From the sequence record MK373782.1: a DNA stretch of 64,000 nt. One strand, given 5' to 3'. Position 1 is the stretch's first letter; each line of letters begins with the position of its first letter. The position numbers and the translations under genes are program-made. The DNA comes from Escherichia phage vB_EcoM_KAW3E185. Below are positions 1 through 64,000 of this stretch, piece by piece. Below the pieces are notes generated by a model. That model had not been told where the DNA came from, did not search any database, and worked only from the letters and a program-made list of their open reading frames with translations.

Positions 1-2214
1 TTATTTGGCCGCTTCCACGGCCTTCATGAATTTAACGATTTGAGCGACCTGTTCTTTTGAAAGAGTACCACGTCGTCCCATGTATTCTGACACAATATGA
101 TAATTGGTTTCGAATTCAATAACCATTTTATCATCATTATCGTAAGCATTATCTTTAAGCTTATCGAAAATTTTAGCACACAATTCTAACTTCTTATTCA
201 GGTCTGTATTAGTAGCACCTGCGAATCGATTCCATCCCCAGCGATTATTTACTGTGGAGAGTTTTGCAAAATCTTTACTGATTTCTTTGTTCTTAGAGCT
301 AAAATACTTACTAAGGAAGTTAAGCTCTTCATTACGAGTAATATGGTTTAGATAGGGCTGTGCTCTACGACTTGGTGATACATACTCATCATAATCTACT
401 TTATCGATTAGCGTAATATAGTCATTAATTGATTTTTCGAACAAGCATTCTACTTCACCAAGTTTACGAACTTTCTTAGCAATCTGTGGACGGACTACAG
501 TGAACTCTTTAATATCTGACAAATCAGCAATACGGGTCAAGAAATTAGAGTCATAGTTCAACCAACCTTTATCTGCGTCAAGACATTCAGCATTAGAACG
601 ATTACGAACTATAGCATAACCTTGGATTTCACCAGCTTCACTCGCTGGAATAAAGAGATCTTCCGATACCCAAACATCGTTTTCATTCTTAAAGAACCGA
701 TGAGCACTTGGGGATTTAGGACGAGGCTGCGATGAACGTTCTTTAACTTCAATCCATGGTTTAACTAATGCAAGAATTTCAGAGGTCTTATAAAATTTAA
801 GGCTATCACCAGCGAAAATAACCTTTAATCGTTCCAGAAGTTTCATTGCAACTTCATCTTCCGGGTTAATGAATAATACGCTACTACCCCATCCGGAAGG
901 AACCTTATCAACGAGTGTTGATGCATCGGTGGAAGTCAAAGCATCGTTCAGAGCACGCATCATTGGTACGCGGCCTTTCACATCGTCAATAACGATATCA
1001 ATATGCTTACGACTAATACCTAGCAGGCTATTAATTGAAATAGTTGCAGACGAGCTTCCGCTTTCACGAATACGACGAAGTCGTGGGTCTGAAACGATAT
1101 CATATACAACGCCAAGGTTGCACCATTCGGGTCCCATTTTAAAACGTTTGTACAACTCGGAATAAGTTAGTTGTTCTTTAGAGTATTTCAGTGATTCAAT
1201 ATTAGACCCAGCCTTTTCCATGTATTTACGAGCGGTATAGCCAAGAGAATCAATTTCACGGAACACATGACGTGGGTATTTACAATCAATCCATTTCTTA
1301 GAATCTTCAGCGAACAATTTAGCATCGATTTCTGCAACGCGTTTATGGATATTTGCTACTGTACGTTTATCAAATGACAATGCTTCACGAGACGGGGCTA
1401 CATCTAGTTCACCCATAGGGAATTTAATATAAGCTGTAGTGCATCGCGTCATCATCCATGTTTGTTCTTTAATAACACTTCCGATTGGATATACAATACC
1501 ACCATAAACAGCCATGATATTACCACGTTCACCCCATGGAGCTTCCTTGGCCAAATATACATCGTCAAATTCTGGGAAGTATTTAATATCTTTAACACCA
1601 CGAACTTCTGCAATATCACCTAGAGGACGCATAACATATGCAATTTCGGATGCGAACTTTTCAAAATCTTCCGGGTTAACCGGTACAACTACTTCTACAC
1701 CCGTACGGTCATCAGGGCCCATCTTATCTACAAAGGTTGGCTTAATTTGTGGACCCGTATCATCTTGGTAGATTACGTAACCACGAACTTCACCGTTGTG
1801 ATAAGACGTAAGGTTAAACGTATCGGTATATGCTAGTGGAGCTTTAGAGCCGAGTCCGAATCCACCAATGAAATCATTACTCGATGTTTTAGTTGAAGCA
1901 AAATATGAGTTATAGATTCCTGGCTCTTCGTCATTACCTCGAATGGTGAAATCACTCATACCAGGACCAAAGTCTCGAACTACAAAACGTGGGTCTAAAC
2001 GACCTGGTGCCTGAACAATAAACTTATCAGTGCAACCATTAAGAATTTGCCCATCAATACAGTTTGTGATTAATTCACGTACACAAGCCAATTCTTTGTT
2101 TGTATAAAGGTCATTAGACAAAATCTTATAAACTTTGCTATTGCCTTGAATAGTGAATGCTGTGCTCTTACCGCCTGAACCAATAATCGTTTCTTTAGCC
2201 GTTTCAATAATCAT
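1..2214 (-). CDS. rIIA: rIIA protein (737 aa)
   Basis: Complete ORF whose stop codon is window bases 1-3; size and position directly before the gene 39 block as in T4-type genomes; GSGGKS motif near N-terminus. Confidence 0.8.
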   Translation of the reverse strand: MIIETAKETIIGSGGKSTAFTIQGNSKVYKILSNDLYTNKELACVRELITNCIDGQILNGCTDKFIVQAPGRLDPRFVVRDFGPGMSDFTIRGNDEEPGIYNSYFASTKTSSNDFIGGFGLGSKAPLAYTDTFNLTSYHNGEVRGYVIYQDDTGPQIKPTFVDKMGPDDRTGVEVVVPVNPEDFEKFASEIAYVMRPLGDIAEVRGVKDIKYFPEFDDVYLAKEAPWGERGNIMAVYGGIVYPIGSVIKEQTWMMTRCTTAYIKFPMGELDVAPSREALSFDKRTVANIHKRVAEIDAKLFAEDSKKWIDCKYPRHVFREIDSLGYTARKYMEKAGSNIESLKYSKEQLTYSELYKRFKMGPEWCNLGVVYDIVSDPRLRRIRESGSSSATISINSLLGISRKHIDIVIDDVKGRVPMMRALNDALTSTDASTLVDKVPSGWGSSVLFINPEDEVAMKLLERLKVIFAGDSLKFYKTSEILALVKPWIEVKERSSQPRPKSPSAHRFFKNENDVWVSEDLFIPASEAGEIQGYAIVRNRSNAECLDADKGWLNYDSNFLTRIADLSDIKEFTVVRPQIAKKVRKLGEVECLFEKSINDYITLIDKVDYDEYVSPSRRAQPYLNHITRNEELNFLSKYFSSKNKEISKDFAKLSTVNNRWGWNRFAGATNTDLNKKLELCAKIFDKLKDNAYDNDDKMVIEFETNYHIVSEYMGRRGTLSKEQVAQIVKFMKAVEAAK

Positions 2215-2226
2215 ATTTTTCTCTCA

Positions 2227-2427
2227 TCACAAGTTACGTTTAAAAATTTCTGCCACTTCGAGAAGTTCTTCTTTAGTAGCTGTATCGGTTTGTATTTTAT
2301 ATCGAATTTCTTTAAAGCGTTCTTTAAAGGACTCTGCTGACTCGATATCAAAAAATCTTTGGATAAGCCGGAATTCCCGGAGCACTGCTTTATCAAAAAG
2401 TTCCAAGTCCACGTTATATGTTCTCAT
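2227..2427 (-). CDS. small hypothetical protein (66 aa) at rIIA.1 position
   Basis: ORF 13 nt upstream of rIIA start, same strand; assignment positional only. Confidence 0.5.
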   Translation of the reverse strand: MRTYNVDLELFDKAVLREFRLIQRFFDIESAESFKERFKEIRYKIQTDTATKEELLEVAEIFKRNL

Positions 2428-2452
2428 AATATTCTCTTCAGTATATTCCTAG

Positions 2453-2503
2453 GGCACTATTACTAAAGACCATATAATCTATCATCTTATGTGTAATAGT
2501 GCC
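2453..2503. repeat. inverted repeat, about 11-bp arms (ggcactattac / gtaatagtgcc) with about 29-nt spacer
   Basis: Read directly in the intergenic region between the glycosyltransferase stop and rIIA.1 start; coordinates approximate. Confidence 0.45.
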
Positions 2504-2519
2504 TCAGGCTATTCAGGAT

Positions 2520-3620
2520 TTACGCTGTGAAGATTTTATCCCACATCGCAACAACTGCATCTCGGTTATACTTCTTCCATACTGCTTCAGCACGTTTAAC
2601 TCGAGCTTCGTATGTGTCAGTGAATTCTAATACAGCTTTTGTGTAAAGCGCAACTACTTCTTTCTTAGGAGTAGAGGAATCAATTTCTACACGCACAGTA
2701 TCTGGGTCGTATTCAAATGTCGCATGAGGATAATCCTTAAAAACTAACTGGATTACAGGGACACCTTTAGAGATGGCTTCAATAGAACTATTCTCTACCG
2801 TACCTGTGTCAGGACACGTATTAATAAGTGCTTTAGCTGTTTTAAGGCGTTCCATGATTTCACTGTGTGGAGCATCAATAATAACAGGATATTTAGCCGG
2901 TGGTGCCCATTTGCTTGGACAGTATCCTACACCATTTTCGCCTAGTGCTTTAATCGCTTCAAGAGCAACATCAGTACGACGCATTTTAGTGTCATAACGT
3001 TGTGCACTAATAATCAGATCAGTCGCCGGAAGAACTTCAGGTTTCTCATTCAAACAAATAACCGGATAATCTTCGGTTTCAAACAACGGATTTGCTCGCC
3101 AATAATCATAATCAATTTTGTCAGTCAGACCTGAAGTCATATAACAATATTTGCGTTCAAATTCACGGAAGGCTTTAGTAGGAGCATAACTCTTACCACC
3201 GTTCTTACGAATTTGAATAGTCTGGTCCCAAATTTGAACAATGCCACGAGATACTGGTTCAAATGGTGTTGCCATAAAATTCTTATGAACTTTAGAGAGA
3301 CCTGCGTCTTTAATTGCCTGAACGGTTAGTTTAGTCGGTTCCATAGTAACAACAAAATCGTATTCATGGATGCCGGCTAGTTCAACAATCTTACGAGCCA
3401 TAGTATAACTCATACCTAGACTGAATTTAGTCAGATGACCAACAGGATGATGATTAACCTTCCAATCACCAAATGTGTCATTATCAAAACCGATATAATC
3501 AATATCGGCACCGATGGACACAAGATATTTCAACACATTTAAATGTACTGCTTCAAGACCACCTTGTACACGTTCTGGGTTAAATGGGACTGCACGAGAT
3601 GGGATAAACATAACTTTCAT
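2520..3620 (-). CDS. putative GT-B fold (GT4-like) glycosyltransferase, 366 aa
   Basis: N-terminal MKVMFIPSRAVPF...GGLEAVHLNVLKYL and C-terminal ...TGTVENSSIEAISKGVPVI resemble GT4 donor-binding motifs; occupies the slot where T4 has gene 60/mobA. Confidence 0.5.
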   Translation of the reverse strand: MKVMFIPSRAVPFNPERVQGGLEAVHLNVLKYLVSIGADIDYIGFDNDTFGDWKVNHHPVGHLTKFSLGMSYTMARKIVELAGIHEYDFVVTMEPTKLTVQAIKDAGLSKVHKNFMATPFEPVSRGIVQIWDQTIQIRKNGGKSYAPTKAFREFERKYCYMTSGLTDKIDYDYWRANPLFETEDYPVICLNEKPEVLPATDLIISAQRYDTKMRRTDVALEAIKALGENGVGYCPSKWAPPAKYPVIIDAPHSEIMERLKTAKALINTCPDTGTVENSSIEAISKGVPVIQLVFKDYPHATFEYDPDTVRVEIDSSTPKKEVVALYTKAVLEFTDTYEARVKRAEAVWKKYNRDAVVAMWDKIFTA

Positions 3621-3640
3621 AATTAAGCCTTATTAAAATT

Positions 3641-3664
3641 AAAATGAAGCTCCCGAAGGAGCTT
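3641..3664 (-). terminator. hairpin aagctcc-UUCG-ggagctt followed by U-rich tract on minus transcript
   Basis: Perfect 7-bp stem with UUCG loop overlapping the gene 39 stop codon, followed by cattttaatttt; coordinates approximate. Confidence 0.5.
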
Positions 3665-5480
3665 AGGACATCCATTCTTTACGAAGTTCTGAATCATCAC
3701 CCATCAACATTTCAAAGAGTTCTTTCCAATTTTCAGGAAGTTTAACTACGTCGTACACAGGGTTCTGAATCATTTCACGATATTCTGACTTTTCAAGGGA
3801 GCCTAATCCCTTGATGTATCGAATACTATGCTTAGGCAGTGTATCTTTAACTTCTTCATACTCAGCTACAGTATAAAACCATTTTTGAGCTTTGCCAATT
3901 TGTGCAATAATTACAGGTGTTTTAACAAAGCGAATACGTCCTTGTTCAAACAATTCAGGCCAATTACTAAAGAAAGCAAGCAAAGCCGGATAGATACTTC
4001 CAAGACCGTCATGATCGGCATCAGTCATAATTGCAATATTACGATAGTTCGTATTCTCTGCCTTTTCACCAAGAATAAGACCCGTGATAGCACAGATATC
4101 AAAGAGCTCTTTGTTCTTCATCATATCAGCATATGACATACCCCAGCTATTCATCACCTTACCACGTAATGGGAATCCGCCGTGTAGTTCACGGTCACGA
4201 ACATCAATGAGATAACCAATTGCCGAATCACCTTCTGTTAAAAACAATGTCGTATCTGCATCTTTACCACATTGGTTAGCTTTAATATGCTTATGAACCT
4301 TAGCTTTAGTTGCCTTTTTAGCTGCTTTAGTTTCTGCAGCCTTTTCTGCTGCCAATTTACGAGCTAATGCTGCTTCAACAATAGGCATAATCAAGGCTTC
4401 GTTTTTAAGAAGTGCCTGAGCAATTTTCTTAGCATCTAATTGGATATGATTACGAATATCACCATACGTTGACGTTAAACGTTCTTTAGTCTGAGAATCA
4501 AAACGCATGTTGCTCATGTCTCTAATAAACATCAACATTGTGAGACATTCTTTAACACGAGCTTTAGTGACTTCAATACCCTTATATTTCTTTTTAATAC
4601 CAGGCAAAAGATGTTCACAGATATCATCCATTACACATTCAACATGATGACCACCATTTTTAGTATGGATGTTATTCACATAAGTTAAATGACGGAAGCC
4701 ATCTGGTGATGTTGTGAATGCTATAGAGACTTTATCATTTTCTTGAATGATGTTATCTTCGCCAAATTGTTTAGCAAATCGTTTAAAATTACCATCAACC
4801 TTTTTACCATTAAATGTGAACTTGATATCAGGATAAACGACTGCCAATGTTTGAAGTCTGTCTAAAGTAATATCTAAATAAATTTGAGATAAATTATGCT
4901 CTTCAAATGAAGAGAAATCAGGAGTGAAGATTACTTTAGTGCCTTTACATTTAGATTTCTTAGAAGACCATGATTTGTTTTCCATTCCGTTTGAACAGTT
5001 AACAGTGATTTCATTTTCGCCATCTGACGTGATGCCTGTAAACAACGTAGAGAAGATATTAGTTAAACTACTCCCGACGCCGTTCATACCACCAGTCTTG
5101 CGTTCAGAATCATCACCAAAGTTACCACCAGCCTTTGGAATAGTCCAGGCTGCTACAGGCCCAGGAATTTGTTCACCTGTTTGGTCGGTAACTAAACCTT
5201 GAGGAATACCACGTCCGTTATCTTCCACCGAAACTTGATTATTTTTAATTTGCACATCAATTTTATTTGCAAACTTAAATGATGTACGAATAGATTCATC
5301 AACCGAGTTGTCAATAATCTCATCGATTAATTTAACCAGACCAGGAACATATTCAACTTGTTGATATTTACCAAACAAAAAACGCTCATGTGCTTCTTTA
5401 GCAGAAGAACCAATATACATACCACTACGTTTCTTAATATGTTCTACATCTGACAATACCTTAATTTCATTTTTAATCAT
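3663..5480 (-). CDS. 39: DNA topoisomerase II large (ATPase) subunit, unsplit 605-aa form
   Basis: GHKL ATPase motifs (GLVKLIDEIIDNSVDE, GGMNGVGSS); length equals the fused gp39+gp60 form known from T2/T6-type phages. Confidence 0.9.
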   Translation of the reverse strand: MIKNEIKVLSDVEHIKKRSGMYIGSSAKEAHERFLFGKYQQVEYVPGLVKLIDEIIDNSVDESIRTSFKFANKIDVQIKNNQVSVEDNGRGIPQGLVTDQTGEQIPGPVAAWTIPKAGGNFGDDSERKTGGMNGVGSSLTNIFSTLFTGITSDGENEITVNCSNGMENKSWSSKKSKCKGTKVIFTPDFSSFEEHNLSQIYLDITLDRLQTLAVVYPDIKFTFNGKKVDGNFKRFAKQFGEDNIIQENDKVSIAFTTSPDGFRHLTYVNNIHTKNGGHHVECVMDDICEHLLPGIKKKYKGIEVTKARVKECLTMLMFIRDMSNMRFDSQTKERLTSTYGDIRNHIQLDAKKIAQALLKNEALIMPIVEAALARKLAAEKAAETKAAKKATKAKVHKHIKANQCGKDADTTLFLTEGDSAIGYLIDVRDRELHGGFPLRGKVMNSWGMSYADMMKNKELFDICAITGLILGEKAENTNYRNIAIMTDADHDGLGSIYPALLAFFSNWPELFEQGRIRFVKTPVIIAQIGKAQKWFYTVAEYEEVKDTLPKHSIRYIKGLGSLEKSEYREMIQNPVYDVVKLPENWKELFEMLMGDDSELRKEWMS

Positions 5481-5523
5481 GTTGTCTCCTCGTTATGAAG
5501 GTATTCTATCATCCGAAATCTAA

Positions 5524-5546
5524 AGCAAAAAGGGCCGAAGCCCTTA
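5524..5546 (-). terminator. hairpin gggc-UUCG-gccc followed by U5
   Basis: Stem-loop immediately after the stop of the 140-aa ORF, before gene 39 start; coordinates approximate. Confidence 0.5.
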
Positions 5547-5966
5547 TTTAAATTTAATTTTCTGAAGTGCATCAATTGCAGCCAAACGCCCTTGTTCACT
5601 TTTAACTGTAATGACCACATCACCTGATACGATCACCGAACCATCAACAAATTCTATAGAGCCTTTTTTGAAATCTACGGCTGTATCTGATTCAGGAACT
5701 TCTTCAAAGAATTTAAATTCTGCACCGTAAATTAGAATATCACCTTGCATACTAATGATTGTACGTCCAGGTCCATCGGTTTCAGCGGCAATCATTGAAA
5801 CACCATAACCAATCATCTCTTCTACAATAAAATCTCTTGATAATAAAACTGTATGCAGAGTAGTGTTAAGACGTTTACCAGTCGTATTAAGAATTCTCAA
5901 GAAATTATCTTCCTGTCCTTTAATAATACGATATTTCTTACCAACTTCAAAACCTTTAAAAGCCAT
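5544..5966 (-). CDS. hypothetical protein (140 aa)
   Basis: ORF on gene strand between gene 39 and the zinc-ribbon ORF; no recognisable motif. Confidence 0.5.
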   Translation of the reverse strand: MAFKGFEVGKKYRIIKGQEDNFLRILNTTGKRLNTTLHTVLLSRDFIVEEMIGYGVSMIAAETDGPGRTIISMQGDILIYGAEFKFFEEVPESDTAVDFKKGSIEFVDGSVIVSGDVVITVKSEQGRLAAIDALQKIKFK

Positions 5967-5968
5967 AA

Positions 5969-6148
5969 TTAACCCTTCTTAAGTAAGTCGTAAAAACCAC
6001 CGTTCACATGTTTAGGAGCAGAAACCCGACGAGTAGACAGACGATGACATTCAGGGCAAACATCGTTTTCTCGTTCAGAAATCCTTTTAATTTTTTCATA
6101 TTCATGGCCACAATCTTCAGATTGGCATTTATAGTCGTATAATGGCAT
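5969..6148 (-). CDS. FmdB-like zinc-ribbon protein (59 aa, CxxC...CxxC)
   Basis: Not in ORF track (under 60 aa); hand translation gives MPLYDYKCQSEDCGHEYEKIKRISERENDVCPECHRLSTRRVSAPKHVNGGFYDLLKKG; fills a 180-nt gap. Confidence 0.45.
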   Translation of the reverse strand: MPLYDYKCQSEDCGHEYEKIKRISERENDVCPECHRLSTRRVSAPKHVNGGFYDLLKKG

Positions 6149-6150
6149 TA

Positions 6151-6561
6151 TTATTCCTTAAAATGTGCTTTCAACATTTGATACAAAGACCATGCCTGGT
6201 CGTTATTTTTGATAGTAATCGTCATCACCGGAAATTCAGACAATTCGTCAAGTTCACCAGAATCTTGCTCTTCAGACTCTTGATATGGATTTCCAACTTC
6301 GTCAAAGAACTCTGCTTCATTCGTGGAGAGCCAGATAAAGTTTTCATCAAGGATATCACCGCCTGTTGCGTATCCAACCATGCCAGTAGATGTCACAATT
6401 TTAGTAGGACGCCCAAGATGGTCAACATCTAATACTTTAAATGGTTCCATGCCAAGACGTCGTGCGTAAATCCCATTATCAGTATGGTCTTTAATAAACT
6501 CTTCTTGGGCACGTTTATCTTTAAATTGGTACCATGAGTTAACGCGGAATTTATTAGCCAT
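6151..6561 (-). CDS. hypothetical protein (about 136 aa)
   Basis: Track ORF 6151-6579; start chosen at the ATG (MANKF...) that overlaps the upstream stop in a TAATG arrangement. Confidence 0.5.
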
Positions 6562-6788
6562 TAGTAAGTTTCCTTCCAATAAGTTGTACCGTTTTCAGTG
6601 ATTTCACGGAAGATACCATAGATAGGCATTTCATCACCGAGTTTTTCGTAAACGTAAACCACTTCAGTGTAGCATAAAAATTCAGTCCAGTTTTTCTGTA
6701 CAACAACTAAATCAGGATTAAACAGAACATCTTCAAACTCATCGATGTTTGAATCAGTAGTTACGTTTTTAATGATTTGACGTTTCAT
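6561..6788 (-). CDS. hypothetical protein (about 75 aa)
   Basis: Track ORF 6561-6833; start chosen at Met16 (MKRQ...), which has a GAGGAG Shine-Dalgarno. Confidence 0.45.
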
Positions 6789-6845
6789 AATATTCTCCTC
6801 TTGTTTTGATAGGTCTATAGTATCATAGACCATAGTTGTTGTACA

Positions 6846-7370
6846 TCATTTTAGCAAAATAAAATCAACTTGTTCTGCCAATGAACGTCTAAACATTAAT
6901 TGACAACTTCCGAGGATGAAATCAGGTGCTTCATAGACGGCGATGTAGTATCCTTTAGCTTTCAAGAGTTCAACATCCACCTGGTCATCAAACCATGCAT
7001 AAACCGCGTCAACACTTTCAAATCCAAAATAGAACCCTTGAGCCCAATCTTCACTCAATTCAAATGTGTGCTCAATTCTATAGTATCTTAAGATATTTTG
7101 TTCAAGGAGTTTGTCTTCATTTACTGTAGGACGATTAGGGACATTATAGTTGTCGCCATGATGGTAGAAGTTACCCGAGAGTATTCCATGCTTATCAAGG
7201 AACTCCCATGTTTCTTCAGAGTTGTCGGTGCCTGACCAACCGTATGGTGAGCGAGGTTCTTTATTCCAAGAGGTTTCCCAAATTCTGATGGCTTTACCGT
7301 CTTCGATAGCAATTCCTGGTAATGATTCACGTTGAGTACAAAAACTACGTTCTACGCGGTAAACTATCAT
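6846..7370 (-). CDS. hypothetical protein (174 aa)
   Basis: ORF with GGAG Shine-Dalgarno and upstream early promoter. Confidence 0.5.
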   Translation of the reverse strand: MIVYRVERSFCTQRESLPGIAIEDGKAIRIWETSWNKEPRSPYGWSGTDNSEETWEFLDKHGILSGNFYHHGDNYNVPNRPTVNEDKLLEQNILRYYRIEHTFELSEDWAQGFYFGFESVDAVYAWFDDQVDVELLKAKGYYIAVYEAPDFILGSCQLMFRRSLAEQVDFILLK

Positions 7371-7396
7371 ATTATTCTCCTCTGGTTGATATGGTT

Positions 7397-7425
7397 ATAA
7401 TATCAAAACCGGAGGAGAAGTAAAC
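7397..7425 (-). promoter_or_regulatory. sigma70-type early promoter (-35 GTTTAC, 17-nt spacer, -10 TATTAT)
   Basis: Consensus hexamers read on minus strand upstream of ORF 6846-7370; coordinates approximate. Confidence 0.45.
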
Positions 7426-7429
7426 AACT

Positions 7430-7849
7430 TTATGCAAAAGATGCTGGACAATATTTTTTGATTTGGAACTCAGGAACTACCATGAACTGACCAGCGAAAA
7501 CGATGTTATAAAGCTTAACACCATCTTCAACCCATTGGTCTGAAATAAAACCAGCGACTTGATTCGTTGTCCATGGAGACCCATCAGTTGCGGCAGCAAT
7601 AGTAAATTCATGGTCTTTTACAACTAAAACTGACCTGCACAGTTTCCATTTGAACGCTTTTTCTTCTGGTTCAATGAACTGGCTTGAGACGTAACCAATG
7701 TTACCATTAACATCTCGAACTTTAACTTCGTTACATCCAAAAACCGGATCACTCACAGAAAGAACTTCAACCAACTTCCCGGCAACTTTAGAGCGAGAAG
7801 CAACAGATACATATACGTAATCACCTGTAGAGAGATTTACAATATTCAT
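7430..7849 (-). CDS. hypothetical protein, paralog A of a three-member family (139 aa)
   Basis: Shares N-terminal (ASRSKxAGKLVEV) and C-terminal (GFISDQWVEDGxKLYNIVF) blocks with the next ORF. Confidence 0.55.
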   Translation of the reverse strand: MNIVNLSTGDYVYVSVASRSKVAGKLVEVLSVSDPVFGCNEVKVRDVNGNIGYVSSQFIEPEEKAFKWKLCRSVLVVKDHEFTIAAATDGSPWTTNQVAGFISDQWVEDGVKLYNIVFAGQFMVVPEFQIKKYCPASFA

Positions 7850-7858
7850 AATAATTCC

Positions 7859-8323
7859 TTAAGCTTTACGAGGAGACACATAGCGAGTGATTTCAGATTC
7901 TTTAACAACTCGGAAGTCACCTAAGAATACGATATTGTATAACTTTTCACCATCTTCAACCCATTGGTCGCTAATGAAGCCACACATAGTATCAGTTTTG
8001 CTTGGATAACCATATTCATCGATGAAGTCAAATTCTTTATCAGTCTGGAATTCAACACCTTTACACAAGGCCCATTTGAACTGTGTAGTAGGCTCAACGA
8101 TATCGCTTGAAGCAAAGTGGGCACTTACACGAGTTTCCAAGAATTTAGGACTTACATAGGCGAACTGAGTTTCAGTTTTTCCAGAACTAGGAATGATTCG
8201 AACTTTAACTTCTTTAATACGGCCCATGCCATTAGTACGAAGTCCTACTACTTCAACCAGCTTTCCTGCAGCTTTAGAACGAGACGCTGTCGATACACGC
8301 TTAATTTCACCAATAGTAATCAT
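7859..8323 (-). CDS. hypothetical protein, paralog B (154 aa)
   Basis: See paralog A; same conserved blocks. Confidence 0.55.
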   Translation of the reverse strand: MITIGEIKRVSTASRSKAAGKLVEVVGLRTNGMGRIKEVKVRIIPSSGKTETQFAYVSPKFLETRVSAHFASSDIVEPTTQFKWALCKGVEFQTDKEFDFIDEYGYPSKTDTMCGFISDQWVEDGEKLYNIVFLGDFRVVKESEITRYVSPRKA

Positions 8324-8351
8324 AATTTCTCTCTTTGTTTAAGTTGAATTC

Positions 8352-8381
8352 ATTATACTCCATCCATCCTTGGATGTACAA
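8352..8381 (-). promoter_or_regulatory. early promoter (-10 TATAAT; -35 TTGTAC-like) with ccaaggatgg-type spacer
   Basis: Near-copy of the promoter cassette at 8910, 52881 and 53901; coordinates approximate. Confidence 0.4.
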
Positions 8382-8383
8382 CA

Positions 8384-8878
8384 TTAATTAAGGATATTAA
8401 CCACAGCACTACGCGGAACTACACTAAAATCACCTGCATGAACTACGTTCAGAAGTTCAACACCGTCTTCAATCCACTGATCAGTTGCCCATCCATTTAC
8501 TGGACCAGCGAATGGGCGTCGAATTGAAACATATTTACACAACAAATCAGTAGGCTCAATAGGCTTAATCAGAGTACCGTACATACAAGCGATATCCATA
8601 TCAATACAGATGTCTTTAACGGGTTCTACTTCTTCAATCAACAATTCAAAGTCAGTGCTTGGAAGGGCGGTAGTAGAAATTGTACCGTGTGAATTTTTAA
8701 TTTCTAAGAATAACCAAGGGCCTTCAGCTTGTTTGATGAAGTTAACAATAGTGAAACTATTACCTTGAGTGGCACCTAAAATTTCACAAAACTTTTCATA
8801 AGCTCGCACTGAAGCACCGTACCAGTTGATTTGTTTTTCGTCTTTCAGGATGTAAGTAGCCGTAGTATTGATATTCAT
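8384..8878 (-). CDS. hypothetical protein, paralog C (164 aa; shares only the C-terminal module)
   Basis: C-terminus WATDQWIEDGVELLNVVHAGDFSVVP aligns with the paralog A/B C-termini. Confidence 0.5.
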   Translation of the reverse strand: MNINTTATYILKDEKQINWYGASVRAYEKFCEILGATQGNSFTIVNFIKQAEGPWLFLEIKNSHGTISTTALPSTDFELLIEEVEPVKDICIDMDIACMYGTLIKPIEPTDLLCKYVSIRRPFAGPVNGWATDQWIEDGVELLNVVHAGDFSVVPRSAVVNILN

Positions 8879-8909
8879 AATGTTTTTCCTGTTTGGTTAA
8901 GATAGAAAG

Positions 8910-8939
8910 ATTATACTCCAACCATCCTTGGTTGTAAAC
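8910..8939 (-). promoter_or_regulatory. early promoter (-35 GTTTAC, 18 nt, -10 TATAAT), cassette family A
   Basis: Minus strand reads GTTTACaaccaaggatggttggagTATAAT; coordinates approximate. Confidence 0.5.
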
Positions 8940-8944
8940 AGGTT

Positions 8945-9622
8945 TTATCGCTGTTTTACACTTAACGGGTCAGGATTCTCAGGGACATCTTCAAGGCCAA
9001 GCGCATAACGCTGAGCATATTTTAACATCAAAATATCTTTAGCACAATCATGAATACTATCATGGGCAACGAATCCTTTTAGCGTACCCATCGGTAATGG
9101 ACACATACTTAATCCTCGTGTCAACGAGTAAGCTTCGATTGCCGTACGAATATCGCGTTGAGCCCAGAATTTAACCGGTTCTAATTTATCAGTATCAATA
9201 TCTGGTTCAAGAACACCTTCATCACGATAGAGGTCACGAATCAAATCGACCAAGATCGGGAAGTCAAAGCTCATACCACGGCACCACATCTGTGATTTCC
9301 ATTGGTCAACTTTATTAGCTCGGCAATAGTCTAAAAAGATTTTAATGCCTTCAAGCGTAGTGACATCGTCTTCAGACGGAGCCAGGTTTTTACGCGCTTC
9401 TGCTGACTGTTCTTTCCACCATTTCATAGTGGATTTAGCGAAAACTCGCTTCCCTTTCTGAGAAGCTAAATTAAATTTAATTCGCTTACCTCGTTGAACA
9501 AGTTCTTCAAATGATTCAACAACTTCAGGGTCGGAATTATATGCAATAACCGCAAGGTCAATAACAGCCGCTTTTGATGTATTGCCGAATGTTTCAAAAT
9601 CTATAATAACATCAGTGCTCAT
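8945..9622 (-). CDS. dexA: exonuclease A (DnaQ-like 3'-5' exonuclease), 225 aa
   Basis: N-terminal IIDFETFG DEDD exonuclease motif; position next to dda as in T4. Confidence 0.75.
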   Translation of the reverse strand: MSTDVIIDFETFGNTSKAAVIDLAVIAYNSDPEVVESFEELVQRGKRIKFNLASQKGKRVFAKSTMKWWKEQSAEARKNLAPSEDDVTTLEGIKIFLDYCRANKVDQWKSQMWCRGMSFDFPILVDLIRDLYRDEGVLEPDIDTDKLEPVKFWAQRDIRTAIEAYSLTRGLSMCPLPMGTLKGFVAHDSIHDCAKDILMLKYAQRYALGLEDVPENPDPLSVKQR

Positions 9623-9631
9623 AATTTTCTC

Positions 9632-10945
9632 TCAAATAAAATGGACGTCAAAACGACCACGAGTTGTGCCGACATACAATAACTGTTTAGCTAATTCTGA
9701 ATCGGCATAATGGATACACGGTGTATAAACAAAGGCTGTGTCAACAGACATACCCTGGGCCTTATGGAAGGTTGATACAGGTAGTGCCTTCACCTTAGTG
9801 AACATACGTTTAGCATCCCAGAATTCGCTCCATGGAGCTTTACCGCCTTTATTCCAGAATTTGTATGTTTCTGCGGTCTTAGCCAAAAACAAATTGAATT
9901 TATAAAGCTCTTCTTCAGAAGAAATAACCTTTATATCTTCGCGGATGTATTCTTCATCATCCCCATATGTTTCTACTGTAAGATTCCAGTATCGTATCAT
10001 ATATTCGCCTGAAACACCACGTGCTTTAACGAATGTAGACGTTTCTACAGCATCTCGAATACGAACGAATTGCCCGTTATTGAAAAGCATTTCGGTCATA
10101 TTTTTGCCATCTAGTTTATATGTCTTAGTAAATGGCTCTTGTAGAACAATGACTTCGTCTTTAATAAATGGTTTTTCTGTTTCAAGAAGTTTTCGGCGAA
10201 TAATTGAATTCAACTTGTCCACCGACTTATTTGTGAATGCCATCATTCGATTTTCGAAAAGGTCTTCAGGAGTTTTAACGACATTAAAATAGTTCGTCAT
10301 ATACGATTTAAGGTCTGTATATCCGTGAACACCGTGTCCATCAACTACTTTATCGTAAATCCATTTGCCATTACGAATATCAGTCGCAACATCAATAATT
10401 GGTGCATTGCTACGTTTAACTTCTGTAAGGTTGCATTGCACGAAGTCTTTGTGAGTGAAGAAAGGACTTAGATACGCAGTTGATTCGCCTGGGTCTACCG
10501 GACGAATCTGGCATCGGTCGCCGATGCCAATTACTGTACACCATTTAGGGATACTAGCTAACATTATTTTAAACAGAGAACGGTCGCACATTGACGCTTC
10601 ATCAAATAACAGTACACGACACAAGGCTAAGTCGGGAACCTTTTTCTGTTCAAACAATACGTTTTCTTCGTATGTAGTTGGGTTGATTTTAAGAATGCTA
10701 TGAATAGTCGATGCTTCTTGGCCCGCAAGTTTGCTTAGAACCTTTTTAGCAGCATGTGTAGGGGCTGCTAAAATAATACCTGATTCTCCAGAAGAAATAA
10801 GGGCTTCAACGATGAATCTAGTAAGGGTTGTTTTACCTGTACCAGCGGGCCCGTTAATAGTTACGTGATGTTTCTTTTCTTTAATAGCGTTCATAACAAC
10901 GTTGAAGGCGTTTTTCTGGCCTTCAGTCAAATCATCAAATGTCAT
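9632..10945 (-). CDS. dda: Dda DNA helicase (SF1), 437 aa
   Basis: Walker A GPAGTGKTT; N-terminus MTFDDLTEGQKNAF matches T4 Dda as I recall it. Confidence 0.9.
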   Translation of the reverse strand: MTFDDLTEGQKNAFNVVMNAIKEKKHHVTINGPAGTGKTTLTRFIVEALISSGESGIILAAPTHAAKKVLSKLAGQEASTIHSILKINPTTYEENVLFEQKKVPDLALCRVLLFDEASMCDRSLFKIMLASIPKWCTVIGIGDRCQIRPVDPGESTAYLSPFFTHKDFVQCNLTEVKRSNAPIIDVATDIRNGKWIYDKVVDGHGVHGYTDLKSYMTNYFNVVKTPEDLFENRMMAFTNKSVDKLNSIIRRKLLETEKPFIKDEVIVLQEPFTKTYKLDGKNMTEMLFNNGQFVRIRDAVETSTFVKARGVSGEYMIRYWNLTVETYGDDEEYIREDIKVISSEEELYKFNLFLAKTAETYKFWNKGGKAPWSEFWDAKRMFTKVKALPVSTFHKAQGMSVDTAFVYTPCIHYADSELAKQLLYVGTTRGRFDVHFI

Positions 10946-10969
10946 CGTAAAGTCCCTGCAATTGGAATA

Positions 10970-11308
10970 CTAACAATACGGCCTGTGTCTAGGATTCGTT
11001 GATACAATCTTTGCGTCTCCGCATCTAGCAATACGGCCTGTGTCTAGGATTCGTTGATACAATCTTTGCGTCTCCGCATCTAGTTTAATGTGTTTCATTT
11101 CAAGCTTATTAAACCAGAACTTACGCGGAGTTTCGACCATTCTTAGAACTCCCATTTTTAAATCTGTTTTATACTGTGTTTTCAAAGTATCGAAAACTTT
11201 ATCTGCAATATCCTTTCTAAAAAATACTGCAGGACGATGCTCATCAAGTGGAACCGGGACAGTAAATCCTTCCATATCTCGATAAACTATTGCATATACA
11301 TAAACCAT
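10970..11308 (-). CDS. hypothetical protein (112 aa) with C-terminus altered by a 55-bp tandem duplication
   Basis: ORF upstream of dda; the last 20 codons are read from the second repeat copy in a shifted frame. Confidence 0.45.
   Translation of the reverse strand: MVYVYAIVYRDMEGFTVPVPLDEHRPAVFFRKDIADKVFDTLKTQYKTDLKMGVLRMVETPRKFWFNKLEMKHIKLDAETQRLYQRILDTGRIARCGDAKIVSTNPRHRPYC
10974..11083. repeat. perfect direct tandem repeat, 2 x 55 bp
   Basis: caatacggcctgtgtctaggattcgttgatacaatctttgcgtctccgcatctag occurs twice back to back. Confidence 0.9.
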
Positions 11309-11310
11309 AA

Positions 11311-12057
11311 TTAACCTTTAATCAGTTGGAATAATGATGCGCTAAGTGGTAAGCCACGTTTCAATTTTAATTTACCAATGAAACCAATCTTTTCAAAACG
11401 TTGCAGACCTTGGATAACTTTATCATATGTATCGAAAAGCGATTCAGCGTCAGTTAATTTAGTTTTAGTTTTCCAGTCAGAGCCTTTAAGAAGAACGTTG
11501 AGTTTAGTAAGTTCATGGCCTTCTGCTTGATGTGAGCCATTAATGCGTGCTTTCAAAGCAACAATTCTAAGTTTAGATTCGTTAGATAAAGGTTGATTTT
11601 TCATCATGTTCGCCATATGCTTAACACGATTTTCACGTTTTGCTCGGATTTTTAAAATAGTACCATAAACCTTTTTAATTTGGGCCCATTTCTTCTCGTC
11701 GAGATTAAGTTTCTCTACTTTACAGACAGAAGGATTAGCGATACGTCTTGCAATGGCATCACGTTTCTCAATAAGTTCTTCTAATGTTAAATCAGAACGA
11801 GCCGTGTTATATTTTTTCTTAACTGGGATAACATTACCTTTAATGTAGCCTATATCATTATTAAAACGTTCTAAGGATAATTTCTCACATTCAACAGAGT
11901 TATTAAAAGATTCACCTGAGTAAGCGCAGACCTTTTGATCAAGAATGTTTTTAAGGTAATTAAAGTCTAAGTTAAAATCCTTAGAGCGTCTCTTCGCAGA
12001 AGCTCTGGTGTGGTCAAGACGACGATTGATTTTGTTAATTTTATTATTTGATAACAT
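11311..12057 (-). CDS. hypothetical basic protein (248 aa) at the srd position
   Basis: ORF between the dda-upstream gene and modA; assignment positional only. Confidence 0.45.
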   Translation of the reverse strand: MLSNNKINKINRRLDHTRASAKRRSKDFNLDFNYLKNILDQKVCAYSGESFNNSVECEKLSLERFNNDIGYIKGNVIPVKKKYNTARSDLTLEELIEKRDAIARRIANPSVCKVEKLNLDEKKWAQIKKVYGTILKIRAKRENRVKHMANMMKNQPLSNESKLRIVALKARINGSHQAEGHELTKLNVLLKGSDWKTKTKLTDAESLFDTYDKVIQGLQRFEKIGFIGKLKLKRGLPLSASLFQLIKG

Positions 12058-12209
12058 AATATTTTCCTCTGTCTTACGGACGTTAGGTCATTTAGCTGAT
12101 AAGCTTATAATATCATGCCCTCAGGTAGTGTACACTCTTTTTTCGTAAAATGCTTTAATTTTTTATGTGTTATAATGGTTCTGAGTTCCATCCGGTTATT
12201 CCAATTCAG

Positions 12210-12818
12210 TCAGTAACTGACAATAGACAGATTCCAGATTGTATAACGTCCATCTTGAATAATAGAATCTACACGCAGTGTAGTCCCTATAGGGAGCATA
12301 AATTCACATTCGTCGGATATAAGTCTAGCATTAGACCGTCTTGTCGCTTCAGGGAAAGCTCCATTGAACTCACAAGATGGCGCAGCCAGAATCATGTTAA
12401 GCATATGTTCACGGAAGTTGAAAGCAAATGGTGCATCTTTGATGCAGAACATATTAAATGTTCCGTAAAAATTATACGAAGCAAAGTTACGTGCTACACC
12501 GAACACTGGGCTGAAGCTCATTACTCTGTCAAATTTAATAATACTACCAATGCCTTTATCATCAAGTGTGGCCATAGTTTTCTTAGAGATTCCACGATAC
12601 ATTGTCTCAGGAACAGAAGACGTCCAATTTCTACGAACGATTGAACTTAACTCCTGTTGAATACAGTCTGGCTTGTTTTCCATACACTGCCACAGGACAC
12701 TTTGTTCGTTATCGTTGAATTGACTATCAATTTCATACTGCAATTCATCTTGATATTCAGGGTTTTGAGCACGACGAACCATTTCTTCGATTTCACAGTC
12801 ATTATATGGCATGAACAT
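12210..12818 (-). CDS. modA: ADP-ribosyltransferase, ModA-like
   Basis: Paralog of the next ORF; Arg/Ser-Thr/ExE-type ART features; start chosen at Met6 with GAGGAG Shine-Dalgarno. Confidence 0.6.
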   Translation of the reverse strand: MFMPYNDCEIEEMVRRAQNPEYQDELQYEIDSQFNDNEQSVLWQCMENKPDCIQQELSSIVRRNWTSSVPETMYRGISKKTMATLDDKGIGSIIKFDRVMSFSPVFGVARNFASYNFYGTFNMFCIKDAPFAFNFREHMLNMILAAPSCEFNGAFPEATRRSNARLISDECEFMLPIGTTLRVDSIIQDGRYTIWNLSIVSY

Positions 12819-12847
12819 TTTATTTCTCCTCACGTTTCGATAAAGTA

Positions 12848-12877
12848 ATCATAACACCGTCCGTGGTGGTTGTAAAC
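12848..12877 (-). promoter_or_regulatory. early promoter (-35 GTTTAC, about 18 nt, -10 TATGAT)
   Basis: Hexamers upstream of modA, overlapping the modB stop; coordinates approximate. Confidence 0.4.
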
Positions 12878-13458
12878 TAAAAATTCAACATTTTCAAATG
12901 AATGATTTTGTATAATCGAGATAAAGGGTCATATTCTAAGTCTTCAATTTCCACAATCTCAAATCTAGAGATACCTGAAACCATGTACTCTTGTTCAGAT
13001 TCAATCATATCTAGGACGTCAACACGCTTTTCTTCCATAACATGCTTAGGGTTCTTTCCGGCGAGTACAATGTTAATCATGTTTTGGTAGTAATCAAAAA
13101 TGAATGGAGCATTCCTGAGACTAAGAATAGTGTACGTCTGATATTCCCATCTCCCAGAGAATTGACAAGCTGTACTGAAATCAGTTGTGAACGATGTTAC
13201 TCGTCCAGGAGACCAATGGCATCCAACAGAAAGAAGGGAAAGACGTTCTACTTCTTCTGGAGTTACACCACGGTAGAGTTCTACTGGTACTGTAGAAGTC
13301 ATATGCTTACGAACAAGATGGTCTAATTCATAGTGGAAATCCGGGTCTTCCTTAGAATCGGTGCAAGCCCAGAGAATGTTTTGTTCTTGGCGGGTGAATT
13401 TGCTATCAATCAGATTTGTTAGGTATTCACGTTCTTGAAGTTCAGATTGACATGTCAT
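12877..13458 (-). CDS. modB: ADP-ribosyltransferase, ModB-like
   Basis: LYRG...TSFT...EQEYMV (R-S-ExE ART motifs); start chosen at Met14 with GGAGG Shine-Dalgarno. Confidence 0.6.
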   Translation of the reverse strand: MTCQSELQEREYLTNLIDSKFTRQEQNILWACTDSKEDPDFHYELDHLVRKHMTSTVPVELYRGVTPEEVERLSLLSVGCHWSPGRVTSFTTDFSTACQFSGRWEYQTYTILSLRNAPFIFDYYQNMINIVLAGKNPKHVMEEKRVDVLDMIESEQEYMVSGISRFEIVEIEDLEYDPLSRLYKIIHLKMLNF

Positions 13459-13485
13459 GATAGACCTCCATTTAAAGATAAGCCT

Positions 13486-13514
13486 ATCATAACACAAGAG
13501 GAGGGAATGTAAAC
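13486..13514 (-). promoter_or_regulatory. early promoter (-35 GTTTAC, 17 nt, -10 TATGAT), cassette family B
   Basis: Minus strand reads GTTTACattccctcctcttgtgtTATGAT upstream of modB; coordinates approximate. Confidence 0.45.
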
Positions 13515-13678
13515 TACTTTTTAAGCTTTCCTACTAAAGGTCCATCAGGGCCAGGTTGTTCTAACATGAATAAGGATGCTTTAAAAAGCAATGTCAACCC
13601 TTTCACCATTCGATACCATGTCTCAAAGTCTTTTTCCTTGATTTCTAGTAAGAATTTCTCTTTCAATTTATCTTTCAT
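13514..13678 (-). CDS. small hypothetical protein (54 aa)
   Basis: Not in ORF track; hand translation MKDKLKEKFLLEIKEKDFETWYRMVKGLTLLFKASLFMLEQPGPDGPLVGKLKK; ATG overlaps upstream stop as ATGA. Confidence 0.35.
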   Translation of the reverse strand: MKDKLKEKFLLEIKEKDFETWYRMVKGLTLLFKASLFMLEQPGPDGPLVGKLKK

Positions 13679-13863
13679 TTCCAAGGACTCCATGGTGGAG
13701 GGTCGTCATAATAAGAGGCAAGGTCTTTCAGGGCTTCGACAGGTAAACTAAAGCCGTGTCGTTGTATAATACTATCTAGTTCATCAACAAGTTCACTACG
13801 ATGCACTTTAGGAGCCTCAACTTCAGGCTCGTCAAACATACTCATAAGGTCCATATTATTCAC
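13675..13863 (-). CDS. small acidic hypothetical protein (62 aa)
   Basis: ORF on gene strand, overlaps neighbours by a few nt. Confidence 0.45.
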   Translation of the reverse strand: MNNMDLMSMFDEPEVEAPKVHRSELVDELDSIIQRHGFSLPVEALKDLASYYDDPPPWSPWK

Positions 13864-14320
13864 CGAGATAAAAACTAACAGGTTCAGAGAATGTTTCTAG
13901 CGCTACACCTTTTGTCTTAAAAAATTTCCAAATAGCTCGTTGCAAATGGATTAAATCTGCTAATGATGTAATAAAGTATTTTTTGGCAAAATACTTATGG
14001 TCTCGCGTTTCAAACAAGTCTAAACGCTTTTCAGGATTCACATAAACGGCATTTTCCGTAGATTCATAACCTAAGTCCTTTATGCCTTCTTCAAGACTAA
14101 ACGGAGAATTTTTAGAATGAGTAATAGCTCCAACTCGCTCTACACGAATTTTGTAACCTTTAGGAATCTGCAATTTGCAGAATTCTTCTACGATATATTG
14201 CGGATTATTTAGACTTTTGTTAATGAGAATAGCTATTTCTAGTGGAGTCTTATCTTCCACTGGTATATGTTTAAATGACTTGGCTTCAAGCAAATACATT
14301 TTAAATAGCATAGCATCCAT
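13856..14320 (-). CDS. hypothetical protein (154 aa)
   Basis: ORF on gene strand; ATG at 14320 overlaps upstream TAA. Confidence 0.5.
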   Translation of the reverse strand: MDAMLFKMYLLEAKSFKHIPVEDKTPLEIAILINKSLNNPQYIVEEFCKLQIPKGYKIRVERVGAITHSKNSPFSLEEGIKDLGYESTENAVYVNPEKRLDLFETRDHKYFAKKYFITSLADLIHLQRAIWKFFKTKGVALETFSEPVSFYLGE

Positions 14321-14499
14321 TATAATTTCCTCGATGGTTCACCCATATAAAGTTTTACAATACGTTCGCCTTCATCTTCGACGAGCTTTTCTTCATGTTT
14401 CTGGAATTCTTTAGCCATATTCTCTTCAAGAACATCCAGCCAATCTTCTGGACCGACACCATCGTCCCAGCTTTTAAACCATTTAACTATCTTGTTCAT
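14320..14499 (-). CDS. small hypothetical protein (about 59 aa)
   Basis: Track ORF 14320-14526; start chosen at Met10, which overlaps the upstream stop as ATGA. Confidence 0.4.
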   Translation of the reverse strand: MNKIVKWFKSWDDGVGPEDWLDVLEENMAKEFQKHEEKLVEDEGERIVKLYMGEPSRKL

Positions 14500-14696
14500 T
14501 CGCAGCTCCCTGAGCTTGAACCACAATCAGAATAACTTGACCCAGAATCACCAGGCCAAGACGATACGTATGAATGATTATAACTTGAAGAGCTTGAAGC
14601 ATTAACCTGTTTTGTTTTTGGACGAATAACTTCTTCCATCATTCCGTCACCAATATATTCCCAACTTTTTTCATGTGTATCAGGAATAGGCATCAT
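14496..14696 (-). CDS. small protein with Ser-rich C-terminal tail (about 66 aa)
   Basis: Track ORF 14496-14819; start chosen at Met42 just below the upstream stop; C-terminus ...NASSSSSYNHSYVSSWPGDSGSSYSDCGSSSGSCE. Confidence 0.4.
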   Translation of the reverse strand: MMPIPDTHEKSWEYIGDGMMEEVIRPKTKQVNASSSSSYNHSYVSSWPGDSGSSYSDCGSSSGSCE

Positions 14697-14709
14697 ACCT
14701 TCGCCTGGT

Positions 14710-14937
14710 TTAACAGCAAAAAACTTCTTCAGCATCGTAAGCATTAATTGTTCCTCGAACAAAACGAACACCACCATCATCCCAACGGATTTCGGCATTA
14801 AATTTGACGTCTTCACCATCCATCATGAATGAGTGTACGACTACATCATCGTAATATCCAAGACCGTATTTCAACGAAACTTCTTGAGCAATCAAAGCAC
14901 CTAATGTGTTATTAGGTTTAATCCAACGATTTAACAT
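14710..14937 (-). CDS. hypothetical protein (about 75 aa)
   Basis: Track ORF 14710-15006; start chosen at Met24 with GGAG Shine-Dalgarno below the promoter. Confidence 0.45.
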   Translation of the reverse strand: MLNRWIKPNNTLGALIAQEVSLKYGLGYYDDVVVHSFMMDGEDVKFNAEIRWDDGGVRFVRGTINAYDAEEVFCC

Positions 14938-14965
14938 ATTGTTCTCCTCTTGAGTAAGTAAGAAT

Positions 14966-14995
14966 ATCTTAACACAGTTTTTAGTGGTTGTAAAC
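14966..14995 (-). promoter_or_regulatory. early promoter (-35 GTTTAC, -10 TAAGAT)
   Basis: Hexamers on minus strand upstream of ORF 14710-14937; coordinates approximate. Confidence 0.4.
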
Positions 14996-15001
14996 TGTAG
15001 A

Positions 15002-15030
15002 AACAAAAAAAGGAATCCCGAAGGATTCCT
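15002..15030 (-). terminator. rho-independent terminator after soc (aaggaatcc-UUCG-ggattcctt + U7)
   Basis: Perfect 9-bp stem, UUCG loop, U-run on minus transcript just after the soc stop. Confidence 0.65.
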
Positions 15031-15038
15031 TAAATTAT

Positions 15039-15275
15039 TTAACCACTTACTGGTGTAGGGGTAAACATTGCAGCGTTCTTAGTTTTCCAGTCAGCTGCAT
15101 CAGAAACTACAGTAGAATAAGCTGCCTTTTCTGATGGAAAGATTTGGTAATGAGAATCTGCAATCCGATGTTCGTTTGAATAAATCTCAAACGGCACAGA
15201 AACTTCCATACCTTTAACTTCTTTACCTTCACCAGCAGGATGCGTAAAGGTTTTGATGTTTACATAACCACCCAT
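15039..15275 (-). CDS. soc: small outer capsid protein Soc (78 aa)
   Basis: GYVNIKTF...HYQIFPSEKAAYSTV matches T4 Soc as I recall it; late promoter upstream. Confidence 0.8.
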   Translation of the reverse strand: MGGYVNIKTFTHPAGEGKEVKGMEVSVPFEIYSNEHRIADSHYQIFPSEKAAYSTVVSDAADWKTKNAAMFTPTPVSG

Positions 15276-15277
15276 AA

Positions 15278-15616
15278 TTAACTCCTTTGTTGTTTAATTA
15301 CAGGTGTATTTATAATGAATTTCTTCGGGGCAATAAAATATCCGAATTTAGCTAATATAACAACATCACCGTTAATTATTACCGGAGAATAATCATCTGG
15401 AGTATTAAATTTCCAGTGGAGTCTAGTATTATATCCATCAGAGCCGAATGCTTTATTAGCCGGTCTCCCGGCTTTTTGCCATGCATAAAAATCAAGTTTC
15501 ATTCGCAACCTAATCAACCATATGTAGATGGTCTGATAATTGACTAACATGCTGAAGCTGATTAGACAGGAGCTTACAAATAAGCTCACTGTTATCATTT
15601 TTAAATAGTTGGTCAA
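15278..15616 (-). CDS. hypothetical protein with hydrophobic N-terminus (112 aa)
   Basis: ORF between soc and gene 56; start uncertain. Confidence 0.4.
   Translation of the reverse strand: MTNYLKMITVSLFVSSCLISFSMLVNYQTIYIWLIRLRMKLDFYAWQKAGRPANKAFGSDGYNTRLHWKFNTPDDYSPVIINGDVVILAKFGYFIAPKKFIINTPVIKQQRS
15307..15314 (-). promoter_or_regulatory. T4-type late promoter TATAAATA for soc
   Basis: Exact TATAAATA on minus strand about 30 nt upstream of the soc ATG. Confidence 0.6.
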
Positions 15617-15664
15617 TACGTTTCTTATGAGCTTTCTTAAGCTGACGTTTATTTAAACGAGCCA

Positions 15665-16186
15665 TTAATAACCTCGGTCTTGACGAGCAAAGTTTTCAGC
15701 ATTCTTCAGATAATACAGTTTAAAGATTTCTTCAGCAGAAAGACCCAGACCTTGGAACATGTTCAGAACGAAGTGCAGAATATCAATCATTTCGAATTTA
15801 ATTTCGAGCTGGTCTTCAGGAGACAGTTCATCAATACGACGATTACGATATTCAGCATGTTGTGCTTTCCATGGCTTCCACACAGAGCTGGCAGCTTTTT
15901 CACCGTTGGACATACCACCAAGTGAAGTCAGCAGTTCACGGAATTCATCATCAATATAATCTTTCTGATTACGCAGCCAATCAACAACATCGCCAGCAGT
16001 AGCCAATTCATCAGGATGTTTGTTATGTTCAGGCTTGTCATTTGCCAGACGAACCTGTAAAGATTTCTGCATATCAAGCATTACCTGCAGTGGGTCTTTA
16101 TCTTCGTGAATCAGAGCATTAAAATAAGCTTCTTCTGCTTTATCAACACCAGAAATAAGTTGTGAACATTCGTTAAAGTGTGCCAT
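15665..16186 (-). CDS. 56: dCTP pyrophosphatase (MazG-like), gp56
   Basis: MAHFNEC...DPLQVMLDMQ...LYYLKNAENFARQDRGY matches T4 gp56 as I recall it; start chosen at Met6. Confidence 0.85.
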   Translation of the reverse strand: MAHFNECSQLISGVDKAEEAYFNALIHEDKDPLQVMLDMQKSLQVRLANDKPEHNKHPDELATAGDVVDWLRNQKDYIDDEFRELLTSLGGMSNGEKAASSVWKPWKAQHAEYRNRRIDELSPEDQLEIKFEMIDILHFVLNMFQGLGLSAEEIFKLYYLKNAENFARQDRGY

Positions 16187-16274
16187 TATTTTTCCTTTCA
16201 ATTCAGTATAAGAGAGTTAATTCTAACATTAATTTTATAAAGCGTAATAAATAATAGGTAACTAAGGAGATATT

Positions 16275-16472
16275 ATGTTTAAACTTCCATCGTTAATCAA
16301 CGCTATTAAAGGCAATAAAAAGAAAACTGCTATCGCCGCAATAGTTGTAGGTGGCATTATTTCATGGAACTTCGGGATTGCACCATTGTTAGTTGCCCAT
16401 GGTATTATAGTTCCTTCTGTTCCATTGGATACTGTAGTTGATTTGGCCTTTGCTATTATAGGACTTGTTTAA
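16275..16472 (+). CDS. small two-helix hydrophobic peptide (65 aa), only plus-strand gene candidate
   Basis: AAGGAGA Shine-Dalgarno 4-5 nt before ATG; sits in the 56-61 intergenic region; 3' end overlaps the primase stop. Confidence 0.4.
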   Translation: MFKLPSLINAIKGNKKKTAIAAIVVGGIISWNFGIAPLLVAHGIIVPSVPLDTVVDLAFAIIGLV

Positions 16473-17491
16473 ATCTTCGAATAACGAGATAATCTCATTT
16501 TAGCATGCAACCCACTTGAAATATTCTGTTTCATATATTCTAAAATTTCTTGTGGTGTTGCATTTTCTTTCATTACCATATCATTCACATCCTTTGAACT
16601 CCATGGAGCTCTATCCCAGAACATGACACGTTCGCCTGCATCAACTAATCGCTTCATGCGAGCTATAGTATCCGGATGCCTAGGTTCATTATCCATTACC
16701 CATACCCGACGTTCTTTAAATGGTACCACATCTAAATCTATCGAGCCGCCTGTAATAGCGATTGCATTGGGTATGAATAAACTATCAATAGGGCCTTCCA
16801 TTACCCAGACGTCTCCTTCCTTAACACGTTCAACGCCATAAATTTTTGTTGCAGACTCAAACGCTTTAATAGTGATATATTTCTGAGGAGCATCTTTACG
16901 AAGTGCACGTCCTTGGAATGACTCGGCCTTCCCATCTTTATTAAAAATAGGAATCACTAAACGTGGTTCGGGGATCTCTTTCTTATACGTACCAGGTTGA
17001 ATCTTGTTGACCAATTTGGGCCATTCTAATGTGAACCATAATCTGTTCCATGATTCTTTAGGAATGCATCTAGACTTAACATATTTAACAATAGGATGCT
17101 CTTCAGGCAACTTGTCCAGACGAGAACAAGACGGCAAAGAATTTATAGTCTTTTTCTCCGGTTCTGGTTTATGTTCAGGAACCTTTTCAATCTTTGGTTC
17201 CATTCTAGCTTTTTCTTTACGGACTTCCATTAGATATTCGCGATAAAGCTCTTCATCATACTCTTTTAAGTATCCGGAAATTGTATTGTGGTATTGACAG
17301 TTATAGCAATGTACATTACCAGGAGTACCGCCATAATACCAACCGCGAGCTTTCATTGCATCTGTCTGAGAGTCGCCACAAACTGGACAACGAAACGTTA
17401 ATTTAAATGTGCTTGAATTATTGATTTGTCTAAAACGAGGGAGGTGAGAAAACGCACGATAAGCAAATTCATTATCTATCCATTCAGCCAT
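16469..17491 (-). CDS. 61: DNA primase gp61 (340 aa)
   Basis: N-terminal zinc ribbon CPVCGD...CYNC; size and position as T4 gp61. Confidence 0.85.
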   Translation of the reverse strand: MAEWIDNEFAYRAFSHLPRFRQINNSSTFKLTFRCPVCGDSQTDAMKARGWYYGGTPGNVHCYNCQYHNTISGYLKEYDEELYREYLMEVRKEKARMEPKIEKVPEHKPEPEKKTINSLPSCSRLDKLPEEHPIVKYVKSRCIPKESWNRLWFTLEWPKLVNKIQPGTYKKEIPEPRLVIPIFNKDGKAESFQGRALRKDAPQKYITIKAFESATKIYGVERVKEGDVWVMEGPIDSLFIPNAIAITGGSIDLDVVPFKERRVWVMDNEPRHPDTIARMKRLVDAGERVMFWDRAPWSSKDVNDMVMKENATPQEILEYMKQNISSGLHAKMRLSRYSKI

Positions 17492-17530
17492 AGTATTCTC
17501 CAGAGGCCTTAAATTAATAAGGCCATCTTA

Positions 17531-17998
17531 TCACAACTTATTAATATTTACTTTAATTCGCTTTCTTTTCTTGGAAGGAATTTGTTCGGGACCTTTATTT
17601 ACGACTGCACCTGTAGTTGTTCCTGATGCAATAGCTTGAGGATTGCCGTCTGAATCACCAGCAACCATATCCTCAAATAAAGGGAGTTCTTTAAATATTT
17701 CTTTCTGTTGTTCTTCCGTAATGTTATAGCGTGAAGCTACAGCACTCCAGGCAGACATCATTGAGGCCATTCCATTAAGACCTGGAACAGTGTTCATCAT
17801 TCGCTTCATTGAACGAACTGAAGCATGAAAAGGTGTATAAGCCGCTTTCTCTTCAGGAGTGGAAGGACGTTTAAGAACACTTCCACGTTCATCGATGATT
17901 TTGGCTTCGTATGCTTTCCATTCGGTAAAAGGTTTTTGCATTAGTCGAATAAACTTATATGCGTAAACAGAATCTATTGCAGTGTTAATAATACCCAT
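17531..17998 (-). CDS. hypothetical protein (about 155 aa)
   Basis: Track ORF 17531-18025; start chosen at Met10 with AGGAGG Shine-Dalgarno. Confidence 0.5.
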   Translation of the reverse strand: MGIINTAIDSVYAYKFIRLMQKPFTEWKAYEAKIIDERGSVLKRPSTPEEKAAYTPFHASVRSMKRMMNTVPGLNGMASMMSAWSAVASRYNITEEQQKEIFKELPLFEDMVAGDSDGNPQAIASGTTTGAVVNKGPEQIPSKKRKRIKVNINKL

Positions 17999-18017
17999 AG
18001 GTACCTCCTGAGTATAT

Positions 18018-18215
18018 TTAATCAATTACAAAGATTGCTTTGTCACCATTTATATCTGTGACTTCATATGTAGTGCCTTCATACTGTGGAATATTCCAAA
18101 TTACACCATCATTAGCTTTTACGCTAATATGGCATTGGTGTTTTGAAACAACTTCATAATCTTCAAAACTTGTAAAAACACTAATTTTAGAACCAGTGCA
18201 AATTGCAGTAGTCAT
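18018..18215 (-). CDS. small hypothetical protein (65 aa)
   Basis: ORF on gene strand. Confidence 0.4.
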   Translation of the reverse strand: MTTAICTGSKISVFTSFEDYEVVSKHQCHISVKANDGVIWNIPQYEGTTYEVTDINGDKAIFVID

Positions 18216-18216
18216 T

Positions 18217-18876
18217 TTAACCTCGATTCATAAATGCATTAAATATTTGGTCATCAACAGAAATTTCTAATTCGACTTCAATTGTTTCAGCCTTTTCTTC
18301 AGGTGGTAATTCGTATCCACACACTACAATTTTTTCATCGATATCAAAATATACAGAAGCAATACGATTAATGTTACTTTCAGTTAAGTCTAAATCAACA
18401 TCAACATCTTTTTGGCCTACACTTAGAGGATAACTAATACGGGTTATTTTATTATCTTTAACAAAGAGTCCACCAACATACTCTGTACTACGTTTGAAGT
18501 TTACACGTTTCCGAATTGAAAGATATGATACATCTTTACCGTGAGCTCGGCTCATAGGACATAATGAATAGCTAGAATAAGAGATGTCAAATCCTACACC
18601 TTCAATATGAGCCAACGTGTCATGATTAAACCAATTATAATCATATGCCAAATCCATTATATTGTAATATGTGAAAGGCACAGGATTAACATCATATGTT
18701 GTACCTTTAAAATCTGCCCAGGCAACGATTTCGTTATCTTTAACAATTACAAAAATTACACCAATATGATATCCGTTGTTATTTTCGTTCGGCGTTATAT
18801 TATAACATTGTGCATTAGGAAATTTACCATATTTAAATGGTGCGTTTTTGTGCATATAATAAATCATATTATTCAC
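18217..18876 (-). CDS. hypothetical protein (219 aa)
   Basis: ORF on gene strand; no recognisable motif. Confidence 0.5.
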   Translation of the reverse strand: MNNMIYYMHKNAPFKYGKFPNAQCYNITPNENNNGYHIGVIFVIVKDNEIVAWADFKGTTYDVNPVPFTYYNIMDLAYDYNWFNHDTLAHIEGVGFDISYSSYSLCPMSRAHGKDVSYLSIRKRVNFKRSTEYVGGLFVKDNKITRISYPLSVGQKDVDVDLDLTESNINRIASVYFDIDEKIVVCGYELPPEEKAETIEVELEISVDDQIFNAFMNRG

Positions 18877-19162
18877 CTGTGATTTCGGTTACGATATCTT
18901 TGTTATCGAAATTAGGGTCACAATACAAAACATAGTTGTACTGCATGATACCGCCAGACTTAAGTTGTTCAACAACTTTATTAACCATATTAGGACGGTC
19001 TCGTTTAGTGATGTTCATGATATCAGAGAAGATTTGTTGTTCAACATCTTCTTGATTTGCAGTCATTGACCACTCACAGAGGTCTTTATCATAACCTGCC
19101 GTAACTGGAGCCGGTGCACATGATACTGCAAGTAAGATTGCTGCCAATGATAACTTTTTCAT
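18869..19162 (-). CDS. sp: spackle periplasmic protein (97 aa)
   Basis: Signal peptide; GYDKDLCEWSMTA...SGGIMQYNYVLYCD matches T4 Sp as I recall it. Confidence 0.7.
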   Translation of the reverse strand: MKKLSLAAILLAVSCAPAPVTAGYDKDLCEWSMTANQEDVEQQIFSDIMNITKRDRPNMVNKVVEQLKSGGIMQYNYVLYCDPNFDNKDIVTEITGE

Positions 19163-19225
19163 TTTAACTCCTTAGTTGATTTGATAGGACTACTATACTA
19201 TAGTCCATCTATAATGTAAACAAGT

Positions 19226-19474
19226 TTATTCTTTTTCGCGAATAATAATTACTTGTTGAGGCTGCTGAGCTGATTTCTTTTCGGCAACGATAGACCAAAT
19301 TAAAGTTCCAATCCAACCAACCATCGTCCAGTTAAAGAGTAAAGATACAAAGAAGATTGCTGTTGTGCTTTTTGTGCCACGAATAAGTGCGATTACCCAA
19401 GGCAACATGTAAATGATGATTGAACCAATACCTGCGATTAAAACTGCTACTGAACTAGCTACGAATAATTCCAT
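19226..19474 (-). CDS. small membrane protein (82 aa, two hydrophobic segments)
   Basis: Hydrophobic composition; ORF on gene strand. Confidence 0.45.
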   Translation of the reverse strand: MELFVASSVAVLIAGIGSIIIYMLPWVIALIRGTKSTTAIFFVSLLFNWTMVGWIGTLIWSIVAEKKSAQQPQQVIIIREKE

Positions 19475-19535
19475 GTTAATTTCCTCTTGATTTGTTATGT
19501 TTATAGTATCTTATTTTAACTTTGGTGTAAACCAA

Positions 19536-19904
19536 TTAATTAAATTTGTTTAAACGTTCAATACACTGGACGTAGTTATTCGCGATTTGTTTCTGGGTAG
19601 GCTCTTTACCAGTTGTTTCAACATAGCGAATGAATGCGATTTCAGTAGCCTGTAGACAATGTTCTTTAACGCGTTGTTCTTTTGACAATGCTACGGTATC
19701 AGAGTCACGATAACGTTGAGCATGGGCATCAGCTTGAATCATTCGATTACCTACAGTAACCGGGTCTTCCACTTCAACTTTAGGTTGGTCGTACTGTTTA
19801 ACATTCGGATTGTAAATCAATTGGCCGACGTTATTAGGGATAAAGCCATGGGCACCACATCCGGTTAATCCAAATACCATTGCTAAAGCGATTAATTTTT
19901 TCAT
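19536..19904 (-). CDS. putative lipoprotein (122 aa)
   Basis: Signal peptide with lipobox LTGC. Confidence 0.5.
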   Translation of the reverse strand: MKKLIALAMVFGLTGCGAHGFIPNNVGQLIYNPNVKQYDQPKVEVEDPVTVGNRMIQADAHAQRYRDSDTVALSKEQRVKEHCLQATEIAFIRYVETTGKEPTQKQIANNYVQCIERLNKFN

Positions 19905-19932
19905 TTCAATTTCCTCTGTAGTTGATAGAAAG

Positions 19933-19962
19933 ATAGTAACACAGTATGTGGTGCTTGTAAAC
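19933..19962 (-). promoter_or_regulatory. early promoter (-35 GTTTAC, -10 TACTAT)
   Basis: Hexamers upstream of the lipoprotein ORF; coordinates approximate. Confidence 0.35.
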
Positions 19963-19964
19963 AG

Positions 19965-20177
19965 CTATTTTAAACTTTTTCGAAATTTGCGTTTTTCTTG
20001 ACGAATCTGTCGTTTAGTCGGACGTACAGCAAATTTAACGAAGCCCACTTTGCCGTGTGGAAACTTTTCAGATGCTTCGCAGTCCATCATTAGTTCCCAT
20101 CCTTCCAGAATAAGAGCTTTCCATTGTGTAGTTGATGCAAATTCGTATGTTGACGGTTTAAACACAGTTGAATACAT
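19965..20177 (-). CDS. small protein with basic RPTKRQIR tail (about 70 aa)
   Basis: Track ORF 19965-20216; start chosen at Met14 with GAGGA Shine-Dalgarno; tail motif shared with ORF 50276-50473. Confidence 0.45.
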   Translation of the reverse strand: MYSTVFKPSTYEFASTTQWKALILEGWELMMDCEASEKFPHGKVGFVKFAVRPTKRQIRQEKRKFRKSLK

Positions 20178-20178
20178 A

Positions 20179-20370
20179 TTATCCTCTGAAATCAGCTTCA
20201 AAAACTTTCTCGTCATTAATAAATGCTTTAACTAATGCATTGTTCACTTCAGCAAGTTGTACCGTAACCCACTCGATTTCTTCGCGATCACCTGATAACA
20301 TGATATCTTTAGTGAACATCTCACCGCTTTTAAACCAACCGATAAAAGTAACTTTAGTTAATTTGCTCAT
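20179..20370 (-). CDS. dmd: Dmd-like antitoxin (inhibitor of RnlA/LsoA RNase toxins)
   Basis: KVTFIGWFKSGEMFTKDI...AEVNNALVKAFINDEKV resembles T4 Dmd as I recall it; start chosen at Met8. Confidence 0.65.
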   Translation of the reverse strand: MSKLTKVTFIGWFKSGEMFTKDIMLSGDREEIEWVTVQLAEVNNALVKAFINDEKVFEADFRG

Positions 20371-20684
20371 ATTTCCTCGCAAAATGCCCATTCAGCGTGA
20401 TAAACTGTAGCGCCTTTAGTATCATTCATTTGAACTACATCTACCGGAGAAATTACTCGATAGAGACGTGGTTCACCTCCATAAGAGCGTGCTGCTCGTC
20501 CTGCATAAATCTTTGCTAAACCGATATCTTCAGTAAAGAATACACGATCCAAGTTTTTCTTACGTCCAGTTTCAGACAGAACTCCTGTTTCTTCAGGAGG
20601 ACAAAGCATGTTTTCGATGTTAGCTGAACTACTTGAACCGTGATAAAAAATCTTAAATTCTGCTTTACAATCGATGGTTTTCAT
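20367..20684 (-). CDS. hypothetical protein (105 aa)
   Basis: ORF on gene strand with upstream early promoter. Confidence 0.45.
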   Translation of the reverse strand: MKTIDCKAEFKIFYHGSSSSANIENMLCPPEETGVLSETGRKKNLDRVFFTEDIGLAKIYAGRAARSYGGEPRLYRVISPVDVVQMNDTKGATVYHAEWAFCEEI

Positions 20685-20710
20685 TTTGTTCTCCAGTAGT
20701 TGATAGGTCT

Positions 20711-20739
20711 ATAATAACACAACTACTGGAGAAGTAAAC
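20711..20739 (-). promoter_or_regulatory. early promoter (-35 GTTTAC, 17 nt, -10 TATTAT), cassette family B
   Basis: Minus strand reads GTTTACttctccagtagttgtgtTATTAT; coordinates approximate. Confidence 0.5.
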
Positions 20740-21114
20740 TTAAAAATGTAATTTAGATATATCTGCGTTGATTTCGTTTTGGTTTGCGTCATATGCAATT
20801 AAACGAACCGCTTTAGATGGGTCATTCAATGCATAGAAATGATGGAACATTGCTCGAACGATATCACCATTTACGAGTTCTACCTGGATAGGAGAACCTT
20901 TTTCGAGTTGGAAATGTTCGTAAGCTTTGATGGTTCGTAGATAATCAAGTTTTTGATTTCCAGCTCCAACTATTTGTACGATACGTTTGCCTGTGTTTTC
21001 CATACGAGATACAATAGTTTTAGGAGCAAGAATAACGTAGGTTGCCAGCGGAGAAACTACTTCAACAGTTGTGTTTTCGGTGATTGCAGTAAAAATTGCT
21101 TGAGACATATTCAT
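20740..21114 (-). CDS. hypothetical protein (124 aa)
   Basis: ORF on gene strand. Confidence 0.5.
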   Translation of the reverse strand: MNMSQAIFTAITENTTVEVVSPLATYVILAPKTIVSRMENTGKRIVQIVGAGNQKLDYLRTIKAYEHFQLEKGSPIQVELVNGDIVRAMFHHFYALNDPSKAVRLIAYDANQNEINADISKLHF

Positions 21115-21143
21115 AATGTTTTCCTCTTTGTTGGTGTAAATAC

Positions 21144-21173
21144 ATCATATCATGCCTAGAGGAAGATGTAAAC
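21144..21173 (-). promoter_or_regulatory. early promoter (-35 GTTTAC, 18 nt, -10 TATGAT)
   Basis: Hexamers upstream of ORF 20740-21114; coordinates approximate. Confidence 0.4.
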
Positions 21174-21177
21174 CCCG

Positions 21178-21199
21178 AAAGGAGACCGAAGTCTCCTTT
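21178..21199 (-). terminator. hairpin aaaggagac-UUCG-gtctccttt after gene 41
   Basis: 9-bp stem with UUCG loop directly after the gene 41 stop; weak U-tract, so could be a stability element rather than a terminator. Confidence 0.45.
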
Positions 21200-21202
21200 T
21201 TA

Positions 21203-22645
21203 TTAAAATTTTAACTCGTTGGCTAAGCTATCTAGGTCAGCACGTGTTGCTTTGGCTTTACCTACGCGTTCCGTGCGATTCACCTCTGCCTGACGCATCT
21301 GAGCACCTGCGTTTTCATTTACTGTGTTAGGTGTGTTCATGCCTTCTTGCTCAATCTCAATCCATTTCTGGTTGCCTTTACGTACACCCATCAGGAATTT
21401 ATTCCACTTATTCTTATCACCATATCGTGATTTGATTTGTTTGATAAGTTGTTGTTCAGCTTGTGCAAGTTCTTCGGTTTCAATTACAGCCAACATGAAA
21501 TCTGCCGTTGCTGGTAAACCTGCTGATTCTGCGATATCACTCATGTTCATGTCTGAAGCATCCCATGCTGCACGCCCTACTTGAGCTGCAGTCCATAGAA
21601 CTGTTTCAGATTCTACTGCTAATGCACGAAGTTCTTCTGCGATAGCTTTAACTAATGTGTAGCTATTTTCAGTGTAAACTCTGATACGACACGACCCACA
21701 AATACCTAAGTAATCAACCATGATTACAGATGGCACAAAGTTCTTCTTAAGTTTTAACTCATTAAGCAATGCACGGAATGTATTAGCATTAGCTCCGCCA
21801 GTAGGATACTGTTTAACTACTAAACGTCCTAATGTTGTTTTTGAACGCCATTTTTCCATCTTGGCTTTATATTCAGCATAAGATACGTTACCATCATCGA
21901 TATCATCGAGTGATACGTCAAGCATGTTTGCATCTATACGCTTAGCACAAACTTCTTCAGCCATTTCCATGGAAATATAAAGAACATTATGACCTGTTTG
22001 AAGATAATCTGCAGCAAGTGAACAAAGACCTAAAGATTTACCAACGTTAACACCGGCCATTAAAACATTCAGTGTACCTGTTTCTGCACCGCCTTTGGTG
22101 ATTTTATTCAAAATGTTTAATTTGAACGGGACCTTACGTGCTTTATTTAGATAAGAAAGCCAGCGTGCTTCGTAGTCTTCCATCCAGTCATGTCCAACAT
22201 AACTATCGAACGAAATTGAAAGTGCTTGACGCATAATATCAGGAATAGCTCCTACGTCAGGCATTTTCTTGTTACGTTGTTCTGGAGGTAGTTCAGCATT
22301 AGACTGAATCTCAATGATTTTGGATGTAGCATTATACATCGCTTTTTGCTGGACATATTTCTCAGTTTCTTTAACCAACCATTCGTGGTCTTCAGGAGTA
22401 TCAGCCAATTTTTCAATTAGGTCTGAAGTTCCTTTATATTCGGCTTCAGTTAAAGAACTGTTATCTAAAGCCACCTTTAACGCATTGATAGATGGCATTG
22501 CATTATATTCGTTAACGTGGCTCTTTATAATTTTAAAGACATTTTTTGCCGGTCCACGCTCAAAATACTCAGAATCCATATAAGGCCAGACCTTAGAAAA
22601 ATAAGCCTGGTCATATACTAGATGAGACAAAATAATTTCTACCAC
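21203..22645 (-). CDS. 41: replicative DNA helicase gp41 (DnaB-like), 480 aa
   Basis: N-terminus MVEIILSHLVYDQAYFSKVWPYMDSEYFE and Walker A GVNVGKS match T4 gp41 as I recall it. Confidence 0.9.
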   Translation of the reverse strand: MVEIILSHLVYDQAYFSKVWPYMDSEYFERGPAKNVFKIIKSHVNEYNAMPSINALKVALDNSSLTEAEYKGTSDLIEKLADTPEDHEWLVKETEKYVQQKAMYNATSKIIEIQSNAELPPEQRNKKMPDVGAIPDIMRQALSISFDSYVGHDWMEDYEARWLSYLNKARKVPFKLNILNKITKGGAETGTLNVLMAGVNVGKSLGLCSLAADYLQTGHNVLYISMEMAEEVCAKRIDANMLDVSLDDIDDGNVSYAEYKAKMEKWRSKTTLGRLVVKQYPTGGANANTFRALLNELKLKKNFVPSVIMVDYLGICGSCRIRVYTENSYTLVKAIAEELRALAVESETVLWTAAQVGRAAWDASDMNMSDIAESAGLPATADFMLAVIETEELAQAEQQLIKQIKSRYGDKNKWNKFLMGVRKGNQKWIEIEQEGMNTPNTVNENAGAQMRQAEVNRTERVGKAKATRADLDSLANELKF

Positions 22646-22654
22646 GATAACTCC

Positions 22655-23017
22655 TTAAAAGAATTTAAATTTTTTCTTGGTTCGTTCATTAAAAGCTTGT
22701 TGTACTTGCATTGTAACACATTTTTCAACATGTGGTGCAAGTTCTGCTTTTCTGTCCTGGTCAAGAACTGCAAAGTCCATTACGATTTTACCATCAACCC
22801 AGTCTAGTTTTGTAATATAGACTATATGATGGGAACCGTCTTCAAGTGTAATCAGAATCTCTTGAATGACATTTTCCATTGCTGAACGGACAATTTTAAG
22901 AGATTCATTAAACACTCGTTCTTTGCGAATGTCCTCCCCTTCCGAAGAAGGGGATTCATCAACGATTTCTAGATTTAAATCATCGAGATTATTCATCGAA
23001 ATCTTCCATTTCGTCAA
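22655..23017 (-). CDS. 40: gp40-position protein (120 aa)
   Basis: Position between 41 and uvsX and size as T4 gp40; no motif evidence. Confidence 0.5.
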   Translation of the reverse strand: MTKWKISMNNLDDLNLEIVDESPSSEGEDIRKERVFNESLKIVRSAMENVIQEILITLEDGSHHIVYITKLDWVDGKIVMDFAVLDQDRKAELAPHVEKCVTMQVQQAFNERTKKKFKFF

Positions 23018-24161
23018 GGTCGTTTTCTATATCTGCTGCAGACGGAGCATCAGAAGTTTTAACCGGAACTTTAGTTGTTGCTTTGCAATTAATAAGGTCG
23101 TTAACAGCGTCATCAACTTCTTTAATAGAAGAGATAGCACCTAGTTTATATTTAGTTTCAATTGCATCTCGGAAAGGTTTGTGTTTAAACAACGGACCCC
23201 AGAATTCTACACAATCAGTAGCTTTAGCACGCCACGATTTCTCTTCACGAATCATTTCACCTGTTTCTTCGTCAAGGAATTCACGAGCATACCAACCAGC
23301 TTTAGGCTTAACAACAAATCCAATTTCAGTTGCCATTTCTAACAAGCCACTGAATGGGTCGATACCACCATCAAAATTAACTGTGATTGGGAAAGTAGAT
23401 TTCTCTTTAACTGTACGAGATTTTTCTGCTTTCAGTGTGAAATCGTACCCAGTCAATTCTGTACCTTCTTTAACCTGACGTTTAGAGATAAAAAATACAG
23501 TGTTAGCAGAATAAAGAATACCTGTACCACCACCCATAATCTCTTTAGGATACAATCCGCCAATTTCCATTGCGGTATGGTTGATTGCAACACACGGAAT
23601 ATCTTTAATAGTCAGATACGGTGTCACAATACGGAAAAGAGATTTAAGTGCTTTAGCACGAGACATATCACCTACAACTTTCTCGTTCAACGCATCTTCG
23701 GTTTCTTTCTTAGATGCAGTATTACCGATTGAATCGATAAAGATAATAACTTTATCACCGCGTTCAATAGCGTCAAGCTGATTAGTCATATCAACTTTAA
23801 GTTGTTCGACAGATTGAATCGGAGTATGAACTACACGGTCTAAATCAACACCCATCGAACGGAAGTAAGATTCTGAAGCACCGAATTCTGAGTCATAAAA
23901 CAAACAAATTGCATCTTTATATTTCTTCATATATGCTGCAACCATGGTCAGCCCAAACAATGTTTTAAAGTGTTTAGAAGGAGCAGCAAAAATAGTTAAG
24001 CCTGATTGCAACCCGGCATTCAGTGCACCACCTAGTGCAATATTCAACATCGGAATACGAGTAGGGACTTCATCACGATTATTAAACAGCTTAGACTTAG
24101 TCAAGTCTGCAGTCATTTTAGAAGTAGAAGCTTTAATCAGACGAGATTTTAAATCAGACAT
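22989..24161 (-). CDS. uvsX: UvsX recombinase (RecA-like), 390 aa
   Basis: N-terminus MSDLKSRLIKASTSK and RecA core motifs match T4 UvsX as I recall it. Confidence 0.9.
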   Translation of the reverse strand: MSDLKSRLIKASTSKMTADLTKSKLFNNRDEVPTRIPMLNIALGGALNAGLQSGLTIFAAPSKHFKTLFGLTMVAAYMKKYKDAICLFYDSEFGASESYFRSMGVDLDRVVHTPIQSVEQLKVDMTNQLDAIERGDKVIIFIDSIGNTASKKETEDALNEKVVGDMSRAKALKSLFRIVTPYLTIKDIPCVAINHTAMEIGGLYPKEIMGGGTGILYSANTVFFISKRQVKEGTELTGYDFTLKAEKSRTVKEKSTFPITVNFDGGIDPFSGLLEMATEIGFVVKPKAGWYAREFLDEETGEMIREEKSWRAKATDCVEFWGPLFKHKPFRDAIETKYKLGAISSIKEVDDAVNDLINCKATTKVPVKTSDAPSAADIENDLDEMEDFDE

Positions 24162-24259
24162 TGTATTTTTCCATAGGCATCATTATATTTTACTCATGTT
24201 TAAAAGATAAGATGATTATATACTAAGGGTTATACAGCATTTAAAACTTTAAATGGCTC

Positions 24260-24808
24260 TTAACGAGCCCATTTGATAATTTCTGTAATCAAATAATTAC
24301 GTTCGCTTGCATTAAATCCTATAACTTTGTTAGCACCATCATGATTAAGTAATTGATACGTTTGGATTTTGTTATGAATTGCAAACTCTTCAAAATGTGA
24401 AATGACTGTATTAAAACCGAATGAAGACAAAGTAATAAGGTCGTCTTCAAAACTTTCAGTCATTTCGTTACGTGTTAAAATAATTGTGAACACATCATGG
24501 TTTTGGCAAAGACGAATATAATCCTGTTCATAAACGTCAAGAACCGAGTCCGCATCTTGTCGAATACGTCCATAAACCCAGTTACTAATATATCCACGGT
24601 CTAACAGATAAATCTTAGTAGGGTCTAAATAATTCAACATCGTTTCGAAACAACCAACTTCATTTCGAGACTTAACATCGAAACGTCCATCAACTGTTCG
24701 TTTAGGGAAATCAATCTTTACATATCTTTCACTAATTTCCATTATGTCATTAATGAAAGTTGTTTTACCAGCATTATCCGGGCCATCTACTAAAATAATT
24801 TTAGCCAT
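24260..24808 (-). CDS. P-loop nucleoside/nucleotide kinase-like protein (182 aa)
   Basis: Walker A GPDNAGKTT and LLDRGY motif typical of dNK/TMPK-family kinases; sits in the T4 beta-gt slot. Confidence 0.5.
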   Translation of the reverse strand: MAKIILVDGPDNAGKTTFINDIMEISERYVKIDFPKRTVDGRFDVKSRNEVGCFETMLNYLDPTKIYLLDRGYISNWVYGRIRQDADSVLDVYEQDYIRLCQNHDVFTIILTRNEMTESFEDDLITLSSFGFNTVISHFEEFAIHNKIQTYQLLNHDGANKVIGFNASERNYLITEIIKWAR

Positions 24809-24809
24809 T

Positions 24810-25709
24810 TTATTCCTCGATTACGACATCTTCATATTTAGGTATATTATACGGTGAAGAAATTAAAGCATTAAAATAGATGAACTCACCAAGACCTGGA
24901 TGAAATACTTCTTCAGGATTTTCGAAATATTGAATCTTCGGACGTCCTTTAAGAATTTGATAGTACTCAGTTTTAGTTGGTTTAAAAATTCGAATTAGCG
25001 CTTCTTCAGGATACTTATTTCTGTCAAAGCTATTATTTGGATCGGTTATATAAAGCGGTTGACCTAATTGAATTGCGCATTCAACAACTTGTTCAAAACG
25101 ATAGCATGGGTCACTAATTCGAAATGGATGAAAAATACCATCTAGATGAATAGGAGCCAAATCACCTACAAGACGCTGCATGATGGAAGGACGTATAACT
25201 TTCTGCGTTACGATAATCTTATTACCATCTGCACCAGCGTTAACCAGCACTTCTTTTTGACGTTCATTCAACACAGTAGTTTGAAGTGAACGATTAACCG
25301 ACAACATATCGGTTTTTAAGAATTCGTCAATATAAAAACGTGGTTTATTAGGGTCTGCAGTGATATTGAAATTGAATTCCACATCAAAAGCGCCGTCATA
25401 TCCAGTGATATCTGTGATTAGAAAATCACAATCATAATAAGCAATTAATGAATCAACCACAAATTCATTTTCAGACCAGAAATATTTACGAGTGTTATAC
25501 GCGTTATCTTTATACCATAATGGAACAAACTTAAATTCTGGAAAAAGACGTTCGCATTCTTTAATATCAGATGCATTACGTGGATATGTAATCACATCAC
25601 CCGGATTAGCACGGTGCAAATGAAGTTGGAAGTTGCCATCCTTAAGGATAGCATACTGTCCAGTTTCATAAGACCTCATACTCAAGATAGGTACGCGGAA
25701 AATAGCCAT
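24810..25709 (-). CDS. hypothetical protein (299 aa), candidate DNA-modification enzyme
   Basis: Occupies the beta-gt position between uvsX and 42; stop overlaps the gene 42 start; no recognisable motif. Confidence 0.5.
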   Translation of the reverse strand: MAIFRVPILSMRSYETGQYAILKDGNFQLHLHRANPGDVITYPRNASDIKECERLFPEFKFVPLWYKDNAYNTRKYFWSENEFVVDSLIAYYDCDFLITDITGYDGAFDVEFNFNITADPNKPRFYIDEFLKTDMLSVNRSLQTTVLNERQKEVLVNAGADGNKIIVTQKVIRPSIMQRLVGDLAPIHLDGIFHPFRISDPCYRFEQVVECAIQLGQPLYITDPNNSFDRNKYPEEALIRIFKPTKTEYYQILKGRPKIQYFENPEEVFHPGLGEFIYFNALISSPYNIPKYEDVVIEE

Positions 25710-26425
25710 TAGTCAAGGAATCCTTTAACATAATCAAAATCACGTTCAAACACATGGGCACTTACCATGGTATGAGTATAATCACCAACTTCTACACCGC
25801 ATTCGTTAGCGATATAATGAAGTAATTTTCCTTGGAGATAAAAATCCAACTGCATAACAACAGCGCAGTTCTGAGAACGCATATGACAGTGGGTATAAAG
25901 CTTACCATCACGGATATAATAAGTCACTGAGTCAGTACATGGATATTCAAGCGTTTCGTCTGAATCAAGCAAAGCCTGATCAGAACTTTCTAGAATTTGG
26001 AACACAACTCTTCGAGAGTTAGGCTTCTCTTTAAGTTCTTTTAGAAGAGCTGGTAATTGGGCCGCAATGCGAGGACCATAGAAAGTGTTGAAGTTCGCCG
26101 GCAAAACATCTGATTTTGGTTTAGAAATAAATTTAGCGACACTAGGATATGCCTTAAACGCTTCTTCTGCGTTGGTACCACCAGAAATCATAAACTTCCA
26201 GAAGTCTTCGGCGTATTCATAAGAGATGCGGTTAATACGCGGGTCGGTCATTTTGAATGATGATGGAGTGTCAACAACTACTGTCATAGACCCAATTTCA
26301 TTACAACGTCCAATACGAGAATCAGTTACGAATTCCGGGTTTTCTAAAATTTCACGATTGACTGCTTTAAATGCGGTTTGAAAATCTGCGGCTTTGATAT
26401 ATTTCATTGTGTTATGTTTTCCCAT
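25709..26425 (-). CDS. 42: ThyA-family deoxypyrimidylate hydroxymethylase (gp42-like, divergent), 238 aa
   Basis: ThyA-fold motifs PNSRR..., YPCTDSVTYYIRDGKL...HMRSQNCAVV, HVFERDF; gene 42 position and size. Confidence 0.7.
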   Translation of the reverse strand: MGKHNTMKYIKAADFQTAFKAVNREILENPEFVTDSRIGRCNEIGSMTVVVDTPSSFKMTDPRINRISYEYAEDFWKFMISGGTNAEEAFKAYPSVAKFISKPKSDVLPANFNTFYGPRIAAQLPALLKELKEKPNSRRVVFQILESSDQALLDSDETLEYPCTDSVTYYIRDGKLYTHCHMRSQNCAVVMQLDFYLQGKLLHYIANECGVEVGDYTHTMVSAHVFERDFDYVKGFLD

Positions 26426-26467
26426 GTTTACCTCAATACAATTTATTATATACTCAATTCGTAAAGC

Positions 26468-26707
26468 TTATTTGAATTTCTTGACAATGTTGATATAACG
26501 TAAAGCTTCAGCACCGATACTTCCAAGAACACTATGAAGAAATGCATCAGCGTAGTATTCCAATTGAACAGGTTCTTTAATCACTTTAGCCGCTTTAGTT
26601 TCAAACAGGCCCATCAGGGCCCTTTTAAGAATTTGTTCGTTAGTGTTCAGTTTCATAGTCAAAATCTCTTCATTAAGTTGGTGGTTAAAAGTTTTTCTAG
26701 AAATCAT
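26468..26707 (-). CDS. small hypothetical protein (79 aa)
   Basis: ORF on gene strand, overlaps next gene by 4 nt. Confidence 0.45.
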   Translation of the reverse strand: MISRKTFNHQLNEEILTMKLNTNEQILKRALMGLFETKAAKVIKEPVQLEYYADAFLHSVLGSIGAEALRYINIVKKFK

Positions 26708-27876
26708 TCCGGGTACCTCAAAGCGTCATCAGAGTTAGTTATATCAATAATAGATATAGAGTTTTCTGCTAACCCGTTTTTAGATAATTGACGTTTATAA
26801 TATCTTTCACAATATGTACACGTCGTCCCGCAGATTTCATTAGCACAATCGAAATCTGGATGTCTGAACCACCTTTTTTCTAAAAAGCCATCTAACAAAG
26901 AGGTTTCAATATTTACTGTATGTGAAAACTCAGTTTCGTTTTCAAGAGTGAAAATAGTCTCTAAAGGCTTCCACAGTTCTAACAAATTACCTTCAAACTT
27001 TTCAGAAGCGTATGCTTCAAGAACTTTCAAAATGTAGTCTGTGCTACCTGTACGTCCTGAAACTTTGAATTGAGTGATACCAATATCATTATAAAGTTTC
27101 AAATCTTGAGGACGAACAAAACGAGTTCTCAACCAGTTAAATGGGTCTGTATCACGAGCTTTAATACAGTGCTGCATAGGATATCCGTTTAAGGATTTAG
27201 CATCATCAGCTGTAACATCAGTACTATGGAAAATATAGCAAGAGTCACGATAGCTACAATGTGTTGTATACCCTTTACCAGCATTAGAACAGAACTCATT
27301 TACAAGAACTTCAAATATTATATTGTTCTTATTGCAAAACTCTGCTGCACGCTTCAGGAAAGAAACTGAACGGTTCTTATGAATTCCGCAACAGACCTTT
27401 TTGATGTTATATTGGTCATGCAAGTATTTGATTTGAGTTACAGCATCGACATGTAGAATTGTTGAAACTTCAATCTCAATATCTTTATTGACTTCACGAA
27501 CAATTTCCATAACAACAGGGTTAGCGATAGTAATACGCCATACGCCTATTGACCAAAGATACTGAACATAATCCTGAATAGCTTTCTTCTTCCACTCAAC
27601 TAGTTCTCTTTTTGAACCAGGATTTATCGTGTTGAGTGTATAGTTAAAGCAAATACCTAATTCGTTACAACGTTTAACGTAGTCTTCTAACATTTTTTTG
27701 TCAACGTCAGGAAGCCTAAAATCAGGTCTGGCTGCTACAAAAGCCATTTCTCTTGTAGAGCCGTATACTTCATTTATCAAGCTATTAGGATAAGTTTTAT
27801 TGAGCTCTACGATTTTATCAAGAAGAGCTAAATCAAAATTCGTTCCGATTTTAAAAGTATTCATTTTTTTTTGCAT
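26704..27876 (-). CDS. Cys-rich enzyme-like protein of unknown function (390 aa)
   Basis: Clustered Cys (CSYRDSC, CANEICGTTCTYC); part of the cassette between genes 42 and 43. Confidence 0.5.
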   Translation of the reverse strand: MQKKMNTFKIGTNFDLALLDKIVELNKTYPNSLINEVYGSTREMAFVAARPDFRLPDVDKKMLEDYVKRCNELGICFNYTLNTINPGSKRELVEWKKKAIQDYVQYLWSIGVWRITIANPVVMEIVREVNKDIEIEVSTILHVDAVTQIKYLHDQYNIKKVCCGIHKNRSVSFLKRAAEFCNKNNIIFEVLVNEFCSNAGKGYTTHCSYRDSCYIFHSTDVTADDAKSLNGYPMQHCIKARDTDPFNWLRTRFVRPQDLKLYNDIGITQFKVSGRTGSTDYILKVLEAYASEKFEGNLLELWKPLETIFTLENETEFSHTVNIETSLLDGFLEKRWFRHPDFDCANEICGTTCTYCERYYKRQLSKNGLAENSISIIDITNSDDALRYPE

Positions 27877-27922
27877 CTCACGTTAATTGATGCGATGGTT
27901 TTTGCAGGTCTTACTTAAATTA

Positions 27923-28324
27923 TTATAGATTCGGTTTATATGATTTAAATGTTTCGAATTCGCCTTTATTCATAAGAGCTTTGAATTCGTCAGGACGCAT
28001 AGCTTTGTCGTCGATAATCCAATCATATACTGGTTTATGTGTTAGCAAATTATGGTACTTCAAGCCAATGTTTGCCAAGTTCTGAATCAGACTTGGGAGA
28101 ATGTCAATTGCTATACGACCAGGACCTACTGACTTCATACCACGAGCAGTGTAAAGCGTTATGGTATGCCCTGCATCATACAGGGCATTAATGGCAGACA
28201 CCATTTCGACGTCTGGTTTGAAGTTCACGTAATCACGATTGTTATTCCATTCCGTGATGCAATCATCGACATCAAAACAAAGATTAAGCATGTTTTCTAC
28301 ACGGTGCATTAGATTCGTTCCCAT
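27923..28324 (-). CDS. small DxD-motif protein, possibly HAD-like phosphatase (133 aa)
   Basis: N-terminal LCFDVDDCIT resembles HAD motif I; assignment tentative because the protein is short for a HAD core. Confidence 0.35.
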   Translation of the reverse strand: MGTNLMHRVENMLNLCFDVDDCITEWNNNRDYVNFKPDVEMVSAINALYDAGHTITLYTARGMKSVGPGRIAIDILPSLIQNLANIGLKYHNLLTHKPVYDWIIDDKAMRPDEFKALMNKGEFETFKSYKPNL

Positions 28325-29994
28325 TGATGAGTGATATCGCCACCGATTGGACGATAAGAAACACCAGTTTCTTTATCAGTTAGTACCCATTTACCAGGAT
28401 TTTTTGTAATCAGAGTAGCCGTTACAGGTTCTGCTACGTCATAACTAATAGAGCCGTCCTGAAGTACACGGCCCATGTTACGTAATTGCTTAGTCAGAAG
28501 TTCCATACCTTTATAATATGCGGCTACCGCTTTAAGTGGATTATTCTTGAAATAACCACCTAATGCAATCCAGATAATTGCCACTGCCAAATGATGATAC
28601 TCGTTAAACGAACTCATCTTTCCATATTTGTAAACTAATGGATTGATGTTAATAGTCACATTACAAGTTGTTTCATCAATAGTAAACTGTCCCCAGGTCG
28701 GATTAGCATTGAATTCATCATAACCTGAAACAGCGTAAAGCACTTTAGCTTCATCATACAATTTTGGCCCGTAAATCTTGGTTTCGCCAAAATATCCACG
28801 AGGGTCGATAAACTTGACTTCGCCGTTATCAGTAATCATAGTATTACTGAAGTTCGGGTCGCCATGAATAACAGAGTACTGTCCCTGAGAACGGTTATGA
28901 TAACGAATAAGGTGTTCTAAAGCTTGTTTCAGCATTGGCTTCAGACGTCCAATCTTAGTGTAGTTCACATGTGTGATTTTACCAAATGAATCAATCAATG
29001 GTTGAATGCTTTCACAACGATCAATAACTTTCGTATAGAATTCTTTAGTGAAATCACGACGAACAGTTTCAGGACTTACAAAATAAGTGTCTGTGCTGAA
29101 TTTCAGTGCATCTAAAATTGCATCAACAATTTGTGGACGAGCAAGACTTGATTTGGATTTAATATATTCAAATGCCGGCTTACCTTTAATGCGTTCCATT
29201 TCAAAGTTATTTTCATTAACAGAAACTAACTGAGGAACTGAATCCGATTTCACTTTAAGATACCATGAAATCTCATCTTTCTGAAGAGCTCGACCCTGTT
29301 CGGTTAATGCGAATTTAGTTACAGTTTCTTCACCAATTTCAACTGCATTAAAACTACGATTAAGTTCACGAACTTCATGAGCCTTTTCAAGTTTAGGCAT
29401 ATCACCTAAATCAATTAGATTCATAAGCTCTGATTTATTGAATGCGCTGCCGTAAAGGAATTCTACGAAATCACGTCCTTTGCAGTATTCATGAATTTCC
29501 TCATCAGTAGAACCCATGTAGAATTCCCAGTCTTTGAACTGGTAAATTCCCACAACATTACCGCCTGTTTCACCTACATTAGTGATATTTTCACCATCGA
29601 AATTATACCGACATTCATCACCCTTAACATAGATTGCGTTAACATTCCAAGACCATGAACCAAAATCGGGAATAATATCACACCAGTTAACAATTACGTT
29701 ATGGCCGTCTAAATCTTTGTGTAATTTAGCAAGAGCATAAGCAGAACCGTATGCTTCATCAACTGTACGAATAGTCACATTGAACCCTTCTTGCTCACAA
29801 TAAGCTCGAACAGTTTCAGCAAATTTTGAATGAACTACTACGATAATTTCATCTGCGCCAAGGTCAGAATAAATTGTATACAAATTGCTCAGAATAGTGT
29901 CTTGTTTATAGTTAACAAGCACCTTAGGAATATGATGCGTTATTGGATATAAACGAGTTGCCAGTCCAGCACCAAGAATAACAGCTTTTTTCAT
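28309..29994 (-). CDS. bifunctional sugar-1-phosphate nucleotidylyltransferase / APH-fold sugar kinase (561 aa)
   Basis: N-terminal KKAVILGAGLATRLYPIT...PKVL nucleotidyltransferase signature; C-terminal HGDPNFSN...FIDPRG kinase motifs. Confidence 0.6.
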   Translation of the reverse strand: MKKAVILGAGLATRLYPITHHIPKVLVNYKQDTILSNLYTIYSDLGADEIIVVVHSKFAETVRAYCEQEGFNVTIRTVDEAYGSAYALAKLHKDLDGHNVIVNWCDIIPDFGSWSWNVNAIYVKGDECRYNFDGENITNVGETGGNVVGIYQFKDWEFYMGSTDEEIHEYCKGRDFVEFLYGSAFNKSELMNLIDLGDMPKLEKAHEVRELNRSFNAVEIGEETVTKFALTEQGRALQKDEISWYLKVKSDSVPQLVSVNENNFEMERIKGKPAFEYIKSKSSLARPQIVDAILDALKFSTDTYFVSPETVRRDFTKEFYTKVIDRCESIQPLIDSFGKITHVNYTKIGRLKPMLKQALEHLIRYHNRSQGQYSVIHGDPNFSNTMITDNGEVKFIDPRGYFGETKIYGPKLYDEAKVLYAVSGYDEFNANPTWGQFTIDETTCNVTININPLVYKYGKMSSFNEYHHLAVAIIWIALGGYFKNNPLKAVAAYYKGMELLTKQLRNMGRVLQDGSISYDVAEPVTATLITKNPGKWVLTDKETGVSYRPIGGDITHQWERI

Positions 29995-30035
29995 GTTGAA
30001 GTCCTCATTGGTAAGTAGGAGTATTGTACACTATT

Positions 30036-30179
30036 CTAGTTAAAGCATTCATACTTTGCTTGTAGTCCAATCATAATCCATCCAATTACAAGTGTTGGAA
30101 TCATTACCGGAGCCGTTAAGCTCCAGTAGATAGTCATGACAAGCATCAATAGTAAAAGTCCTATTGTTATTGCTTTCAT
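30036..30179 (-). CDS. small hydrophobic protein (47 aa)
   Basis: Not in ORF track; hand translation MKAITIGLLLLMLVMTIYWSLTAPVMIPTLVIGWIMIGLQAKYECFN; ATG overlaps the SIS gene stop as ATGA. Confidence 0.35.
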   Translation of the reverse strand: MKAITIGLLLLMLVMTIYWSLTAPVMIPTLVIGWIMIGLQAKYECFN

Positions 30180-30811
30180 TGTTCGCCTCGTAACATGGCA
30201 CCTAGTGCACCGCCTGGATGGAACTTAAGGAAGTCATTAGAGGTAAATCCACGTTCAGACGAAAGGTTGATAGCAAACGTATCGATAAGCGCTAACAACA
30301 ATGTAGTGGACATAGTCGGAGCCAGAGAATTCTCATCAACCTCTACCGCGATGCCGGTGCAGAACGTATAATCAAAAAGAGCTTCGTATTCTTGTGGAAT
30401 GTCAGGGTTACAATGTAACAGAATCTGTTTAACCTGAGGACGAATCATACGAAGATGTTTAGCAACACCTATCATTTCTTCAGTCTTACCAGAACGACTG
30501 ATGTGGACTAATACATCATTAGGTGCAATAAATCCTGCGTCACCATGAGAATAATGCCCGGTATTCAAATACATGCTAGGAATACCTAGTGAAGCAAAAG
30601 TCTCGGAAGCTTTAGTTGCGATATTAGCATTCTTACCAACACCTGTAATAATTACCCGGCTTTCATAATTACTAAGTCCAGGGCGTCGAAGAGTTTCTAG
30701 AATAGCATTATAACGAGCAGGGTTTTGACTAATTACTTTAGCCATAGTGGCAAGAGATGAAGCTTGTTTTACGATTGCGTCAATAGCGATAGTGATTGGT
30801 GTAGTTTTCAT
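30176..30811 (-). CDS. SIS-domain sugar-phosphate isomerase, KdsD-like (arabinose-5-phosphate isomerase-like), 211 aa
   Basis: ITGVGKNANIATK...HGDAGF...HISRSGKTEE...FHPGGALG parallel KdsD/GutQ SIS motifs; no CBS domains. Confidence 0.65.
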   Translation of the reverse strand: MKTTPITIAIDAIVKQASSLATMAKVISQNPARYNAILETLRRPGLSNYESRVIITGVGKNANIATKASETFASLGIPSMYLNTGHYSHGDAGFIAPNDVLVHISRSGKTEEMIGVAKHLRMIRPQVKQILLHCNPDIPQEYEALFDYTFCTGIAVEVDENSLAPTMSTTLLLALIDTFAINLSSERGFTSNDFLKFHPGGALGAMLRGEQ

Positions 30812-30851
30812 ATTTCTCTCATTTAATTAGTTGGCCGTCCTTGGCATTATA

Positions 30852-33563
30852 TCAAAAATCAAACATATCGAACAGAGATGCTTTCTTCTCGTAATCGAGT
30901 TTAGCTGCTGATGTGAATCCTTCAAGTGGTTTAATAAATGTCTTCTCAAGGAGAACAGTGTAGTCCATCCAATGAAGTACATCGTCTTTAATTAAATCTG
31001 TGATTTCAGTACCAGAAGGCCATGCGATACATTTATCACCGAATGGGTTTCCTTCACGTAAAGGCAGAACATATACTTTTTCACCTTCTACAACTTGTGG
31101 TGCATCAATATTACCTTTGATAGCTCGGTTATATGTCAGAATTCCACGAATATGGAACGGACATTTAGGACCAGGGAATCCACCTACGTCATATTTAGCA
31201 ATGTTATTCGCAGAAGATACCGACGCGATGCTAATATAATTCAATTGACGGAATTCTTTTTCAAACTCTTTAAAATATTCTTGTAATGATTCTTCACCTT
31301 CTTGAAGCATACGACGAATACATTCTTTAAGAGCTTTCTGTACTGCTTTAGGAGTCGAAGATTTCTGAGTCTCTAGACCCATGATTTTGAGTTTAGGCTC
31401 AGCGTAACGAGTACCTTCCATATCCCACACGTTTAATGCATAACGTTTCTTACCAGTCCAAAATCCGCCAATACCTTTAGAACCAAGCGGAGGCCCAGCG
31501 ATAGCTTCTCGGTCCATGAACATTAAGTGTTGTTTATTGTTCATGTATTCACACATTTCACGGAAACCTCTATCAATAGCAGGTTCCATACGTTCACGAG
31601 CGAACTTATCTAAGAAGTCTACCCAATGGTTGGTATCACGGAATTTAGATTCACCAACCTTATCGATAATTTTATCAGCAGATACGTAAATAGAGTCTGT
31701 ATCACCATAAAGAACGAAAGCTTCACCTTCTGTACCACAAACTTCATTCAGGTATTCATTAACTTTACGTTCAATCCACTGTAAAGCCATTTGCCCGAAT
31801 GTTGTGATTGCAGTAGCATTACGCAAATCATAATAACGGAACCAAACGTTTCCAAGTGCACCATAAAGTGAGTTGATAAGCAATTTACGGTTAATTTGGG
31901 CAGTCATACCTGCAACTTCAGTACGTTGAGCTCTAAACAACATTTCATTAAGAGATTTAGCAGACAACTTTTTAATCTTTTCTTTAATCTCGTCAGTGAA
32001 GTCAAAACGATAATCAACATCTAATGGTTCGTCAACAGAAAGATTAGGATTATGCAATGCCTCTTTAATTATTTCACCATTACGTTGAGCTGCAAGCATA
32101 TAACCTTTATGTTCTTTACGTTGATTAAAGACCTTAGTGATTTCAGTTGGAACTACACCATCACGGTCTTTATAATACATCATGCCGTTAGGAGAACAAC
32201 TGTACACATCTGAAGGACGTTCAGCGATTGCGTTAATATAATCATGCAATGGAGCTACTTTAAACGTTCCTGCTATTGTTTCCGGGCTAATATTCACTTG
32301 GCGAATAATACTTGGATACAGAGATGTAAGGTCGAAACTCATTACATATTTGTATCGATTTGGAATAGGTTCCTTAACAAAAGCGCCAGGATAAGGTTGA
32401 ACCGGGTGAGAACGACCTTGTGGAATCACCTTGTTTTGTTCTTTAAGGCTATTAAAAATAATAGCATCCCAAGTTTTAATTGGACTGAACACAGATTGAA
32501 TCTGAATTTTAGCATAATAACCCATGTCCAAACTCAAGTTGATGAACTGACGCTTAGCATCAATTTGCAATACACGATACACGTCGATAATGTTATAAGA
32601 AATATATCGTTGGTGATTGCTTTCACGAAGCTTAGAAATAGGGCCGTCATATTTCAGTTTACCAACGTTCAATTCAAATTCTGAAATGTAATCCAGAGAA
32701 TACGACGGTTGGTTCGTGAAAGAGAACTTTTTGTAAAGGTCAATGTAATCAAGAACAGAGATACCGAACAATGTAATGATTTCACGAGAACCATACATGT
32801 TTTCGATAACTTTAACACGAGTTTTACGATGTGGTGATAAACGTTTCGCAGTAGATTCGCCAAAAATATTCTTGATTCGGTTATACACATATGGAATATC
32901 AAATGACTCAACGTTCCATCCAGTCAAAATGACAGGAGTTTTCTGTTGCCAGAAGTTGAGATATTCCATCAACAATTCTTTTTCGTTATCGAACGGCATA
33001 TAAATGATTTTATCGATAATTTCGGATGGAACTTCATCACCACCTTGTTCTTGAAGCTTAGCCGCAATTTCGATAGACCATTCTTCTACATTACCATATG
33101 GAGAATTCAATAGATCAAATACGTAGAACCTGTCGTCAATTGAGTCATAATGGGTGATAGCATCAATCGGATGTTTTGCTTGTGACGGCTCAGGGAACCC
33201 ATCCGGAGATGTTACTTCGATGTCGAAGTTAGCCACACGAATTTTTGTATGGTCGTATTTGATTTCATAGTTATAAGTGTCAGACAAATACGCCAATTTG
33301 AAATCGTCCATGCCAAGTGCTTCAAGTCCGATATCTTCCATGCGTTTAATCCATTGGGAGGCATCACGCATATTAGCGAACAACTTACGAGTACACGGCT
33401 TACCGTAGATATCGAAATATTTCGTAGCCTGACTTTCTGGACAATGAGCAAACAGTGATGGTTTATATTCTACTTCACGAGTACGTTCACGGCCATTAGA
33501 ATCGATGTAACGTTCAAAAATTGAATCACCAATCTGTTCAACCGTTAAGTAAAATTCTTTCAT
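30852..33563 (-). CDS. 43: DNA polymerase gp43 (family B), 903 aa
   Basis: N-terminus MKEFYLTVEQIGDSIFERYIDSNGRERTREVEYKPSLFAHCPESQ matches RB69 gp43 as I recall it; exo and pol motifs present. Confidence 0.95.
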   Translation of the reverse strand: MKEFYLTVEQIGDSIFERYIDSNGRERTREVEYKPSLFAHCPESQATKYFDIYGKPCTRKLFANMRDASQWIKRMEDIGLEALGMDDFKLAYLSDTYNYEIKYDHTKIRVANFDIEVTSPDGFPEPSQAKHPIDAITHYDSIDDRFYVFDLLNSPYGNVEEWSIEIAAKLQEQGGDEVPSEIIDKIIYMPFDNEKELLMEYLNFWQQKTPVILTGWNVESFDIPYVYNRIKNIFGESTAKRLSPHRKTRVKVIENMYGSREIITLFGISVLDYIDLYKKFSFTNQPSYSLDYISEFELNVGKLKYDGPISKLRESNHQRYISYNIIDVYRVLQIDAKRQFINLSLDMGYYAKIQIQSVFSPIKTWDAIIFNSLKEQNKVIPQGRSHPVQPYPGAFVKEPIPNRYKYVMSFDLTSLYPSIIRQVNISPETIAGTFKVAPLHDYINAIAERPSDVYSCSPNGMMYYKDRDGVVPTEITKVFNQRKEHKGYMLAAQRNGEIIKEALHNPNLSVDEPLDVDYRFDFTDEIKEKIKKLSAKSLNEMLFRAQRTEVAGMTAQINRKLLINSLYGALGNVWFRYYDLRNATAITTFGQMALQWIERKVNEYLNEVCGTEGEAFVLYGDTDSIYVSADKIIDKVGESKFRDTNHWVDFLDKFARERMEPAIDRGFREMCEYMNNKQHLMFMDREAIAGPPLGSKGIGGFWTGKKRYALNVWDMEGTRYAEPKLKIMGLETQKSSTPKAVQKALKECIRRMLQEGEESLQEYFKEFEKEFRQLNYISIASVSSANNIAKYDVGGFPGPKCPFHIRGILTYNRAIKGNIDAPQVVEGEKVYVLPLREGNPFGDKCIAWPSGTEITDLIKDDVLHWMDYTVLLEKTFIKPLEGFTSAAKLDYEKKASLFDMFDF

Positions 33564-33591
33564 TTAATTTCCTTTAGACGAGTTATTGTCT
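33564..33591 (-). promoter_or_regulatory. gene 43 translational operator: hairpin AGAC-AAUAACUC-GUCU next to Shine-Dalgarno AAGGAAA
   Basis: Hairpin with AAUAACUC loop directly 5' of the gene 43 RBS, as described for T4/RB69 gp43 autoregulation. Confidence 0.55.
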
Positions 33592-33622
33592 TTTGTTTGT
33601 TGATGAACTTATTATACTCCAA

Positions 33623-33640
33623 ATGGGACCGAAGTCCCAT
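33623..33640 (-). other. RNA hairpin atgggac-UUCG-gtcccat after regA
   Basis: Perfect 7-bp stem with UUCG loop a few nt after the regA stop; coordinates approximate. Confidence 0.45.
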
Positions 33641-33644
33641 TGCT

Positions 33645-34013
33645 TTAATTACCAATTGTATATTTTGCTTTCAAAGTCCAGTCATCTTTCTGTTTAAAAG
33701 AGATAACACGGAAGTTATTAGTCAGGCCAAACAGATCTTCACGAGCAGAGTCTTCAATAACAATCAATCCCCAGTCTTCAAGCAACTGGGCAATCGAATC
33801 ACGTCGCTGATAGTCTTCACCGTTAATATCAACCTGACGTCCATCCATACGCAACATTTCTTTAAAGTGGACGATGTAGTATTTACCTTGCTTTTGGAGG
33901 ATATGACAGGACTGATAAAGAACTTTATCCTTGTTATTAGCGATGCCCATACGGGTCAAAGTCTCTTTGACTTTCAGAAAATCTTCGGGGTTCTTCAATT
34001 TAATTTCAATCAT
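33645..34013 (-). CDS. regA: translational repressor RegA
   Basis: MIEIKLKNPEDFLKVKETLTRMGIANNKDKVLYQSCHIL matches T4 RegA as I recall it; start chosen at Met4. Confidence 0.85.
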   Translation of the reverse strand: MIEIKLKNPEDFLKVKETLTRMGIANNKDKVLYQSCHILQKQGKYYIVHFKEMLRMDGRQVDINGEDYQRRDSIAQLLEDWGLIVIEDSAREDLFGLTNNFRVISFKQKDDWTLKAKYTIGN

Positions 34014-34015
34014 TT

Positions 34016-34579
34016 TTACCATTCCAATGCTAATTTTTTAAATTGTTTTTGTTCTTTTACATTTTTTGTAACTTCTTTGAGAAACTCATCAGTGACCATG
34101 GCCTTCAGTTCTTTAAGGACTATTGGCAACTTGTTATTTTTTTCAAGGAGCCGCTTATACTCGGTAGCATCATTCATGTTGATTGTGTAACGTTTCATCA
34201 ACAGTTTGATAACTAGTAACTCTGAAGTGTCTTCGACTAGTTTAGCCCATTTAGAGAATCGACGACCACGTGGAATTGCCGCCATCATATAGTTGAAGTG
34301 CGCTTCATCACTTAATTCAGAACCGACTAAGTTCATCATGTAAACAGCTGGCATACATTCCGGGAACTGGGATAATGAGTTCTCAACCATAAATTTTGAG
34401 TAGTCGACCTGAGCAATTGACATAGATTTCTTTTCATTAATAGCATTAATGATTTTAAAGAATTCATTCTCAGGTTTTTCTTTAAACATGTCAGCACATT
34501 TTTGAATCGCATCAGCGTCATTAGACTTCCATGCAATTTGGTGCTCGTTAAGTTGGACGTCATCATCAAATAAGTTCAT
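34016..34579 (-). CDS. 62: clamp loader small subunit gp62 (187 aa)
   Basis: Position between regA and 44; size as T4 gp62. Confidence 0.75.
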
Positions 34580-34580
34580 A

Positions 34581-35543
34581 TTATTTCCAAGACAGTTCGC
34601 AGGTCAGTTGAAGAAGCATATACATAACATGTAATTCAATATTACTTGCTAATCCATGAAACTTATTATTTTCGCCTGCAATTTCATAAAGCGAAATAAT
34701 ACTTTTACCTGGCGCAACTTTGTCATAACACTCAGAAACTAATTTATCGATGAACCATGAATAATCTGCGGCATATTTTGGAGCTAATGCACGAAGCTGT
34801 TTGATATCTTTGTTCTTCATTGCTTCGATAACATCATCTACCGTGCCACGATCATTGGTTACAATCGACAAAATACCTGCATCAAGAACACCTTTAGACG
34901 AGTACTGGTCTAATTGACCAATTGTACGTCGAAAGTCTGGGAAGTTCTTTTTAACCAGAGCTGCAACAACTTTCATATCAGCGATTTCGATATTTTCGTT
35001 CTTACAGATTTCAACCATGCGATGAATCATTTTCTTCATCATTGAGATTTTATCTTCTTCGGTTGGACGTCCGAATTCGATAACTCGACAACGACTACGT
35101 AACGGTTCGATAATTCCATCGATGTTGTTGGCAGTAATAATAATAGAACAGTTACTAGAGAATTCTTCCATGAATGTACGAAGGTGACGTTGTGATTCAG
35201 CGAGGCCACTACGGTCAAATTCATCAATAACAATAACTTTAGGCTTGCCTTCCATTGAGACTGAACGAGCGAATGCAGTTAATGGACCACGCACAAAATC
35301 AATCTTACAATCAGAACCGTTGACGAACATCATTTCGGCATTGATATCATTACATAATGCTTTTGCTACGGTTGTTTTACCGGTACCAGGAGATGGAGAG
35401 TGTAAAATAATATGAGGAAGTTTTCCTTTAGATACTAAAGACTTGAATGTTTCATGGTCATACGCAGGCAGAATACATTCGTCAATGGAAGAAGGACGAT
35501 ATTTCTGTTCTAGAATGTGTTCTTTGGAATTGATAGTAATCAT
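34581..35543 (-). CDS. 44: clamp loader ATPase subunit gp44 (320 aa)
   Basis: AAA+ motifs [10 protein letters not shown] and VIVIDEFDR; position. Confidence 0.85.
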
Positions 35544-35568
35544 GTAATTTTCCTCATTATCATTAAAC

Positions 35569-35586
35569 TGGAGGATTTCTCCTCCA
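35569..35586 (-). other. RNA hairpin tggagga-GAAA-tcctcca between genes 45 and 44
   Basis: 7-bp stem with GNRA loop on minus transcript in the 45-44 intergenic region; coordinates approximate. Confidence 0.4.
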
Positions 35587-35618
35587 TAATCGTATCACAA
35601 TAAACGTAAAGCTTTGAC

Positions 35619-36305
35619 TTAGAAGTCGTGAGTAGAATCGGCTTCCATCGCAATAACATAACTTACTTGAGAGCTTTCAAACTTGGCTGCAACTTTATCA
35701 CCAGCTCCCCACAACATTACTTTATAGTTACCTGGCTGGATTTTCATATTAGCCATATTGATTACGAAGTTAAAGTTGTTAGAACCATCATAATCGGTAA
35801 GAGTCAAAGAATACTTAGGACGAGTTAGTCCGGAATCTTCAACTTTATTATAGCCATTGATAACAATTTTACCATCTTTATTTGTAATAGCAATTGTATC
35901 AATCTGAAGACCACGTGAAACTCGAAGCAATTGTTGAAGGTCTTCAGCTTTAATTTCAGTAATCACAGAAGCCACTGGGAATTGAATTGGCTTATTAGGA
36001 AAAACAATGGTGCTCTTGTCGGCAGCAGGCCAATAAACTGTGGAACGTGTATCTGCAATTTTAATATTGCCATCAGTATGCATTGAAATTTCGGCATCAT
36101 CAGACACTAGACTCAAAATGCTTAAGAAGCTATTCAAATCATAAAGTGCTACGTCAAAATCAATTTCATCAGAGATATTTGCTTCCGCATAAGTGGTGCC
36201 ATTAACTGCACGAGTCATAATAAATTTACCTTGACTCAGCAGAATGCCAGAGTTAATAGAGGCAAAGTTTTTCAGAATAGCGATAGTATCTTTAGACAGT
36301 TTCAT
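35619..36305 (-). CDS. 45: sliding clamp gp45 (228 aa)
   Basis: MKLSKDTIAILKNFASINSGI...EADSTHDF matches T4 gp45 as I recall it; start chosen at Met6. Confidence 0.85.
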   Translation of the reverse strand: MKLSKDTIAILKNFASINSGILLSQGKFIMTRAVNGTTYAEANISDEIDFDVALYDLNSFLSILSLVSDDAEISMHTDGNIKIADTRSTVYWPAADKSTIVFPNKPIQFPVASVITEIKAEDLQQLLRVSRGLQIDTIAITNKDGKIVINGYNKVEDSGLTRPKYSLTLTDYDGSNNFNFVINMANMKIQPGNYKVMLWGAGDKVAAKFESSQVSYVIAMEADSTHDF

Positions 36306-36347
36306 TTTATTTCCTTTCAAGACAATTCAAAGTTTATAACAAATTTA

Positions 36348-36764
36348 TTATGCAGCAACCATCTGCTTTTTAATAGCTTCAGGCAGTGATTCAATATATT
36401 CTGGAATTTTAGAAGCAACAATTTCGCCAGCTGCAATTAGTTGTTCGTCGGCATCAACACAGTAAAAATCTTCAAGGCGTTCAGAACCGTCTTTATCAAG
36501 AACGATTTTAGCACCTGCTTCGATAGAATCTTTATAGTGCTTACGCATCAAATGAATCCACATATCAGACACATCGTTATCAATAAAACCATAAATCATA
36601 AAACGAGTTTCTTGTGGCAAAGATTGGAGTTTTTTAGCACTTGCGTCATCACAATGCAGGACCCATGCTTTACGAACACGATTATGGTTATGCGGGTTAG
36701 CGTCAGTACGGATAGAAGTAACTTTCAGATCAGCAGCGGTAAAACCTTTAGCAGTAGTAAACAT
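36348..36764 (-). CDS. hypothetical protein (138 aa) at the rpbA position
   Basis: Positional only. Confidence 0.45.
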   Translation of the reverse strand: MFTTAKGFTAADLKVTSIRTDANPHNHNRVRKAWVLHCDDASAKKLQSLPQETRFMIYGFIDNDVSDMWIHLMRKHYKDSIEAGAKIVLDKDGSERLEDFYCVDADEQLIAAGEIVASKIPEYIESLPEAIKKQMVAA

Positions 36765-36776
36765 ATTATTTCTCTC

Positions 36777-36977
36777 TTATTCGTAGAAGTCGGTAACTGT
36801 CCATGCGGAATTGCGATTAGACATTATTTTATTATACTCATCTTTAAAAGCAGATTTGAGCATTTGTTCAGTGACAATATGTTCTTCACCTGAAAACGTA
36901 TTGGTCAAAACATATTTTTTAATTTCAGGGACAACGAGAAGATGTTGTCCAGTTGAATACTCCATGTTGTTCTCCAT
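36777..36977 (-). CDS. small hypothetical protein (66 aa)
   Basis: ORF on gene strand between the clamp gene and gene 46. Confidence 0.4.
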   Translation of the reverse strand: MENNMEYSTGQHLLVVPEIKKYVLTNTFSGEEHIVTEQMLKSAFKDEYNKIMSNRNSAWTVTDFYE

Positions 36978-37019
36978 TTAATTTGATGTGGTCATTATAA
37001 CCACATCGTGTTAAAGCGT

Positions 37020-38708
37020 TTATGAAACAGTCATTACCGTAAATCGTCCAACTTTGCTCATTTGAAGATGTTGTCCATAAGCTTGTGGGTCATGGTCTCT
37101 GTGACTAATTATAAACACGTTTGCATCGGTTAGAGAGTTAAGAATTGTTGAAATGGCTTTAATACCTTCGGAATCAGTCGCGGAATCCATGACTTCGTCC
37201 ATAATTAATGTATTGATTCTAACACCAGAGACCTTTTCAGCAATATCTCGCCATGTAAACAACAATGCGATATCGATACGTGCCTTTTCACCTTGACTAA
37301 ATGAAGCATAACTGAACTCTTCACGACCGCGTGATTTTATAGATTCATTGAATTCTTCGTCAATAGAAAACACGTAATCAGCTTCCATGATTTTAAGATA
37401 ATGGTTAATCTGCTTGTTGAACAGAGGCACATATTTTTTAATGATAGCACCTTTAATACCAGAATCTTTTAACATATCTGTGATAATACCACGATGGTAT
37501 TTTTCAAGAACGATATCTGATTTTGTTTTAATGATTTTATCAAGTTCTTTTTGAAGCAAAGCTATCTCATCGGCATGGTCGATAAATTCTGCTGAGGCTT
37601 GCTCTATTGCAGCTTTAACTTTCTTAGCTTTATCAATAGTGGCAATCATTGCTTGTTTCTTGGTACGAATATCAGATGCAAGGTCCTGTTTAGTCTTAAC
37701 ATTAGCTCTATATTCATCAACTAGGACACTCAGATTATCTCTGTGACAGGTAAGTTGCTCGAATGAGTGATTACATTCATGAAGCTTATCGGTAATCTTA
37801 GAGACAATAGGGTCACCCTGGTGCAATTGTGATGCACAAGTAGGACATGTGCCACCGTCATGATACATCTTAATAACTTTGTTATATGAGTCGATTTTAG
37901 ATTTAATCAAGAATGCTTCTTGTCCTATCTTGTTGAATGCCTCAGTAGGGTCTTCATCAAGAACGATATTAAGTAGTCGCTCATTAGCTTCTTCGATTTC
38001 TGCTTTTAATGAACGAGCTTCTTTGGCTAGGTCGTCATACATATTCTGTAGACGCGCTACATTATCACCAGATAATTTCTTTTGACGTTCGATATTCTCA
38101 TTATAAATCTTAATTTGTTGGATAACACCATCTTTCTTGGCATCGAGAACTTGTCCCTGGGAATTAAGTTCTCGAACTTGAGACTTATTGATTTTATCCA
38201 TTTCAGCGAGTGTGCCGACTTCTAAAAGGTCTTCGACAAGTTTTCTACGAGCAGGGGTGCTAAGAGCCATGAAAGGGGTATACCCTGCCGTCCCAAGCAC
38301 AACGATCTGTTTAAAAGACGCGTATGACATTCCGATGCTACGTTCAAATTCTTCTTGGAAGTCACGACTGCTGGCAGATTCATCGAGACGAACACCGTCA
38401 ACGGAGATTTCGAAAATATTGGGCTTTTGGCCGCGTCTAATGAAGTATTTTTTATCATCGAATTCCATCCAAAGCTCAACTAAGAGCTCTTTCTTGTTCG
38501 TGCTATTAATGATTTGTCCTTTCTTAACATCACGAAATGGTTTACCGAAAAGTCCGAAAGTAATGGCTTCTAACATCGTAGATTTACCACCGCCATTTTT
38601 ACCAGTGATTAATGTCTTTTGGACTTTATCTAATTGGATATCAATAGGATTCCCACCTACCGACATGATGTTTTGATAACGAACACGATTTAATTTAAAT
38701 GATTTCAT
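37020..38708 (-). CDS. 46: recombination nuclease subunit gp46 (Rad50/SbcC-like ATPase), 562 aa
   Basis: Walker A GKNGGGKST, long coiled-coil middle, zinc hook CPTC, C-terminal ABC signature region. Confidence 0.85.
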   Translation of the reverse strand: MKSFKLNRVRYQNIMSVGGNPIDIQLDKVQKTLITGKNGGGKSTMLEAITFGLFGKPFRDVKKGQIINSTNKKELLVELWMEFDDKKYFIRRGQKPNIFEISVDGVRLDESASSRDFQEEFERSIGMSYASFKQIVVLGTAGYTPFMALSTPARRKLVEDLLEVGTLAEMDKINKSQVRELNSQGQVLDAKKDGVIQQIKIYNENIERQKKLSGDNVARLQNMYDDLAKEARSLKAEIEEANERLLNIVLDEDPTEAFNKIGQEAFLIKSKIDSYNKVIKMYHDGGTCPTCASQLHQGDPIVSKITDKLHECNHSFEQLTCHRDNLSVLVDEYRANVKTKQDLASDIRTKKQAMIATIDKAKKVKAAIEQASAEFIDHADEIALLQKELDKIIKTKSDIVLEKYHRGIITDMLKDSGIKGAIIKKYVPLFNKQINHYLKIMEADYVFSIDEEFNESIKSRGREEFSYASFSQGEKARIDIALLFTWRDIAEKVSGVRINTLIMDEVMDSATDSEGIKAISTILNSLTDANVFIISHRDHDPQAYGQHLQMSKVGRFTVMTVS

Positions 38709-38953
38709 ATGTATTCTCTTCGAATGAAGTCCTCTACATATTTTAACATGTCATCTCTATCAGCAAAATATTCATCTAGTTCCGCATACATAACAACACC
38801 TGGTGCATACTCGCAAGTAACATACATTGTTCCAAAGAAACGAGGAGTTGATTCCTCGTAATTCTCAGTCCATTCAACGATGCCAATATAACCGTCACCA
38901 ATACTAAATTCATGACGATGGATTTCATAATCAGTCTTCGTCATTATACGCAT
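38705..38953 (-). CDS. small hypothetical protein (about 82 aa)
   Basis: Track ORF 38705-38959; first listed Met is probably a non-ATG codon, start chosen at Met3. Confidence 0.4.
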   Translation of the reverse strand: MRIMTKTDYEIHRHEFSIGDGYIGIVEWTENYEESTPRFFGTMYVTCEYAPGVVMYAELDEYFADRDDMLKYVEDFIRREYI

Positions 38954-39188
38954 CCTCAATACACGCTTCAGCCATTTTAAGAATAGAGCCGGGAGTATCG
39001 TTGTCCATTATATTAAAGCTAAATTCAATAGCCCAGTCGGTGCAGACATGAACTGCTTTAACTTCATTGCCTTCAACGCGTAATGGCTCAATCCAATACT
39101 TGATAGTGTTCTCGAATCCATCATCGTCTTTAACGTCCATTTCAACTTCAAGTCCAAGCCCAGCATTATTAAATTCATCTAAAGTCAT
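38931..39188 (-). CDS. small acidic hypothetical protein (85 aa)
   Basis: ORF on gene strand. Confidence 0.4.
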   Translation of the reverse strand: MTLDEFNNAGLGLEVEMDVKDDDGFENTIKYWIEPLRVEGNEVKAVHVCTDWAIEFSFNIMDNDTPGSILKMAEACIEDAYNDED

Positions 39189-40204
39189 TGTGTTGCCTCA
39201 ATATAAAGTTCGTTGGAATATTTGACCAGCGCTTCTCTGTCTTCGTCTGAGATATCTGGAATCGCGTCAATATATTCTTTAATGATATCTTGAAGTGATT
39301 TAATCTCGATTTCCTGGTCATCATCAGATTCAACACTGTTATCAACTTTAGAAACCATACGAAGAGAGTGAACTACTTTTTCAAGTTCAGATTCAAACTT
39401 AGTCAACTCTGAATCAATTTCTGATACTATAACACGTACGGCTAGATTAGTATAATCAGAATAATTGATTTTGCCTTTAAACGGATAAGTGATTCGTCGA
39501 TGCCATGTTGTTTCATTAGGAATAAATTCCATACGTTCAACATCAGTGTCAAATACCCAGAATCCGCGCGGGTCGTTCTCATCGCCTGCAGTAAGGGTCC
39601 ATGGTGTCCCAATATATTTGACGTTAGCAGCTTCAGAGATTGTGTGGAAGTGGCCGGACCAGACTTGTTTATAGGTCTTTAAGAAATCAGGTTCAAGCCC
39701 ATGAGACTTCATTCCTTTATAGAAATAAAAGCCATTCAGTTCCCAGTGCCCAACACAATACGCTGCGGAAGAAGTCTTGATGTGCTCTAAGATTTCACCT
39801 GTATTTTCTTCACACATCCATGGAACGATATCAATCAGACATCCGTCAAAATCTACAGTAGTTGGATGTTCGTAAATAGTAAAGTTTTCAAATTGAGTTA
39901 ACAATTCAGAAACAGTGTTAGGTGTTATTGTATTCTTAAACGCCATGTCATGGTTTCCTATCGTGACATGAACGTGAATGCCTGCTTTAGAAATCATATC
40001 AACGATTTCACGATTGAATTCCATTGTACGATGTGTTATTGCTTTACGGACGTCAAACCAATCACCATACTGAATCCAAGTTTTAATCCCGTGTTTCTTA
40101 GAGTATTCAATTGCTTGACGAATACCATCACGTTGAATATCTTGAACCCATGGGTCGTCTTGTTTGACTCCGATATGGAAGTCGCCTAAGTGCAAAATTT
40201 TCAT
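39185..40204 (-). CDS. 47: recombination nuclease subunit gp47 (Mre11/SbcD-like phosphoesterase), 339 aa
   Basis: Calcineurin-like phosphoesterase motifs (LHLGDFH, GDWFD, GNHD, GHxH). Confidence 0.85.
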   Translation of the reverse strand: MKILHLGDFHIGVKQDDPWVQDIQRDGIRQAIEYSKKHGIKTWIQYGDWFDVRKAITHRTMEFNREIVDMISKAGIHVHVTIGNHDMAFKNTITPNTVSELLTQFENFTIYEHPTTVDFDGCLIDIVPWMCEENTGEILEHIKTSSAAYCVGHWELNGFYFYKGMKSHGLEPDFLKTYKQVWSGHFHTISEAANVKYIGTPWTLTAGDENDPRGFWVFDTDVERMEFIPNETTWHRRITYPFKGKINYSDYTNLAVRVIVSEIDSELTKFESELEKVVHSLRMVSKVDNSVESDDDQEIEIKSLQDIIKEYIDAIPDISDEDREALVKYSNELYIEATQ

Positions 40205-40250
40205 ATTATTTCCTCATTAGTTAATTCATTTTATCATCCGTTTATAAAGC

Positions 40251-40275
40251 AAAAAAGGAACTCCGAAGAGTTCCT
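40251..40275 (-). terminator. terminator hairpin aggaactc-UUCG-gagttcct + U5
   Basis: 8-bp stem, UUCG loop, U-run on minus transcript; coordinates approximate. Confidence 0.55.
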
Positions 40276-40447
40276 ATCCACATAGTACACCGTACAGAGG
40301 CTCATTTGAACTTTTAAATCGAATGGGCTTGTATGTAATAGTTCCTTCGGCTTTAGCTTTATCATAAGACTCTTTAAAACGTCTCATTCTTTCTGCTTTG
40401 CCTTTACGGATTTTATCGAAATTTTCAGAAGTCGGGATGTTCGTCAT
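40274..40447 (-). CDS. small basic hypothetical protein (57 aa)
   Basis: Not in ORF track; hand translation MTNIPTSENFDKIRKGKAERMRRFKESYDKAKAEGTITYKPIRFKSSNEPLYGVLCG. Confidence 0.3.
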   Translation of the reverse strand: MTNIPTSENFDKIRKGKAERMRRFKESYDKAKAEGTITYKPIRFKSSNEPLYGVLCG

Positions 40448-40486
40448 GCATAAGCACCTCTCAGAAAATGCCTAAATCAATTTCTC

Positions 40487-40693
40487 TCATCGTTTCCACC
40501 ATTTCTTAACTTGAAATGAATCGACCCACACGAGTTGTTTTGGGTCTGCCTTTACAATAGGCGGACAAATTTCTGTAATAGAACCGTCGTGATATTCCTT
40601 TTCAGAAATTTTAACACAAAGAGGACCTCCCAATTTAAGGGTGAACCCTGCGTTCAGCTTCAGACGTTTAAACTTTGTTTGAACTAGCGCCAT
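40487..40693 (-). CDS. small hypothetical protein (about 68 aa)
   Basis: Track ORF 40487-40708; start chosen at Met6. Confidence 0.4.
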   Translation of the reverse strand: MALVQTKFKRLKLNAGFTLKLGGPLCVKISEKEYHDGSITEICPPIVKADPKQLVWVDSFQVKKWWKR

Positions 40694-40991
40694 TAATGAT
40701 GTCCTCAATAGCCTGACGAGTAGTAACCCACTGGATTTTAATTAACTTGTCATTATATGGTTGTCGTAGAATATCCCGAGATTTCTTAATAGCATATTCG
40801 TAAGCTTCGAAGTTGTTTTGAATTGCTGCTTCTTGAGCATGAGCATAAAGGCGGTTTAGTTCAAAACGATTCTTTTTAAGAATCTTTTCGGATTTTTTAC
40901 GTGCTTCAGCTTCATTTTTCTTTTGGATTTCTTGTAGCATTTTAGCTACTGCATCTTCTGTTTCTTTATTTTCAATAATCTCGGTAGTCAT
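40668..40991 (-). CDS. hypothetical protein (107 aa)
   Basis: ORF on gene strand. Confidence 0.45.
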   Translation of the reverse strand: MTTEIIENKETEDAVAKMLQEIQKKNEAEARKKSEKILKKNRFELNRLYAHAQEAAIQNNFEAYEYAIKKSRDILRQPYNDKLIKIQWVTTRQAIEDIINGASSNKV

Positions 40992-40992
40992 A

Positions 40993-41202
40993 TTATCTCA
41001 TTAAATTAAAATAAAAACGTCCATCCTCTTCAATACAGAACTCATACTCAACCGGAGTCCCATTTATCGAAAATGACACGTCATGTGGGTTCAAAGGGTC
41101 GATGTCAAAATTAATTTTAAATTCACGACCCAACAGTTTTACTAAATAAGGGATTGCTTCGTCAAAAGGTTCTTCTAAGTAGTTAGAGATGTCAATTGTC
41201 AT
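40993..41202 (-). CDS. small hypothetical protein (about 69 aa)
   Basis: Track ORF 40993-41286 overlaps gene 55; start chosen at an internal Met, uncertain. Confidence 0.3.
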
Positions 41203-41749
41203 CCTCATATAAAAAATCCAAACTAGGCGAATCGCTAACAACTTCCTTCTTTTCAGCCCCAGGAGCTTTATAAGCGGATTCTTCATAATGCGTCATTTTA
41301 TCGTAGATGTCTTGAATAAACGTTTCATCTACCAACGCTACCATATCATCGTCATGACTGTCGTAGACATTATGAACGAAGTAACTATATTTCTTTGCAA
41401 CTTCCTTACGTTCTTTTTTGATACGTTGGACAAAAGCATTAAAACAAGCTCGAGTTATGTATGCATGTGGGTTATTGTACTTAGTTTCGTCGAAATTATG
41501 AAGTCCCTTAATAGAGGCTTCAATCCCATCTGCAATCATCTCCTGCTTCCAAGACTGGGTATATCCTGAAAAGTTGAAACGTTTAGACAGGCCTTCGGCA
41601 ATAAGCATAATTGCTAAACCGATGGTATCATTCTGACGAATAATTTTGTTTGGGTCTTTATTATTTAAGAGCTCCTTTTTCCACTCGATTATAGCGGCGA
41701 GAAGCTCTTTATTATTCACATAGTTATTTTTAGGTTTTTGTTCAGTCAT
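41192..41749 (-). CDS. 55: late-transcription sigma factor gp55
   Basis: [21 protein letters not shown]...[36 protein letters not shown] matches T4 gp55 as I recall it; start chosen at Met7. Confidence 0.85.
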
Positions 41750-41770
41750 AAGTACCTCTTGGCTCAATTC

Positions 41771-41804
41771 ATAGGTCTATTATATCATAATATTTAGAGA
41801 CCTA
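41771..41804. repeat. inverted repeat ataggtct ... agacctat (8-bp arms, about 18-nt AT-rich spacer)
   Basis: Read directly just upstream of the gene 55 start; coordinates approximate. Confidence 0.4.
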
Positions 41805-41821
41805 TCTTAAAGCACGAGATA

Positions 41822-42091
41822 CTATCGGAGCAAACAATAAGCCTGAAACACCTTTTTCATTAAACGTTTGAACTCATAGATATCGATATAAAGCTCAGTA
41901 AGACCGGCGTTATAAAGAAAATCTAAAAAGTTCTCATGCGTTTCGTTATAGTCGCCTTCATTTAATTGAGATACATGAGTTTCCCAAAAACCAACACCTT
42001 TAACGAATGGAAAATACGTGACTTTCATGTATTCGTCAACATAAAATTCGCCCAGATTTTCTTCAGTTATACTGATTCGAGTTAATTTCAT
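41822..42091 (-). CDS. hypothetical protein (89 aa)
   Basis: ORF on gene strand, translationally coupled chain. Confidence 0.45.
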   Translation of the reverse strand: MKLTRISITEENLGEFYVDEYMKVTYFPFVKGVGFWETHVSQLNEGDYNETHENFLDFLYNAGLTELYIDIYEFKRLMKKVFQAYCLLR

Positions 42092-42315
42092 TCTAGTTCC
42101 TTTGCTGCTTCAAGAGCAGCATCCAGTGAATCAAATTGGTCAACGAAATCAATATTCAACGCATCGTCAGCCGTAGCATATAACCACCATTGTTTGAATT
42201 CGTATTCTAGGATAAATCCGGGCCCTTCAATCTGAGGAAGACCTAGGCTATTTGTACCAACTTCGTAACCAGCTAGACGCAGATCATTAATCAAAGTTTC
42301 TGTTAATACGCTCAT
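42088..42315 (-). CDS. hypothetical acidic protein (75 aa)
   Basis: ORF on gene strand. Confidence 0.45.
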   Translation of the reverse strand: MSVLTETLINDLRLAGYEVGTNSLGLPQIEGPGFILEYEFKQWWLYATADDALNIDFVDQFDSLDAALEAAKELE

Positions 42316-42644
42316 TTTACCGCCTTAACAATTTTTAAGTCAACGAATTTTTTCTTACGTTGATTTTTCATACGACGGATAGTCTTTTCAGAGATTTCAT
42401 GTTTCTGATAAGCTTTAGATTCAACACCAAATGCAGCAACGTCAAATTCAGAAAGAATATATTGTACTAGAATTTCACGAATAGAATTACGTCCAATTTT
42501 CTGGTCGTGTTTTTGCATGATTTCATAAAGACGGAATTCCAACGCATCAAGAACTTGAGGAGTAACAATATTGCCAGATTCCAGAAGAGCAACAACTTTA
42601 TCGAAAGCGAAAGAATTAACTACGTTTTTGATTTTAGTAGACAT
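42312..42644 (-). CDS. hypothetical protein (about 110 aa)
   Basis: Track ORF 42312-42674; start chosen at Met11 with GAGGAAA Shine-Dalgarno. Confidence 0.45.
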   Translation of the reverse strand: MSTKIKNVVNSFAFDKVVALLESGNIVTPQVLDALEFRLYEIMQKHDQKIGRNSIREILVQYILSEFDVAAFGVESKAYQKHEISEKTIRRMKNQRKKKFVDLKIVKAVK

Positions 42645-42710
42645 ATTATTTTCCTCGGTTATTTTATTATCCAACGAGAGAATTATACTCTGCTCTCAAG
42701 AGTTTGTATA

Positions 42711-42950
42711 CTATTTTTTAAGCATGAAAAGCAAGTAATTTGTATCGCGTGGAGTAATATCAACACCCATATCAAAGATGCCTTTATAGATTGGGTATTT
42801 GTTTTCGGTTGTATCGAAGCTGAAACTATTTCCATCACAACTAACAGTAATAGCATCTGTTAAAATGTCATACTCAATCCTAACAATTGAATCCCCAATT
42901 TTAACGTCGAGGTGTTTTTTGAATTTGATAAAATCTAATTCTTGGGCCAT
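42711..42950 (-). CDS. hypothetical protein (79 aa)
   Basis: ORF on gene strand. Confidence 0.45.
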   Translation of the reverse strand: MAQELDFIKFKKHLDVKIGDSIVRIEYDILTDAITVSCDGNSFSFDTTENKYPIYKGIFDMGVDITPRDTNYLLFMLKK

Positions 42951-43013
42951 GATATTTTCCTCATTTTAAGACGATAGGAAGATAATAACATGTCTTCCTA
43001 TCGTTGTACATTA

Positions 43014-43214
43014 TTAACCGAACTTTTTAGCGCCTTTCCAGCCTTCGTACATAACTGCACAAGTCAGTAGTACAGCGTGCTGGCATTCTTTGTATTTGTA
43101 AATCCAGAACCAGCGTAAGAAGTCTTCATCCTCAACGCCGTTGAGTTTCATATTGGCAAAGAATTCGGCACGTTCTTCACGAAGCTTTTGCGATAACATA
43201 GATTCAGGATTCAT
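43014..43214 (-). CDS. small hypothetical protein (66 aa)
   Basis: ORF on gene strand. Confidence 0.4.
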   Translation of the reverse strand: MNPESMLSQKLREERAEFFANMKLNGVEDEDFLRWFWIYKYKECQHAVLLTCAVMYEGWKGAKKFG

Positions 43215-43345
43215 TTTGTGTTCCAGGCCCCATTTTCATCGATGAACTTAATCCAGTCATTTACAGACCATTTAGTTGTATCACCCTTTGGATTAACATT
43301 TAAAGTATATAATCCCTGCTTAAAAAGCATTCGTTTGATATTCAT
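43211..43345 (-). CDS. small hypothetical protein (about 44 aa)
   Basis: Track ORF 43211-43438 overlaps its neighbour; start chosen at Met32 with GAGGA Shine-Dalgarno; uncertain. Confidence 0.3.
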   Translation of the reverse strand: MNIKRMLFKQGLYTLNVNPKGDTTKWSVNDWIKFIDENGAWNTK

Positions 43346-43352
43346 AATTTCC

Positions 43353-43646
43353 TCAACTGTAACGATAACATTCGTTAGCTTTACGTTTGGCTTCAGTATG
43401 AGAAGTATTATAATCATACTCTTCTTTACTGTAAACATCTTTTTTCAACTTACGAACTTCTTTGCGGAGTTGTCGATTCATTTCATTCTTGACTTCAGAA
43501 TCAACGCCTTTCATACGTTTCCATTTATCTGAGCGGAAGATGTTTTCAACCATGTCTTTGTGGCTAACACCGTCAGGAGCTTTACGCTTACCAAAATAGT
43601 CGTAATCGCGAACTTTCAAATCTTTACGACGATACGTTTTACCCAT
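43353..43646 (-). CDS. basic hypothetical protein (about 97 aa)
   Basis: Track ORF 43353-43673; start chosen at Met10 with GAGGT Shine-Dalgarno. Confidence 0.4.
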   Translation of the reverse strand: MGKTYRRKDLKVRDYDYFGKRKAPDGVSHKDMVENIFRSDKWKRMKGVDSEVKNEMNRQLRKEVRKLKKDVYSKEEYDYNTSHTEAKRKANECYRYS

Positions 43647-43653
43647 AAGTACC

Positions 43654-43902
43654 TCAGAGGTTGATTGATACAACGCGTTTGATAAAATTCACTTCACTTA
43701 CTGAAAGGTCTTTAAGACCGATTGATTCTAAACGCTGAGTAAGCGTCAACATCGGGATATAATCCCAATGAGTTTTAGTTGCTTGATAAGTACGAACTCC
43801 ATTAGCAATTTCAACGTTCAAATCGGAAATGGTAATGAATATCGGACGCTCGTCATTAACTTTAAGGGTTAGAACAACTTTCTTTGAATCTAAACTAATC
43901 AT
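43654..43902 (-). CDS. hypothetical protein (82 aa)
   Basis: ORF on gene strand. Confidence 0.45.
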   Translation of the reverse strand: MISLDSKKVVLTLKVNDERPIFITISDLNVEIANGVRTYQATKTHWDYIPMLTLTQRLESIGLKDLSVSEVNFIKRVVSINL

Positions 43903-44081
43903 GACTTAATTTCCTTCGCAATTGAACAGAAGATACCACGGTCACAAAGCATTTCACCAATTTCTGGATATTTGATTGAATGGTACCAAACATCCAGGCT
44001 TGAAACTCTGGTTATCTGTACTGCATTACCGTTGACAGAATAGTACTGGTCAACCTTAATTTCTTTATCTTCAATTGTCAT
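43899..44081 (-). CDS. small hypothetical protein (about 60 aa)
   Basis: Track ORF 43899-44243; start chosen at Met55 with GAGGAAA Shine-Dalgarno below the promoter. Confidence 0.4.
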   Translation of the reverse strand: MTIEDKEIKVDQYYSVNGNAVQITRVSSLDVWYHSIKYPEIGEMLCDRGIFCSIAKEIKS

Positions 44082-44109
44082 TTTATTTTCCTCTATAGTA
44101 GATGGTTTA

Positions 44110-44138
44110 ATCTTAACACATTTATTGAGGATGTAAAC
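44110..44138 (-). promoter_or_regulatory. early promoter (-35 GTTTAC, 17 nt, -10 TAAGAT)
   Basis: Hexamers on minus strand; coordinates approximate. Confidence 0.4.
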
Positions 44139-44247
44139 TGTTTTATGAAAATATTTTTTGATTTGAGAGGGGCACAAGGAGATAGTGAAGTGAAGATTCC
44201 AATGGATTATATTAGAAATGAGATAAAGAAGACCAGGCGGCACCTGG

Positions 44248-44700
44248 TCAATCTTCTATGATATCAGAGTCATATCCTAATGAAATCAAGGACTTTTTAA
44301 ACTCTGCAATATTCTTTTGTTTCTTATCATTTAAAAATATGACAGGATAACGAATATTAAGTGAAGTGAATCCTGCACGTTTAGCAAGAGATACGATTAA
44401 AGGACGGTCATATTCAATCTTACCATTATTAGTGAGGACTTTATAAAATGTATAAGGAGCATTGAGCTCCTTTAAAAGTTTTGTAACAGTATAACATCCT
44501 GGACAACGTCCAACTTCTTCAGGGATGCCATAAATTTCAATCTTGTTCTTTAAGTTCGAGTTTTGTTCCACGAGAAATAATTCCTTGGTAAGCCCAATAA
44601 GGAGGATTAACAGAATCCTCACCAGAGTTTTCTTCAGGAAAATAAACCTGGATAACGAAGCCGGATTCATCAAAGGTAAAATAAACCGTAGGCAATTCAC
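44248..44700 (-). CDS. glutaredoxin/NrdH-like redoxin (CPGC active site); true start probably internal
   Basis: EIYGIPEEVGRCPGCYTV thioredoxin-fold motif; 5' third of the track ORF overlaps the upstream gene and has no in-frame ATG near the expected start. Confidence 0.45.
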   Translation of the reverse strand: MNCLRFILPLMNPASLSRFIFLKKTLVRILLILLIGLTKELFLVEQNSNLKNKIEIYGIPEEVGRCPGCYTVTKLLKELNAPYTFYKVLTNNGKIEYDRPLIVSLAKRAGFTSLNIRYPVIFLNDKKQKNIAEFKKSLISLGYDSDIIED

Positions 44701-44854
44701 CTAACAATTCGGCACGAGCATTAATTTCTTCTAGATCTCGTTCACGTCCAGCCCAAAAACTAGGATTTAGATTACATTCGTAAAAATAATAGTCATTACC
44801 GAACATATCAAAACCCTTCCAACTCTCTACCACATACCGCTCAAAACTAATCAT
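44537..44854 (-). CDS. hypothetical protein (105 aa)
   Basis: ORF on gene strand. Confidence 0.45.
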   Translation of the reverse strand: MISFERYVVESWKGFDMFGNDYYFYECNLNPSFWAGRERDLEEINARAELLGELPTVYFTFDESGFVIQVYFPEENSGEDSVNPPYWAYQGIISRGTKLELKEQD

Positions 44855-44856
44855 AA

Positions 44857-45072
44857 TTAAGCCTTTTTATCAAGAACAGAATTCAGTTTATTAGTAATTT
44901 TGTCCAAACGTTCATTGAATTCGCTGGAGGATAAACCCTTTTCTGGAGAAATTAAACTAATCACGAAAAATACACCAGTAAAAGGAATAAGAAAAATAGC
45001 TCCAACTGCCATAAACAGAAAGAATGTTACAGTTGTAAGAAAATCAGCTAAACCTTTACGAAATTTATACAT
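44857..45072 (-). CDS. small membrane protein (71 aa)
   Basis: Hydrophobic segments FFLFMAVGAIFLIPFTGVFFVISLI. Confidence 0.45.
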   Translation of the reverse strand: MYKFRKGLADFLTTVTFFLFMAVGAIFLIPFTGVFFVISLISPEKGLSSSEFNERLDKITNKLNSVLDKKA

Positions 45073-45084
45073 TTACATTTACCT

Positions 45085-45198
45085 TTAATTGATTAACCAA
45101 GCATTGATAATCATTAAACTATATTGCGAATAAAATTCTGGACCAAAACGAAAAATCATATCATTTATAGTATCCATAATGTAATTCAATTTAATCAT
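45085..45198 (-). CDS. small hypothetical protein (about 37 aa)
   Basis: Track ORF 45085-45309 overlaps nrdG; start chosen at the Met overlapping the nrdG stop; uncertain. Confidence 0.25.
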   Translation of the reverse strand: MIKLNYIMDTINDMIFRFGPEFYSQYSLMIINAWLIN

Positions 45199-45661
45199 GT
45201 TTCCACACCCCATCGGTATTTGACCAAAGTCGCTGATTATCTGATCCTCGCCACAGCTTTTTAGTCGGAAGATTTTTCTCATACTTCCCATCAATAATAA
45301 CATCAACATATTTAAGCATTTCTAGTTGTTTAATATCTTCAAACTTATATCCTGTCCACAACCAAATGCTTTTATTGGGATAAAGATTTTTTACTGTTTG
45401 AGCAATGCGATGAATAACATCTCGGTTATCAGGATAGAGAGGGTCTCCTCCGGTTATAGTTAATCCTTCTATATAATCATTATTCAAACATTCAATCAAT
45501 TGTTCTAGTGTCTCTCCAGTGAATGGAATACCATTTCTAGCATTCCATGTTGATTTATTATAACACCCTTCACATTTATGCAAACAACCTGTAACGAAAA
45601 GAACGACCCTGCATCCAGGGCCATTCACAAAGCAGCACGGGTATATTCTGTCATAATTCAT
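45191..45661 (-). CDS. nrdG: anaerobic ribonucleotide reductase activating protein NrdG (radical SAM)
   Basis: CxxxCxxC cluster motif CLHKCEGC; start chosen at Met8 because the first listed codon is not ATG. Confidence 0.8.
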   Translation of the reverse strand: MNYDRIYPCCFVNGPGCRVVLFVTGCLHKCEGCYNKSTWNARNGIPFTGETLEQLIECLNNDYIEGLTITGGDPLYPDNRDVIHRIAQTVKNLYPNKSIWLWTGYKFEDIKQLEMLKYVDVIIDGKYEKNLPTKKLWRGSDNQRLWSNTDGVWKHD

Positions 45662-46488
45662 AATAATATCCAATTTTTCCAAGCTTCATCAGTAGAATTA
45701 CAGCGTTTTAGTATAAGATGTCTAGAAACTTTTATGGCATTTGAGCACTTTTTAATTGAATCATACTTAATACCGTCAACTGAAACGGTTTTGCTAGTTG
45801 GAGAAATTTTTCCATACATTGGATTTTTTGAACCAACTTGAAGTCCTTTTAAAGCTTTTGAAAGCTTTTGTCTAGATTCCAATGACATGGGAGAATTCTT
45901 TTTACCTTCAATAATTCGCTTGCGATGAAGTTCGCGTTCTTCTTCACTCAAAGAATTGTAATATTTTTTAACACCGTTTGATATAGATAATTTATCTTTC
46001 TCAGACCGCTCTCCAGCTAATTTACTTCTAACATCTTTTCGCTTCATAGCTATGCTTACGGCTTTATTTAAATTTGCTTGATGCTCTGGCGTACGTTTAT
46101 ATTTCTTTAAAGCACGTGAAATAGCTATTTTAGTTTCTTCTGTTCTCTTTTTACCTTTATTTGCTAAACTATTTTTGCGGCGATGTTCAAGTGTCTGTTC
46201 ATAGGCAGTTCCACCTTTTCCACCAGGTTTAATATTATATGTATTTTCTTTTAGACAATACTCTTCGGTTACGAGTTCAGCTTCTTTATCATACATTTGC
46301 TTTTCATTATCAAAAACATATAAAATTTCTTTATAAAAATTTTTTCTACCATATTTTAATAAAGCAGCACGAATCAATGTTCCTGATCCCATATAACCGT
46401 CATTTATGTTATCGGTGCTATGCGCACCGATATATTCCTTTGAATTAATTATATTTGTTATTTTATAAATTATATAATACCTATGCAT
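45658..46488 (-). CDS. free-standing GIY-YIG homing endonuclease (Seg/Mob-like), 276 aa
   Basis: N-terminal YIIYKITN...KEYIGAHS GIY-YIG motif; repeated basic helix (NUMOD-like) modules; stop overlaps the nrdG start. Confidence 0.7.
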   Translation of the reverse strand: MHRYYIIYKITNIINSKEYIGAHSTDNINDGYMGSGTLIRAALLKYGRKNFYKEILYVFDNEKQMYDKEAELVTEEYCLKENTYNIKPGGKGGTAYEQTLEHRRKNSLANKGKKRTEETKIAISRALKKYKRTPEHQANLNKAVSIAMKRKDVRSKLAGERSEKDKLSISNGVKKYYNSLSEEERELHRKRIIEGKKNSPMSLESRQKLSKALKGLQVGSKNPMYGKISPTSKTVSVDGIKYDSIKKCSNAIKVSRHLILKRCNSTDEAWKNWILL

Positions 46489-47760
46489 GTTTTACTCGTT
46501 TTACCATTTCTTTCATTTTACCTAAATTCCATGGGACAACGCTAGGAGTTCCAAGATATCCGCATGTTCTTCTTATGGTATTCATCTTTTTAGGATCAGT
46601 TTCTCCACAAATAGAACAAACAAATCCGTTTTCAGTAGGAGTCATTTCATGGGTACTTCCACATGTAAAACATTTATCCACTGGCATATTAACACCAAAA
46701 TAATCTAAATGTTGTGCAGCATAATCCCAGACGGCCTCAAGCCCCTTTAAATTGTTTTTCATATCTGGAAGTTCAACATAAGAAATGTGACCGCCTGTCG
46801 CAATGAAATGATATGGGGCTTCGCGAGAAATCTTTTCAAACGGAGTGATATTTTCTTCTACTGAAACATGGAAACTGTTAGTGTACCATCCTTTATCGGT
46901 AACATCTTTTACACTTCCATATTTTTCAGTATCAAGTTTACAGAAGCGATAGCAAAGGTTTTCAGCAGGAGTAGAATACAAGCTAAAAGCAAAACCGGTT
47001 CTTTCGGTCCACTGCTTAAGACGAGCATTCATTTTAGTTAAAATTTCTTGTCCAATATCACGACCGACAAGAATATTCAATTCGTGAATACCGATGTATC
47101 CTAGGGACACTGAACTTCTACCGTTTTTAAATAACTCAATTATATCATCATCAGGTTTAAGACGGACCCCAAATGCACCTTCTTGGTAAAGAATAGGAGC
47201 AACAGTAGCTTTAACTCCTTTTAAGGAACTAATTCTACACATCAAGGCTTCAAAGCACAGATCCATTCGTTCATTAAATAACTCAACAAATTTCTGTTCA
47301 TTGAACTGTGTTCCAATATAAGAATCTAACGCGATGCGAGGAAGATTCAGTGTTACAACGCCAAGATTATTACGTCCATCAAGAATTTCATTACCAGTCG
47401 AATCTTTCCATACACTCAAGAAACTACGGCAGCCCATTGGAGAAACAGGAACTGAAGAACCGGTAATAGCTTTATTATTCTTAACCGAAATAATGTCAGG
47501 ATACATTCTTTTGCTTGCACATTCTAACGCAAGTTGTTTAATATCATAGTTCGGATCATCTTTATAAAGATTAACACCTTCTTCAACAAACATAACAAGT
47601 TTAGGAAAAATAGGAGTTATTCCATCACGACCAAGACCTTTAATGCGGTTTTTAAGAATTGCCTTCTGAATCATTCGTTCAGTCCAGTCAGTTCCCGTAC
47701 CAAATGTAATTGTTACAAAAGGCGTTTGTCCGTTTGAACTAAAGAGAGTATTTACTTCAT
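46481..47760 (-). CDS. nrdD: anaerobic ribonucleoside-triphosphate reductase NrdD, exon 2
   Basis: C-terminal glycyl-radical motif RRTCGYLG and Cys cluster CFTCGS...CSICG; exon boundary placed so that the spliced product is 605 aa. Confidence 0.8.
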
Positions 47761-48805
47761 CATTATATTCAGCATGAGTCGCAAATTCATGCTCGTTTAT
47801 ATGAAACAACAAAATTTGGATAGTCCATAGATATGCAACGTTCTTTTATAGTGCTAGGATGAAAATTTAGCGCTTTAGCTGCTTCTATATAAGACGTATA
47901 CTTAATACCGTCAACAACCACATATTCAGGAACTTTATGAATAGTAGTCTTAATACTCAAAACAAGAGGATGAGTTTCGACTTCACTTTCAGTGCAATTT
48001 AAATATTCCGCTGCTTTTTTAAAACTTCTAAAAGTTTTATTTTTAAGCTTTATCGATACTTGTTTTTTACTTTTTCGACTATTGATATTATTTTGCACAT
48101 GTTCCTTAGATCTTCCGTTTTTAGCATAATATTCAGCTACAGAAGATTTTATATTGTTTTTATGAGATTCGGATAACACTTTACCCTTATGAGCATCTCT
48201 TAATTTTTGAATATGTTCTTCAGTATCCGGATGCTTATAAAACTTTTTACCGCCTATGGATTTATTTAAACATTTTTTGCTATAAAAATATTTACGTATG
48301 ACCTCTTCTTCATGTTTTAATGCATCTTTATAACTATCAAATGTTTTTAAAATTATCCATTTAGTAGGTGTATCAGTTTTTAAGCGTTCATTTATATACT
48401 TAGATGACGTTGTGTAAGTTTTCCAGTTTGTGGGCTTATTTTTAATTGTTCTAAATTTTTTATAACCGATATAAATGTCGCCATTAGAAAACTTAACTAA
48501 GTATGTAAATGCGTCTTTATCTTTTATTTTAGTACAACGTCTTTTTATCCATTTCATTGTTTCACCTCGTATTCATAAGATAATCTTATTTATACAAGAT
48601 GACTGCTGCATGTCGCCATGCAGATTAGACTATATCTTCATCTTTCGATGCCGGCCGTTTCGAATAGCATTAGCTTCTATTCTACACCGCTACATTCATC
48701 ACGGTTAGTCGTTAGGCATTTAGTTCAAAAGAACATTTAGCACGGGATTGTCTACTAGAGAGGTTCCCCGTTTAGACCGGTTTTACATGAGCCTGAATTA
48801 AATTA
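47761..48805 (-). mobile_element. group I intron in nrdD (about 1045 nt) carrying a homing-endonuclease ORF
   Basis: nrdD reading frame is interrupted; exon 1 ends in U and the intron ends in G; GC-rich conserved core CUAAACGGGGAACCUCUCUAGUAGACAAUCCCGUGCUAAAU; splicing restores ...AFQAYE-YEVNTLF... Confidence 0.65.
47787..48557 (-). CDS. intron-encoded GIY-YIG homing endonuclease (I-TevII-like), 256 aa
   Basis: FTYLVKFSNGDIYIGYKKF GIY-YIG motif; located entirely within the nrdD intron. Confidence 0.7.
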   Translation of the reverse strand: MKWIKRRCTKIKDKDAFTYLVKFSNGDIYIGYKKFRTIKNKPTNWKTYTTSSKYINERLKTDTPTKWIILKTFDSYKDALKHEEEVIRKYFYSKKCLNKSIGGKKFYKHPDTEEHIQKLRDAHKGKVLSESHKNNIKSSVAEYYAKNGRSKEHVQNNINSRKSKKQVSIKLKNKTFRSFKKAAEYLNCTESEVETHPLVLSIKTTIHKVPEYVVVDGIKYTSYIEAAKALNFHPSTIKERCISMDYPNFVVSYKRA

Positions 48806-49343
48806 ACTCATACGCCTGGAATGCGTCATAGACATCTTTTTCTGTTTTAGATTGAGCATAATTCAACGCATCAGCGATTTGCCATTTTTCTGCATCCTCA
48901 ATATGTTTTGCATAGGTGCGTTTAACATAAGGAGAAAGTACTTTATCTACATTAGCAAAAGTCGTTCCGCCGTATTGATGGGAAGCAACTTGTGCAGTAA
49001 TTTGTGCCATAATTGCAGTAGCAACACCAATAGATTTAGGCGTTTCAATTTGAGCATTGCCTAATTTAAATCCATTCTCAAGCATCCCCTTTAAATCGAC
49101 TAAACAGCAATTGGTAAACGGAAGAGCAGGAGAATAATCAATATCATGCATGTGAATGATTCCGCGTTCATGCGCATTCATAATAAAAGACGGGACCATA
49201 TTTTTGGCAATGTGTTTAGACACAATACCAGCCATAAGGTCCCGTTGAGTTGGAAAAACACGAGAATCTTTATTAGCATTCTCGTTCAAAAGATCTTTAT
49301 TAGTTTTATAAATTAATCCTTCAATTTCTTTTTCAATTTTCAT
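48806..49343 (-). CDS. nrdD: anaerobic ribonucleoside-triphosphate reductase NrdD, exon 1
   Basis: N-terminal NrdD sequence MKIEKEIEGLIYKTNKDLL...; the track ORF runs 3 codons into the intron before a stop. Confidence 0.8.
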
Positions 49344-49813
49344 TTTAAACTCTTTCTAAGCTGCTTTTTGAATGAAGCTATTAATTGTGTTTTAGTATCG
49401 GATTCATTATATTCAAATCCTCTTTGAAGCATCTCGGACATCATTTCCTCTTTACCTAGTCTTGAGAACTCTTTAGTTTTGTCTGGAACAAAATTAGGAT
49501 GGATATTATTATCAGAATAATCTTGTTTCAAATAAGCAAGAAGAGATTCAAGCCATTCGAGGTAATCAACGTTTTGACCTTTAAGACCAGAACGGTTGAA
49601 CTTATGCTTCATTTGACCTTCTGCTGTGTTGCACAGATTACAGAGTAACCCACGAACTCTACCGGCTTTTGGCCCGTTTAATTCGTGGTCGTGGTCAAGA
49701 TGGTTACCTTGAACATCAGGGTCTAATTCACGGTGGCAAATAGGACACTTACCGTTCTGTGCATCATAAAATTTTTGTTTTTCTTCTTTATATTTTGCGC
49801 CTGATAATAACAT
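49340..49813 (-). CDS. 49: endonuclease VII (Holliday junction resolvase) gp49, 157 aa
   Basis: Zinc-binding CPICHRE...HLDHDHELNG...CNLCN matches T4 endo VII as I recall it. Confidence 0.9.
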   Translation of the reverse strand: MLLSGAKYKEEKQKFYDAQNGKCPICHRELDPDVQGNHLDHDHELNGPKAGRVRGLLCNLCNTAEGQMKHKFNRSGLKGQNVDYLEWLESLLAYLKQDYSDNNIHPNFVPDKTKEFSRLGKEEMMSEMLQRGFEYNESDTKTQLIASFKKQLRKSLK

Positions 49814-49848
49814 GATAAACCCTTACCTTAAATAGATAAGGGTATTTA

Positions 49849-50274
49849 TTAACTTAAACGTCTTTCTAAATATTCAATGTATTCTGCGGCTGCTTGCATC
49901 AGGTTACCTTCATAGCCGTCGTTATTTTCTTGTCCGGCTAATTTAGCTAATGCATAAGAAATTCGTTCACCTTCGAATTCGCCAAGTTTACTACCTAGCA
50001 CATCCGCAATATCAGCCGAATCAATTTCTTCGAGTTCATCTATTGAATGTGATTCCCAGAAGCACCAAAGAGAAGTATCACGGTCATAGATGCAAAGTTT
50101 CTCACCAGTGTTCAACATCACTTCAATAATGCCATGGTCGCCATAACCATCTTCGGTCGTAGTACCAATTACCTTGATGATTGTTCCTTTCTTTAATTCA
50201 GGAAACTTGACTTGTAGTTCTTCATCTTCTTTAACAATCTTGAACCATTTACCACGTGTGTCAGAAATATTCAT
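49849..50274 (-). CDS. hypothetical acidic protein (141 aa) at the pin position
   Basis: Positional only. Confidence 0.4.
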   Translation of the reverse strand: MNISDTRGKWFKIVKEDEELQVKFPELKKGTIIKVIGTTTEDGYGDHGIIEVMLNTGEKLCIYDRDTSLWCFWESHSIDELEEIDSADIADVLGSKLGEFEGERISYALAKLAGQENNDGYEGNLMQAAAEYIEYLERRLS

Positions 50275-50275
50275 A

Positions 50276-50473
50276 TCAATATCCTCTATAAAAGTTGCGA
50301 TGCGTGCGTTTCGCTTTGCGAAGCTGACGTTTAGTTGGTCGAACCGTAAATGGTCGTCCGGAGAAAAAATTTGGTTCAGTTTTAATCAACACATACCAAT
50401 CGTGTTCGCCACTTTTTAATAAACGGTATAACAATTTAACTTGCATAATAATCTCTTCCCATTTCCAAATCAA
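50276..50473 (-). CDS. small protein with basic RPTKRQLR tail (65 aa)
   Basis: Tail motif FTVRPTKRQLRKAKR shared with ORF 19965-20177. Confidence 0.45.
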   Translation of the reverse strand: MIWKWEEIIMQVKLLYRLLKSGEHDWYVLIKTEPNFFSGRPFTVRPTKRQLRKAKRTHRNFYRGY

Positions 50474-50574
50474 TCATATCGTTTACTGTAGGTTCATCAT
50501 AACACGTTTCTTCGTCGTTGTAAACTGTTTCGACGTCTGGCTCGACAGTTTCCCATCGAGCCGAATACCATGGC

Positions 50575-50931
50575 TTAACCCCGGAGTTTATTGAGCTCTT
50601 CATAATCAATCCAGGATTCTAGCCCTGACGGCAGGTCACATTCAATGTTCCACAGAAGCTCTTCAATGGCTTGCAGGCGATTATATTCTTCAACGGTAAT
50701 GGTAACCATTGGTGCAACCGGTTCTGCCTTTTTAACCATCATGTCGTTCATCAGGACGTAAAGGTCATCACGAACGACAGTGTCGTTCCAACCCCATGAT
50801 TTGGCTTCGTAAGCTAATGATGAAGGGAGCACATTTAAAACTTCAATAATAGTTGGAGCATCAGGACCAAGTTCATTGGCACAAACTTCGTATACATCTT
50901 GGAAATCTTTAAGATTTAATGAATATGTCAT
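50575..50931 (-). CDS. hypothetical protein (118 aa)
   Basis: ORF on gene strand; stop overlaps the nrdC start region. Confidence 0.45.
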   Translation of the reverse strand: MTYSLNLKDFQDVYEVCANELGPDAPTIIEVLNVLPSSLAYEAKSWGWNDTVVRDDLYVLMNDMMVKKAEPVAPMVTITVEEYNRLQAIEELLWNIECDLPSGLESWIDYEELNKLRG

Positions 50932-51191
50932 TTAAAATATTCTCGCAGTTGGTCAAATCCACCAATATGACTTCCATCAGGAGCAAATACCTGAGGCATA
51001 GTCAATCCAACTTGTGATTCACGTCCTAGTTTATTCAGAAGCTCGTCAATTTTTTCTTCATCAAATACACCTTTCTCTGGCATCACGTTAATGAATTCGA
51101 ACGGCTGTTTCTTAACAGTCAGCAATCGTTTCGCATTATCACAATAAATGCATTTATGAATAGTAGAGTCATACCCGTACACTTTAAACAT
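50928..51191 (-). CDS. nrdC: thioredoxin NrdC
   Basis: MFKVYGYDSTIHKCIYCDNAKRLL (CxYC active site) matches T4 NrdC as I recall it; start chosen at Met7. Confidence 0.85.
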   Translation of the reverse strand: MFKVYGYDSTIHKCIYCDNAKRLLTVKKQPFEFINVMPEKGVFDEEKIDELLNKLGRESQVGLTMPQVFAPDGSHIGGFDQLREYFK

Positions 51192-51597
51192 TATTTTTCC
51201 TTTCATCAATTAAATATGCAATGCCAAATACAATACATGTAATAAAACCTGTGATACAGATAGAAACCAACAACACTGTACCAAAGAACCAAATCAAGTT
51301 ATCTTTAGTAGTTTGTTTGATATCCATCTCACGAATTTCTATAGCTATCGTATCACCTTTATTCAGAAGCGTATAAAACGATGGCGATACACGCCTGTCA
51401 AAAACTCGTCCTTGCTCATCTTTATAGACTGCAATAAATTCTAATTTAGAATATTTTCCTGTAGATTGACCTGAGATTAGCTCTACTACCTCCACAGGAA
51501 TTACTTTAGTTTCCATGTAAGTATTTTGGCTGTTCCAAATGAATGGAATAATAGCAAAAACTAAAGCTGCGATAAAACAACGAAGGCTATATCTCAT
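51184..51597 (-). CDS. membrane protein (137 aa, N- and C-terminal hydrophobic helices)
   Basis: Hydrophobic segments at both ends. Confidence 0.45.
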   Translation of the reverse strand: MRYSLRCFIAALVFAIIPFIWNSQNTYMETKVIPVEVVELISGQSTGKYSKLEFIAVYKDEQGRVFDRRVSPSFYTLLNKGDTIAIEIREMDIKQTTKDNLIWFFGTVLLVSICITGFITCIVFGIAYLIDERKNNV

Positions 51598-51902
51598 TAT
51601 AATGTTCTCTCAAATTTGTGGAAGCATTTACGGCATTTCAATTTCAAGTTATCAGTGGTCCAGTTAACCAGTTGGACTTGGATAGTTCCACATTCCGGGC
51701 ATGGATGTTTTGCTGCCGATTTGGCAGCATTTTCACGTCGTTCAACCATTTTCATTATTTCGTTCCATGCCGGAGGAACGAACTCTTCTTCACCGTGGAT
51801 TTTATCTCGCTGAACAAATTCAATCTTTGAACTATCGTCAATAAACTTAACCAAGCGGTGATTAGTGCTCATATCAATATCCTCTAAAAGGCGTAGTTTC
51901 AT
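51597..51902 (-). CDS. zinc-ribbon protein (101 aa)
   Basis: CPECG...CRKC motif pair. Confidence 0.45.
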   Translation of the reverse strand: MKLRLLEDIDMSTNHRLVKFIDDSSKIEFVQRDKIHGEEEFVPPAWNEIMKMVERRENAAKSAAKHPCPECGTIQVQLVNWTTDNLKLKCRKCFHKFERTL

Positions 51903-52852
51903 TATAACACCTCAATGGCATTTCGTAAACCATCCGCTTTCGCATTCAGAGCTTTTAACGATTTAGTTTGTTCTGCAATCTGGGCTTCGACTTCTTTCAG
52001 ACGAGATTTGAGATATTCGCGTTCTTCTCTTAAGTTATCAACTTTTTCTGCTTTAGGCTCTTTAATAGACTTAGGCTTATACTCGTTAGGGTTCTTCAAC
52101 TTAATTTGAATGCGAGAACTGTATAACATTGAACCATTATCTTCGGTTTCATCATACATTTCTACCACGTCCATGATTCTTAACATCATGCGAAGTTTAT
52201 AAGACAGCGAACGAATGGTTTTATTGTGCTTCTTAATTTCTTCAACTTTCATGGTGCCGAGATTACGTGAGTAATAATAAGGAACCTGAATATCAATTGA
52301 TAATGATGCGGTACCATTACCGGTTGGTTTGAACACTGCAGTAACCCAATCTTTAGCATGAACTGTATTTGTACGATCATCGCCGCCTGTGAATAATTTA
52401 CGAGAATGTTTAAAAAGCATATTCACTTGGTTATTGAATTCACAAGCAAATTTATCAGCAAATTTAGTTTCAGGAATGGTAGTTAACCAATCAGCCAAAT
52501 GAGTCTTTTTAACATCATTAACAATAGTGAATTCAACCAAATCGGTTTTAGATGTCACAGATTTAATAAAGCTCGGCTTCATAAAGTTTTTAATGTTATC
52601 GCGAGCTACAGTAGAAGATAATAAACGAGAACGTTTGAACCATTGAAGCAGTGTCCCTAATGAATGAGAATATGCATTTTGAGTATCTTTACAGATATGA
52701 TTTTCTTGGCCTATGTATGTACCAAAATCTCGAAGAATACCACTTACTACATCTCGGTGTGGAACATCAAATCCTAGTACACCAGAAGCACGTTGGGCAT
52801 GAACGTTAGCGATAAGACCTGCAAAGTATTCAATGTAATGTGAACGTGTCAT
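51902..52852 (-). CDS. hypothetical protein with C-terminal coiled coil (316 aa)
   Basis: Heptad-like C-terminus; own early promoter. Confidence 0.5.
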   Translation of the reverse strand: MTRSHYIEYFAGLIANVHAQRASGVLGFDVPHRDVVSGILRDFGTYIGQENHICKDTQNAYSHSLGTLLQWFKRSRLLSSTVARDNIKNFMKPSFIKSVTSKTDLVEFTIVNDVKKTHLADWLTTIPETKFADKFACEFNNQVNMLFKHSRKLFTGGDDRTNTVHAKDWVTAVFKPTGNGTASLSIDIQVPYYYSRNLGTMKVEEIKKHNKTIRSLSYKLRMMLRIMDVVEMYDETEDNGSMLYSSRIQIKLKNPNEYKPKSIKEPKAEKVDNLREEREYLKSRLKEVEAQIAEQTKSLKALNAKADGLRNAIEVL

Positions 52853-52880
52853 AATATTTTCCTCTCGTTAAGATAAATTC

Positions 52881-52910
52881 ATTATACTCCAACCATCCTT
52901 GGTTGTAAAC
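52881..52910 (-). promoter_or_regulatory. early promoter (-35 GTTTAC, 18 nt, -10 TATAAT), cassette family A
   Basis: Same 30-bp cassette as at 8910-8939; coordinates approximate. Confidence 0.5.
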
Positions 52911-52914
52911 TGAT

Positions 52915-53874
52915 TTATGATTTTAACGCATTCATTGCGTTAAAAAGTTTAGAATACTGCAACTGGAGATTCGTTACAACACTTTGAGCATCACGAAGCT
53001 TAGCTTGTGCTTTGTCAAGTTCAACAGACAGTTGGTCCATAGTGGCCTTGATTTGATTGTAATGGTAATCTTCGGCCGGAAGAAGGTCATTAGAAACATT
53101 TAGTTTTACTGCAGACAGTTTGCACACATTTGGCAAACCTTTAAACATTGATTTACCCGAAGTAGAATAAGCACTTAGGACTTCGGCCTGTTCAATTGGG
53201 GTCCCAGTAAGCGATGCTTCAAACAATGCATTTTCCTTTTTAAGATTTTGATAGTATTCAGAGTCTTTGTGCCACCATGGCGCAGGAACCTTTTTACCAA
53301 TAGATACACGAGCCTGGATAGCGATATTGCCCTTATTCTTGATAGGGTCGATAATATTAAGCTCACGAGAATAAATTGCTTTAATCTGGTGAATATTATC
53401 ACCTAACACTTCCAACGCTTGGTGGAATACACGAGCAACGTTATCATTCTTAGGTTTATACGTAAGAGTGAACTCGTTCTCACTGATAACCATGATTTCC
53501 AACTTATCGTAAGTATATTTCAAATGTTTCATGTTAATTGCTTGAGGACGAATACGAGAAGCAATGGCCATCAGATTGTTAAGGTTATTCCGGAACTGCT
53601 TAGCGAAATATTGTCCTTCACCGCCAATACAAAAATTACGAAGTTTCTGTTTGGCCAATAAACGGCTGAACTCGCCATTTTTAATGAACTCTTTAACGGG
53701 TGTGTTAGTAACGCATTCAAATTGAGTAAACTTACGAGAATTAATCCCATAATACGAACAGATTTCCTCAATCTCTTCAGGAGTCTTTACAGGCATACGG
53801 ATAGGATTAGGTCCTGGAGTATATGCGTTCGAGGTAAATTCTTTGATAAGTTCTCTACGTGTAATAAAAGCCAT
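52915..53874 (-). CDS. hypothetical protein with C-terminal coiled coil (319 aa)
   Basis: Heptad-like C-terminus; own early promoter. Confidence 0.5.
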   Translation of the reverse strand: MAFITRRELIKEFTSNAYTPGPNPIRMPVKTPEEIEEICSYYGINSRKFTQFECVTNTPVKEFIKNGEFSRLLAKQKLRNFCIGGEGQYFAKQFRNNLNNLMAIASRIRPQAINMKHLKYTYDKLEIMVISENEFTLTYKPKNDNVARVFHQALEVLGDNIHQIKAIYSRELNIIDPIKNKGNIAIQARVSIGKKVPAPWWHKDSEYYQNLKKENALFEASLTGTPIEQAEVLSAYSTSGKSMFKGLPNVCKLSAVKLNVSNDLLPAEDYHYNQIKATMDQLSVELDKAQAKLRDAQSVVTNLQLQYSKLFNAMNALKS

Positions 53875-53900
53875 TTTATATTCCTCATGTTGAAAAATTT

Positions 53901-53930
53901 ATTATACTCCAACCATCCTTGGTTGTACAT
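53901..53930 (-). promoter_or_regulatory. early promoter (-10 TATAAT; -35 GTACA-like), cassette family A
   Basis: Near-copy of the 8910/52881 cassette; coordinates approximate. Confidence 0.45.
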
Positions 53931-54925
53931 CATTCCTTAAGAAGTTTTACTACTTGAATAAGATTAGCTCGTTCTGTTTTATTTTTACCGTTTAAGCCTG
54001 CTAATCGTGAGATTTCATCGTCAGTCTGTTGAATAGTTACATTAAGTTCGTTAATCAAAGCTTCAAAGTATTTGATTTGCTCAGCATGTTTTGATTCAAA
54101 TTTCTGAACCGGAATAACGTCTTGGTTCAGTTCATCAATAAGGTCTTTAAGAGCATCTTCTTGGTTGATATCATATTCAACTTCTTTTATTTCTTCAACG
54201 AGCTCGTCTTTATATCTAACGTCTTTTAGTCCTGGAGCTGGTCCTGAAATCTCTTCTTTAAGAGTACAAACATACCCAATACGGTATCCAACGCCGTCTC
54301 GCTTGATATCAACTTCGTCGATAAATCCACAATGTTTAAGTCCAGAGCCGATTATGTCAAAATATCCTTGACGTCGTCCTTCAAACGTTACACGAACTAC
54401 TAAGACGGTTTTGCCACCGACCTTTTGAAGCTCACATTTATAAAAGTTTGTTGAACCTGAATAACATGGATGAGTTTTAAAGTTCATCTGACGATCTAGG
54501 CCCATTTGTAAACGTGCTGTTACGGCCATAAAACGTGTTTGGTTCTCGTTAAGATGAGCAACAATCCATTTCAAAGGCATTTTACCCTGTTCACGGCCGA
54601 ACAAATCAGTACGTCCTAGATTACGCAGGATGTTGTTAGAGTTAATCATCGACAGAACGTTAAGTTTATTCAGCGCGCTGAAGATTCCATCAGCCATTGA
54701 TTTTCCATAACCTTTACACGCTTTAATAAGTGCTCGCGGCAGATTAGTATAGATTTCAGACGGCATATGAAAATCAAATTTACTAACCAGTAATTGATGA
54801 ACTTGGATAGCAATTTGTTCATAATTAAGTGCTCTGCGATCGTTATGGTCTTTAAACCACACTTTAATCTGTGAAGCACATAAACCGTTAATTTCATGTT
54901 TTACCGCATCAGATGTAATGCTCAT
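53930..54925 (-). CDS. hypothetical protein with C-terminal coiled coil (331 aa)
   Basis: Heptad-like C-terminus. Confidence 0.5.
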   Translation of the reverse strand: MSITSDAVKHEINGLCASQIKVWFKDHNDRRALNYEQIAIQVHQLLVSKFDFHMPSEIYTNLPRALIKACKGYGKSMADGIFSALNKLNVLSMINSNNILRNLGRTDLFGREQGKMPLKWIVAHLNENQTRFMAVTARLQMGLDRQMNFKTHPCYSGSTNFYKCELQKVGGKTVLVVRVTFEGRRQGYFDIIGSGLKHCGFIDEVDIKRDGVGYRIGYVCTLKEEISGPAPGLKDVRYKDELVEEIKEVEYDINQEDALKDLIDELNQDVIPVQKFESKHAEQIKYFEALINELNVTIQQTDDEISRLAGLNGKNKTERANLIQVVKLLKE

Positions 54926-54987
54926 AACTATTTCCTCAGATTGAATTGGAACTCAAAACCATTATAACCCGTCCTTGGGTAAAGCGT

Positions 54988-55515
54988 TTATGCGTGAACC
55001 GTCTTTAAACGTTCTTCAAATTTCCGAAGAGTACTAATACGTTCTGCTTTCTGTTTTGTATAGTTTGCAATACGTTCTGAAGTGAGAGCGTATCGTTCGT
55101 TTACTGATTCTTTCATGAAGTCAGGGATTTCACGAGAAGCTTTAATTTCATCAAACTTATCGAGTACTGCCTGGTCTTCAGCGATTAAATTTTCGTACAT
55201 CTCGATATCTTTCTTGATAAACTCGATATCTTCCTGGGTTACTTTGGATAAACGAGATGCTTTATCCTTTTTGTACTGCTCGTTAGTTTCACGAGACCAG
55301 AATAATGTACGTTTTTTGTTAGTGTTTTTGTAGACTTCCACAATTCCAACTGAATCGATGATAACAATCCAATTCCAGCGAGATTTGAAAATCTGACCTC
55401 CGTCCACGGTAATCTCGTTACCATAAGCAACGTCATTAAAGAACTTGCTTTGTGCTTCAGATTTAAATTTACCGTCGTTATAATTTACCAGGTTGAAAAT
55501 ATCTTTAGCGTTCAT
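54988..55515 (-). CDS. hypothetical protein with C-terminal coiled coil (175 aa)
   Basis: ORF with upstream early promoter. Confidence 0.5.
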   Translation of the reverse strand: MNAKDIFNLVNYNDGKFKSEAQSKFFNDVAYGNEITVDGGQIFKSRWNWIVIIDSVGIVEVYKNTNKKRTLFWSRETNEQYKKDKASRLSKVTQEDIEFIKKDIEMYENLIAEDQAVLDKFDEIKASREIPDFMKESVNERYALTSERIANYTKQKAERISTLRKFEERLKTVHA

Positions 55516-55542
55516 GTTTTACCTCCAGTAGTTGATAGGTCT

Positions 55543-55571
55543 ATAATAACATAACCATAGACCTTGTAAAC
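55543..55571 (-). promoter_or_regulatory. early promoter (-35 GTTTAC, 17 nt, -10 TATTAT), cassette family B
   Basis: Hexamers followed by AGACCTATCAACTACTGGAGG leader; coordinates approximate. Confidence 0.5.
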
Positions 55572-55573
55572 AA

Positions 55574-55861
55574 CTAAAAGAAACTTTTTTCGGTATTTTT
55601 TCCACTGAACCAAACAGACTTCGGGATTTTTTGTAATTTTTCAGATTTAAGTTTCTCTTCCTGTTCTTTCTTATATACACCCTTGTCGTACTGGAGCACC
55701 TCTATGGCATTCTTTTGCAAACGATCTAAGGTAATTAAGGCTTTAGTTTTTCCTTTCAAGGAAGAGTCCTGGCGAACCTCCTCGCTATATTGCATTGTAG
55801 AACTAACCATACGATGAGCATACAGTTCTACTGCGGCTTTAATTTTTTGCATAAAATCCAT
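55574..55861 (-). CDS. hypothetical protein (95 aa)
   Basis: ORF on gene strand with AGAGGA Shine-Dalgarno. Confidence 0.45.
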   Translation of the reverse strand: MDFMQKIKAAVELYAHRMVSSTMQYSEEVRQDSSLKGKTKALITLDRLQKNAIEVLQYDKGVYKKEQEEKLKSEKLQKIPKSVWFSGKNTEKSFF

Positions 55862-55962
55862 AACATATCCTCTTTGATTTGTACATCATTATTTTTAAAT
55901 ATTTCTATGCCCTCAGTAGGTTCCTGGTGTCCTTCTTTGAGGTAAGCCATATGATTATTCAT
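55828..55962 (-). CDS. small hypothetical protein (about 44 aa), doubtful
   Basis: Track ORF 55828-56037 overlaps both neighbours; start chosen at an internal Met. Confidence 0.25.
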   Translation of the reverse strand: MNNHMAYLKEGHQEPTEGIEIFKNNDVQIKEDMLWILCKKLKPQ

Positions 55963-56000
55963 CTTTATAGCTTTTGTTACCTCAGAACTTCCTATAAAGC

Positions 56001-56468
56001 TTATTTCAGTAAAGTAACTTCCGAGATTTCTTCCCAACCATCTTTATCAGTTGAAATAAAATCTGCTACATAAAGAGCCGTACGTAATGATACATTGCGA
56101 AGACGAGATACGTTAGCCTTCATCCAGGACAATGCTTTATACGTTTCTGCATCAGTCAGACCACGTTTCTGCATCATGTCAGTAGATAATATTACATCTT
56201 CAACTCGAACCATAATCTCTTCATTAGAGTGTACTCCAAGGTCGAGATACACTGAACGAGATACTAAAGCTTGAAGGTGTGGAGCAAGTTTAGAACCGCG
56301 TTCTAACTCTTTATCGATATCAACGTTTGTAATGAAAACGATAGTACCTTCAAACTCAAATTCTTTATCAATACCCTTATCCTCGAGATAAGATGACGCA
56401 GTGCTCCAACAAACTTTGCGTTTATCGCCGGTATCTAATGCTGCTTTAAGAAGGTTCAAGATGTCCAT
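56001..56468 (-). CDS. AAA+-like ATPase C-terminal fragment (155 aa); gene possibly frameshifted
   Basis: Sensor-1-like TIVFITNVD and Arg-finger-like LVSRSVYL; in-frame upstream codons continue ...LLIDDVDVFSD (Walker B-like) with no start codon. Confidence 0.4.
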   Translation of the reverse strand: MDILNLLKAALDTGDKRKVCWSTASSYLEDKGIDKEFEFEGTIVFITNVDIDKELERGSKLAPHLQALVSRSVYLDLGVHSNEEIMVRVEDVILSTDMMQKRGLTDAETYKALSWMKANVSRLRNVSLRTALYVADFISTDKDGWEEISEVTLLK

Positions 56469-56694
56469 ATCTGAGAATACGTCAACGTCGTCGATTAAGA
56501 GAACGCTGTCTGCATCACGGTTGAGCCAAAGTTGTTCGTAAAGGCCAATACCGGAGATTTTACCATACTCGCTTCAATAAGATTCACTATGCCGTTTACC
56601 ATGTTATAGGTAAACATCGGATAATTGTATTGTACTACAACATAAGCGATAAGCAAAAGTTTCATTTTGTTCTCCGTTCGTTTTGATAGGACTA

Positions 56695-56723
56695 CTATAA
56701 TATAGTCCTACCAAGATGTAAAC
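56695..56723 (-). promoter_or_regulatory. early promoter (-35 GTTTAC) with GGACTA...TAGTCC near-palindrome
   Basis: Upstream of the 56-codon ORF starting about 56663; coordinates approximate. Confidence 0.35.
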
Positions 56724-56956
56724 TACCGATTGTGTTTTAAATGTTGATAAAGTTCTTCAACTTGTTTAGGGTCCAAAACAATTAAGTCATTTTCTTGACG
56801 AAGATAAATCCATCCCTTATCCCCAGGGCCATTTTTACAAAACATCACCACCATATCATCATCTTCAGCGCTTTCAGGTAAAAGTTCAAGTACACCGTCT
56901 TCAGATTTTCCAGTATAATCGTAAAGCATAATGTCCTCACATAATCTCGTTAACAT
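56723..56956 (-). CDS. hypothetical acidic protein (77 aa)
   Basis: ORF on gene strand. Confidence 0.45.
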   Translation of the reverse strand: MLTRLCEDIMLYDYTGKSEDGVLELLPESAEDDDMVVMFCKNGPGDKGWIYLRQENDLIVLDPKQVEELYQHLKHNR

Positions 56957-57116
56957 ACATTTGCAATTCGGTGTGGGCTTCGGCCATCTTTTTCATAGCT
57001 CTGTTAATGTCGATGTCTCCATCTTCGCAACCATGAGCATTTTCCCAATCGGATACCGCATTAGCGTACTCTTCAATCAAAAACATCAACTTAGAAATCT
57101 TTTCTTTACGTGACAT
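56937..57116 (-). CDS. small hypothetical protein (about 59 aa)
   Basis: Track ORF 56937-57185; start chosen at Met24 with GAGGAG Shine-Dalgarno below the promoter. Confidence 0.4.
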   Translation of the reverse strand: MSRKEKISKLMFLIEEYANAVSDWENAHGCEDGDIDINRAMKKMAEAHTELQMYVNEIM

Positions 57117-57143
57117 AACGTTCTCCTCTAGTAAGTAAGGTTT

Positions 57144-57172
57144 ACTATAACACAACCTGAGGAGAAGTAAAC
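57144..57172 (-). promoter_or_regulatory. early promoter (-35 GTTTAC, 17 nt, -10 TATAGT), cassette family B
   Basis: Minus strand reads GTTTACttctcctcaggttgtgtTATAGT; coordinates approximate. Confidence 0.45.
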
Positions 57173-57187
57173 TGATAGATGCCAAAA

Positions 57188-57211
57188 AGCCCCAACCTTT
57201 CGGAAGGGGCT
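57188..57211 (-). terminator. terminator hairpin (agcccc..ggggct stem, GAAA loop) + U5
   Basis: Stem-loop followed by UUUUU on minus transcript after ORF 57218-57520; coordinates approximate. Confidence 0.5.
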
Positions 57212-57217
57212 AGTAAA

Positions 57218-57520
57218 TTAGATAGATGTAGGCTCTAATTTTATTTTCATGAACTCGGCAAATTGTCTGGCAGTTTTTATGCCTTGTTCATGACATTCAA
57301 ATGCATCATCACAGGGACTATTTTTGTAATGCTTTGCCATATACTTATAGAATTTTTCAGAATTCTCGACATTTTGAATTTCAAACAAAGTATATACGTT
57401 TTTAATCCCTGATTCCATAAAGTTATCAAAATATGGGTCGATATGTGCAGTACCAACGATAGGAGTTGTTGCTGCAAAAAACCCCAGCATCGCTATGACA
57501 GCTATCGCTCTTAAGGCCAT
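57218..57520 (-). CDS. secreted/periplasmic protein with signal peptide (100 aa)
   Basis: N-terminal MALRAIAVIAMLGFFAATTPIVGTA signal-like sequence. Confidence 0.5.
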   Translation of the reverse strand: MALRAIAVIAMLGFFAATTPIVGTAHIDPYFDNFMESGIKNVYTLFEIQNVENSEKFYKYMAKHYKNSPCDDAFECHEQGIKTARQFAEFMKIKLEPTSI

Positions 57521-57532
57521 ATAGGCCTCCTG

Positions 57533-57745
57533 TTAATTTTGGCCAGTATTTATTTTTCGCCTTTGGACGGCCTTAACATCTGCGAGGTATTTTTCCAGCT
57601 TGCGCTTGCGTGTATAATCAGCTTTAGAACCAGTTTGACGGATATCCTCGTTTAAATGAGAAATAGAATGTCCTAATTCTCTTCGGATTTCATCCAATTG
57701 GGTTACAGTAAGATTACGAAGTTGTCTTTCGTTTAATTGCTGCAT
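57533..57745 (-). CDS. small basic protein (70 aa)
   Basis: ORF with late promoter upstream. Confidence 0.45.
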
Positions 57746-57769
57746 ATATACCTCTTGGTTAGATATTAG

Positions 57770-57777
57770 TATTTATA
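57770..57777 (-). promoter_or_regulatory. T4-type late promoter TATAAATA
   Basis: Exact TATAAATA on minus strand overlapping the tk stop, about 25 nt upstream of ORF 57533-57745. Confidence 0.5.
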
Positions 57778-58354
57778 ACAACCCTGTCAAATCATTCCAA
57801 TGCTTCCGGCATAATGACACGTATCTATCGGTATCACCAATTTCAATTTGACTGCCATCTGTAATTGGAAGTCCGTCTTCCGTGACTCTAGCTACCATTG
57901 TGGCCTTTTTACCACAATGACAGACACCTTTAAGTTCAACAAGCTTATCGGCAATAGCCATTAATGCTTGAGAACCTTCAAATAGATTACCTTTAAAATC
58001 TGTTCGTAGTCCATATGCCATTACCGGCACATTGTACACGTCAACAATACGACTAAGTTGATACACCTTTTCAGTAGTTAAGAACTGAGCTTCGTCAACA
58101 AATACGCAGTGAATATCCTTTTGTGCTGCAGCCCATTTATAAAATTCAAAGATATCCATGTCTTTTGTAATTATATTGGCGTCCTGACGAATACCAATAC
58201 GAGAGACTATTTCACCTTTTGAATCGCGAGTATCAATAGCCGGTTTAAGAACTAATACACCCATGCCACGTTCTTTATAGTTATGTGCGGCAGTAAGTAA
58301 TGAAGCAGACTTACCAGCGTTCATAGCGGCATAGGTAAAAATTAAACTAGCCAT
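57773..58354 (-). CDS. tk: thymidine kinase (193 aa)
   Basis: Walker A YAAMNAGKS, zinc ribbon CHCG...CRKH; matches T4 Tk as I recall it. Confidence 0.9.
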   Translation of the reverse strand: MASLIFTYAAMNAGKSASLLTAAHNYKERGMGVLVLKPAIDTRDSKGEIVSRIGIRQDANIITKDMDIFEFYKWAAAQKDIHCVFVDEAQFLTTEKVYQLSRIVDVYNVPVMAYGLRTDFKGNLFEGSQALMAIADKLVELKGVCHCGKKATMVARVTEDGLPITDGSQIEIGDTDRYVSLCRKHWNDLTGLL

Positions 58355-58363
58355 AAGAGTCCC

Positions 58364-58546
58364 TTATAGTGAATTCACGTAGTCAATGAGTTCTTGTTCT
58401 TTCCTGTCAAATGATTCCAACAATGCTTGATATTCTTCGTCCGTCAAAGGAGCATATTCATCATACGCATTGGTGGCTGCTTGCTCATCCAATAGGTCAT
58501 GGATAAGTTCGAACAGTTTAGCTTTCTCTTCTTTAGTTAATTTCAT
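58364..58546 (-). CDS. small acidic hypothetical protein (60 aa)
   Basis: ORF on gene strand. Confidence 0.4.
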   Translation of the reverse strand: MKLTKEEKAKLFELIHDLLDEQAATNAYDEYAPLTDEEYQALLESFDRKEQELIDYVNSL

Positions 58547-58770
58547 TTAGGTTCACCTTCTTTAACGAAATCTGGGTAAGGGTAAAATCCTGAGTAAAAC
58601 CCTTCACCTTTATGATTGCTACAACCTTTGTTCGAACAGTAACACCAATAATCAAAATCACAAGCCATTTCGTCATTGCATAAAGCAAAAACTACAGGCC
58701 ATTCGCATTTTTCGCATTTAGCACCTGTAAGAATTTTTGTTTGACTCATAGCCATGTCACCTTTAAGCAA
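58543..58770 (-). CDS. small Cys-rich protein (75 aa)
   Basis: CEKCEW...CSNKGCSNHKGEG. Confidence 0.45.
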   Translation of the reverse strand: MLKGDMAMSQTKILTGAKCEKCEWPVVFALCNDEMACDFDYWCYCSNKGCSNHKGEGFYSGFYPYPDFVKEGEPK

Positions 58771-58973
58771 TATTCTTCTACATGTTGTTTACGGCCTTTC
58801 TTATCAATAAAGGTATATTCAACGAATGTTCCGATGTAGTCTTTATCTACATCATGTGGACTATTAATTGGACATTTGGTACGGCAAATGCGTTCCCATT
58901 GACGAATAATTACTGCCTTATTCTTTGGGTCATATGGATGTGGATAATGTATATTCATAATAACGGTTCCCAA
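58746..58973 (-). CDS. hypothetical protein (75 aa)
   Basis: ORF on gene strand. Confidence 0.4.
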   Translation of the reverse strand: MGTVIMNIHYPHPYDPKNKAVIIRQWERICRTKCPINSPHDVDKDYIGTFVEYTFIDKKGRKQHVEEYCLKVTWL

Positions 58974-59452
58974 TCAACAATCACAATTTCTAGTTTAGTA
59001 GAATACGTATCTAAAATCTCTTCGATGACATCCCAGTTTCCACCACCAATACCTGCACCAATTCTTGGCATATAAATTACAGGCTTTATTATCTTATTCT
59101 TTCCGAATTCATTTAATTCTATTATACAATTCATTAAAGCAGAGTACTCAAAATTAGGTCCCGGCTCAAACTGTGTATAAAGATTAAAGCAATAAGCTTT
59201 ATGGGTCTTAAAATATTTTTCATAAACCGAATAAGTCCCGAGTTTAGACTCGTCTCCGAATTCGGTTTGAAGTTTATCGGCTTCCAGAATTTTTGGATAA
59301 GCCTTTGCTAATTGGCCTGCTACACCGGCGCCCATTGTATGAAAACAATTACACCCATGAGCAATATTATTACCTTTAGAAAACAGGGCGACAATATCGC
59401 CCTTGATATAGTTTTTAATCACTTGCTGCAAGTCCTCTATTATAAGAGTCAA
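58955..59452 (-). CDS. macro-domain protein (ADP-ribose binding/processing), 165 aa
   Basis: NIAHGCNCFHTMGAGVAGQL and IGAGIGGGNW glycine-rich motifs typical of macro domains. Confidence 0.55.
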   Translation of the reverse strand: MTLIIEDLQQVIKNYIKGDIVALFSKGNNIAHGCNCFHTMGAGVAGQLAKAYPKILEADKLQTEFGDESKLGTYSVYEKYFKTHKAYCFNLYTQFEPGPNFEYSALMNCIIELNEFGKNKIIKPVIYMPRIGAGIGGGNWDVIEEILDTYSTKLEIVIVDWEPLL

Positions 59453-59762
59453 CTAGACGGTCCACCATAGAATTGCATGCTGCCTTATCTTTAGGTTCCG
59501 CCACCGAGCATTCTAATATTTGCCATTTTTTATAGTATCTTTTAATTAAGGTAGACGCCTTGAACCTACTAGACGCCCCGTCTTTTTCTCCGTCTTTATA
59601 CGCATATAACAATTTTTGTGAAAAATCTACTTTACACTCTTGACTTTTACCACAGTAATCAGACGCCGTTCTGTTTGTATACTCCGTTACATCAGTATAT
59701 GTAGTATTAGCAAGAGCGTTAAATGAAACCAAGCCAACTATTAAAGCCAACATTTTGGTCAT
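59415..59762 (-). CDS. secreted Cys-containing protein with signal peptide (115 aa)
   Basis: N-terminal MTKMLALIVGLVSFNALA signal-like sequence. Confidence 0.45.
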   Translation of the reverse strand: MTKMLALIVGLVSFNALANTTYTDVTEYTNRTASDYCGKSQECKVDFSQKLLYAYKDGEKDGASSRFKASTLIKRYYKKWQILECSVAEPKDKAACNSMVDRLVDSYNRGLAASD

Positions 59763-60301
59763 TCTTTTATTTCCAGTAGTTTATTTGATTTAAGGTAATT
59801 AGCCTTTTCTAGGACTTCAGAAGCATATTTACTTCCGGCACTTGTCTTCCATCCCGCATTATATGAGGATATAGCTTTTCTTATATCCCCGTTATGTATA
59901 TTTAACCAATAAGAAAATTCGATATAAGCCCATCTGGCTGAATTAGACCGCTTAGATAGCATTTTCTTAATTTGGGCATCAGTCATATTATAACCAAGCT
60001 GGTTAATTCTTGCCCTCATTGTCGGTAGATAATTTTGGAACATTCCATACGCATGGTGACCTTTCTTATCTTTAAGATTAATACCGGCAGATGATTCCTG
60101 CCATAGTATTGCGGCCATTATGTATCCAAGTCCTTTCTTATGCATATTTTCATGCGTTTTAAATTTTCCATCCTTAGAAAACTGTTCCCCAAACTGATAA
60201 GCATAATTCAAGTTATCGAGTTGGACATTACTAAAAGTATGCTCGGAGCTATGTGCTGATAACGAAAGAGCAAATAGACCAGCGAGTAGTGCTTTTCTCA
60301 T
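59759..60301 (-). CDS. secreted lytic transglycosylase-like protein (SLT domain), 180 aa
   Basis: Signal peptide; WQESS, AYGMFQ and SYNAGW motifs typical of SLT/goose-lysozyme fold. Confidence 0.55.
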   Translation of the reverse strand: MRKALLAGLFALSLSAHSSEHTFSNVQLDNLNYAYQFGEQFSKDGKFKTHENMHKKGLGYIMAAILWQESSAGINLKDKKGHHAYGMFQNYLPTMRARINQLGYNMTDAQIKKMLSKRSNSARWAYIEFSYWLNIHNGDIRKAISSYNAGWKTSAGSKYASEVLEKANYLKSNKLLEIKE

Positions 60302-60309
60302 GTTTACCT

Positions 60310-60768
60310 CTAGATTTTAATCACTGCTTTAGAAGCTTTTCCTGGTAGTCGTTTACTGTTAATAATAGCCATTCTGCATTGAAGAGTCTTCATTTTGAAT
60401 GCTGGATTTTCGCGACAAACTGTAAGTCCTAACCAAAGATTTCCGTCAGTTATTTCTAAACGGCCTGGGCGATATTCGACACCTTCGACAAAATCTTCAT
60501 CAACATCTGGACGGGCCGGCATTGATAAAAATTCTGCAACTTCTTTAACATGATTTTTTACTTTATGAAATAATTCAAAAACGTAATTCTCATCTATTTC
60601 TCTCTGGATGGCACGATCTAAGAGATGTTGAGAATACTTGATATGAAAGCCTGGTAGTCCAAGAGACTTTGCAGCATCTTTTATACCGGCATTTATTTTG
60701 CGGAACTCCGTTTCAAAGATTCGACGGAGTTTATTACGGCGGATAAAAACGTCTGAATTGATAGTCAT
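60310..60768 (-). CDS. regB: RegB endoribonuclease (152 aa)
   Basis: MTINSDVFIRRNKLRR...YSQHLLDRAIQREIDE...GRLEITDGNLWLG matches T4 RegB as I recall it. Confidence 0.85.
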   Translation of the reverse strand: MTINSDVFIRRNKLRRIFETEFRKINAGIKDAAKSLGLPGFHIKYSQHLLDRAIQREIDENYVFELFHKVKNHVKEVAEFLSMPARPDVDEDFVEGVEYRPGRLEITDGNLWLGLTVCRENPAFKMKTLQCRMAIINSKRLPGKASKAVIKI

Positions 60769-60796
60769 TTTGATTTCTCCTCTAGTTGACAGGTCT

Positions 60797-60825
60797 ATAG
60801 TAACACAACTAGAGGAGAAGTAAAC
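60797..60825 (-). promoter_or_regulatory. early promoter (-35 GTTTAC, 17 nt, -10 TACTAT), cassette family B
   Basis: Minus strand reads GTTTACttctcctctagttgtgtTACTAT upstream of regB; coordinates approximate. Confidence 0.5.
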
Positions 60826-60829
60826 TACT

Positions 60830-61045
60830 TTATTGATAAAATGGAGTTAAAGCCCAAGATTCTTTAGATACCATATTGGCGAAATGCCTCATCTCTTCGA
60901 TTTGGCGTCGACGCTGGTCAGCATAGTCTTCTTCGCCTTCTTCCTTACAATCTTCAAGGTCTTCTTCAAGATACTTTAAGTATTCACTACAAATTTTGTT
61001 GACCTTTTCTTGAAAGTCCAATAACCCAGTAATAGTAGAAGCCAT
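60830..61045 (-). CDS. small acidic hypothetical protein (71 aa)
   Basis: ORF on gene strand. Confidence 0.4.
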   Translation of the reverse strand: MASTITGLLDFQEKVNKICSEYLKYLEEDLEDCKEEGEEDYADQRRRQIEEMRHFANMVSKESWALTPFYQ

Positions 61046-61311
61046 TAGTATTTTTCCTCAGGTCGAAATACTGCACGACACGCCCACATGCTGGCTTCTT
61101 TTAGATGTTGCTTAGCATACTTAAGAGCCTGCACTGCATCCATATCTTCTTTGGTTTGTTGCTCTGTTTCATTTTCTTTCAAGATATATGCTTCTTCAAT
61201 CAGAGCATCAAACAACAATCCAAGACGGACTTCTGCATCTTTAATAGCGTTCACTTTACCGATTTTATCATCGGTATGCGGCTTGTAGCCTTTGATGTCT
61301 TCAATCGACAT
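61045..61311 (-). CDS. hypothetical protein (about 88 aa)
   Basis: Track ORF 61045-61479; start chosen at Met57 with GAGGAAA Shine-Dalgarno. Confidence 0.4.
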   Translation of the reverse strand: MSIEDIKGYKPHTDDKIGKVNAIKDAEVRLGLLFDALIEEAYILKENETEQQTKEDMDAVQALKYAKQHLKEASMWACRAVFRPEEKY

Positions 61312-61525
61312 AAGGAATTTCCTCATCAGTGGCAAGGTCATATTCGACCAATTGGATAGGCTCATTAATACCATATCCACGTACAGTGATATCAGTTGTC
61401 GGATAGTTTCCGGTAATATCACCCATTCTAAATGCTTCAGTGAATGATTGCTCGCCTGAGCAACTAAACCAGGCGGCAAAACATTTTAAAACATCTTCAG
61501 ACCCTTCTATAATCAATTTAGCCAT
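61301..61525 (-). CDS. hypothetical protein (74 aa)
   Basis: ORF on gene strand; ATG overlaps the upstream stop. Confidence 0.45.
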   Translation of the reverse strand: MAKLIIEGSEDVLKCFAAWFSCSGEQSFTEAFRMGDITGNYPTTDITVRGYGINEPIQLVEYDLATDEEIPYVD

Positions 61526-61887
61526 TATAGACTCTCAGTAAAGGTGCGAGCGATAACGTCGCGCTGCTGTTCCGGAGTCAGGGAGTTAAAGCGAACTGCA
61601 TAACCAGATACACGGATGGTCAGCTGCGGATATTTTTCTGGATGCTTAACTGCATCTTCTAGAGTTTCACGACGCAGAACGTTAACGTTCAGATGTTGAC
61701 CACCTTCAATTTTAACTTTAGGGTAATGTTCAATTTCAATTTCACGGGCATGCAAACCGTAGAAAATTTCCGGGTCTACAATAGCGTCTTCTTTAAAAGT
61801 CTTAGAGACAATAATCCGGGCTTGAGTACCGTCTTCAAAATAAATAGTGCCTTTGTGTGTGCCTTCAAGAATTTGATATGCTTTCAT
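61525..61887 (-). CDS. GrcA/YfiD-like autonomous glycyl-radical cofactor protein (120 aa)
   Basis: C-terminal ...[59 protein letters not shown], i.e. the PFL-type glycyl radical motif RVSGYAV. Confidence 0.8.
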
Positions 61888-61893
61888 ATAACC

Positions 61894-62202
61894 TCAATTA
61901 GAAAATAAATTTATCCAAGTTTTTTCTTTAATCAAAAATGGGTCGGAATTAAACGCCATTAAACTTTGAGTGATTAATCCCTTAAATGGCCCGTCAATAA
62001 ATTCCATTTTGAAATGTGGAATACTAGTCATCAACCGTGCATTAGGAGCAGTACAAAGAACCTGCTGCCCTGCGAACGGGCCTTTAGTCAAACGGTATCG
62101 TTTAGGTTTAAAATGGTAAATCTCGTAATTTTCTACAAGGGCCCTTTTATTGCATACTGGGCTGTTATAACAATATTCAAAAACTTCAATAGTGGTCATC
62201 AT
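61894..62202 (-). CDS. hypothetical protein (102 aa)
   Basis: ORF on gene strand. Confidence 0.45.
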   Translation of the reverse strand: MMTTIEVFEYCYNSPVCNKRALVENYEIYHFKPKRYRLTKGPFAGQQVLCTAPNARLMTSIPHFKMEFIDGPFKGLITQSLMAFNSDPFLIKEKTWINLFSN

Positions 62203-62738
62203 TGCATTCCAATCACAAAAAATTGAGGACGAGCATTACCGCCGATGCAATATTTGCTTTTGCAACAGTGTTGGACTGTTTTAATATGTACATTGTAAAT
62301 CTTATCCATATCAGGAGCTTTAATAGGCTCGTCAATTATATACAGAATACGAGAAAGCGTTAATCCACGGAATTTAGAACCTTCATTGCCAATAAAACTA
62401 CGAACAGAATCAGTAAATAAACGGAATCGAATATCGTCGCTAGAATAACGAGAAAATTCTTTTTCAATGTTGCCAGCAGAAATTTTAGCATAAGCTGAAG
62501 TATTAGAAAGAACAATAACCGTTCCACCATCATACAGCCAATTAGCAGCAAAGTTAGTCACAGCAATTGATTTACCTGATTGTCGGCCGCCGTCTAAACG
62601 AAGTGTACAGTACTGCTTGAGTACGTCTTCAAATGGTGGGACATAACCGTTCTTACAAATTTCTTCTACTCTAGCATCAGAATGGTGTGTAAAAGCATTC
62701 ATCAGGGATAGATAAGGTCCAGTTAAAAATGTTCTCAT
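62199..62738 (-). CDS. P-loop NTPase-like protein (about 179 aa)
   Basis: Walker A GGRQSGKS and Walker B-like ILYIIDEP; start chosen at Met13. Confidence 0.45.
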   Translation of the reverse strand: MRTFLTGPYLSLMNAFTHHSDARVEEICKNGYVPPFEDVLKQYCTLRLDGGRQSGKSIAVTNFAANWLYDGGTVIVLSNTSAYAKISAGNIEKEFSRYSSDDIRFRLFTDSVRSFIGNEGSKFRGLTLSRILYIIDEPIKAPDMDKIYNVHIKTVQHCCKSKYCIGGNARPQFFVIGMQ

Positions 62739-62914
62739 ATTATTTCTCTTAAGGTTTGGGCCATTCCGTGGCACATGTTAGGTCCTTCGACTCGCTATGT
62801 AAACCCATTACCGCATTGCGCTCGACCTTATTACAGGTTGGAAAAGGTACATCACTCAGAGGACTCGACGTTCATAAGGAGAGGTTGCGTTTCCCTTTAT
62901 TAGACAGGAATTAT

Positions 62915-63175
62915 TTAAGCTTTACCACCAGAAACAATTCCAAAGTTATCAAAATCGTATTCAATATCATCAACATCCACTTTAGGTCCCGCTACGATGT
63001 ATGCGATTTCGCGGCGCTTTGCATAGGTATTGATTTCTTTACCGTCACCACCTAAGAAAGAATATCCATTACGTTTTAATGAGCCAAAGTCTTCAGCATC
63101 ACCTGCGAATGCTTTAACTTTAAATTTAGGGCCTTTAACGACTGCTTCTGTGATAAATTCTTGATACGTTTTCAT
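62915..63175 (-). CDS. internal (capsid-injected) protein with N-terminal capsid targeting sequence
   Basis: MKTYQEFITEA is the T4 internal-protein targeting/protease-site motif; start chosen at Met5. Confidence 0.6.
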   Translation of the reverse strand: MKTYQEFITEAVVKGPKFKVKAFAGDAEDFGSLKRNGYSFLGGDGKEINTYAKRREIAYIVAGPKVDVDDIEYDFDNFGIVSGGKA

Positions 63176-63190
63176 TTTTATGTCCATTAG

Positions 63191-63604
63191 TTAGTAAATT
63201 GATTTGCCATAATATTTGTACCAAGACGGCCGTTGAGCAATTTTTTCATCTAAGCGTGCTTGACTTATCGCAATGGACGCTTCGGACGGGTCATAATTAT
63301 TACGAAATTCGGCAGGGATGTCGGAAATATCCTGGACTGTCGTGTCCTTGATTTTGAAACCACGTTTCAAGCATTCAGCGATTAGCTCGATTTGACGTAA
63401 ACGTAAAAATTCGAGTTTGTCGTAAAAGAATGTTACGTGACCTGTGCCTAAGATAAATGTTGGAGAGATTTTAAAATCCTTTACACGTTTACCGTTTTGA
63501 ACATGTTTACGGACTGCACCAAATACGCGTGGTAATTCACGATACTCAGCCATAAGATGTTGGTCGGCCAGTTCAGAAACAAGTGTTAAATTGATACGAG
63601 TCAT
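63191..63604 (-). CDS. denV: endonuclease V (pyrimidine dimer DNA glycosylase) DenV
   Basis: [35 protein letters not shown] matches T4 DenV as I recall it; start chosen at Met5 with GGAGGA Shine-Dalgarno. Confidence 0.9.
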
Positions 63605-63631
63605 AATTTCCTCCAAGTAGTTGATGAATGT

Positions 63632-63661
63632 ATAGTATCAAAGTCCTTGGAGGAAGTAAAC
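63632..63661 (-). promoter_or_regulatory. early promoter (-35 GTTTAC, 18 nt, -10 TACTAT) upstream of denV
   Basis: Hexamers on minus strand; coordinates approximate. Confidence 0.4.
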
Positions 63662-63662
63662 A

Positions 63663-63944
63663 CTATTTTTCTGAAGCGCCTGAAATATATTTTTCAAGAC
63701 GTTGTTTCATTAGCGAGCCGTTCTTAGCGATTTCTTCCGGTTTATCGCACATACGTAACAAGGCTTCAAGCTTAGCGATATCGCTGGTACGTTCAAATTT
63801 GCGAGTATCTATCTTACTAGCAAGTTCAGAAATACGTGCTAATAGACTTTCGGCTTCAACCAAAGCTGCACCTAGCTTAGTTGCAAATGTGTCAGTAGCT
63901 TCGTTAAGAATAGATTCTGATAAAAATTCACTATATGTTTTCAT
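63663..63944 (-). CDS. internal-protein-like protein with capsid targeting sequence (about 93 aa)
   Basis: MKTYSEFLSE targeting-sequence-like N-terminus; start chosen at Met6. Confidence 0.5.
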   Translation of the reverse strand: MKTYSEFLSESILNEATDTFATKLGAALVEAESLLARISELASKIDTRKFERTSDIAKLEALLRMCDKPEEIAKNGSLMKQRLEKYISGASEK

Positions 63945-64000
63945 ATATACGCTTTCCAAGTTCCTGTTTTAAATGTTGAGATTACGCGTTTCGCGCGATT

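Follow-up and report, generated by a model that had tools for sequence, protein, structure and literature searches.

vs.6 of an RB69-like coliphage: a probable glycyl-radical spare part for host pyruvate formate-lyase, with a 3' half apparently copied from host grcA

The window analysed here is a stretch of 64 kb from Escherichia phage vB_EcoM_KAW3E185 (record MK373782.1). On its minus strand, an open reading frame runs from ATG to TAA at 61525..61887 and encodes 120 amino acids plus the stop codon. Over 1.4 kb around this frame, the DNA shows 99.7% identity with Escherichia phage APCEc01 and 97.6% with RB69, a member of the genus Mosigvirus; judged by its sequence, the window is that of an RB69-like Mosigvirus, a T-even phage, and the frame is its vs.6 gene. 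The predicted protein shares 115 of its 120 residues with RB69 Vs.6 and 113 of 120 (94%) with T4 Vs.6. In RefSeq, the proteins of RB69, T4 and APCEc01 all bear the name "autonomous glycyl radical cofactor GrcA". The gene order of the window, vs.8-vs.7-vs.6-vs.5-vs.4-regB-vs.1-vs-tk, is found in the same order and on the same strand in RB69 and T4.

The upstream neighbour, vs.7 (61894..62202, minus strand; PHROG 2049, no Pfam match), belongs to the same tightly packed transcription unit. A putative Shine-Dalgarno motif, GAGG (61892..61895, minus strand), lies 4 nt upstream of the vs.6 ATG, where it overlaps the vs.7 stop codon, and may act as the ribosome-binding site of vs.6. At the other end, the vs.6 stop (TAA) overlaps the start (ATG) of the downstream neighbour vs.5 (61301..61525, minus strand; PHROG 1986) in the motif TAATG, and translation of vs.5 is probably coupled to that of vs.6. 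Stop/start overlaps of this kind are the packing typical of T4-type gene blocks. Counts of promoters and terminators around vs.6 were not above those of shuffled controls.

Within vs.6, codons 1-60 (61709..61887, minus strand) make up a phage-type 5' half, an old homolog of the N-terminal region of GrcA that has diverged from it. It is followed by a tract of 174 nt (61535..61708, minus strand) that corresponds to nt 201-374 of Escherichia grcA, encodes the glycyl-radical domain and is host-derived. The GGT codon at 61603..61605 (minus strand) specifies Gly95, the predicted glycyl-radical site in the motif RVSGYAV; in alignments to structure 6OWR and to PflB, this residue is equivalent to Gly102 of GrcA and Gly734 of PflB. 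The last 10 nt of the gene (61525..61534, minus strand) are again phage-type, the closing codons being GAG AGT CTA TAA versus GAA AGC CTG TAA in the host.

We compared the Vs.6 protein with E. coli GrcA from the RefSeq chromosome and obtained 74 identities in 100 positions by BLASTP (E 2e-52). Residues 62-120 of Vs.6 correspond to GrcA 69-127 and are 100% identical over these 59 residues, RVSGYAV included, in agreement with the initial annotation, which had described the C-terminal 60 residues as nearly identical to GrcA. The Pfam Gly_radical profile matched residues 57-101 (1.2e-18; 68 bits for a cut-off of 22.2). The best match in the PDB was the NMR structure of YfiD (6OWR, 4.8e-42), with PflB next, and Vs.6 is about 78% identical to PflB residues 697-759. 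The similarity spans the complete 59-residue folded domain and not just a short low-complexity stretch; the Gly_radical, BLASTP and 6OWR matches exclude low complexity or chance as its source.

Vs.6 also matched PHROG 1209 over its full length (residues 1-120; 3.1e-62), as did its N-terminal 61 residues alone (7.3e-16). The N-terminal half is about one-third identical to GrcA and begins with MKAYQ(I/N)L, a start common to T4-like and T5-like phage copies. A protein search with the N-terminal 61 residues alone, probably weakened by the word-index limit, returned five short phage-like fragments and no bacterial source. Against TIGR04365, the NCBIfam GrcA equivalog model with a curated cut-off of 170 bits, the window Vs.6 scored 157.7 bits, T4 Y06I 151.1 bits and E. 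coli GrcA 233.9 bits, the alignment to Vs.6 beginning at residue 18. Both phage proteins are thus under the cut-off, Vs.6 because its N-terminal half has diverged. Since the T4 protein, a functionally validated phage member of the family, is left out as well, this curated cut-off defines bacterial GrcA and not function. By analogy to what is reported for its T4 ortholog, Vs.6 would act like GrcA while formally belonging to a separate phage subfamily.

Homologs of vs.6 were detected by tblastn in 1588 phage records, in the T4-like Straboviridae and the T5-like Demerecviridae, and the frame is intact throughout both families. The T4-like Straboviridae concerned include phages of Escherichia, Klebsiella, Enterobacter, Citrobacter, Cronobacter and Aeromonas. 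In an earlier comparison, vs.6 was one of 11 T4 reading frames of unknown function kept across five T4-like genomes (Nolan et al. 2006, PMC1524935). The protein and its likely function are already known, as T4-family vs.6 or Y06I, from biochemistry of 2001 and from a correct RefSeq annotation.

The nucleotide sequence of vs.6 is a mosaic. In a codon-aware alignment to E. coli grcA, the 5' half is identical at 93 of 183 nt (51%) and carries 42 nonsynonymous codons, versus 168 of 177 nt (94.9%) in the 3' half, where nine codon changes are synonymous and none is nonsynonymous (Fisher's exact test, p = 9e-23). Over the 174 nt tract itself, matches to E. coli grcA number 168 in the window (96.6%), 172 in RB69 and 173 in T4, and all differences of the window tract are synonymous. 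The GC content is 0.36 in the 5' half, 0.48 in the tract and 0.37 in the whole window; GC3 in the 5' half is 0.28, like the rest of the phage, and the tract uses host-preferred codons. Because host composition and host codon choice are found in the tract and are absent from the 5' half, the direction of transfer is from host to phage. We conclude that only the 174 nt of the 3' half are a recent host copy, and that the 5' half is of old standing, a phage-specific form of the N-terminal region of GrcA. The enterobacterial origin proposed by the initial annotation, in so far as it means recent copying, therefore applies to this tract alone.

The host comparison set comprised grcA of 80 species representatives whose loci were kept, and grcA of K. 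pneumoniae, which is not among the 80 loci and was taken from a 5.37 Mb chromosome filed as 'plasmid' in PLSDB. Per 180 nt, the tracts of T4, RB69 and the window match E. coli grcA at 177, 175 and 171 positions, versus 167 for Citrobacter, 152-159 for Klebsiella and 151 each for Salmonella and Yersinia; the Salmonella and Klebsiella genes are 84-88% identical to E. coli over the tract stretch. None of the other enteric genera tested comes as close to E. coli grcA as the phage tract does. We also defined seven E. coli-diagnostic sites, positions where the E. coli state is rare among the other hosts. This state is present at all seven sites in T4, in RB69, in the window and in the 'Yersinia' Tequatrovirus PYPS2T. 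The tract was therefore copied from Escherichia grcA after the split from its sister genera, which narrows the enterobacterial source to that genus. Neither pflB nor tdcE is retained as a donor, pflB being 78% identical against 94-95% for grcA. When all 64 kb were compared by megablast with 5426 complete E. coli genomes, the tract alone gave a match, and no other host-like DNA was found in the window. A search in the opposite direction, from the E. coli tract, gave matches in 752 phage records, of which 638 reach at least 95% identity. No E. coli allele in the 5426 genomes accounts for the 6-9 private differences of the window, the best being 95.1% identical; four of the six changes within the window tract go towards A/T, which fits drift in the phage.

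A similar mosaic with another host signature was found in Klebsiella phage pKp20 (Jiaodavirus, same subfamily), in which a phage-type 5' half is joined to a K. pneumoniae-type 3' tract. This tract matches K. pneumoniae grcA at 168 of 180 nt, the first 98 nt being identical, and E. coli grcA at only 152 of 180; five of six K. pneumoniae-diagnostic states are present, and GC3 jumps from 0.23 in the 5' half to 0.60 in the tract, the clearest sign of a transfer from host to phage. A further 106 phage records reach 95-99% identity with K. pneumoniae grcA. The grcA genes of E. coli and K. pneumoniae match each other at 159 of 180 nt. Each phage tract is nearer to its own host than E. coli is to K. 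pneumoniae, and thus at least two independent overwrites must have taken place. The 3' half of host grcA has therefore entered vs.6 at least twice, and recently. A grouping of the phage tracts as one clade outside all host grcA is contradicted by the host-tract comparisons and by the diagnostic states. In 40 alignments listed, from coliphages and Klebsiella phages, the tract starts between grcA nt 199 and 208, nearly always at 200-202.

Several observations hint at further overwrites. The tract does not end at the same 3' position in all phages: in Tequatrovirus OES_C-2 identity to the host extends to the stop codon and includes it, whereas the last 6 nt of vs.6 depart from the host in T4 and the last 10 nt in RB69 and the window. 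RB69 and E. coli strain HE_50 have in common a C at grcA nt 240, and the window and an Escherichia sp. allele a T at nt 303. The flanking genes of the window are 98-99% identical to those of RB69, and the tract only 95.4%; between Mosigvirus and T4 the pattern is reversed, with flanks at 73-75%, the 5' part of vs.6 at 89-90% and the tract at 96-98%. Taken together, the variable 3' ends, the shared Escherichia polymorphisms and the contrasts between flanks and tract may reflect additional exchanges with host alleles. The 3' halves found in T5-like phages and in Karamvirus, Slopekvirus, Pseudotevenvirus and Krischvirus reach only 70-85% identity to any host grcA tested, and no recent overwrite is thus apparent there.

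How might such overwriting occur? T-even phages degrade host DNA and recombine very actively, as is known for T4. The donor would be host chromosomal DNA, probably degraded, entering vs.6 by homologous recombination. Within the window, vs.6 alone would be similar enough to a host gene for recombination, and each conversion would restore the similarity that permits the next one. The tracts share a 5' limit where the conserved domain begins, and this is a few codons beyond residue 60, with which the disordered region ends; 5' of this limit, homology may be too low for recombination. We lean slightly towards a model in which vs.6 is a standing target of gene conversion, host grcA overwriting the 3' half whenever a T-even lineage settles on a host genus and thereby matching it to the local PflB and PflA. 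The overwrite may be ongoing and adaptive, or it may be a neutral by-product of active T-even recombination.

What the protein does is suggested by its relatives. E. coli YfiD and T4 Y06I are spare-part proteins of about 14 kDa (Wagner et al. 2001, BBRC 285:456, as cited in Andorfer et al. 2021, PMC8683613). According to the same paper, Wagner et al. 2001, a study of Knappe and co-workers, reported that the pyruvate formate-lyase (PFL)-activating enzyme (PFL-AE) puts a glycyl radical on both proteins, and that O2-cleaved PFL becomes active again in complex with either of them. In YfiD, residues 61-127 are described in the literature as supplying the radical domain and the disordered residues 1-60 as aiding binding to cleaved PFL. 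PMC8683613 and PMC13450708 name YfiD and Y06I as the only validated spare parts. The initial annotation had proposed for the window protein a role in the rescue of oxygen-damaged PFL, and by analogy to its T4 ortholog this role matches the biochemistry reported for Y06I (PMC8683613).

We thus consider it likely that vs.6 encodes an autonomous glycyl-radical spare part of 14 kDa for host PFL, in a mosaic gene whose 3' tract was overwritten by the host sequence. Vs.6 would be made after infection from the densely packed vs gene block, and the host radical-SAM activase PflA (PFL-AE) would install the radical on Gly95, as is reported for T4 Y06I. A PFL activase of the phage's own is absent, and the mechanism thus depends on host PflA. 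The C-terminal domain of Vs.6 would then replace the glycyl-radical domain of PflB cleaved by O2 at Gly734, so that conversion of pyruvate to acetyl-CoA and formate could resume with no need to make the 170 kDa enzyme anew. Since host genes are no longer expressed once a T-even phage has shut them off, the host could not replenish GrcA, and the phage copy might keep fermentation going in the micro-oxic gut. PFL produces formate, and a working PFL may feed the phage NrdD with it. The spare-part role draws support from the lack of any nonsynonymous change in the host-like tract; against it stands the N-terminal half, which in YfiD serves PFL binding and in Vs.6 is only about one-third identical to GrcA. 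Also on that side, the functional evidence, cited here at second hand, is all in vitro and was obtained on the T4 ortholog. Neither an in vivo phenotype of vs.6 nor a benefit to the phage came to light in the literature searched. With a lytic cycle this short, the size of any benefit is uncertain.

As the initial annotation had pointed out, NrdD and its activase NrdG are encoded in the same window. The nrdD gene, for the class III anaerobic ribonucleotide reductase (RNR), occupies 46481..49343 on the minus strand in two exons, 48798..49343, which matches positions 1-141 of the Pfam NRDD profile, and 46481..47812, which matches positions 145-562 and Gly_radical. It is split by a group I intron (Rfam RF00028 match at 48606..48837, 71.6 bits) with a GIY-YIG endonuclease reading frame at 47787..48557. 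The radical-SAM activase gene nrdG lies at 45191..45682 on the minus strand (Pfam Fer4_12, 2.1e-48, and Radical_SAM). The C-terminus of the window NrdD contains CFTCGS...CSICGE...RRTCGYLG, the glycyl motif RRTCGYLG following the Zn-ribbon. T4 NrdD is assigned to the NrdD1 subtype together with the E. coli enzyme, and most class III RNRs that have been characterised use formate as reductant (PMC4493059). NrdD is present alongside vs.6 in every case checked, namely the window, Aeromonas phage PX29 and the T5-like phage Th1; in PX29, vs.6 is next in line after nrdD-nrdG, with an overlap at the end of nrdG.

Other roles can be envisaged for the protein. Phages often encode modified mimics of host proteins, and Vs.6 could be a decoy that ties up PflA, or sits on PflB and leaves it unrestored, so that host fermentation is shut down or takes another course; its N-terminal half, the part that governs binding to cleaved PFL in YfiD, is indeed far from GrcA. 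A decoy, however, would have no need of a fully intact, competent radical domain, and the Vs.6 domain shows no nonsynonymous change; T4 Y06I, moreover, is reported to restore PFL and not to inhibit it (PMC8683613). We therefore regard a decoy as quite improbable. Vs.6 might instead be a spare glycyl-radical domain or accessory subunit for the phage NrdD and not for host PFL. A role in phage nucleotide metabolism was suggested by Nolan et al. 2006 (PMC1524935) from the Gly_radical match, and both the PX29 arrangement, where vs.6 adjoins nrdD-nrdG, and the presence of NrdD in the vs.6 phages checked would suit it. Yet Vs.6 has no significant similarity to the window NrdD (BLASTP E 1.7), lacks NrdD motifs and carries RVSGYAV where NrdD has RRTCGYLG in a Zn-ribbon context, so that an NrdD-type domain is ruled out on sequence. 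Its domain is 100% identical to GrcA and 78% to the PflB C-terminus, and the T4 ortholog is reported to complement PFL (PMC8683613). Service to NrdD instead of host PFL is thus very unlikely. These comparisons leave a spare part for host PFL as our preferred reading of the protein.

The tract, too, can be explained in other ways. Host grcA is highly expressed and codon-biased, and the tract uses host-preferred codons, as would be expected if its identity to grcA arose by convergent selection on codon usage or mRNA and not by recombination. Convergence, however, cannot yield lineage-specific synonymous states, seven of seven for E. coli in the coliphages and five of six for K. pneumoniae in pKp20, and it leaves unexplained both the abrupt rise in identity, from 51% to 95%, inside a single gene and the GC3 jump from 0.23 to 0.60 in pKp20; the same selection has left the other enteric genera 7-16% apart from E. 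coli. Such convergence is hardly credible. Alternatively, the tract could be recent host DNA that sits, as neutral material, in a gene of no function to the phage, a reading suited to its youth, since it is nearly host-identical. Against neutrality, the full-length gene occurs in 1588 phage records of two families with the frame always intact, its putative ribosome-binding site and coupled stop/start signals are kept, and vs.6 is among the few universally conserved accessory frames of T4-like phages (PMC1524935). We thus give a functionless vs.6 next to no weight, and retain the copying of host grcA by recombination into a working phage gene.

If this is correct, the vs.6 tract would be a nucleotide 'barcode' of the recent host of a phage lineage. 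It may show the host genus on which a phage grew recently, as in the 'Yersinia' Tequatrovirus PYPS2T, which carries an E. coli-type tract. The mosaic is direct evidence, at the sequence level, for natural recombination between strictly lytic T-even phages and genes of the host chromosome, which has occurred repeatedly and recently. Together with NrdD and NrdG, vs.6 illustrates the anaerobic toolkit of gut coliphages, PFL yielding the formate used by class III RNRs. The protein itself adds little; the less familiar part is the recurrent, host-specific overwrite of the 3' half, which is apparently undescribed in the searchable literature. Our literature search found no publication describing a host-identical tract in vs.6, and as it omitted most subscription journals this absence is weak evidence.

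The closest known system is T4 Vs.6/Y06I (NP_049730), an ortholog of 120 amino acids that is likewise encoded between vs.7 and vs.5 by a mosaic gene with an E. coli-type 3' tract. Of the seven residues at which it differs from the window Vs.6, six belong to the N-terminal half; the seventh, residue 73, lies in the domain and is His in T4. Private synonymous changes in the 174 nt tract number six in the window versus one in T4, and the 3' ends of the two tracts are a few nt apart. The copies in Jiaodavirus, such as that of pKp20, and in T5-like Demerecviridae belong to the same family and have the same MKAYQ... phage-type N-terminus as Vs.6. E. coli GrcA/YfiD (P68066; 6OWR) is also a small standalone protein, with a radical domain that is identical in protein sequence and 96.6% identical at the nucleotide level, and presumably both work by the same mechanism, activation by PflA followed by replacement of the cleaved PflB C-terminus. 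The N-terminal half of Vs.6, however, is phage-specific and 7 residues shorter than in E. coli GrcA, and vs.6 lies in a lytic phage gene block, whereas host grcA lies between ung and eamB. The short GrcA2 and GrcA3 proteins (NCBIfam NF008341 and NF038360; about 80 amino acids) share the radical domain with Vs.6 (95-107 bits) but are devoid of the N-terminal half, and the window Vs.6 is below both cut-offs (145 and 158 bits). Finally, the C-terminal domain of PflB (residues 697-759; PDB 1H16) is about 78% identical to Vs.6 over 63 residues and is the very part that the spare protein replaces; unlike the standalone Vs.6, PflB is an enzyme of 759 amino acids.

We compared window 60310-62202, which includes vs.6 (61525-61887, minus strand) and its flanking genes, with T4 and RB69. 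Between Mosigviruses and T4, vs.6 is 89-98% identical at the nucleotide level, against 73-75% for the flanking genes, whereas between the window and RB69 the flanks are 98-99% identical and vs.6 only 95-96%. The gene is thus a divergence outlier in both directions, lying above its flanks relative to T4 and below them relative to RB69. The conserved host-derived tract in its 3' half (61535-61708) may act as an island of homology for exchange between phages.

Alleles from other phages were also inspected. In the Yersinia Tequatrovirus PYPS2T, the tract is of the E. coli type and matches E. coli grcA at 174 of 180 nt, whereas the grcA gene of Y. artesiana matches it at only 151 of 180; as read from this tract, the comparison suggests that the PYPS2T lineage recently replicated in Escherichia. 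Proteus phage Isf-Pm2 carries a close relative of the window protein (95% amino acid identity). The most host-like of the alleles seen was that of the Escherichia Tequatrovirus OES_C-2 (L100:77-433): this 118-aa version lacks two codons in the N-terminal half, its host-like tract extends through the stop codon, and identity to E. coli reaches 99.5% over 183 nt.

Searching the protein database with the phage-type N-terminal half retrieved only shortened versions of 60-105 aa, one of which, a "hypothetical protein" of 60 aa, is listed under Salmonella enterica. Such entries probably reflect vs.6 calls that were truncated or frameshifted, or else phage DNA present in bacterial assemblies. Two of the grcA source records came from PLSDB: CP125156.1 is a 5.37-Mb K. 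pneumoniae chromosome labelled "plasmid unnamed2" in the plasmid collection, and the LR134122.1 assembly (K. aerogenes NCTC10006) has a frameshift in grcA, annotated there as a truncated "pyruvate formate-lyase". In the window, vs.4 (61045-61311, minus strand), two genes downstream of vs.6, matches the Pfam Acb2/Tad1 hairpin domain (PF24729, 4.4e-18), the family of anti-CBASS/anti-Thoeris cyclic-nucleotide sponges.

The anaerobic ribonucleotide reductase gene nrdD is split into two exons on the minus strand (46481-49343). Exon 1 (48798..49343) is an open reading frame covering positions 1-141 of the NRDD profile, and exon 2 (46481..47812) covers positions 145-562 together with the Gly_radical domain. 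Between them, also on the minus strand, lie a group I intron core (48606..48837), which scores 71.6 bits on Rfam RF00028, whose gathering score is 50, and a GIY-YIG/NUMOD1 homing-endonuclease reading frame (47787..48557). The intron was seen only by a local E-value scan, the whole-window Rfam scan at the gathering threshold having missed it. The records of related phages show no intron; nrdD is annotated there as two distinct "NrdD large subunit" coding sequences, along with a "SegH/homing endonuclease". The T4 sunY/nrdD intron is laid out like the one in the window. A second homing-endonuclease-like reading frame of 276 aa (45658-46488, minus strand), with NUMOD3 and I-TevI DNA-binding domains, is free-standing, with nrdD exon 2 on one side and nrdG on the other.

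The position of vs.6 relative to these genes differs between phages. In Aeromonas phage PX29 (L095:1023-1878), the vs.6 homolog comes immediately after nrdD-nrdG, its first part sharing 23 nt with the end of nrdG, and nrdC and nrdH lie beyond it. The homolog is physically linked to the anaerobic ribonucleotide reductase module in PX29, whereas in the window, where about 12 kb separate vs.6 from nrdD, such a link is absent.

Follow-up and report, generated by a model that had tools for sequence, protein, structure and literature searches.

Two small genes that flank denV in the DNA analysed here are probably accessory internal head protein (ip) genes of a T4-type phage. The window, a stretch of 64,000 nucleotides from Escherichia phage vB_EcoM_KAW3E185 (MK373782.1), belongs to a Mosigvirus (RB69 group), and both reading frames, ORF1 and ORF2, begin with a capsid targeting sequence (CTS) resembling that of the T4 internal proteins. 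The identity proposed in the first-pass annotation is supported by the leader residues, by matches to PHROGs described as 'internal head protein', by homology to T2 Ip5 and by the annotation of phage JK45, in which RefSeq calls near-identical copies of both genes "internal head protein". Both families already carry the internal-head-protein label in public records, so the identification, though correct, is an ordinary one that adds nothing to them. What the analysis shows directly is the two leaders, the families to which the genes belong, the polymorphism of the cassettes and, in the closest relative of the region, the occurrence of gp21 and gp22. Experiments with T4 make it very likely that the products of ORF1 and ORF2 are packaged, cleaved by gp21 and injected.

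Layout of the locus

Both reading frames were confirmed at the coordinates given in the first-pass annotation and lie on the minus strand, ORF1 at 62915..63175 (86-aa precursor) and ORF2 at 63663..63944 (93-aa precursor). Between them lies denV (63191..63604, minus strand), the gene for pyrimidine-dimer DNA glycosylase (endonuclease V), which matched Pfam Pyr_excise PF03013 (6.6e-14) and phrog_1183 (2.4e-62). Next to ORF2 is the 3' end of gene e, encoding lysozyme (63941..64000, minus strand), whose product ends in NRAKRVISTFKTGTWKAYI before the stop, identical to the GADS24 e end. The ip cassette region is bounded downstream by a homologue of vs.8, a P-loop protein (62199..62738, minus strand; phrog_1488, 2.7e-78), which aligns with T4 vs.8 from its residue 42 on.

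Longer versions of both ORFs are produced by mechanical translation, namely MDIK-MKTY... at 62915-63187 and MESVY-MKTY... at 63663-63959. The homologues from RB69, GADS24, AV111, VR7 and JK45 start at MK(T/M)Y, and the ATG of ORF2 (63944-63942) overlaps the TGA stop of gene e (ATGA); therefore, the internal Met is the likely start in both ORFs. A further in-frame ATG lies four codons before the ORF1 start, and the ribosome-binding site of ORF1 is weak. The motif start that had been chosen for ORF1 was thus borne out, with the correction that position 63175 is already the start codon of the shorter reading, whose N-terminus is MKTYQEFITE followed by A.

Direct inspection of the gap that separates the ORF2 stop codon from the start codon of denV showed an inverted repeat, CCTCCAAG...CTTGGAGG (63610..63653, minus strand), and the denV Shine-Dalgarno sequence GGAGG lies inside its second arm. 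Upstream of e, one-mismatch late-promoter-like boxes are positioned like the two TATAAATA boxes of T4 e, and no exact TATAAATA occurs within 62-64 kb of the window. Across the ip region, sigma-70-type sites were found at chance level, and there were no terminator-like sites.

The interval between ORF1 and vs.8 contains a conserved non-coding RNA-like element of ~140 nt (62758..62899, minus strand) that is separate from the ip genes. It was matched in 987 phage records, and it occurs in about a thousand T4-like genomes, among them that of T4 (NC_000866, about 64819-64939 on the complement strand). Four base pairs showed compensatory changes, and 98.1% of cells were paired. The covariance model scored 155 bits on the element and 77-91 bits in T4-type sequences that had been left out of model building. 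No match was found in Rfam or in E. coli genomes, the single-sequence fold was no better than that of shuffled sequences (z = +1.55), and RNAalifold alone detected no covariation. A second covariance-model match in the window (15742-15880) was rejected as spurious; its stems are mispaired, the conserved core is missing, and it falls within a 178-aa ORF. In NicPhage and NHEP36, a plus-strand ORF of 42 aa is annotated across the element, but its frame is shifted by one-base indels from lineage to lineage, and it was therefore rejected as coding. Being unannotated and absent from Rfam, the element may be a more original lead than the ip genes.

Leaders and predicted processing

A six-frame scan of the 64 kb for MK.Y.EF returned exactly two matches, both at the starts of ORF1 and ORF2, compared with 0.012 expected by chance from residue frequencies and 0 in 200 shuffles. 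The CTS of ORF1, MKTYQEFITE (63146..63175, minus strand), agrees with the MKTYQEFIAE of T4 IPII/IPIII at nine of ten residues, and the leader of ORF2 agrees at seven of ten. Experiments with T4 IPIII have shown that Y4 and F7 drive capsid targeting and that I/L8 and E10 drive processing by gp21 (PMC9026906). ORF1 keeps Y4, F7, I8 and E10, and ORF2 keeps Y4, F7, L8 and E10. Both leaders are therefore of the MKT(Y/F)xEFxxE type, with an aromatic residue at position 4 and Phe at position 7, and both carry (I/L)-x-E at residues 8-10, the last of these being Glu rather than Asp. In the alignment of the ORF1 family (A1), Y4, E6, F7, I8 and E10 are invariant.

The predicted cut motif of ORF1 is I-T-E↓A, after E10. 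The leader of ORF2, MKTYSEFLSE↓SILNE↓A (63900..63944, minus strand), contains two candidate gp21 sites, L-S-E↓S at residue 10 and L-N-E↓A at residues 13-15. The second of these, after residue 15, is retained in RB69ORF127c, and T2 Ip5 has I-T-E↓S at the aligned position.

The head gene cluster lies outside the window, and the presence of gp21 and gp22 was read from NicPhage instead. NicPhage is the closest sequenced relative of the ip/denV region (99.6% identity across the region compared); JK45 DNA is 99.2% identical to the window across the ip/denV region. In NicPhage, gp21 matched Peptidase_S77 (2.9e-107) and the scaffolding core protein gp22 matched T4_CASP (1.5e-89), and a gp21 inhibitor, Inh, is also annotated. 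With this machinery, the first ten residues of each precursor (MKTYQEFITE or MKTYSEFLSE) would bind the gp22 scaffolding core, and the protein would be built into the prohead. Subsequently, gp21 would cut after the Glu of (I/L)-x-E, at E10 in both proteins and possibly at E15 too in ORF2, which would free small soluble proteins of about 76-83 residues within the head. At infection, these would exit together with the DNA and be active in the host cytoplasm ahead of any phage gene expression. A literature search found no virion proteome for any Mosigvirus.

Families and cassettes

ORF1 matched phrog_2667, 'internal head protein' (9.1e-22), and belongs to the RB69ORF125c family, with 84% identity to RB69ORF125c, about 80% to VR7ORF127c and 99% to the JK45 'internal head protein'. 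The predicted mature protein has 76 aa and a pI of about 6.5. An exhaustive search with the mature domain gave only seven matches; CTS-like leaders (MQTFHEFLVE, MKSFDQYIME and MKTYNEFIAE) open each of the three longest distant homologues, P0015, P0018 and P0019. The ORF1 homologue in phage Lutter is a frameshifted pseudogene. An AlphaFold2 model of ORF1, built from a six-sequence alignment, was discarded (pLDDT 44).

ORF2 is a member of the Ip5 family. It showed full-length homology to T2 Ip5 (BLASTP, 48% identity over 84 residues, E 6e-23) and matched phrog_3499 at 2.1e-46, compared with 1.8e-47 for T2 Ip5 itself. The ORF2 protein occurs at >=95% identity in 232 phage records, a 99%-identical copy is present in Tequatrovirus Lutter, and it is 99% identical to RB69ORF127c past the leader. 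In the RB69 record, a compensated frameshift in this homologue destroys CTS residues 5-12 and leaves the rest 99% conserved; either the record contains errors or the protein can be retained without targeting. The pI of mature ORF2 is 6.3 to 8.1, depending on the cut site. The AlphaFold2 model of ORF2 is all-helical, with four helices (mean pLDDT 72.6, pTM 0.36), and Foldseek found no match to it among viral structures below E 3.8. Neither ORF matched a Pfam family, a PDB sequence search returned nothing meaningful for either, and word-indexed homologue searches recovered close relatives only.

In RB69, GADS24, AV111, NHEP36, VR7 and Lutter, the vs.8-denV interval holds one to three different CTS-bearing ORFs, so that related phages carry different cargo behind the same leader at this locus. 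The order of the ip genes differs in T4, VR7 and Lutter, and the first ~24 coding bases are near-identical among unrelated cassettes. The ip genes are interchangeable cassettes, and the conserved leader-coding DNA may let cargo genes enter and leave between vs.8, denV and e. Phages of this kind also have a near-T4 IPI orthologue at the 57B-tRNA locus, outside the window. Members of the ORF1 and ORF2 families are carried by hundreds of sequenced RB69-like phages with arabinose instead of glucose in their DNA.

Function and relation to known systems

Internal proteins reach the host before any other phage molecule does. T4 Ip1, Ip2 and Ip3 each block a different GmrSD enzyme (PMC12373910), IPIII that lacks its CTS is active from a plasmid in the host cytoplasm (PMC9391042), and McrBC is blocked by Bas37_0260 (10.1101/2025.11.20.689424). 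Type IV restriction is blocked by each of the four proteins characterised in this class, which makes an anti-restriction role for ORF1 and ORF2 plausible by analogy; we rate it slightly below an even chance. It is now the default expectation in the field and not a new idea. Small leader-bearing internal proteins have, wherever a target is known, turned out to disable a type IV enzyme, so that any new family of them offers a probe of host defence; it is also a host-range determinant and thus relevant to phage therapy.

When the first 11 residues were removed, comparison of ORF1 and ORF2 with T4 IPI, IPII and IPIII gave best E values of 0.34 to 6.3 (14-sequence database), and the three T4 proteins map to other PHROGs (4363, 7857 and 5341). 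Orthology to T4 IPI, IPII or IPIII was rejected on this lack of significant similarity between the mature parts. Neither ORF is homologous to any of the proven type IV inhibitors IPI*, Ip2, Ip3 and Bas37_0260, and without significant similarity past the leader, function is not transferable by homology.

NicPhage DNA carries arabinosylated cytosines, 5-ara-dC and 5-ara-ara-dC, and the premise of an unusual sugar modification in the first-pass annotation therefore holds for this closest relative of the region. RB69 DNA is cleaved by GmrSD, and arabinosylated DNA is cleaved in vitro by BrxU, a GmrSD-family enzyme to which NicPhage, a carrier of both genes, is sensitive. None of the GmrSD variants tested was reproducibly inhibited by the ip4-10 genes of T4-like phages, a set that presumably includes ip5. 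This result, the BrxU sensitivity of NicPhage and the IPI orthologue that such phages already carry at another locus count indirectly against an anti-restriction role. More speculatively, ORF1, the Mosigvirus Ip5 variant or both might be injected to inhibit host enzymes with specificity for DNA that contains arabinosylated 5-hydroxycytosine. We think this somewhat unlikely; if true, inhibitor and target would form a new pair suited to a DNA modification whose chemistry was worked out only recently. On this reading, the cassettes would be exchanged across genera, given the 99%-identical ORF2 copy in Lutter.

A less probable alternative is that the products are injected effectors with targets other than type IV restriction, such as RecBCD-linked systems, Druantia, Zorya, toxin-antitoxin systems, host transcription or nucleoid structure. 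The lack of homology to known type IV inhibitors, the negative results with ip4-10 and the BrxU sensitivity of NicPhage are consistent with such targets. Furthermore, capsid cargo extends beyond restriction inhibitors, since T4 uses propeptide targeting to package the ADP-ribosyltransferase Alt as well. However, in all four cases in which the target of a small CTS-bearing internal protein is known, it is a type IV enzyme that is inhibited, and the diversity of GmrSD and other type IV enzymes far exceeds the panels tested.

It is improbable that the packaged proteins have a structural or physical role with no specific host target, binding DNA and helping to condense or eject it. T4 IPII and IPIII are abundant and basic (mature pI about 9.6) and have long been viewed as DNA-associated; Ip5 has no known target, and the ip4-10 genes were negative against the GmrSD variants tested. 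The mature pI values given for ORF1 and ORF2, together with that of the acidic RB69 homologue of ORF1 (4.9), make both proteins poorly suited to neutralising DNA charge, however. The cassettes are gained and lost between close relatives, and this turnover and the Lutter pseudogene argue against a needed structural role. Moreover, even the basic T4 Ip2 and Ip3 proved to be specific enzyme inhibitors. That the MKTY leaders are mere relics of cassette recombination, with one or both genes decaying or encoding untargeted, ordinary early or late cytoplasmic proteins, is scarcely credible: the loss of CTS residues in the otherwise 99% identical RB69ORF127c, the frameshift in Lutter and the upstream ATG and weak ribosome-binding site of ORF1 would suit it, but the targeting and processing residues are invariant through the ORF1 family, including members about 35-41% identical; the ORF2 family alignment also keeps them intact, as do all Mosigvirus copies read apart from that of RB69, and such conservation of ten residues in a protein as widely distributed as ORF2 is unexpected for a relic.

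Among known systems, T4 IPII and IPIII share with ORF1 and ORF2 the neighbourhood (e ... denV ... vs.8), a near-identical ten-residue CTS and a predicted gp21 cut after E10, and the two ORFs are about the size of IPII. In T4, ipII and ipIII both lie on the e side of denV, whereas here one gene lies on each side, and the T4 proteins are basic whereas ORF1 and ORF2 are near neutral. The T4 pair has known targets, the GmrSD enzymes of ECOR21 and of ECOR17.

T2 Ip5 and Ip7 fall in phrog_3499 and phrog_2667, respectively. T2 Ip5 (also Bas37_0261) is a true homologue of ORF2, in the same PHROG and length class, and the two share an aligned (I/L)-x-E↓(S/A) site at residue 15. Its leader is MKTFKEFATK in place of MKTYSEFLSE, a difference that gives ORF2 the additional candidate cut site at E10. 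In T2-type phages, ip5 occupies the 57B-tRNA (ipI) locus, whereas here the gene lies between e and denV and is translationally coupled to e. ORF1 has its counterpart in the RB69ORF125c/VR7ORF127c family, whose members occupy the same position adjoining denV; the family has no Ip number, and a literature search found no published function for it. T2 Ip7 is grouped with ORF1 in phrog_2667, yet the pairwise similarity beyond the leader is not significant. Bas37_0260 was rejected as a member of either the Ip5 or the ORF1 family, with no similarity beyond the leader.

The Dar proteins of phage P1 are unrelated to these proteins, use another targeting mechanism and act on type I restriction, and they provide a functional analogy only. 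Dar head proteins are described as packaged and injected and as shielding incoming DNA from restriction (PMC12810830). Closer in kind are T4 IPI*, a GmrSD inhibitor, and Bas37_0260, the McrBC inhibitor, both small (about 67-76 residues), CTS-delivered and from T-even phages. With sequence likeness confined to the leader, these two serve as the functional model for what ORF1 and ORF2 may do.

Internal-protein genes on either side of denV

The minus strand of the window carries, in the order listed, vs.8 (62199–62738), ORF1 (62915–63175), denV (endonuclease V; 63191–63604, between ORF1 and ORF2), ORF2 (63663–63944) and the end of the lysozyme gene e (63941–64000). A mechanical ORF list placed the starts of ORF1 and ORF2 a few codons upstream; MK(T/M)Y is the start of every homologue examined. 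The sequence of ORF1 is MKTYQEFITEAVVKGPK... and that of ORF2 is MKTYSEFLSESILNEATD...; the ORF2 ATG overlaps the TGA that ends e. Scanning all six frames of the 64 kb gave exactly two matches to MK.Y.EF, which were the starts of ORF1 and ORF2, against an expectation of 0.012 and no match in 200 shuffles. The first-pass annotation had placed two ORFs beginning with the capsid targeting sequence (CTS, the ten-residue N-terminal leader of T4-type internal head proteins) around denV, and these starts are thus real and not a product of chance. It was also right to call them internal-protein genes, although this was already known from public annotation: RefSeq labels both copies in phage JK45 'internal head protein', and both belong to known families.

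ORF2 falls in phrog_3499 (2.1e-46), to which T2 Ip5 also belongs (1.8e-47); ORF2 and T2 Ip5 share 48% identity. ORF1 falls in phrog_2667 (9.1e-22), the PHROG that includes T2 Ip7, and shares 84% identity with RB69ORF125c and about 80% with VR7ORF127c. Without the leader, neither protein showed significant similarity to T4 IPI, IPII, IPIII or the McrBC inhibitor Bas37_0260, and nothing useful came from Pfam and PDB sequence searches with either protein, structure prediction for ORF1 or a fold search with the ORF2 model. When 1.84 billion representative proteins were searched exhaustively with HMMER, using only the mature domain of ORF1 as query, seven matches were obtained, and the three longest distant ones (35–41% identical) begin MQTFHEFLVE, MKSFDQYIME and MKTYNEFIAE. 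That this domain was encountered only behind a targeting leader provides good sequence evidence that the putative cargo is genuine capsid cargo.

MKTYQEFIAE is the N-terminus of both T4 IPII and T4 IPIII. Mutagenesis of IPIII identified residues 4 and 7 as the main capsid-targeting positions and residues 8 and 10 as processing positions, with Asp at position 10 blocking cleavage (summarised in PMC9026906). ORF1 retains Y4, F7, I8 and E10, ORF2 retains Y4, F7, L8 and E10, and both satisfy the (I/L)-x-E rule for cutting. A further candidate cut site in ORF2, L-N-E↓A at residue 15, lines up with I-T-E↓S in T2 Ip5 and is also kept in RB69. Cleavage is predicted to leave a mature ORF1 product of 76 residues (pI about 6.5) and a mature ORF2 product of 83 or 78 (pI 6.3 or 8.1). 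At the start of RB69ORF127c (AY303349; fetched locus L004, 4160–4204), one G is missing and one C is gained 24 nt later relative to the window; this indel pair changes MKTYSEFLSESILNE to MKTYMNFYQNLSLNE and destroys the targeting leader, with the remaining protein 99% identical. Either the old record was missequenced here or capsid targeting was lost naturally.

The head genes of this phage lie outside the window. NicPhage, the closest sequenced relative of the ip region, encodes gp21, the prohead protease that cuts the leader off (Peptidase_S77, 2.9e-107), the gp22 scaffolding core (1.5e-89), gp67 and the gp21 inhibitor Inh. The literature searched contained no Mosigvirus virion proteome. Upstream of e, NicPhage has one-mismatch late-promoter boxes at the place of T4's two exact TATAAATA boxes. 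With ORF2 coupled to e and no site resembling a terminator found downstream of ORF2, it is plausible that e, ORF2, denV and ORF1 are expressed together late. A minus-strand inverted repeat (63610–63653; 8-bp arms CCTCCAAG...CTTGGAGG, 28-nt loop) follows the ORF2 stop and precedes the denV ATG. The denV Shine-Dalgarno GGAGG sits inside its second arm, so that denV translation could be masked in read-through transcripts. In T4, comparable masking of translation has been described for gene e in its early transcripts.

Proposed exchange of ip cassettes among phages

Over the 1.3 kb ip region, identity was 99.2–99.6% with NicPhage, JK42, mobillu and JK45 and about 95% with many phages of Mosigvirus (the RB69 group). 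A 24 kb stretch from mid-window was 98.5–98.7% identical to further members of the RB69 group, among them JK36, MM02 and mar005P1. The Shigella phage JK45 (L001, NC_054940) is filed by NCBI under Tequatrovirus ('Tequatrovirus jaykay'), yet over the 1.3 kb it matches the window at 99.2% identity, and the closest relatives of the window there are Mosigvirus phages, e.g. NicPhage.

The order vs.8, ORF125c-type, denV, Ip5-like, e is common to this window, NicPhage and JK45. Among Mosigvirus phages, AV111 has an extra ORF123c type adjoining vs.8, and the vs.8–denV interval of RB69 and GADS24 holds ORF123c, ORF124c (= Ip10) and ORF125c. The vs.8–denV interval of phage NHEP36 holds a T4-IPII homologue. 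The order is e, denV, Ip10, ORF125c-type, Ip7, vs.8 in VR7 (Gaprivervirus) and e, ipIII, ipII, denV, vs.8 in T4. Lutter (Tequatrovirus; ip module at L011 1736–3400) has e, an Ip5-like gene 99% identical to ORF2, denV, a frameshifted ORF125c-type gene and an IPIII homologue, which suggests that the e-ip-denV module was recently exchanged between genera and that one cassette decayed in Lutter. Unrelated cassettes share almost identical first ~24 coding bases with dissimilar flanks, a pattern that would fit cassette exchange through recombination in leader-coding DNA. A cassette idea of the same kind reportedly came from work on the ipI locus.

Two further CTS genes lie outside the window in the NicPhage 57B-tRNA locus (L007 13716–14335). 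The first is an IPI homologue with a mature part close to that of T4 IPI, and the second encodes an 87-aa protein of phrog_13302 (no annotated function) that begins MKTYKEFIAES, so a NicPhage-type phage has at least four internal-protein genes. RB69 IPI and T4 IPI differ at four residues.

A candidate structured RNA next to vs.8

The 176-nt gap from the ORF1 stop to the vs.8 start codon contains a minus-strand element of about 140 nt (62758–62899) that was near-invariant regardless of the upstream cassette, and the idea that the gap is a scar was rejected on this ground. The element had matches in 987 phage records from at least eight Tevenvirinae genera, T4 included, and none in Rfam 15 or among E. 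coli genomes. In the phage loci fetched, its position is immediately 5' of a vs.8 homologue; in several of the metagenomic viral contigs (L024, L026 and L032) a CTS-starting ORF follows it instead. The rV5-like Vequintavirus genomes share a 39–43-nt core (ACCTGTAATAAGGTCGAGC...GCGGTAATGG) with it, set in another hairpin scaffold. In T4 the element falls within the annotated N-terminal extension of vs.8, 41 residues (L003 2791–2913; NC_000866 about 64790–64912, complement) that are absent from the homologues compared. The conserved vs.8 protein begins MRTFLTGPYL, indicating that the T4 start is probably mis-annotated.

One-base indels between lineages ruled out a conserved reading frame across the element. 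NicPhage and NHEP36 carry a hypothetical-protein annotation for a 42-aa plus-strand ORF antisense over it (62775–62903), and frame-shifting inter-lineage indels argue against its being a gene.

An RNA structure drawn by eye comprised eight helices (seven nested and one pseudoknot). With pairing counted on the same 22 distinct sequences from which it was drawn, 98.1% of cells were paired, compared with 92.2 ± 0.6% in shuffles and only 17–51% when partners were slid. Compensatory changes were observed at four pairs: 6–53 (GC 17, CG 4, AU 1), 12–107 (CG 13, AU 5, GC 4), 13–106 (GC 13, CG 9) and 61–94 (UA 7, UG 7, AU 4, CG 4). The presence of G-U pairs assigns the RNA to the gene strand. Run by itself, RNAalifold did not recover this structure, and the single-sequence fold was unremarkable. 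The covariance model R1, constructed from these sequences, gave 77–91 bits for T4-type sequences left out of its building. It also detected two tandem copies in Karamvirus CW742 (L016 687–940), upstream of the vs.8 homologue, at 94 and 70 bits. The element is a candidate for an undescribed structured RNA and could be a vs.8 leader or a small RNA bordering the array of ip cassettes.

Possible roles of the ORF1 and ORF2 proteins

The first-pass annotation regarded both proteins as candidate anti-restriction factors of a phage with an unusual sugar on its DNA. The sugar premise holds for NicPhage, in whose DNA 5-arabinosyl- and di-arabinosyl-deoxycytidine were shown chemically (PMC13390438). Four CTS-bearing proteins now have a known target: T4 Ip1, Ip2 and Ip3 act on GmrSD of CT596, GmrSD of ECOR21 and the two-gene GmrSD of ECOR17, respectively (PMC12373910), and Bas37_0260 acts on McrBC (10.1101/2025.11.20.689424). 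Each T4 Ip blocks its own enzyme, and cross-protection is absent (PMC12373910). IPIII without its leader is active from a plasmid in the host. Given these targets and the leaderless activity, the best single guess by analogy is that ORF1 and ORF2 may inhibit a type IV restriction enzyme, to which we assign slightly less than an even chance. Three observations count against it: ORF1 and ORF2 have no homology to proven inhibitors, ip4–10 gave no reproducible inhibition among the GmrSD variants tested, and NicPhage is sensitive to restriction by BrxU, a GmrSD-family enzyme (PMC13390438). For these families, an anti-restriction role would be the standard expectation and not a new idea.

It is unlikely that the two proteins serve purely as structural DNA binders, because both are near neutral in charge and genes of their type come, go and decay among close relatives. 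T4 IPII and IPIII, with a pI of about 9.6, are far more basic than the predicted mature ORF1 and ORF2 products.
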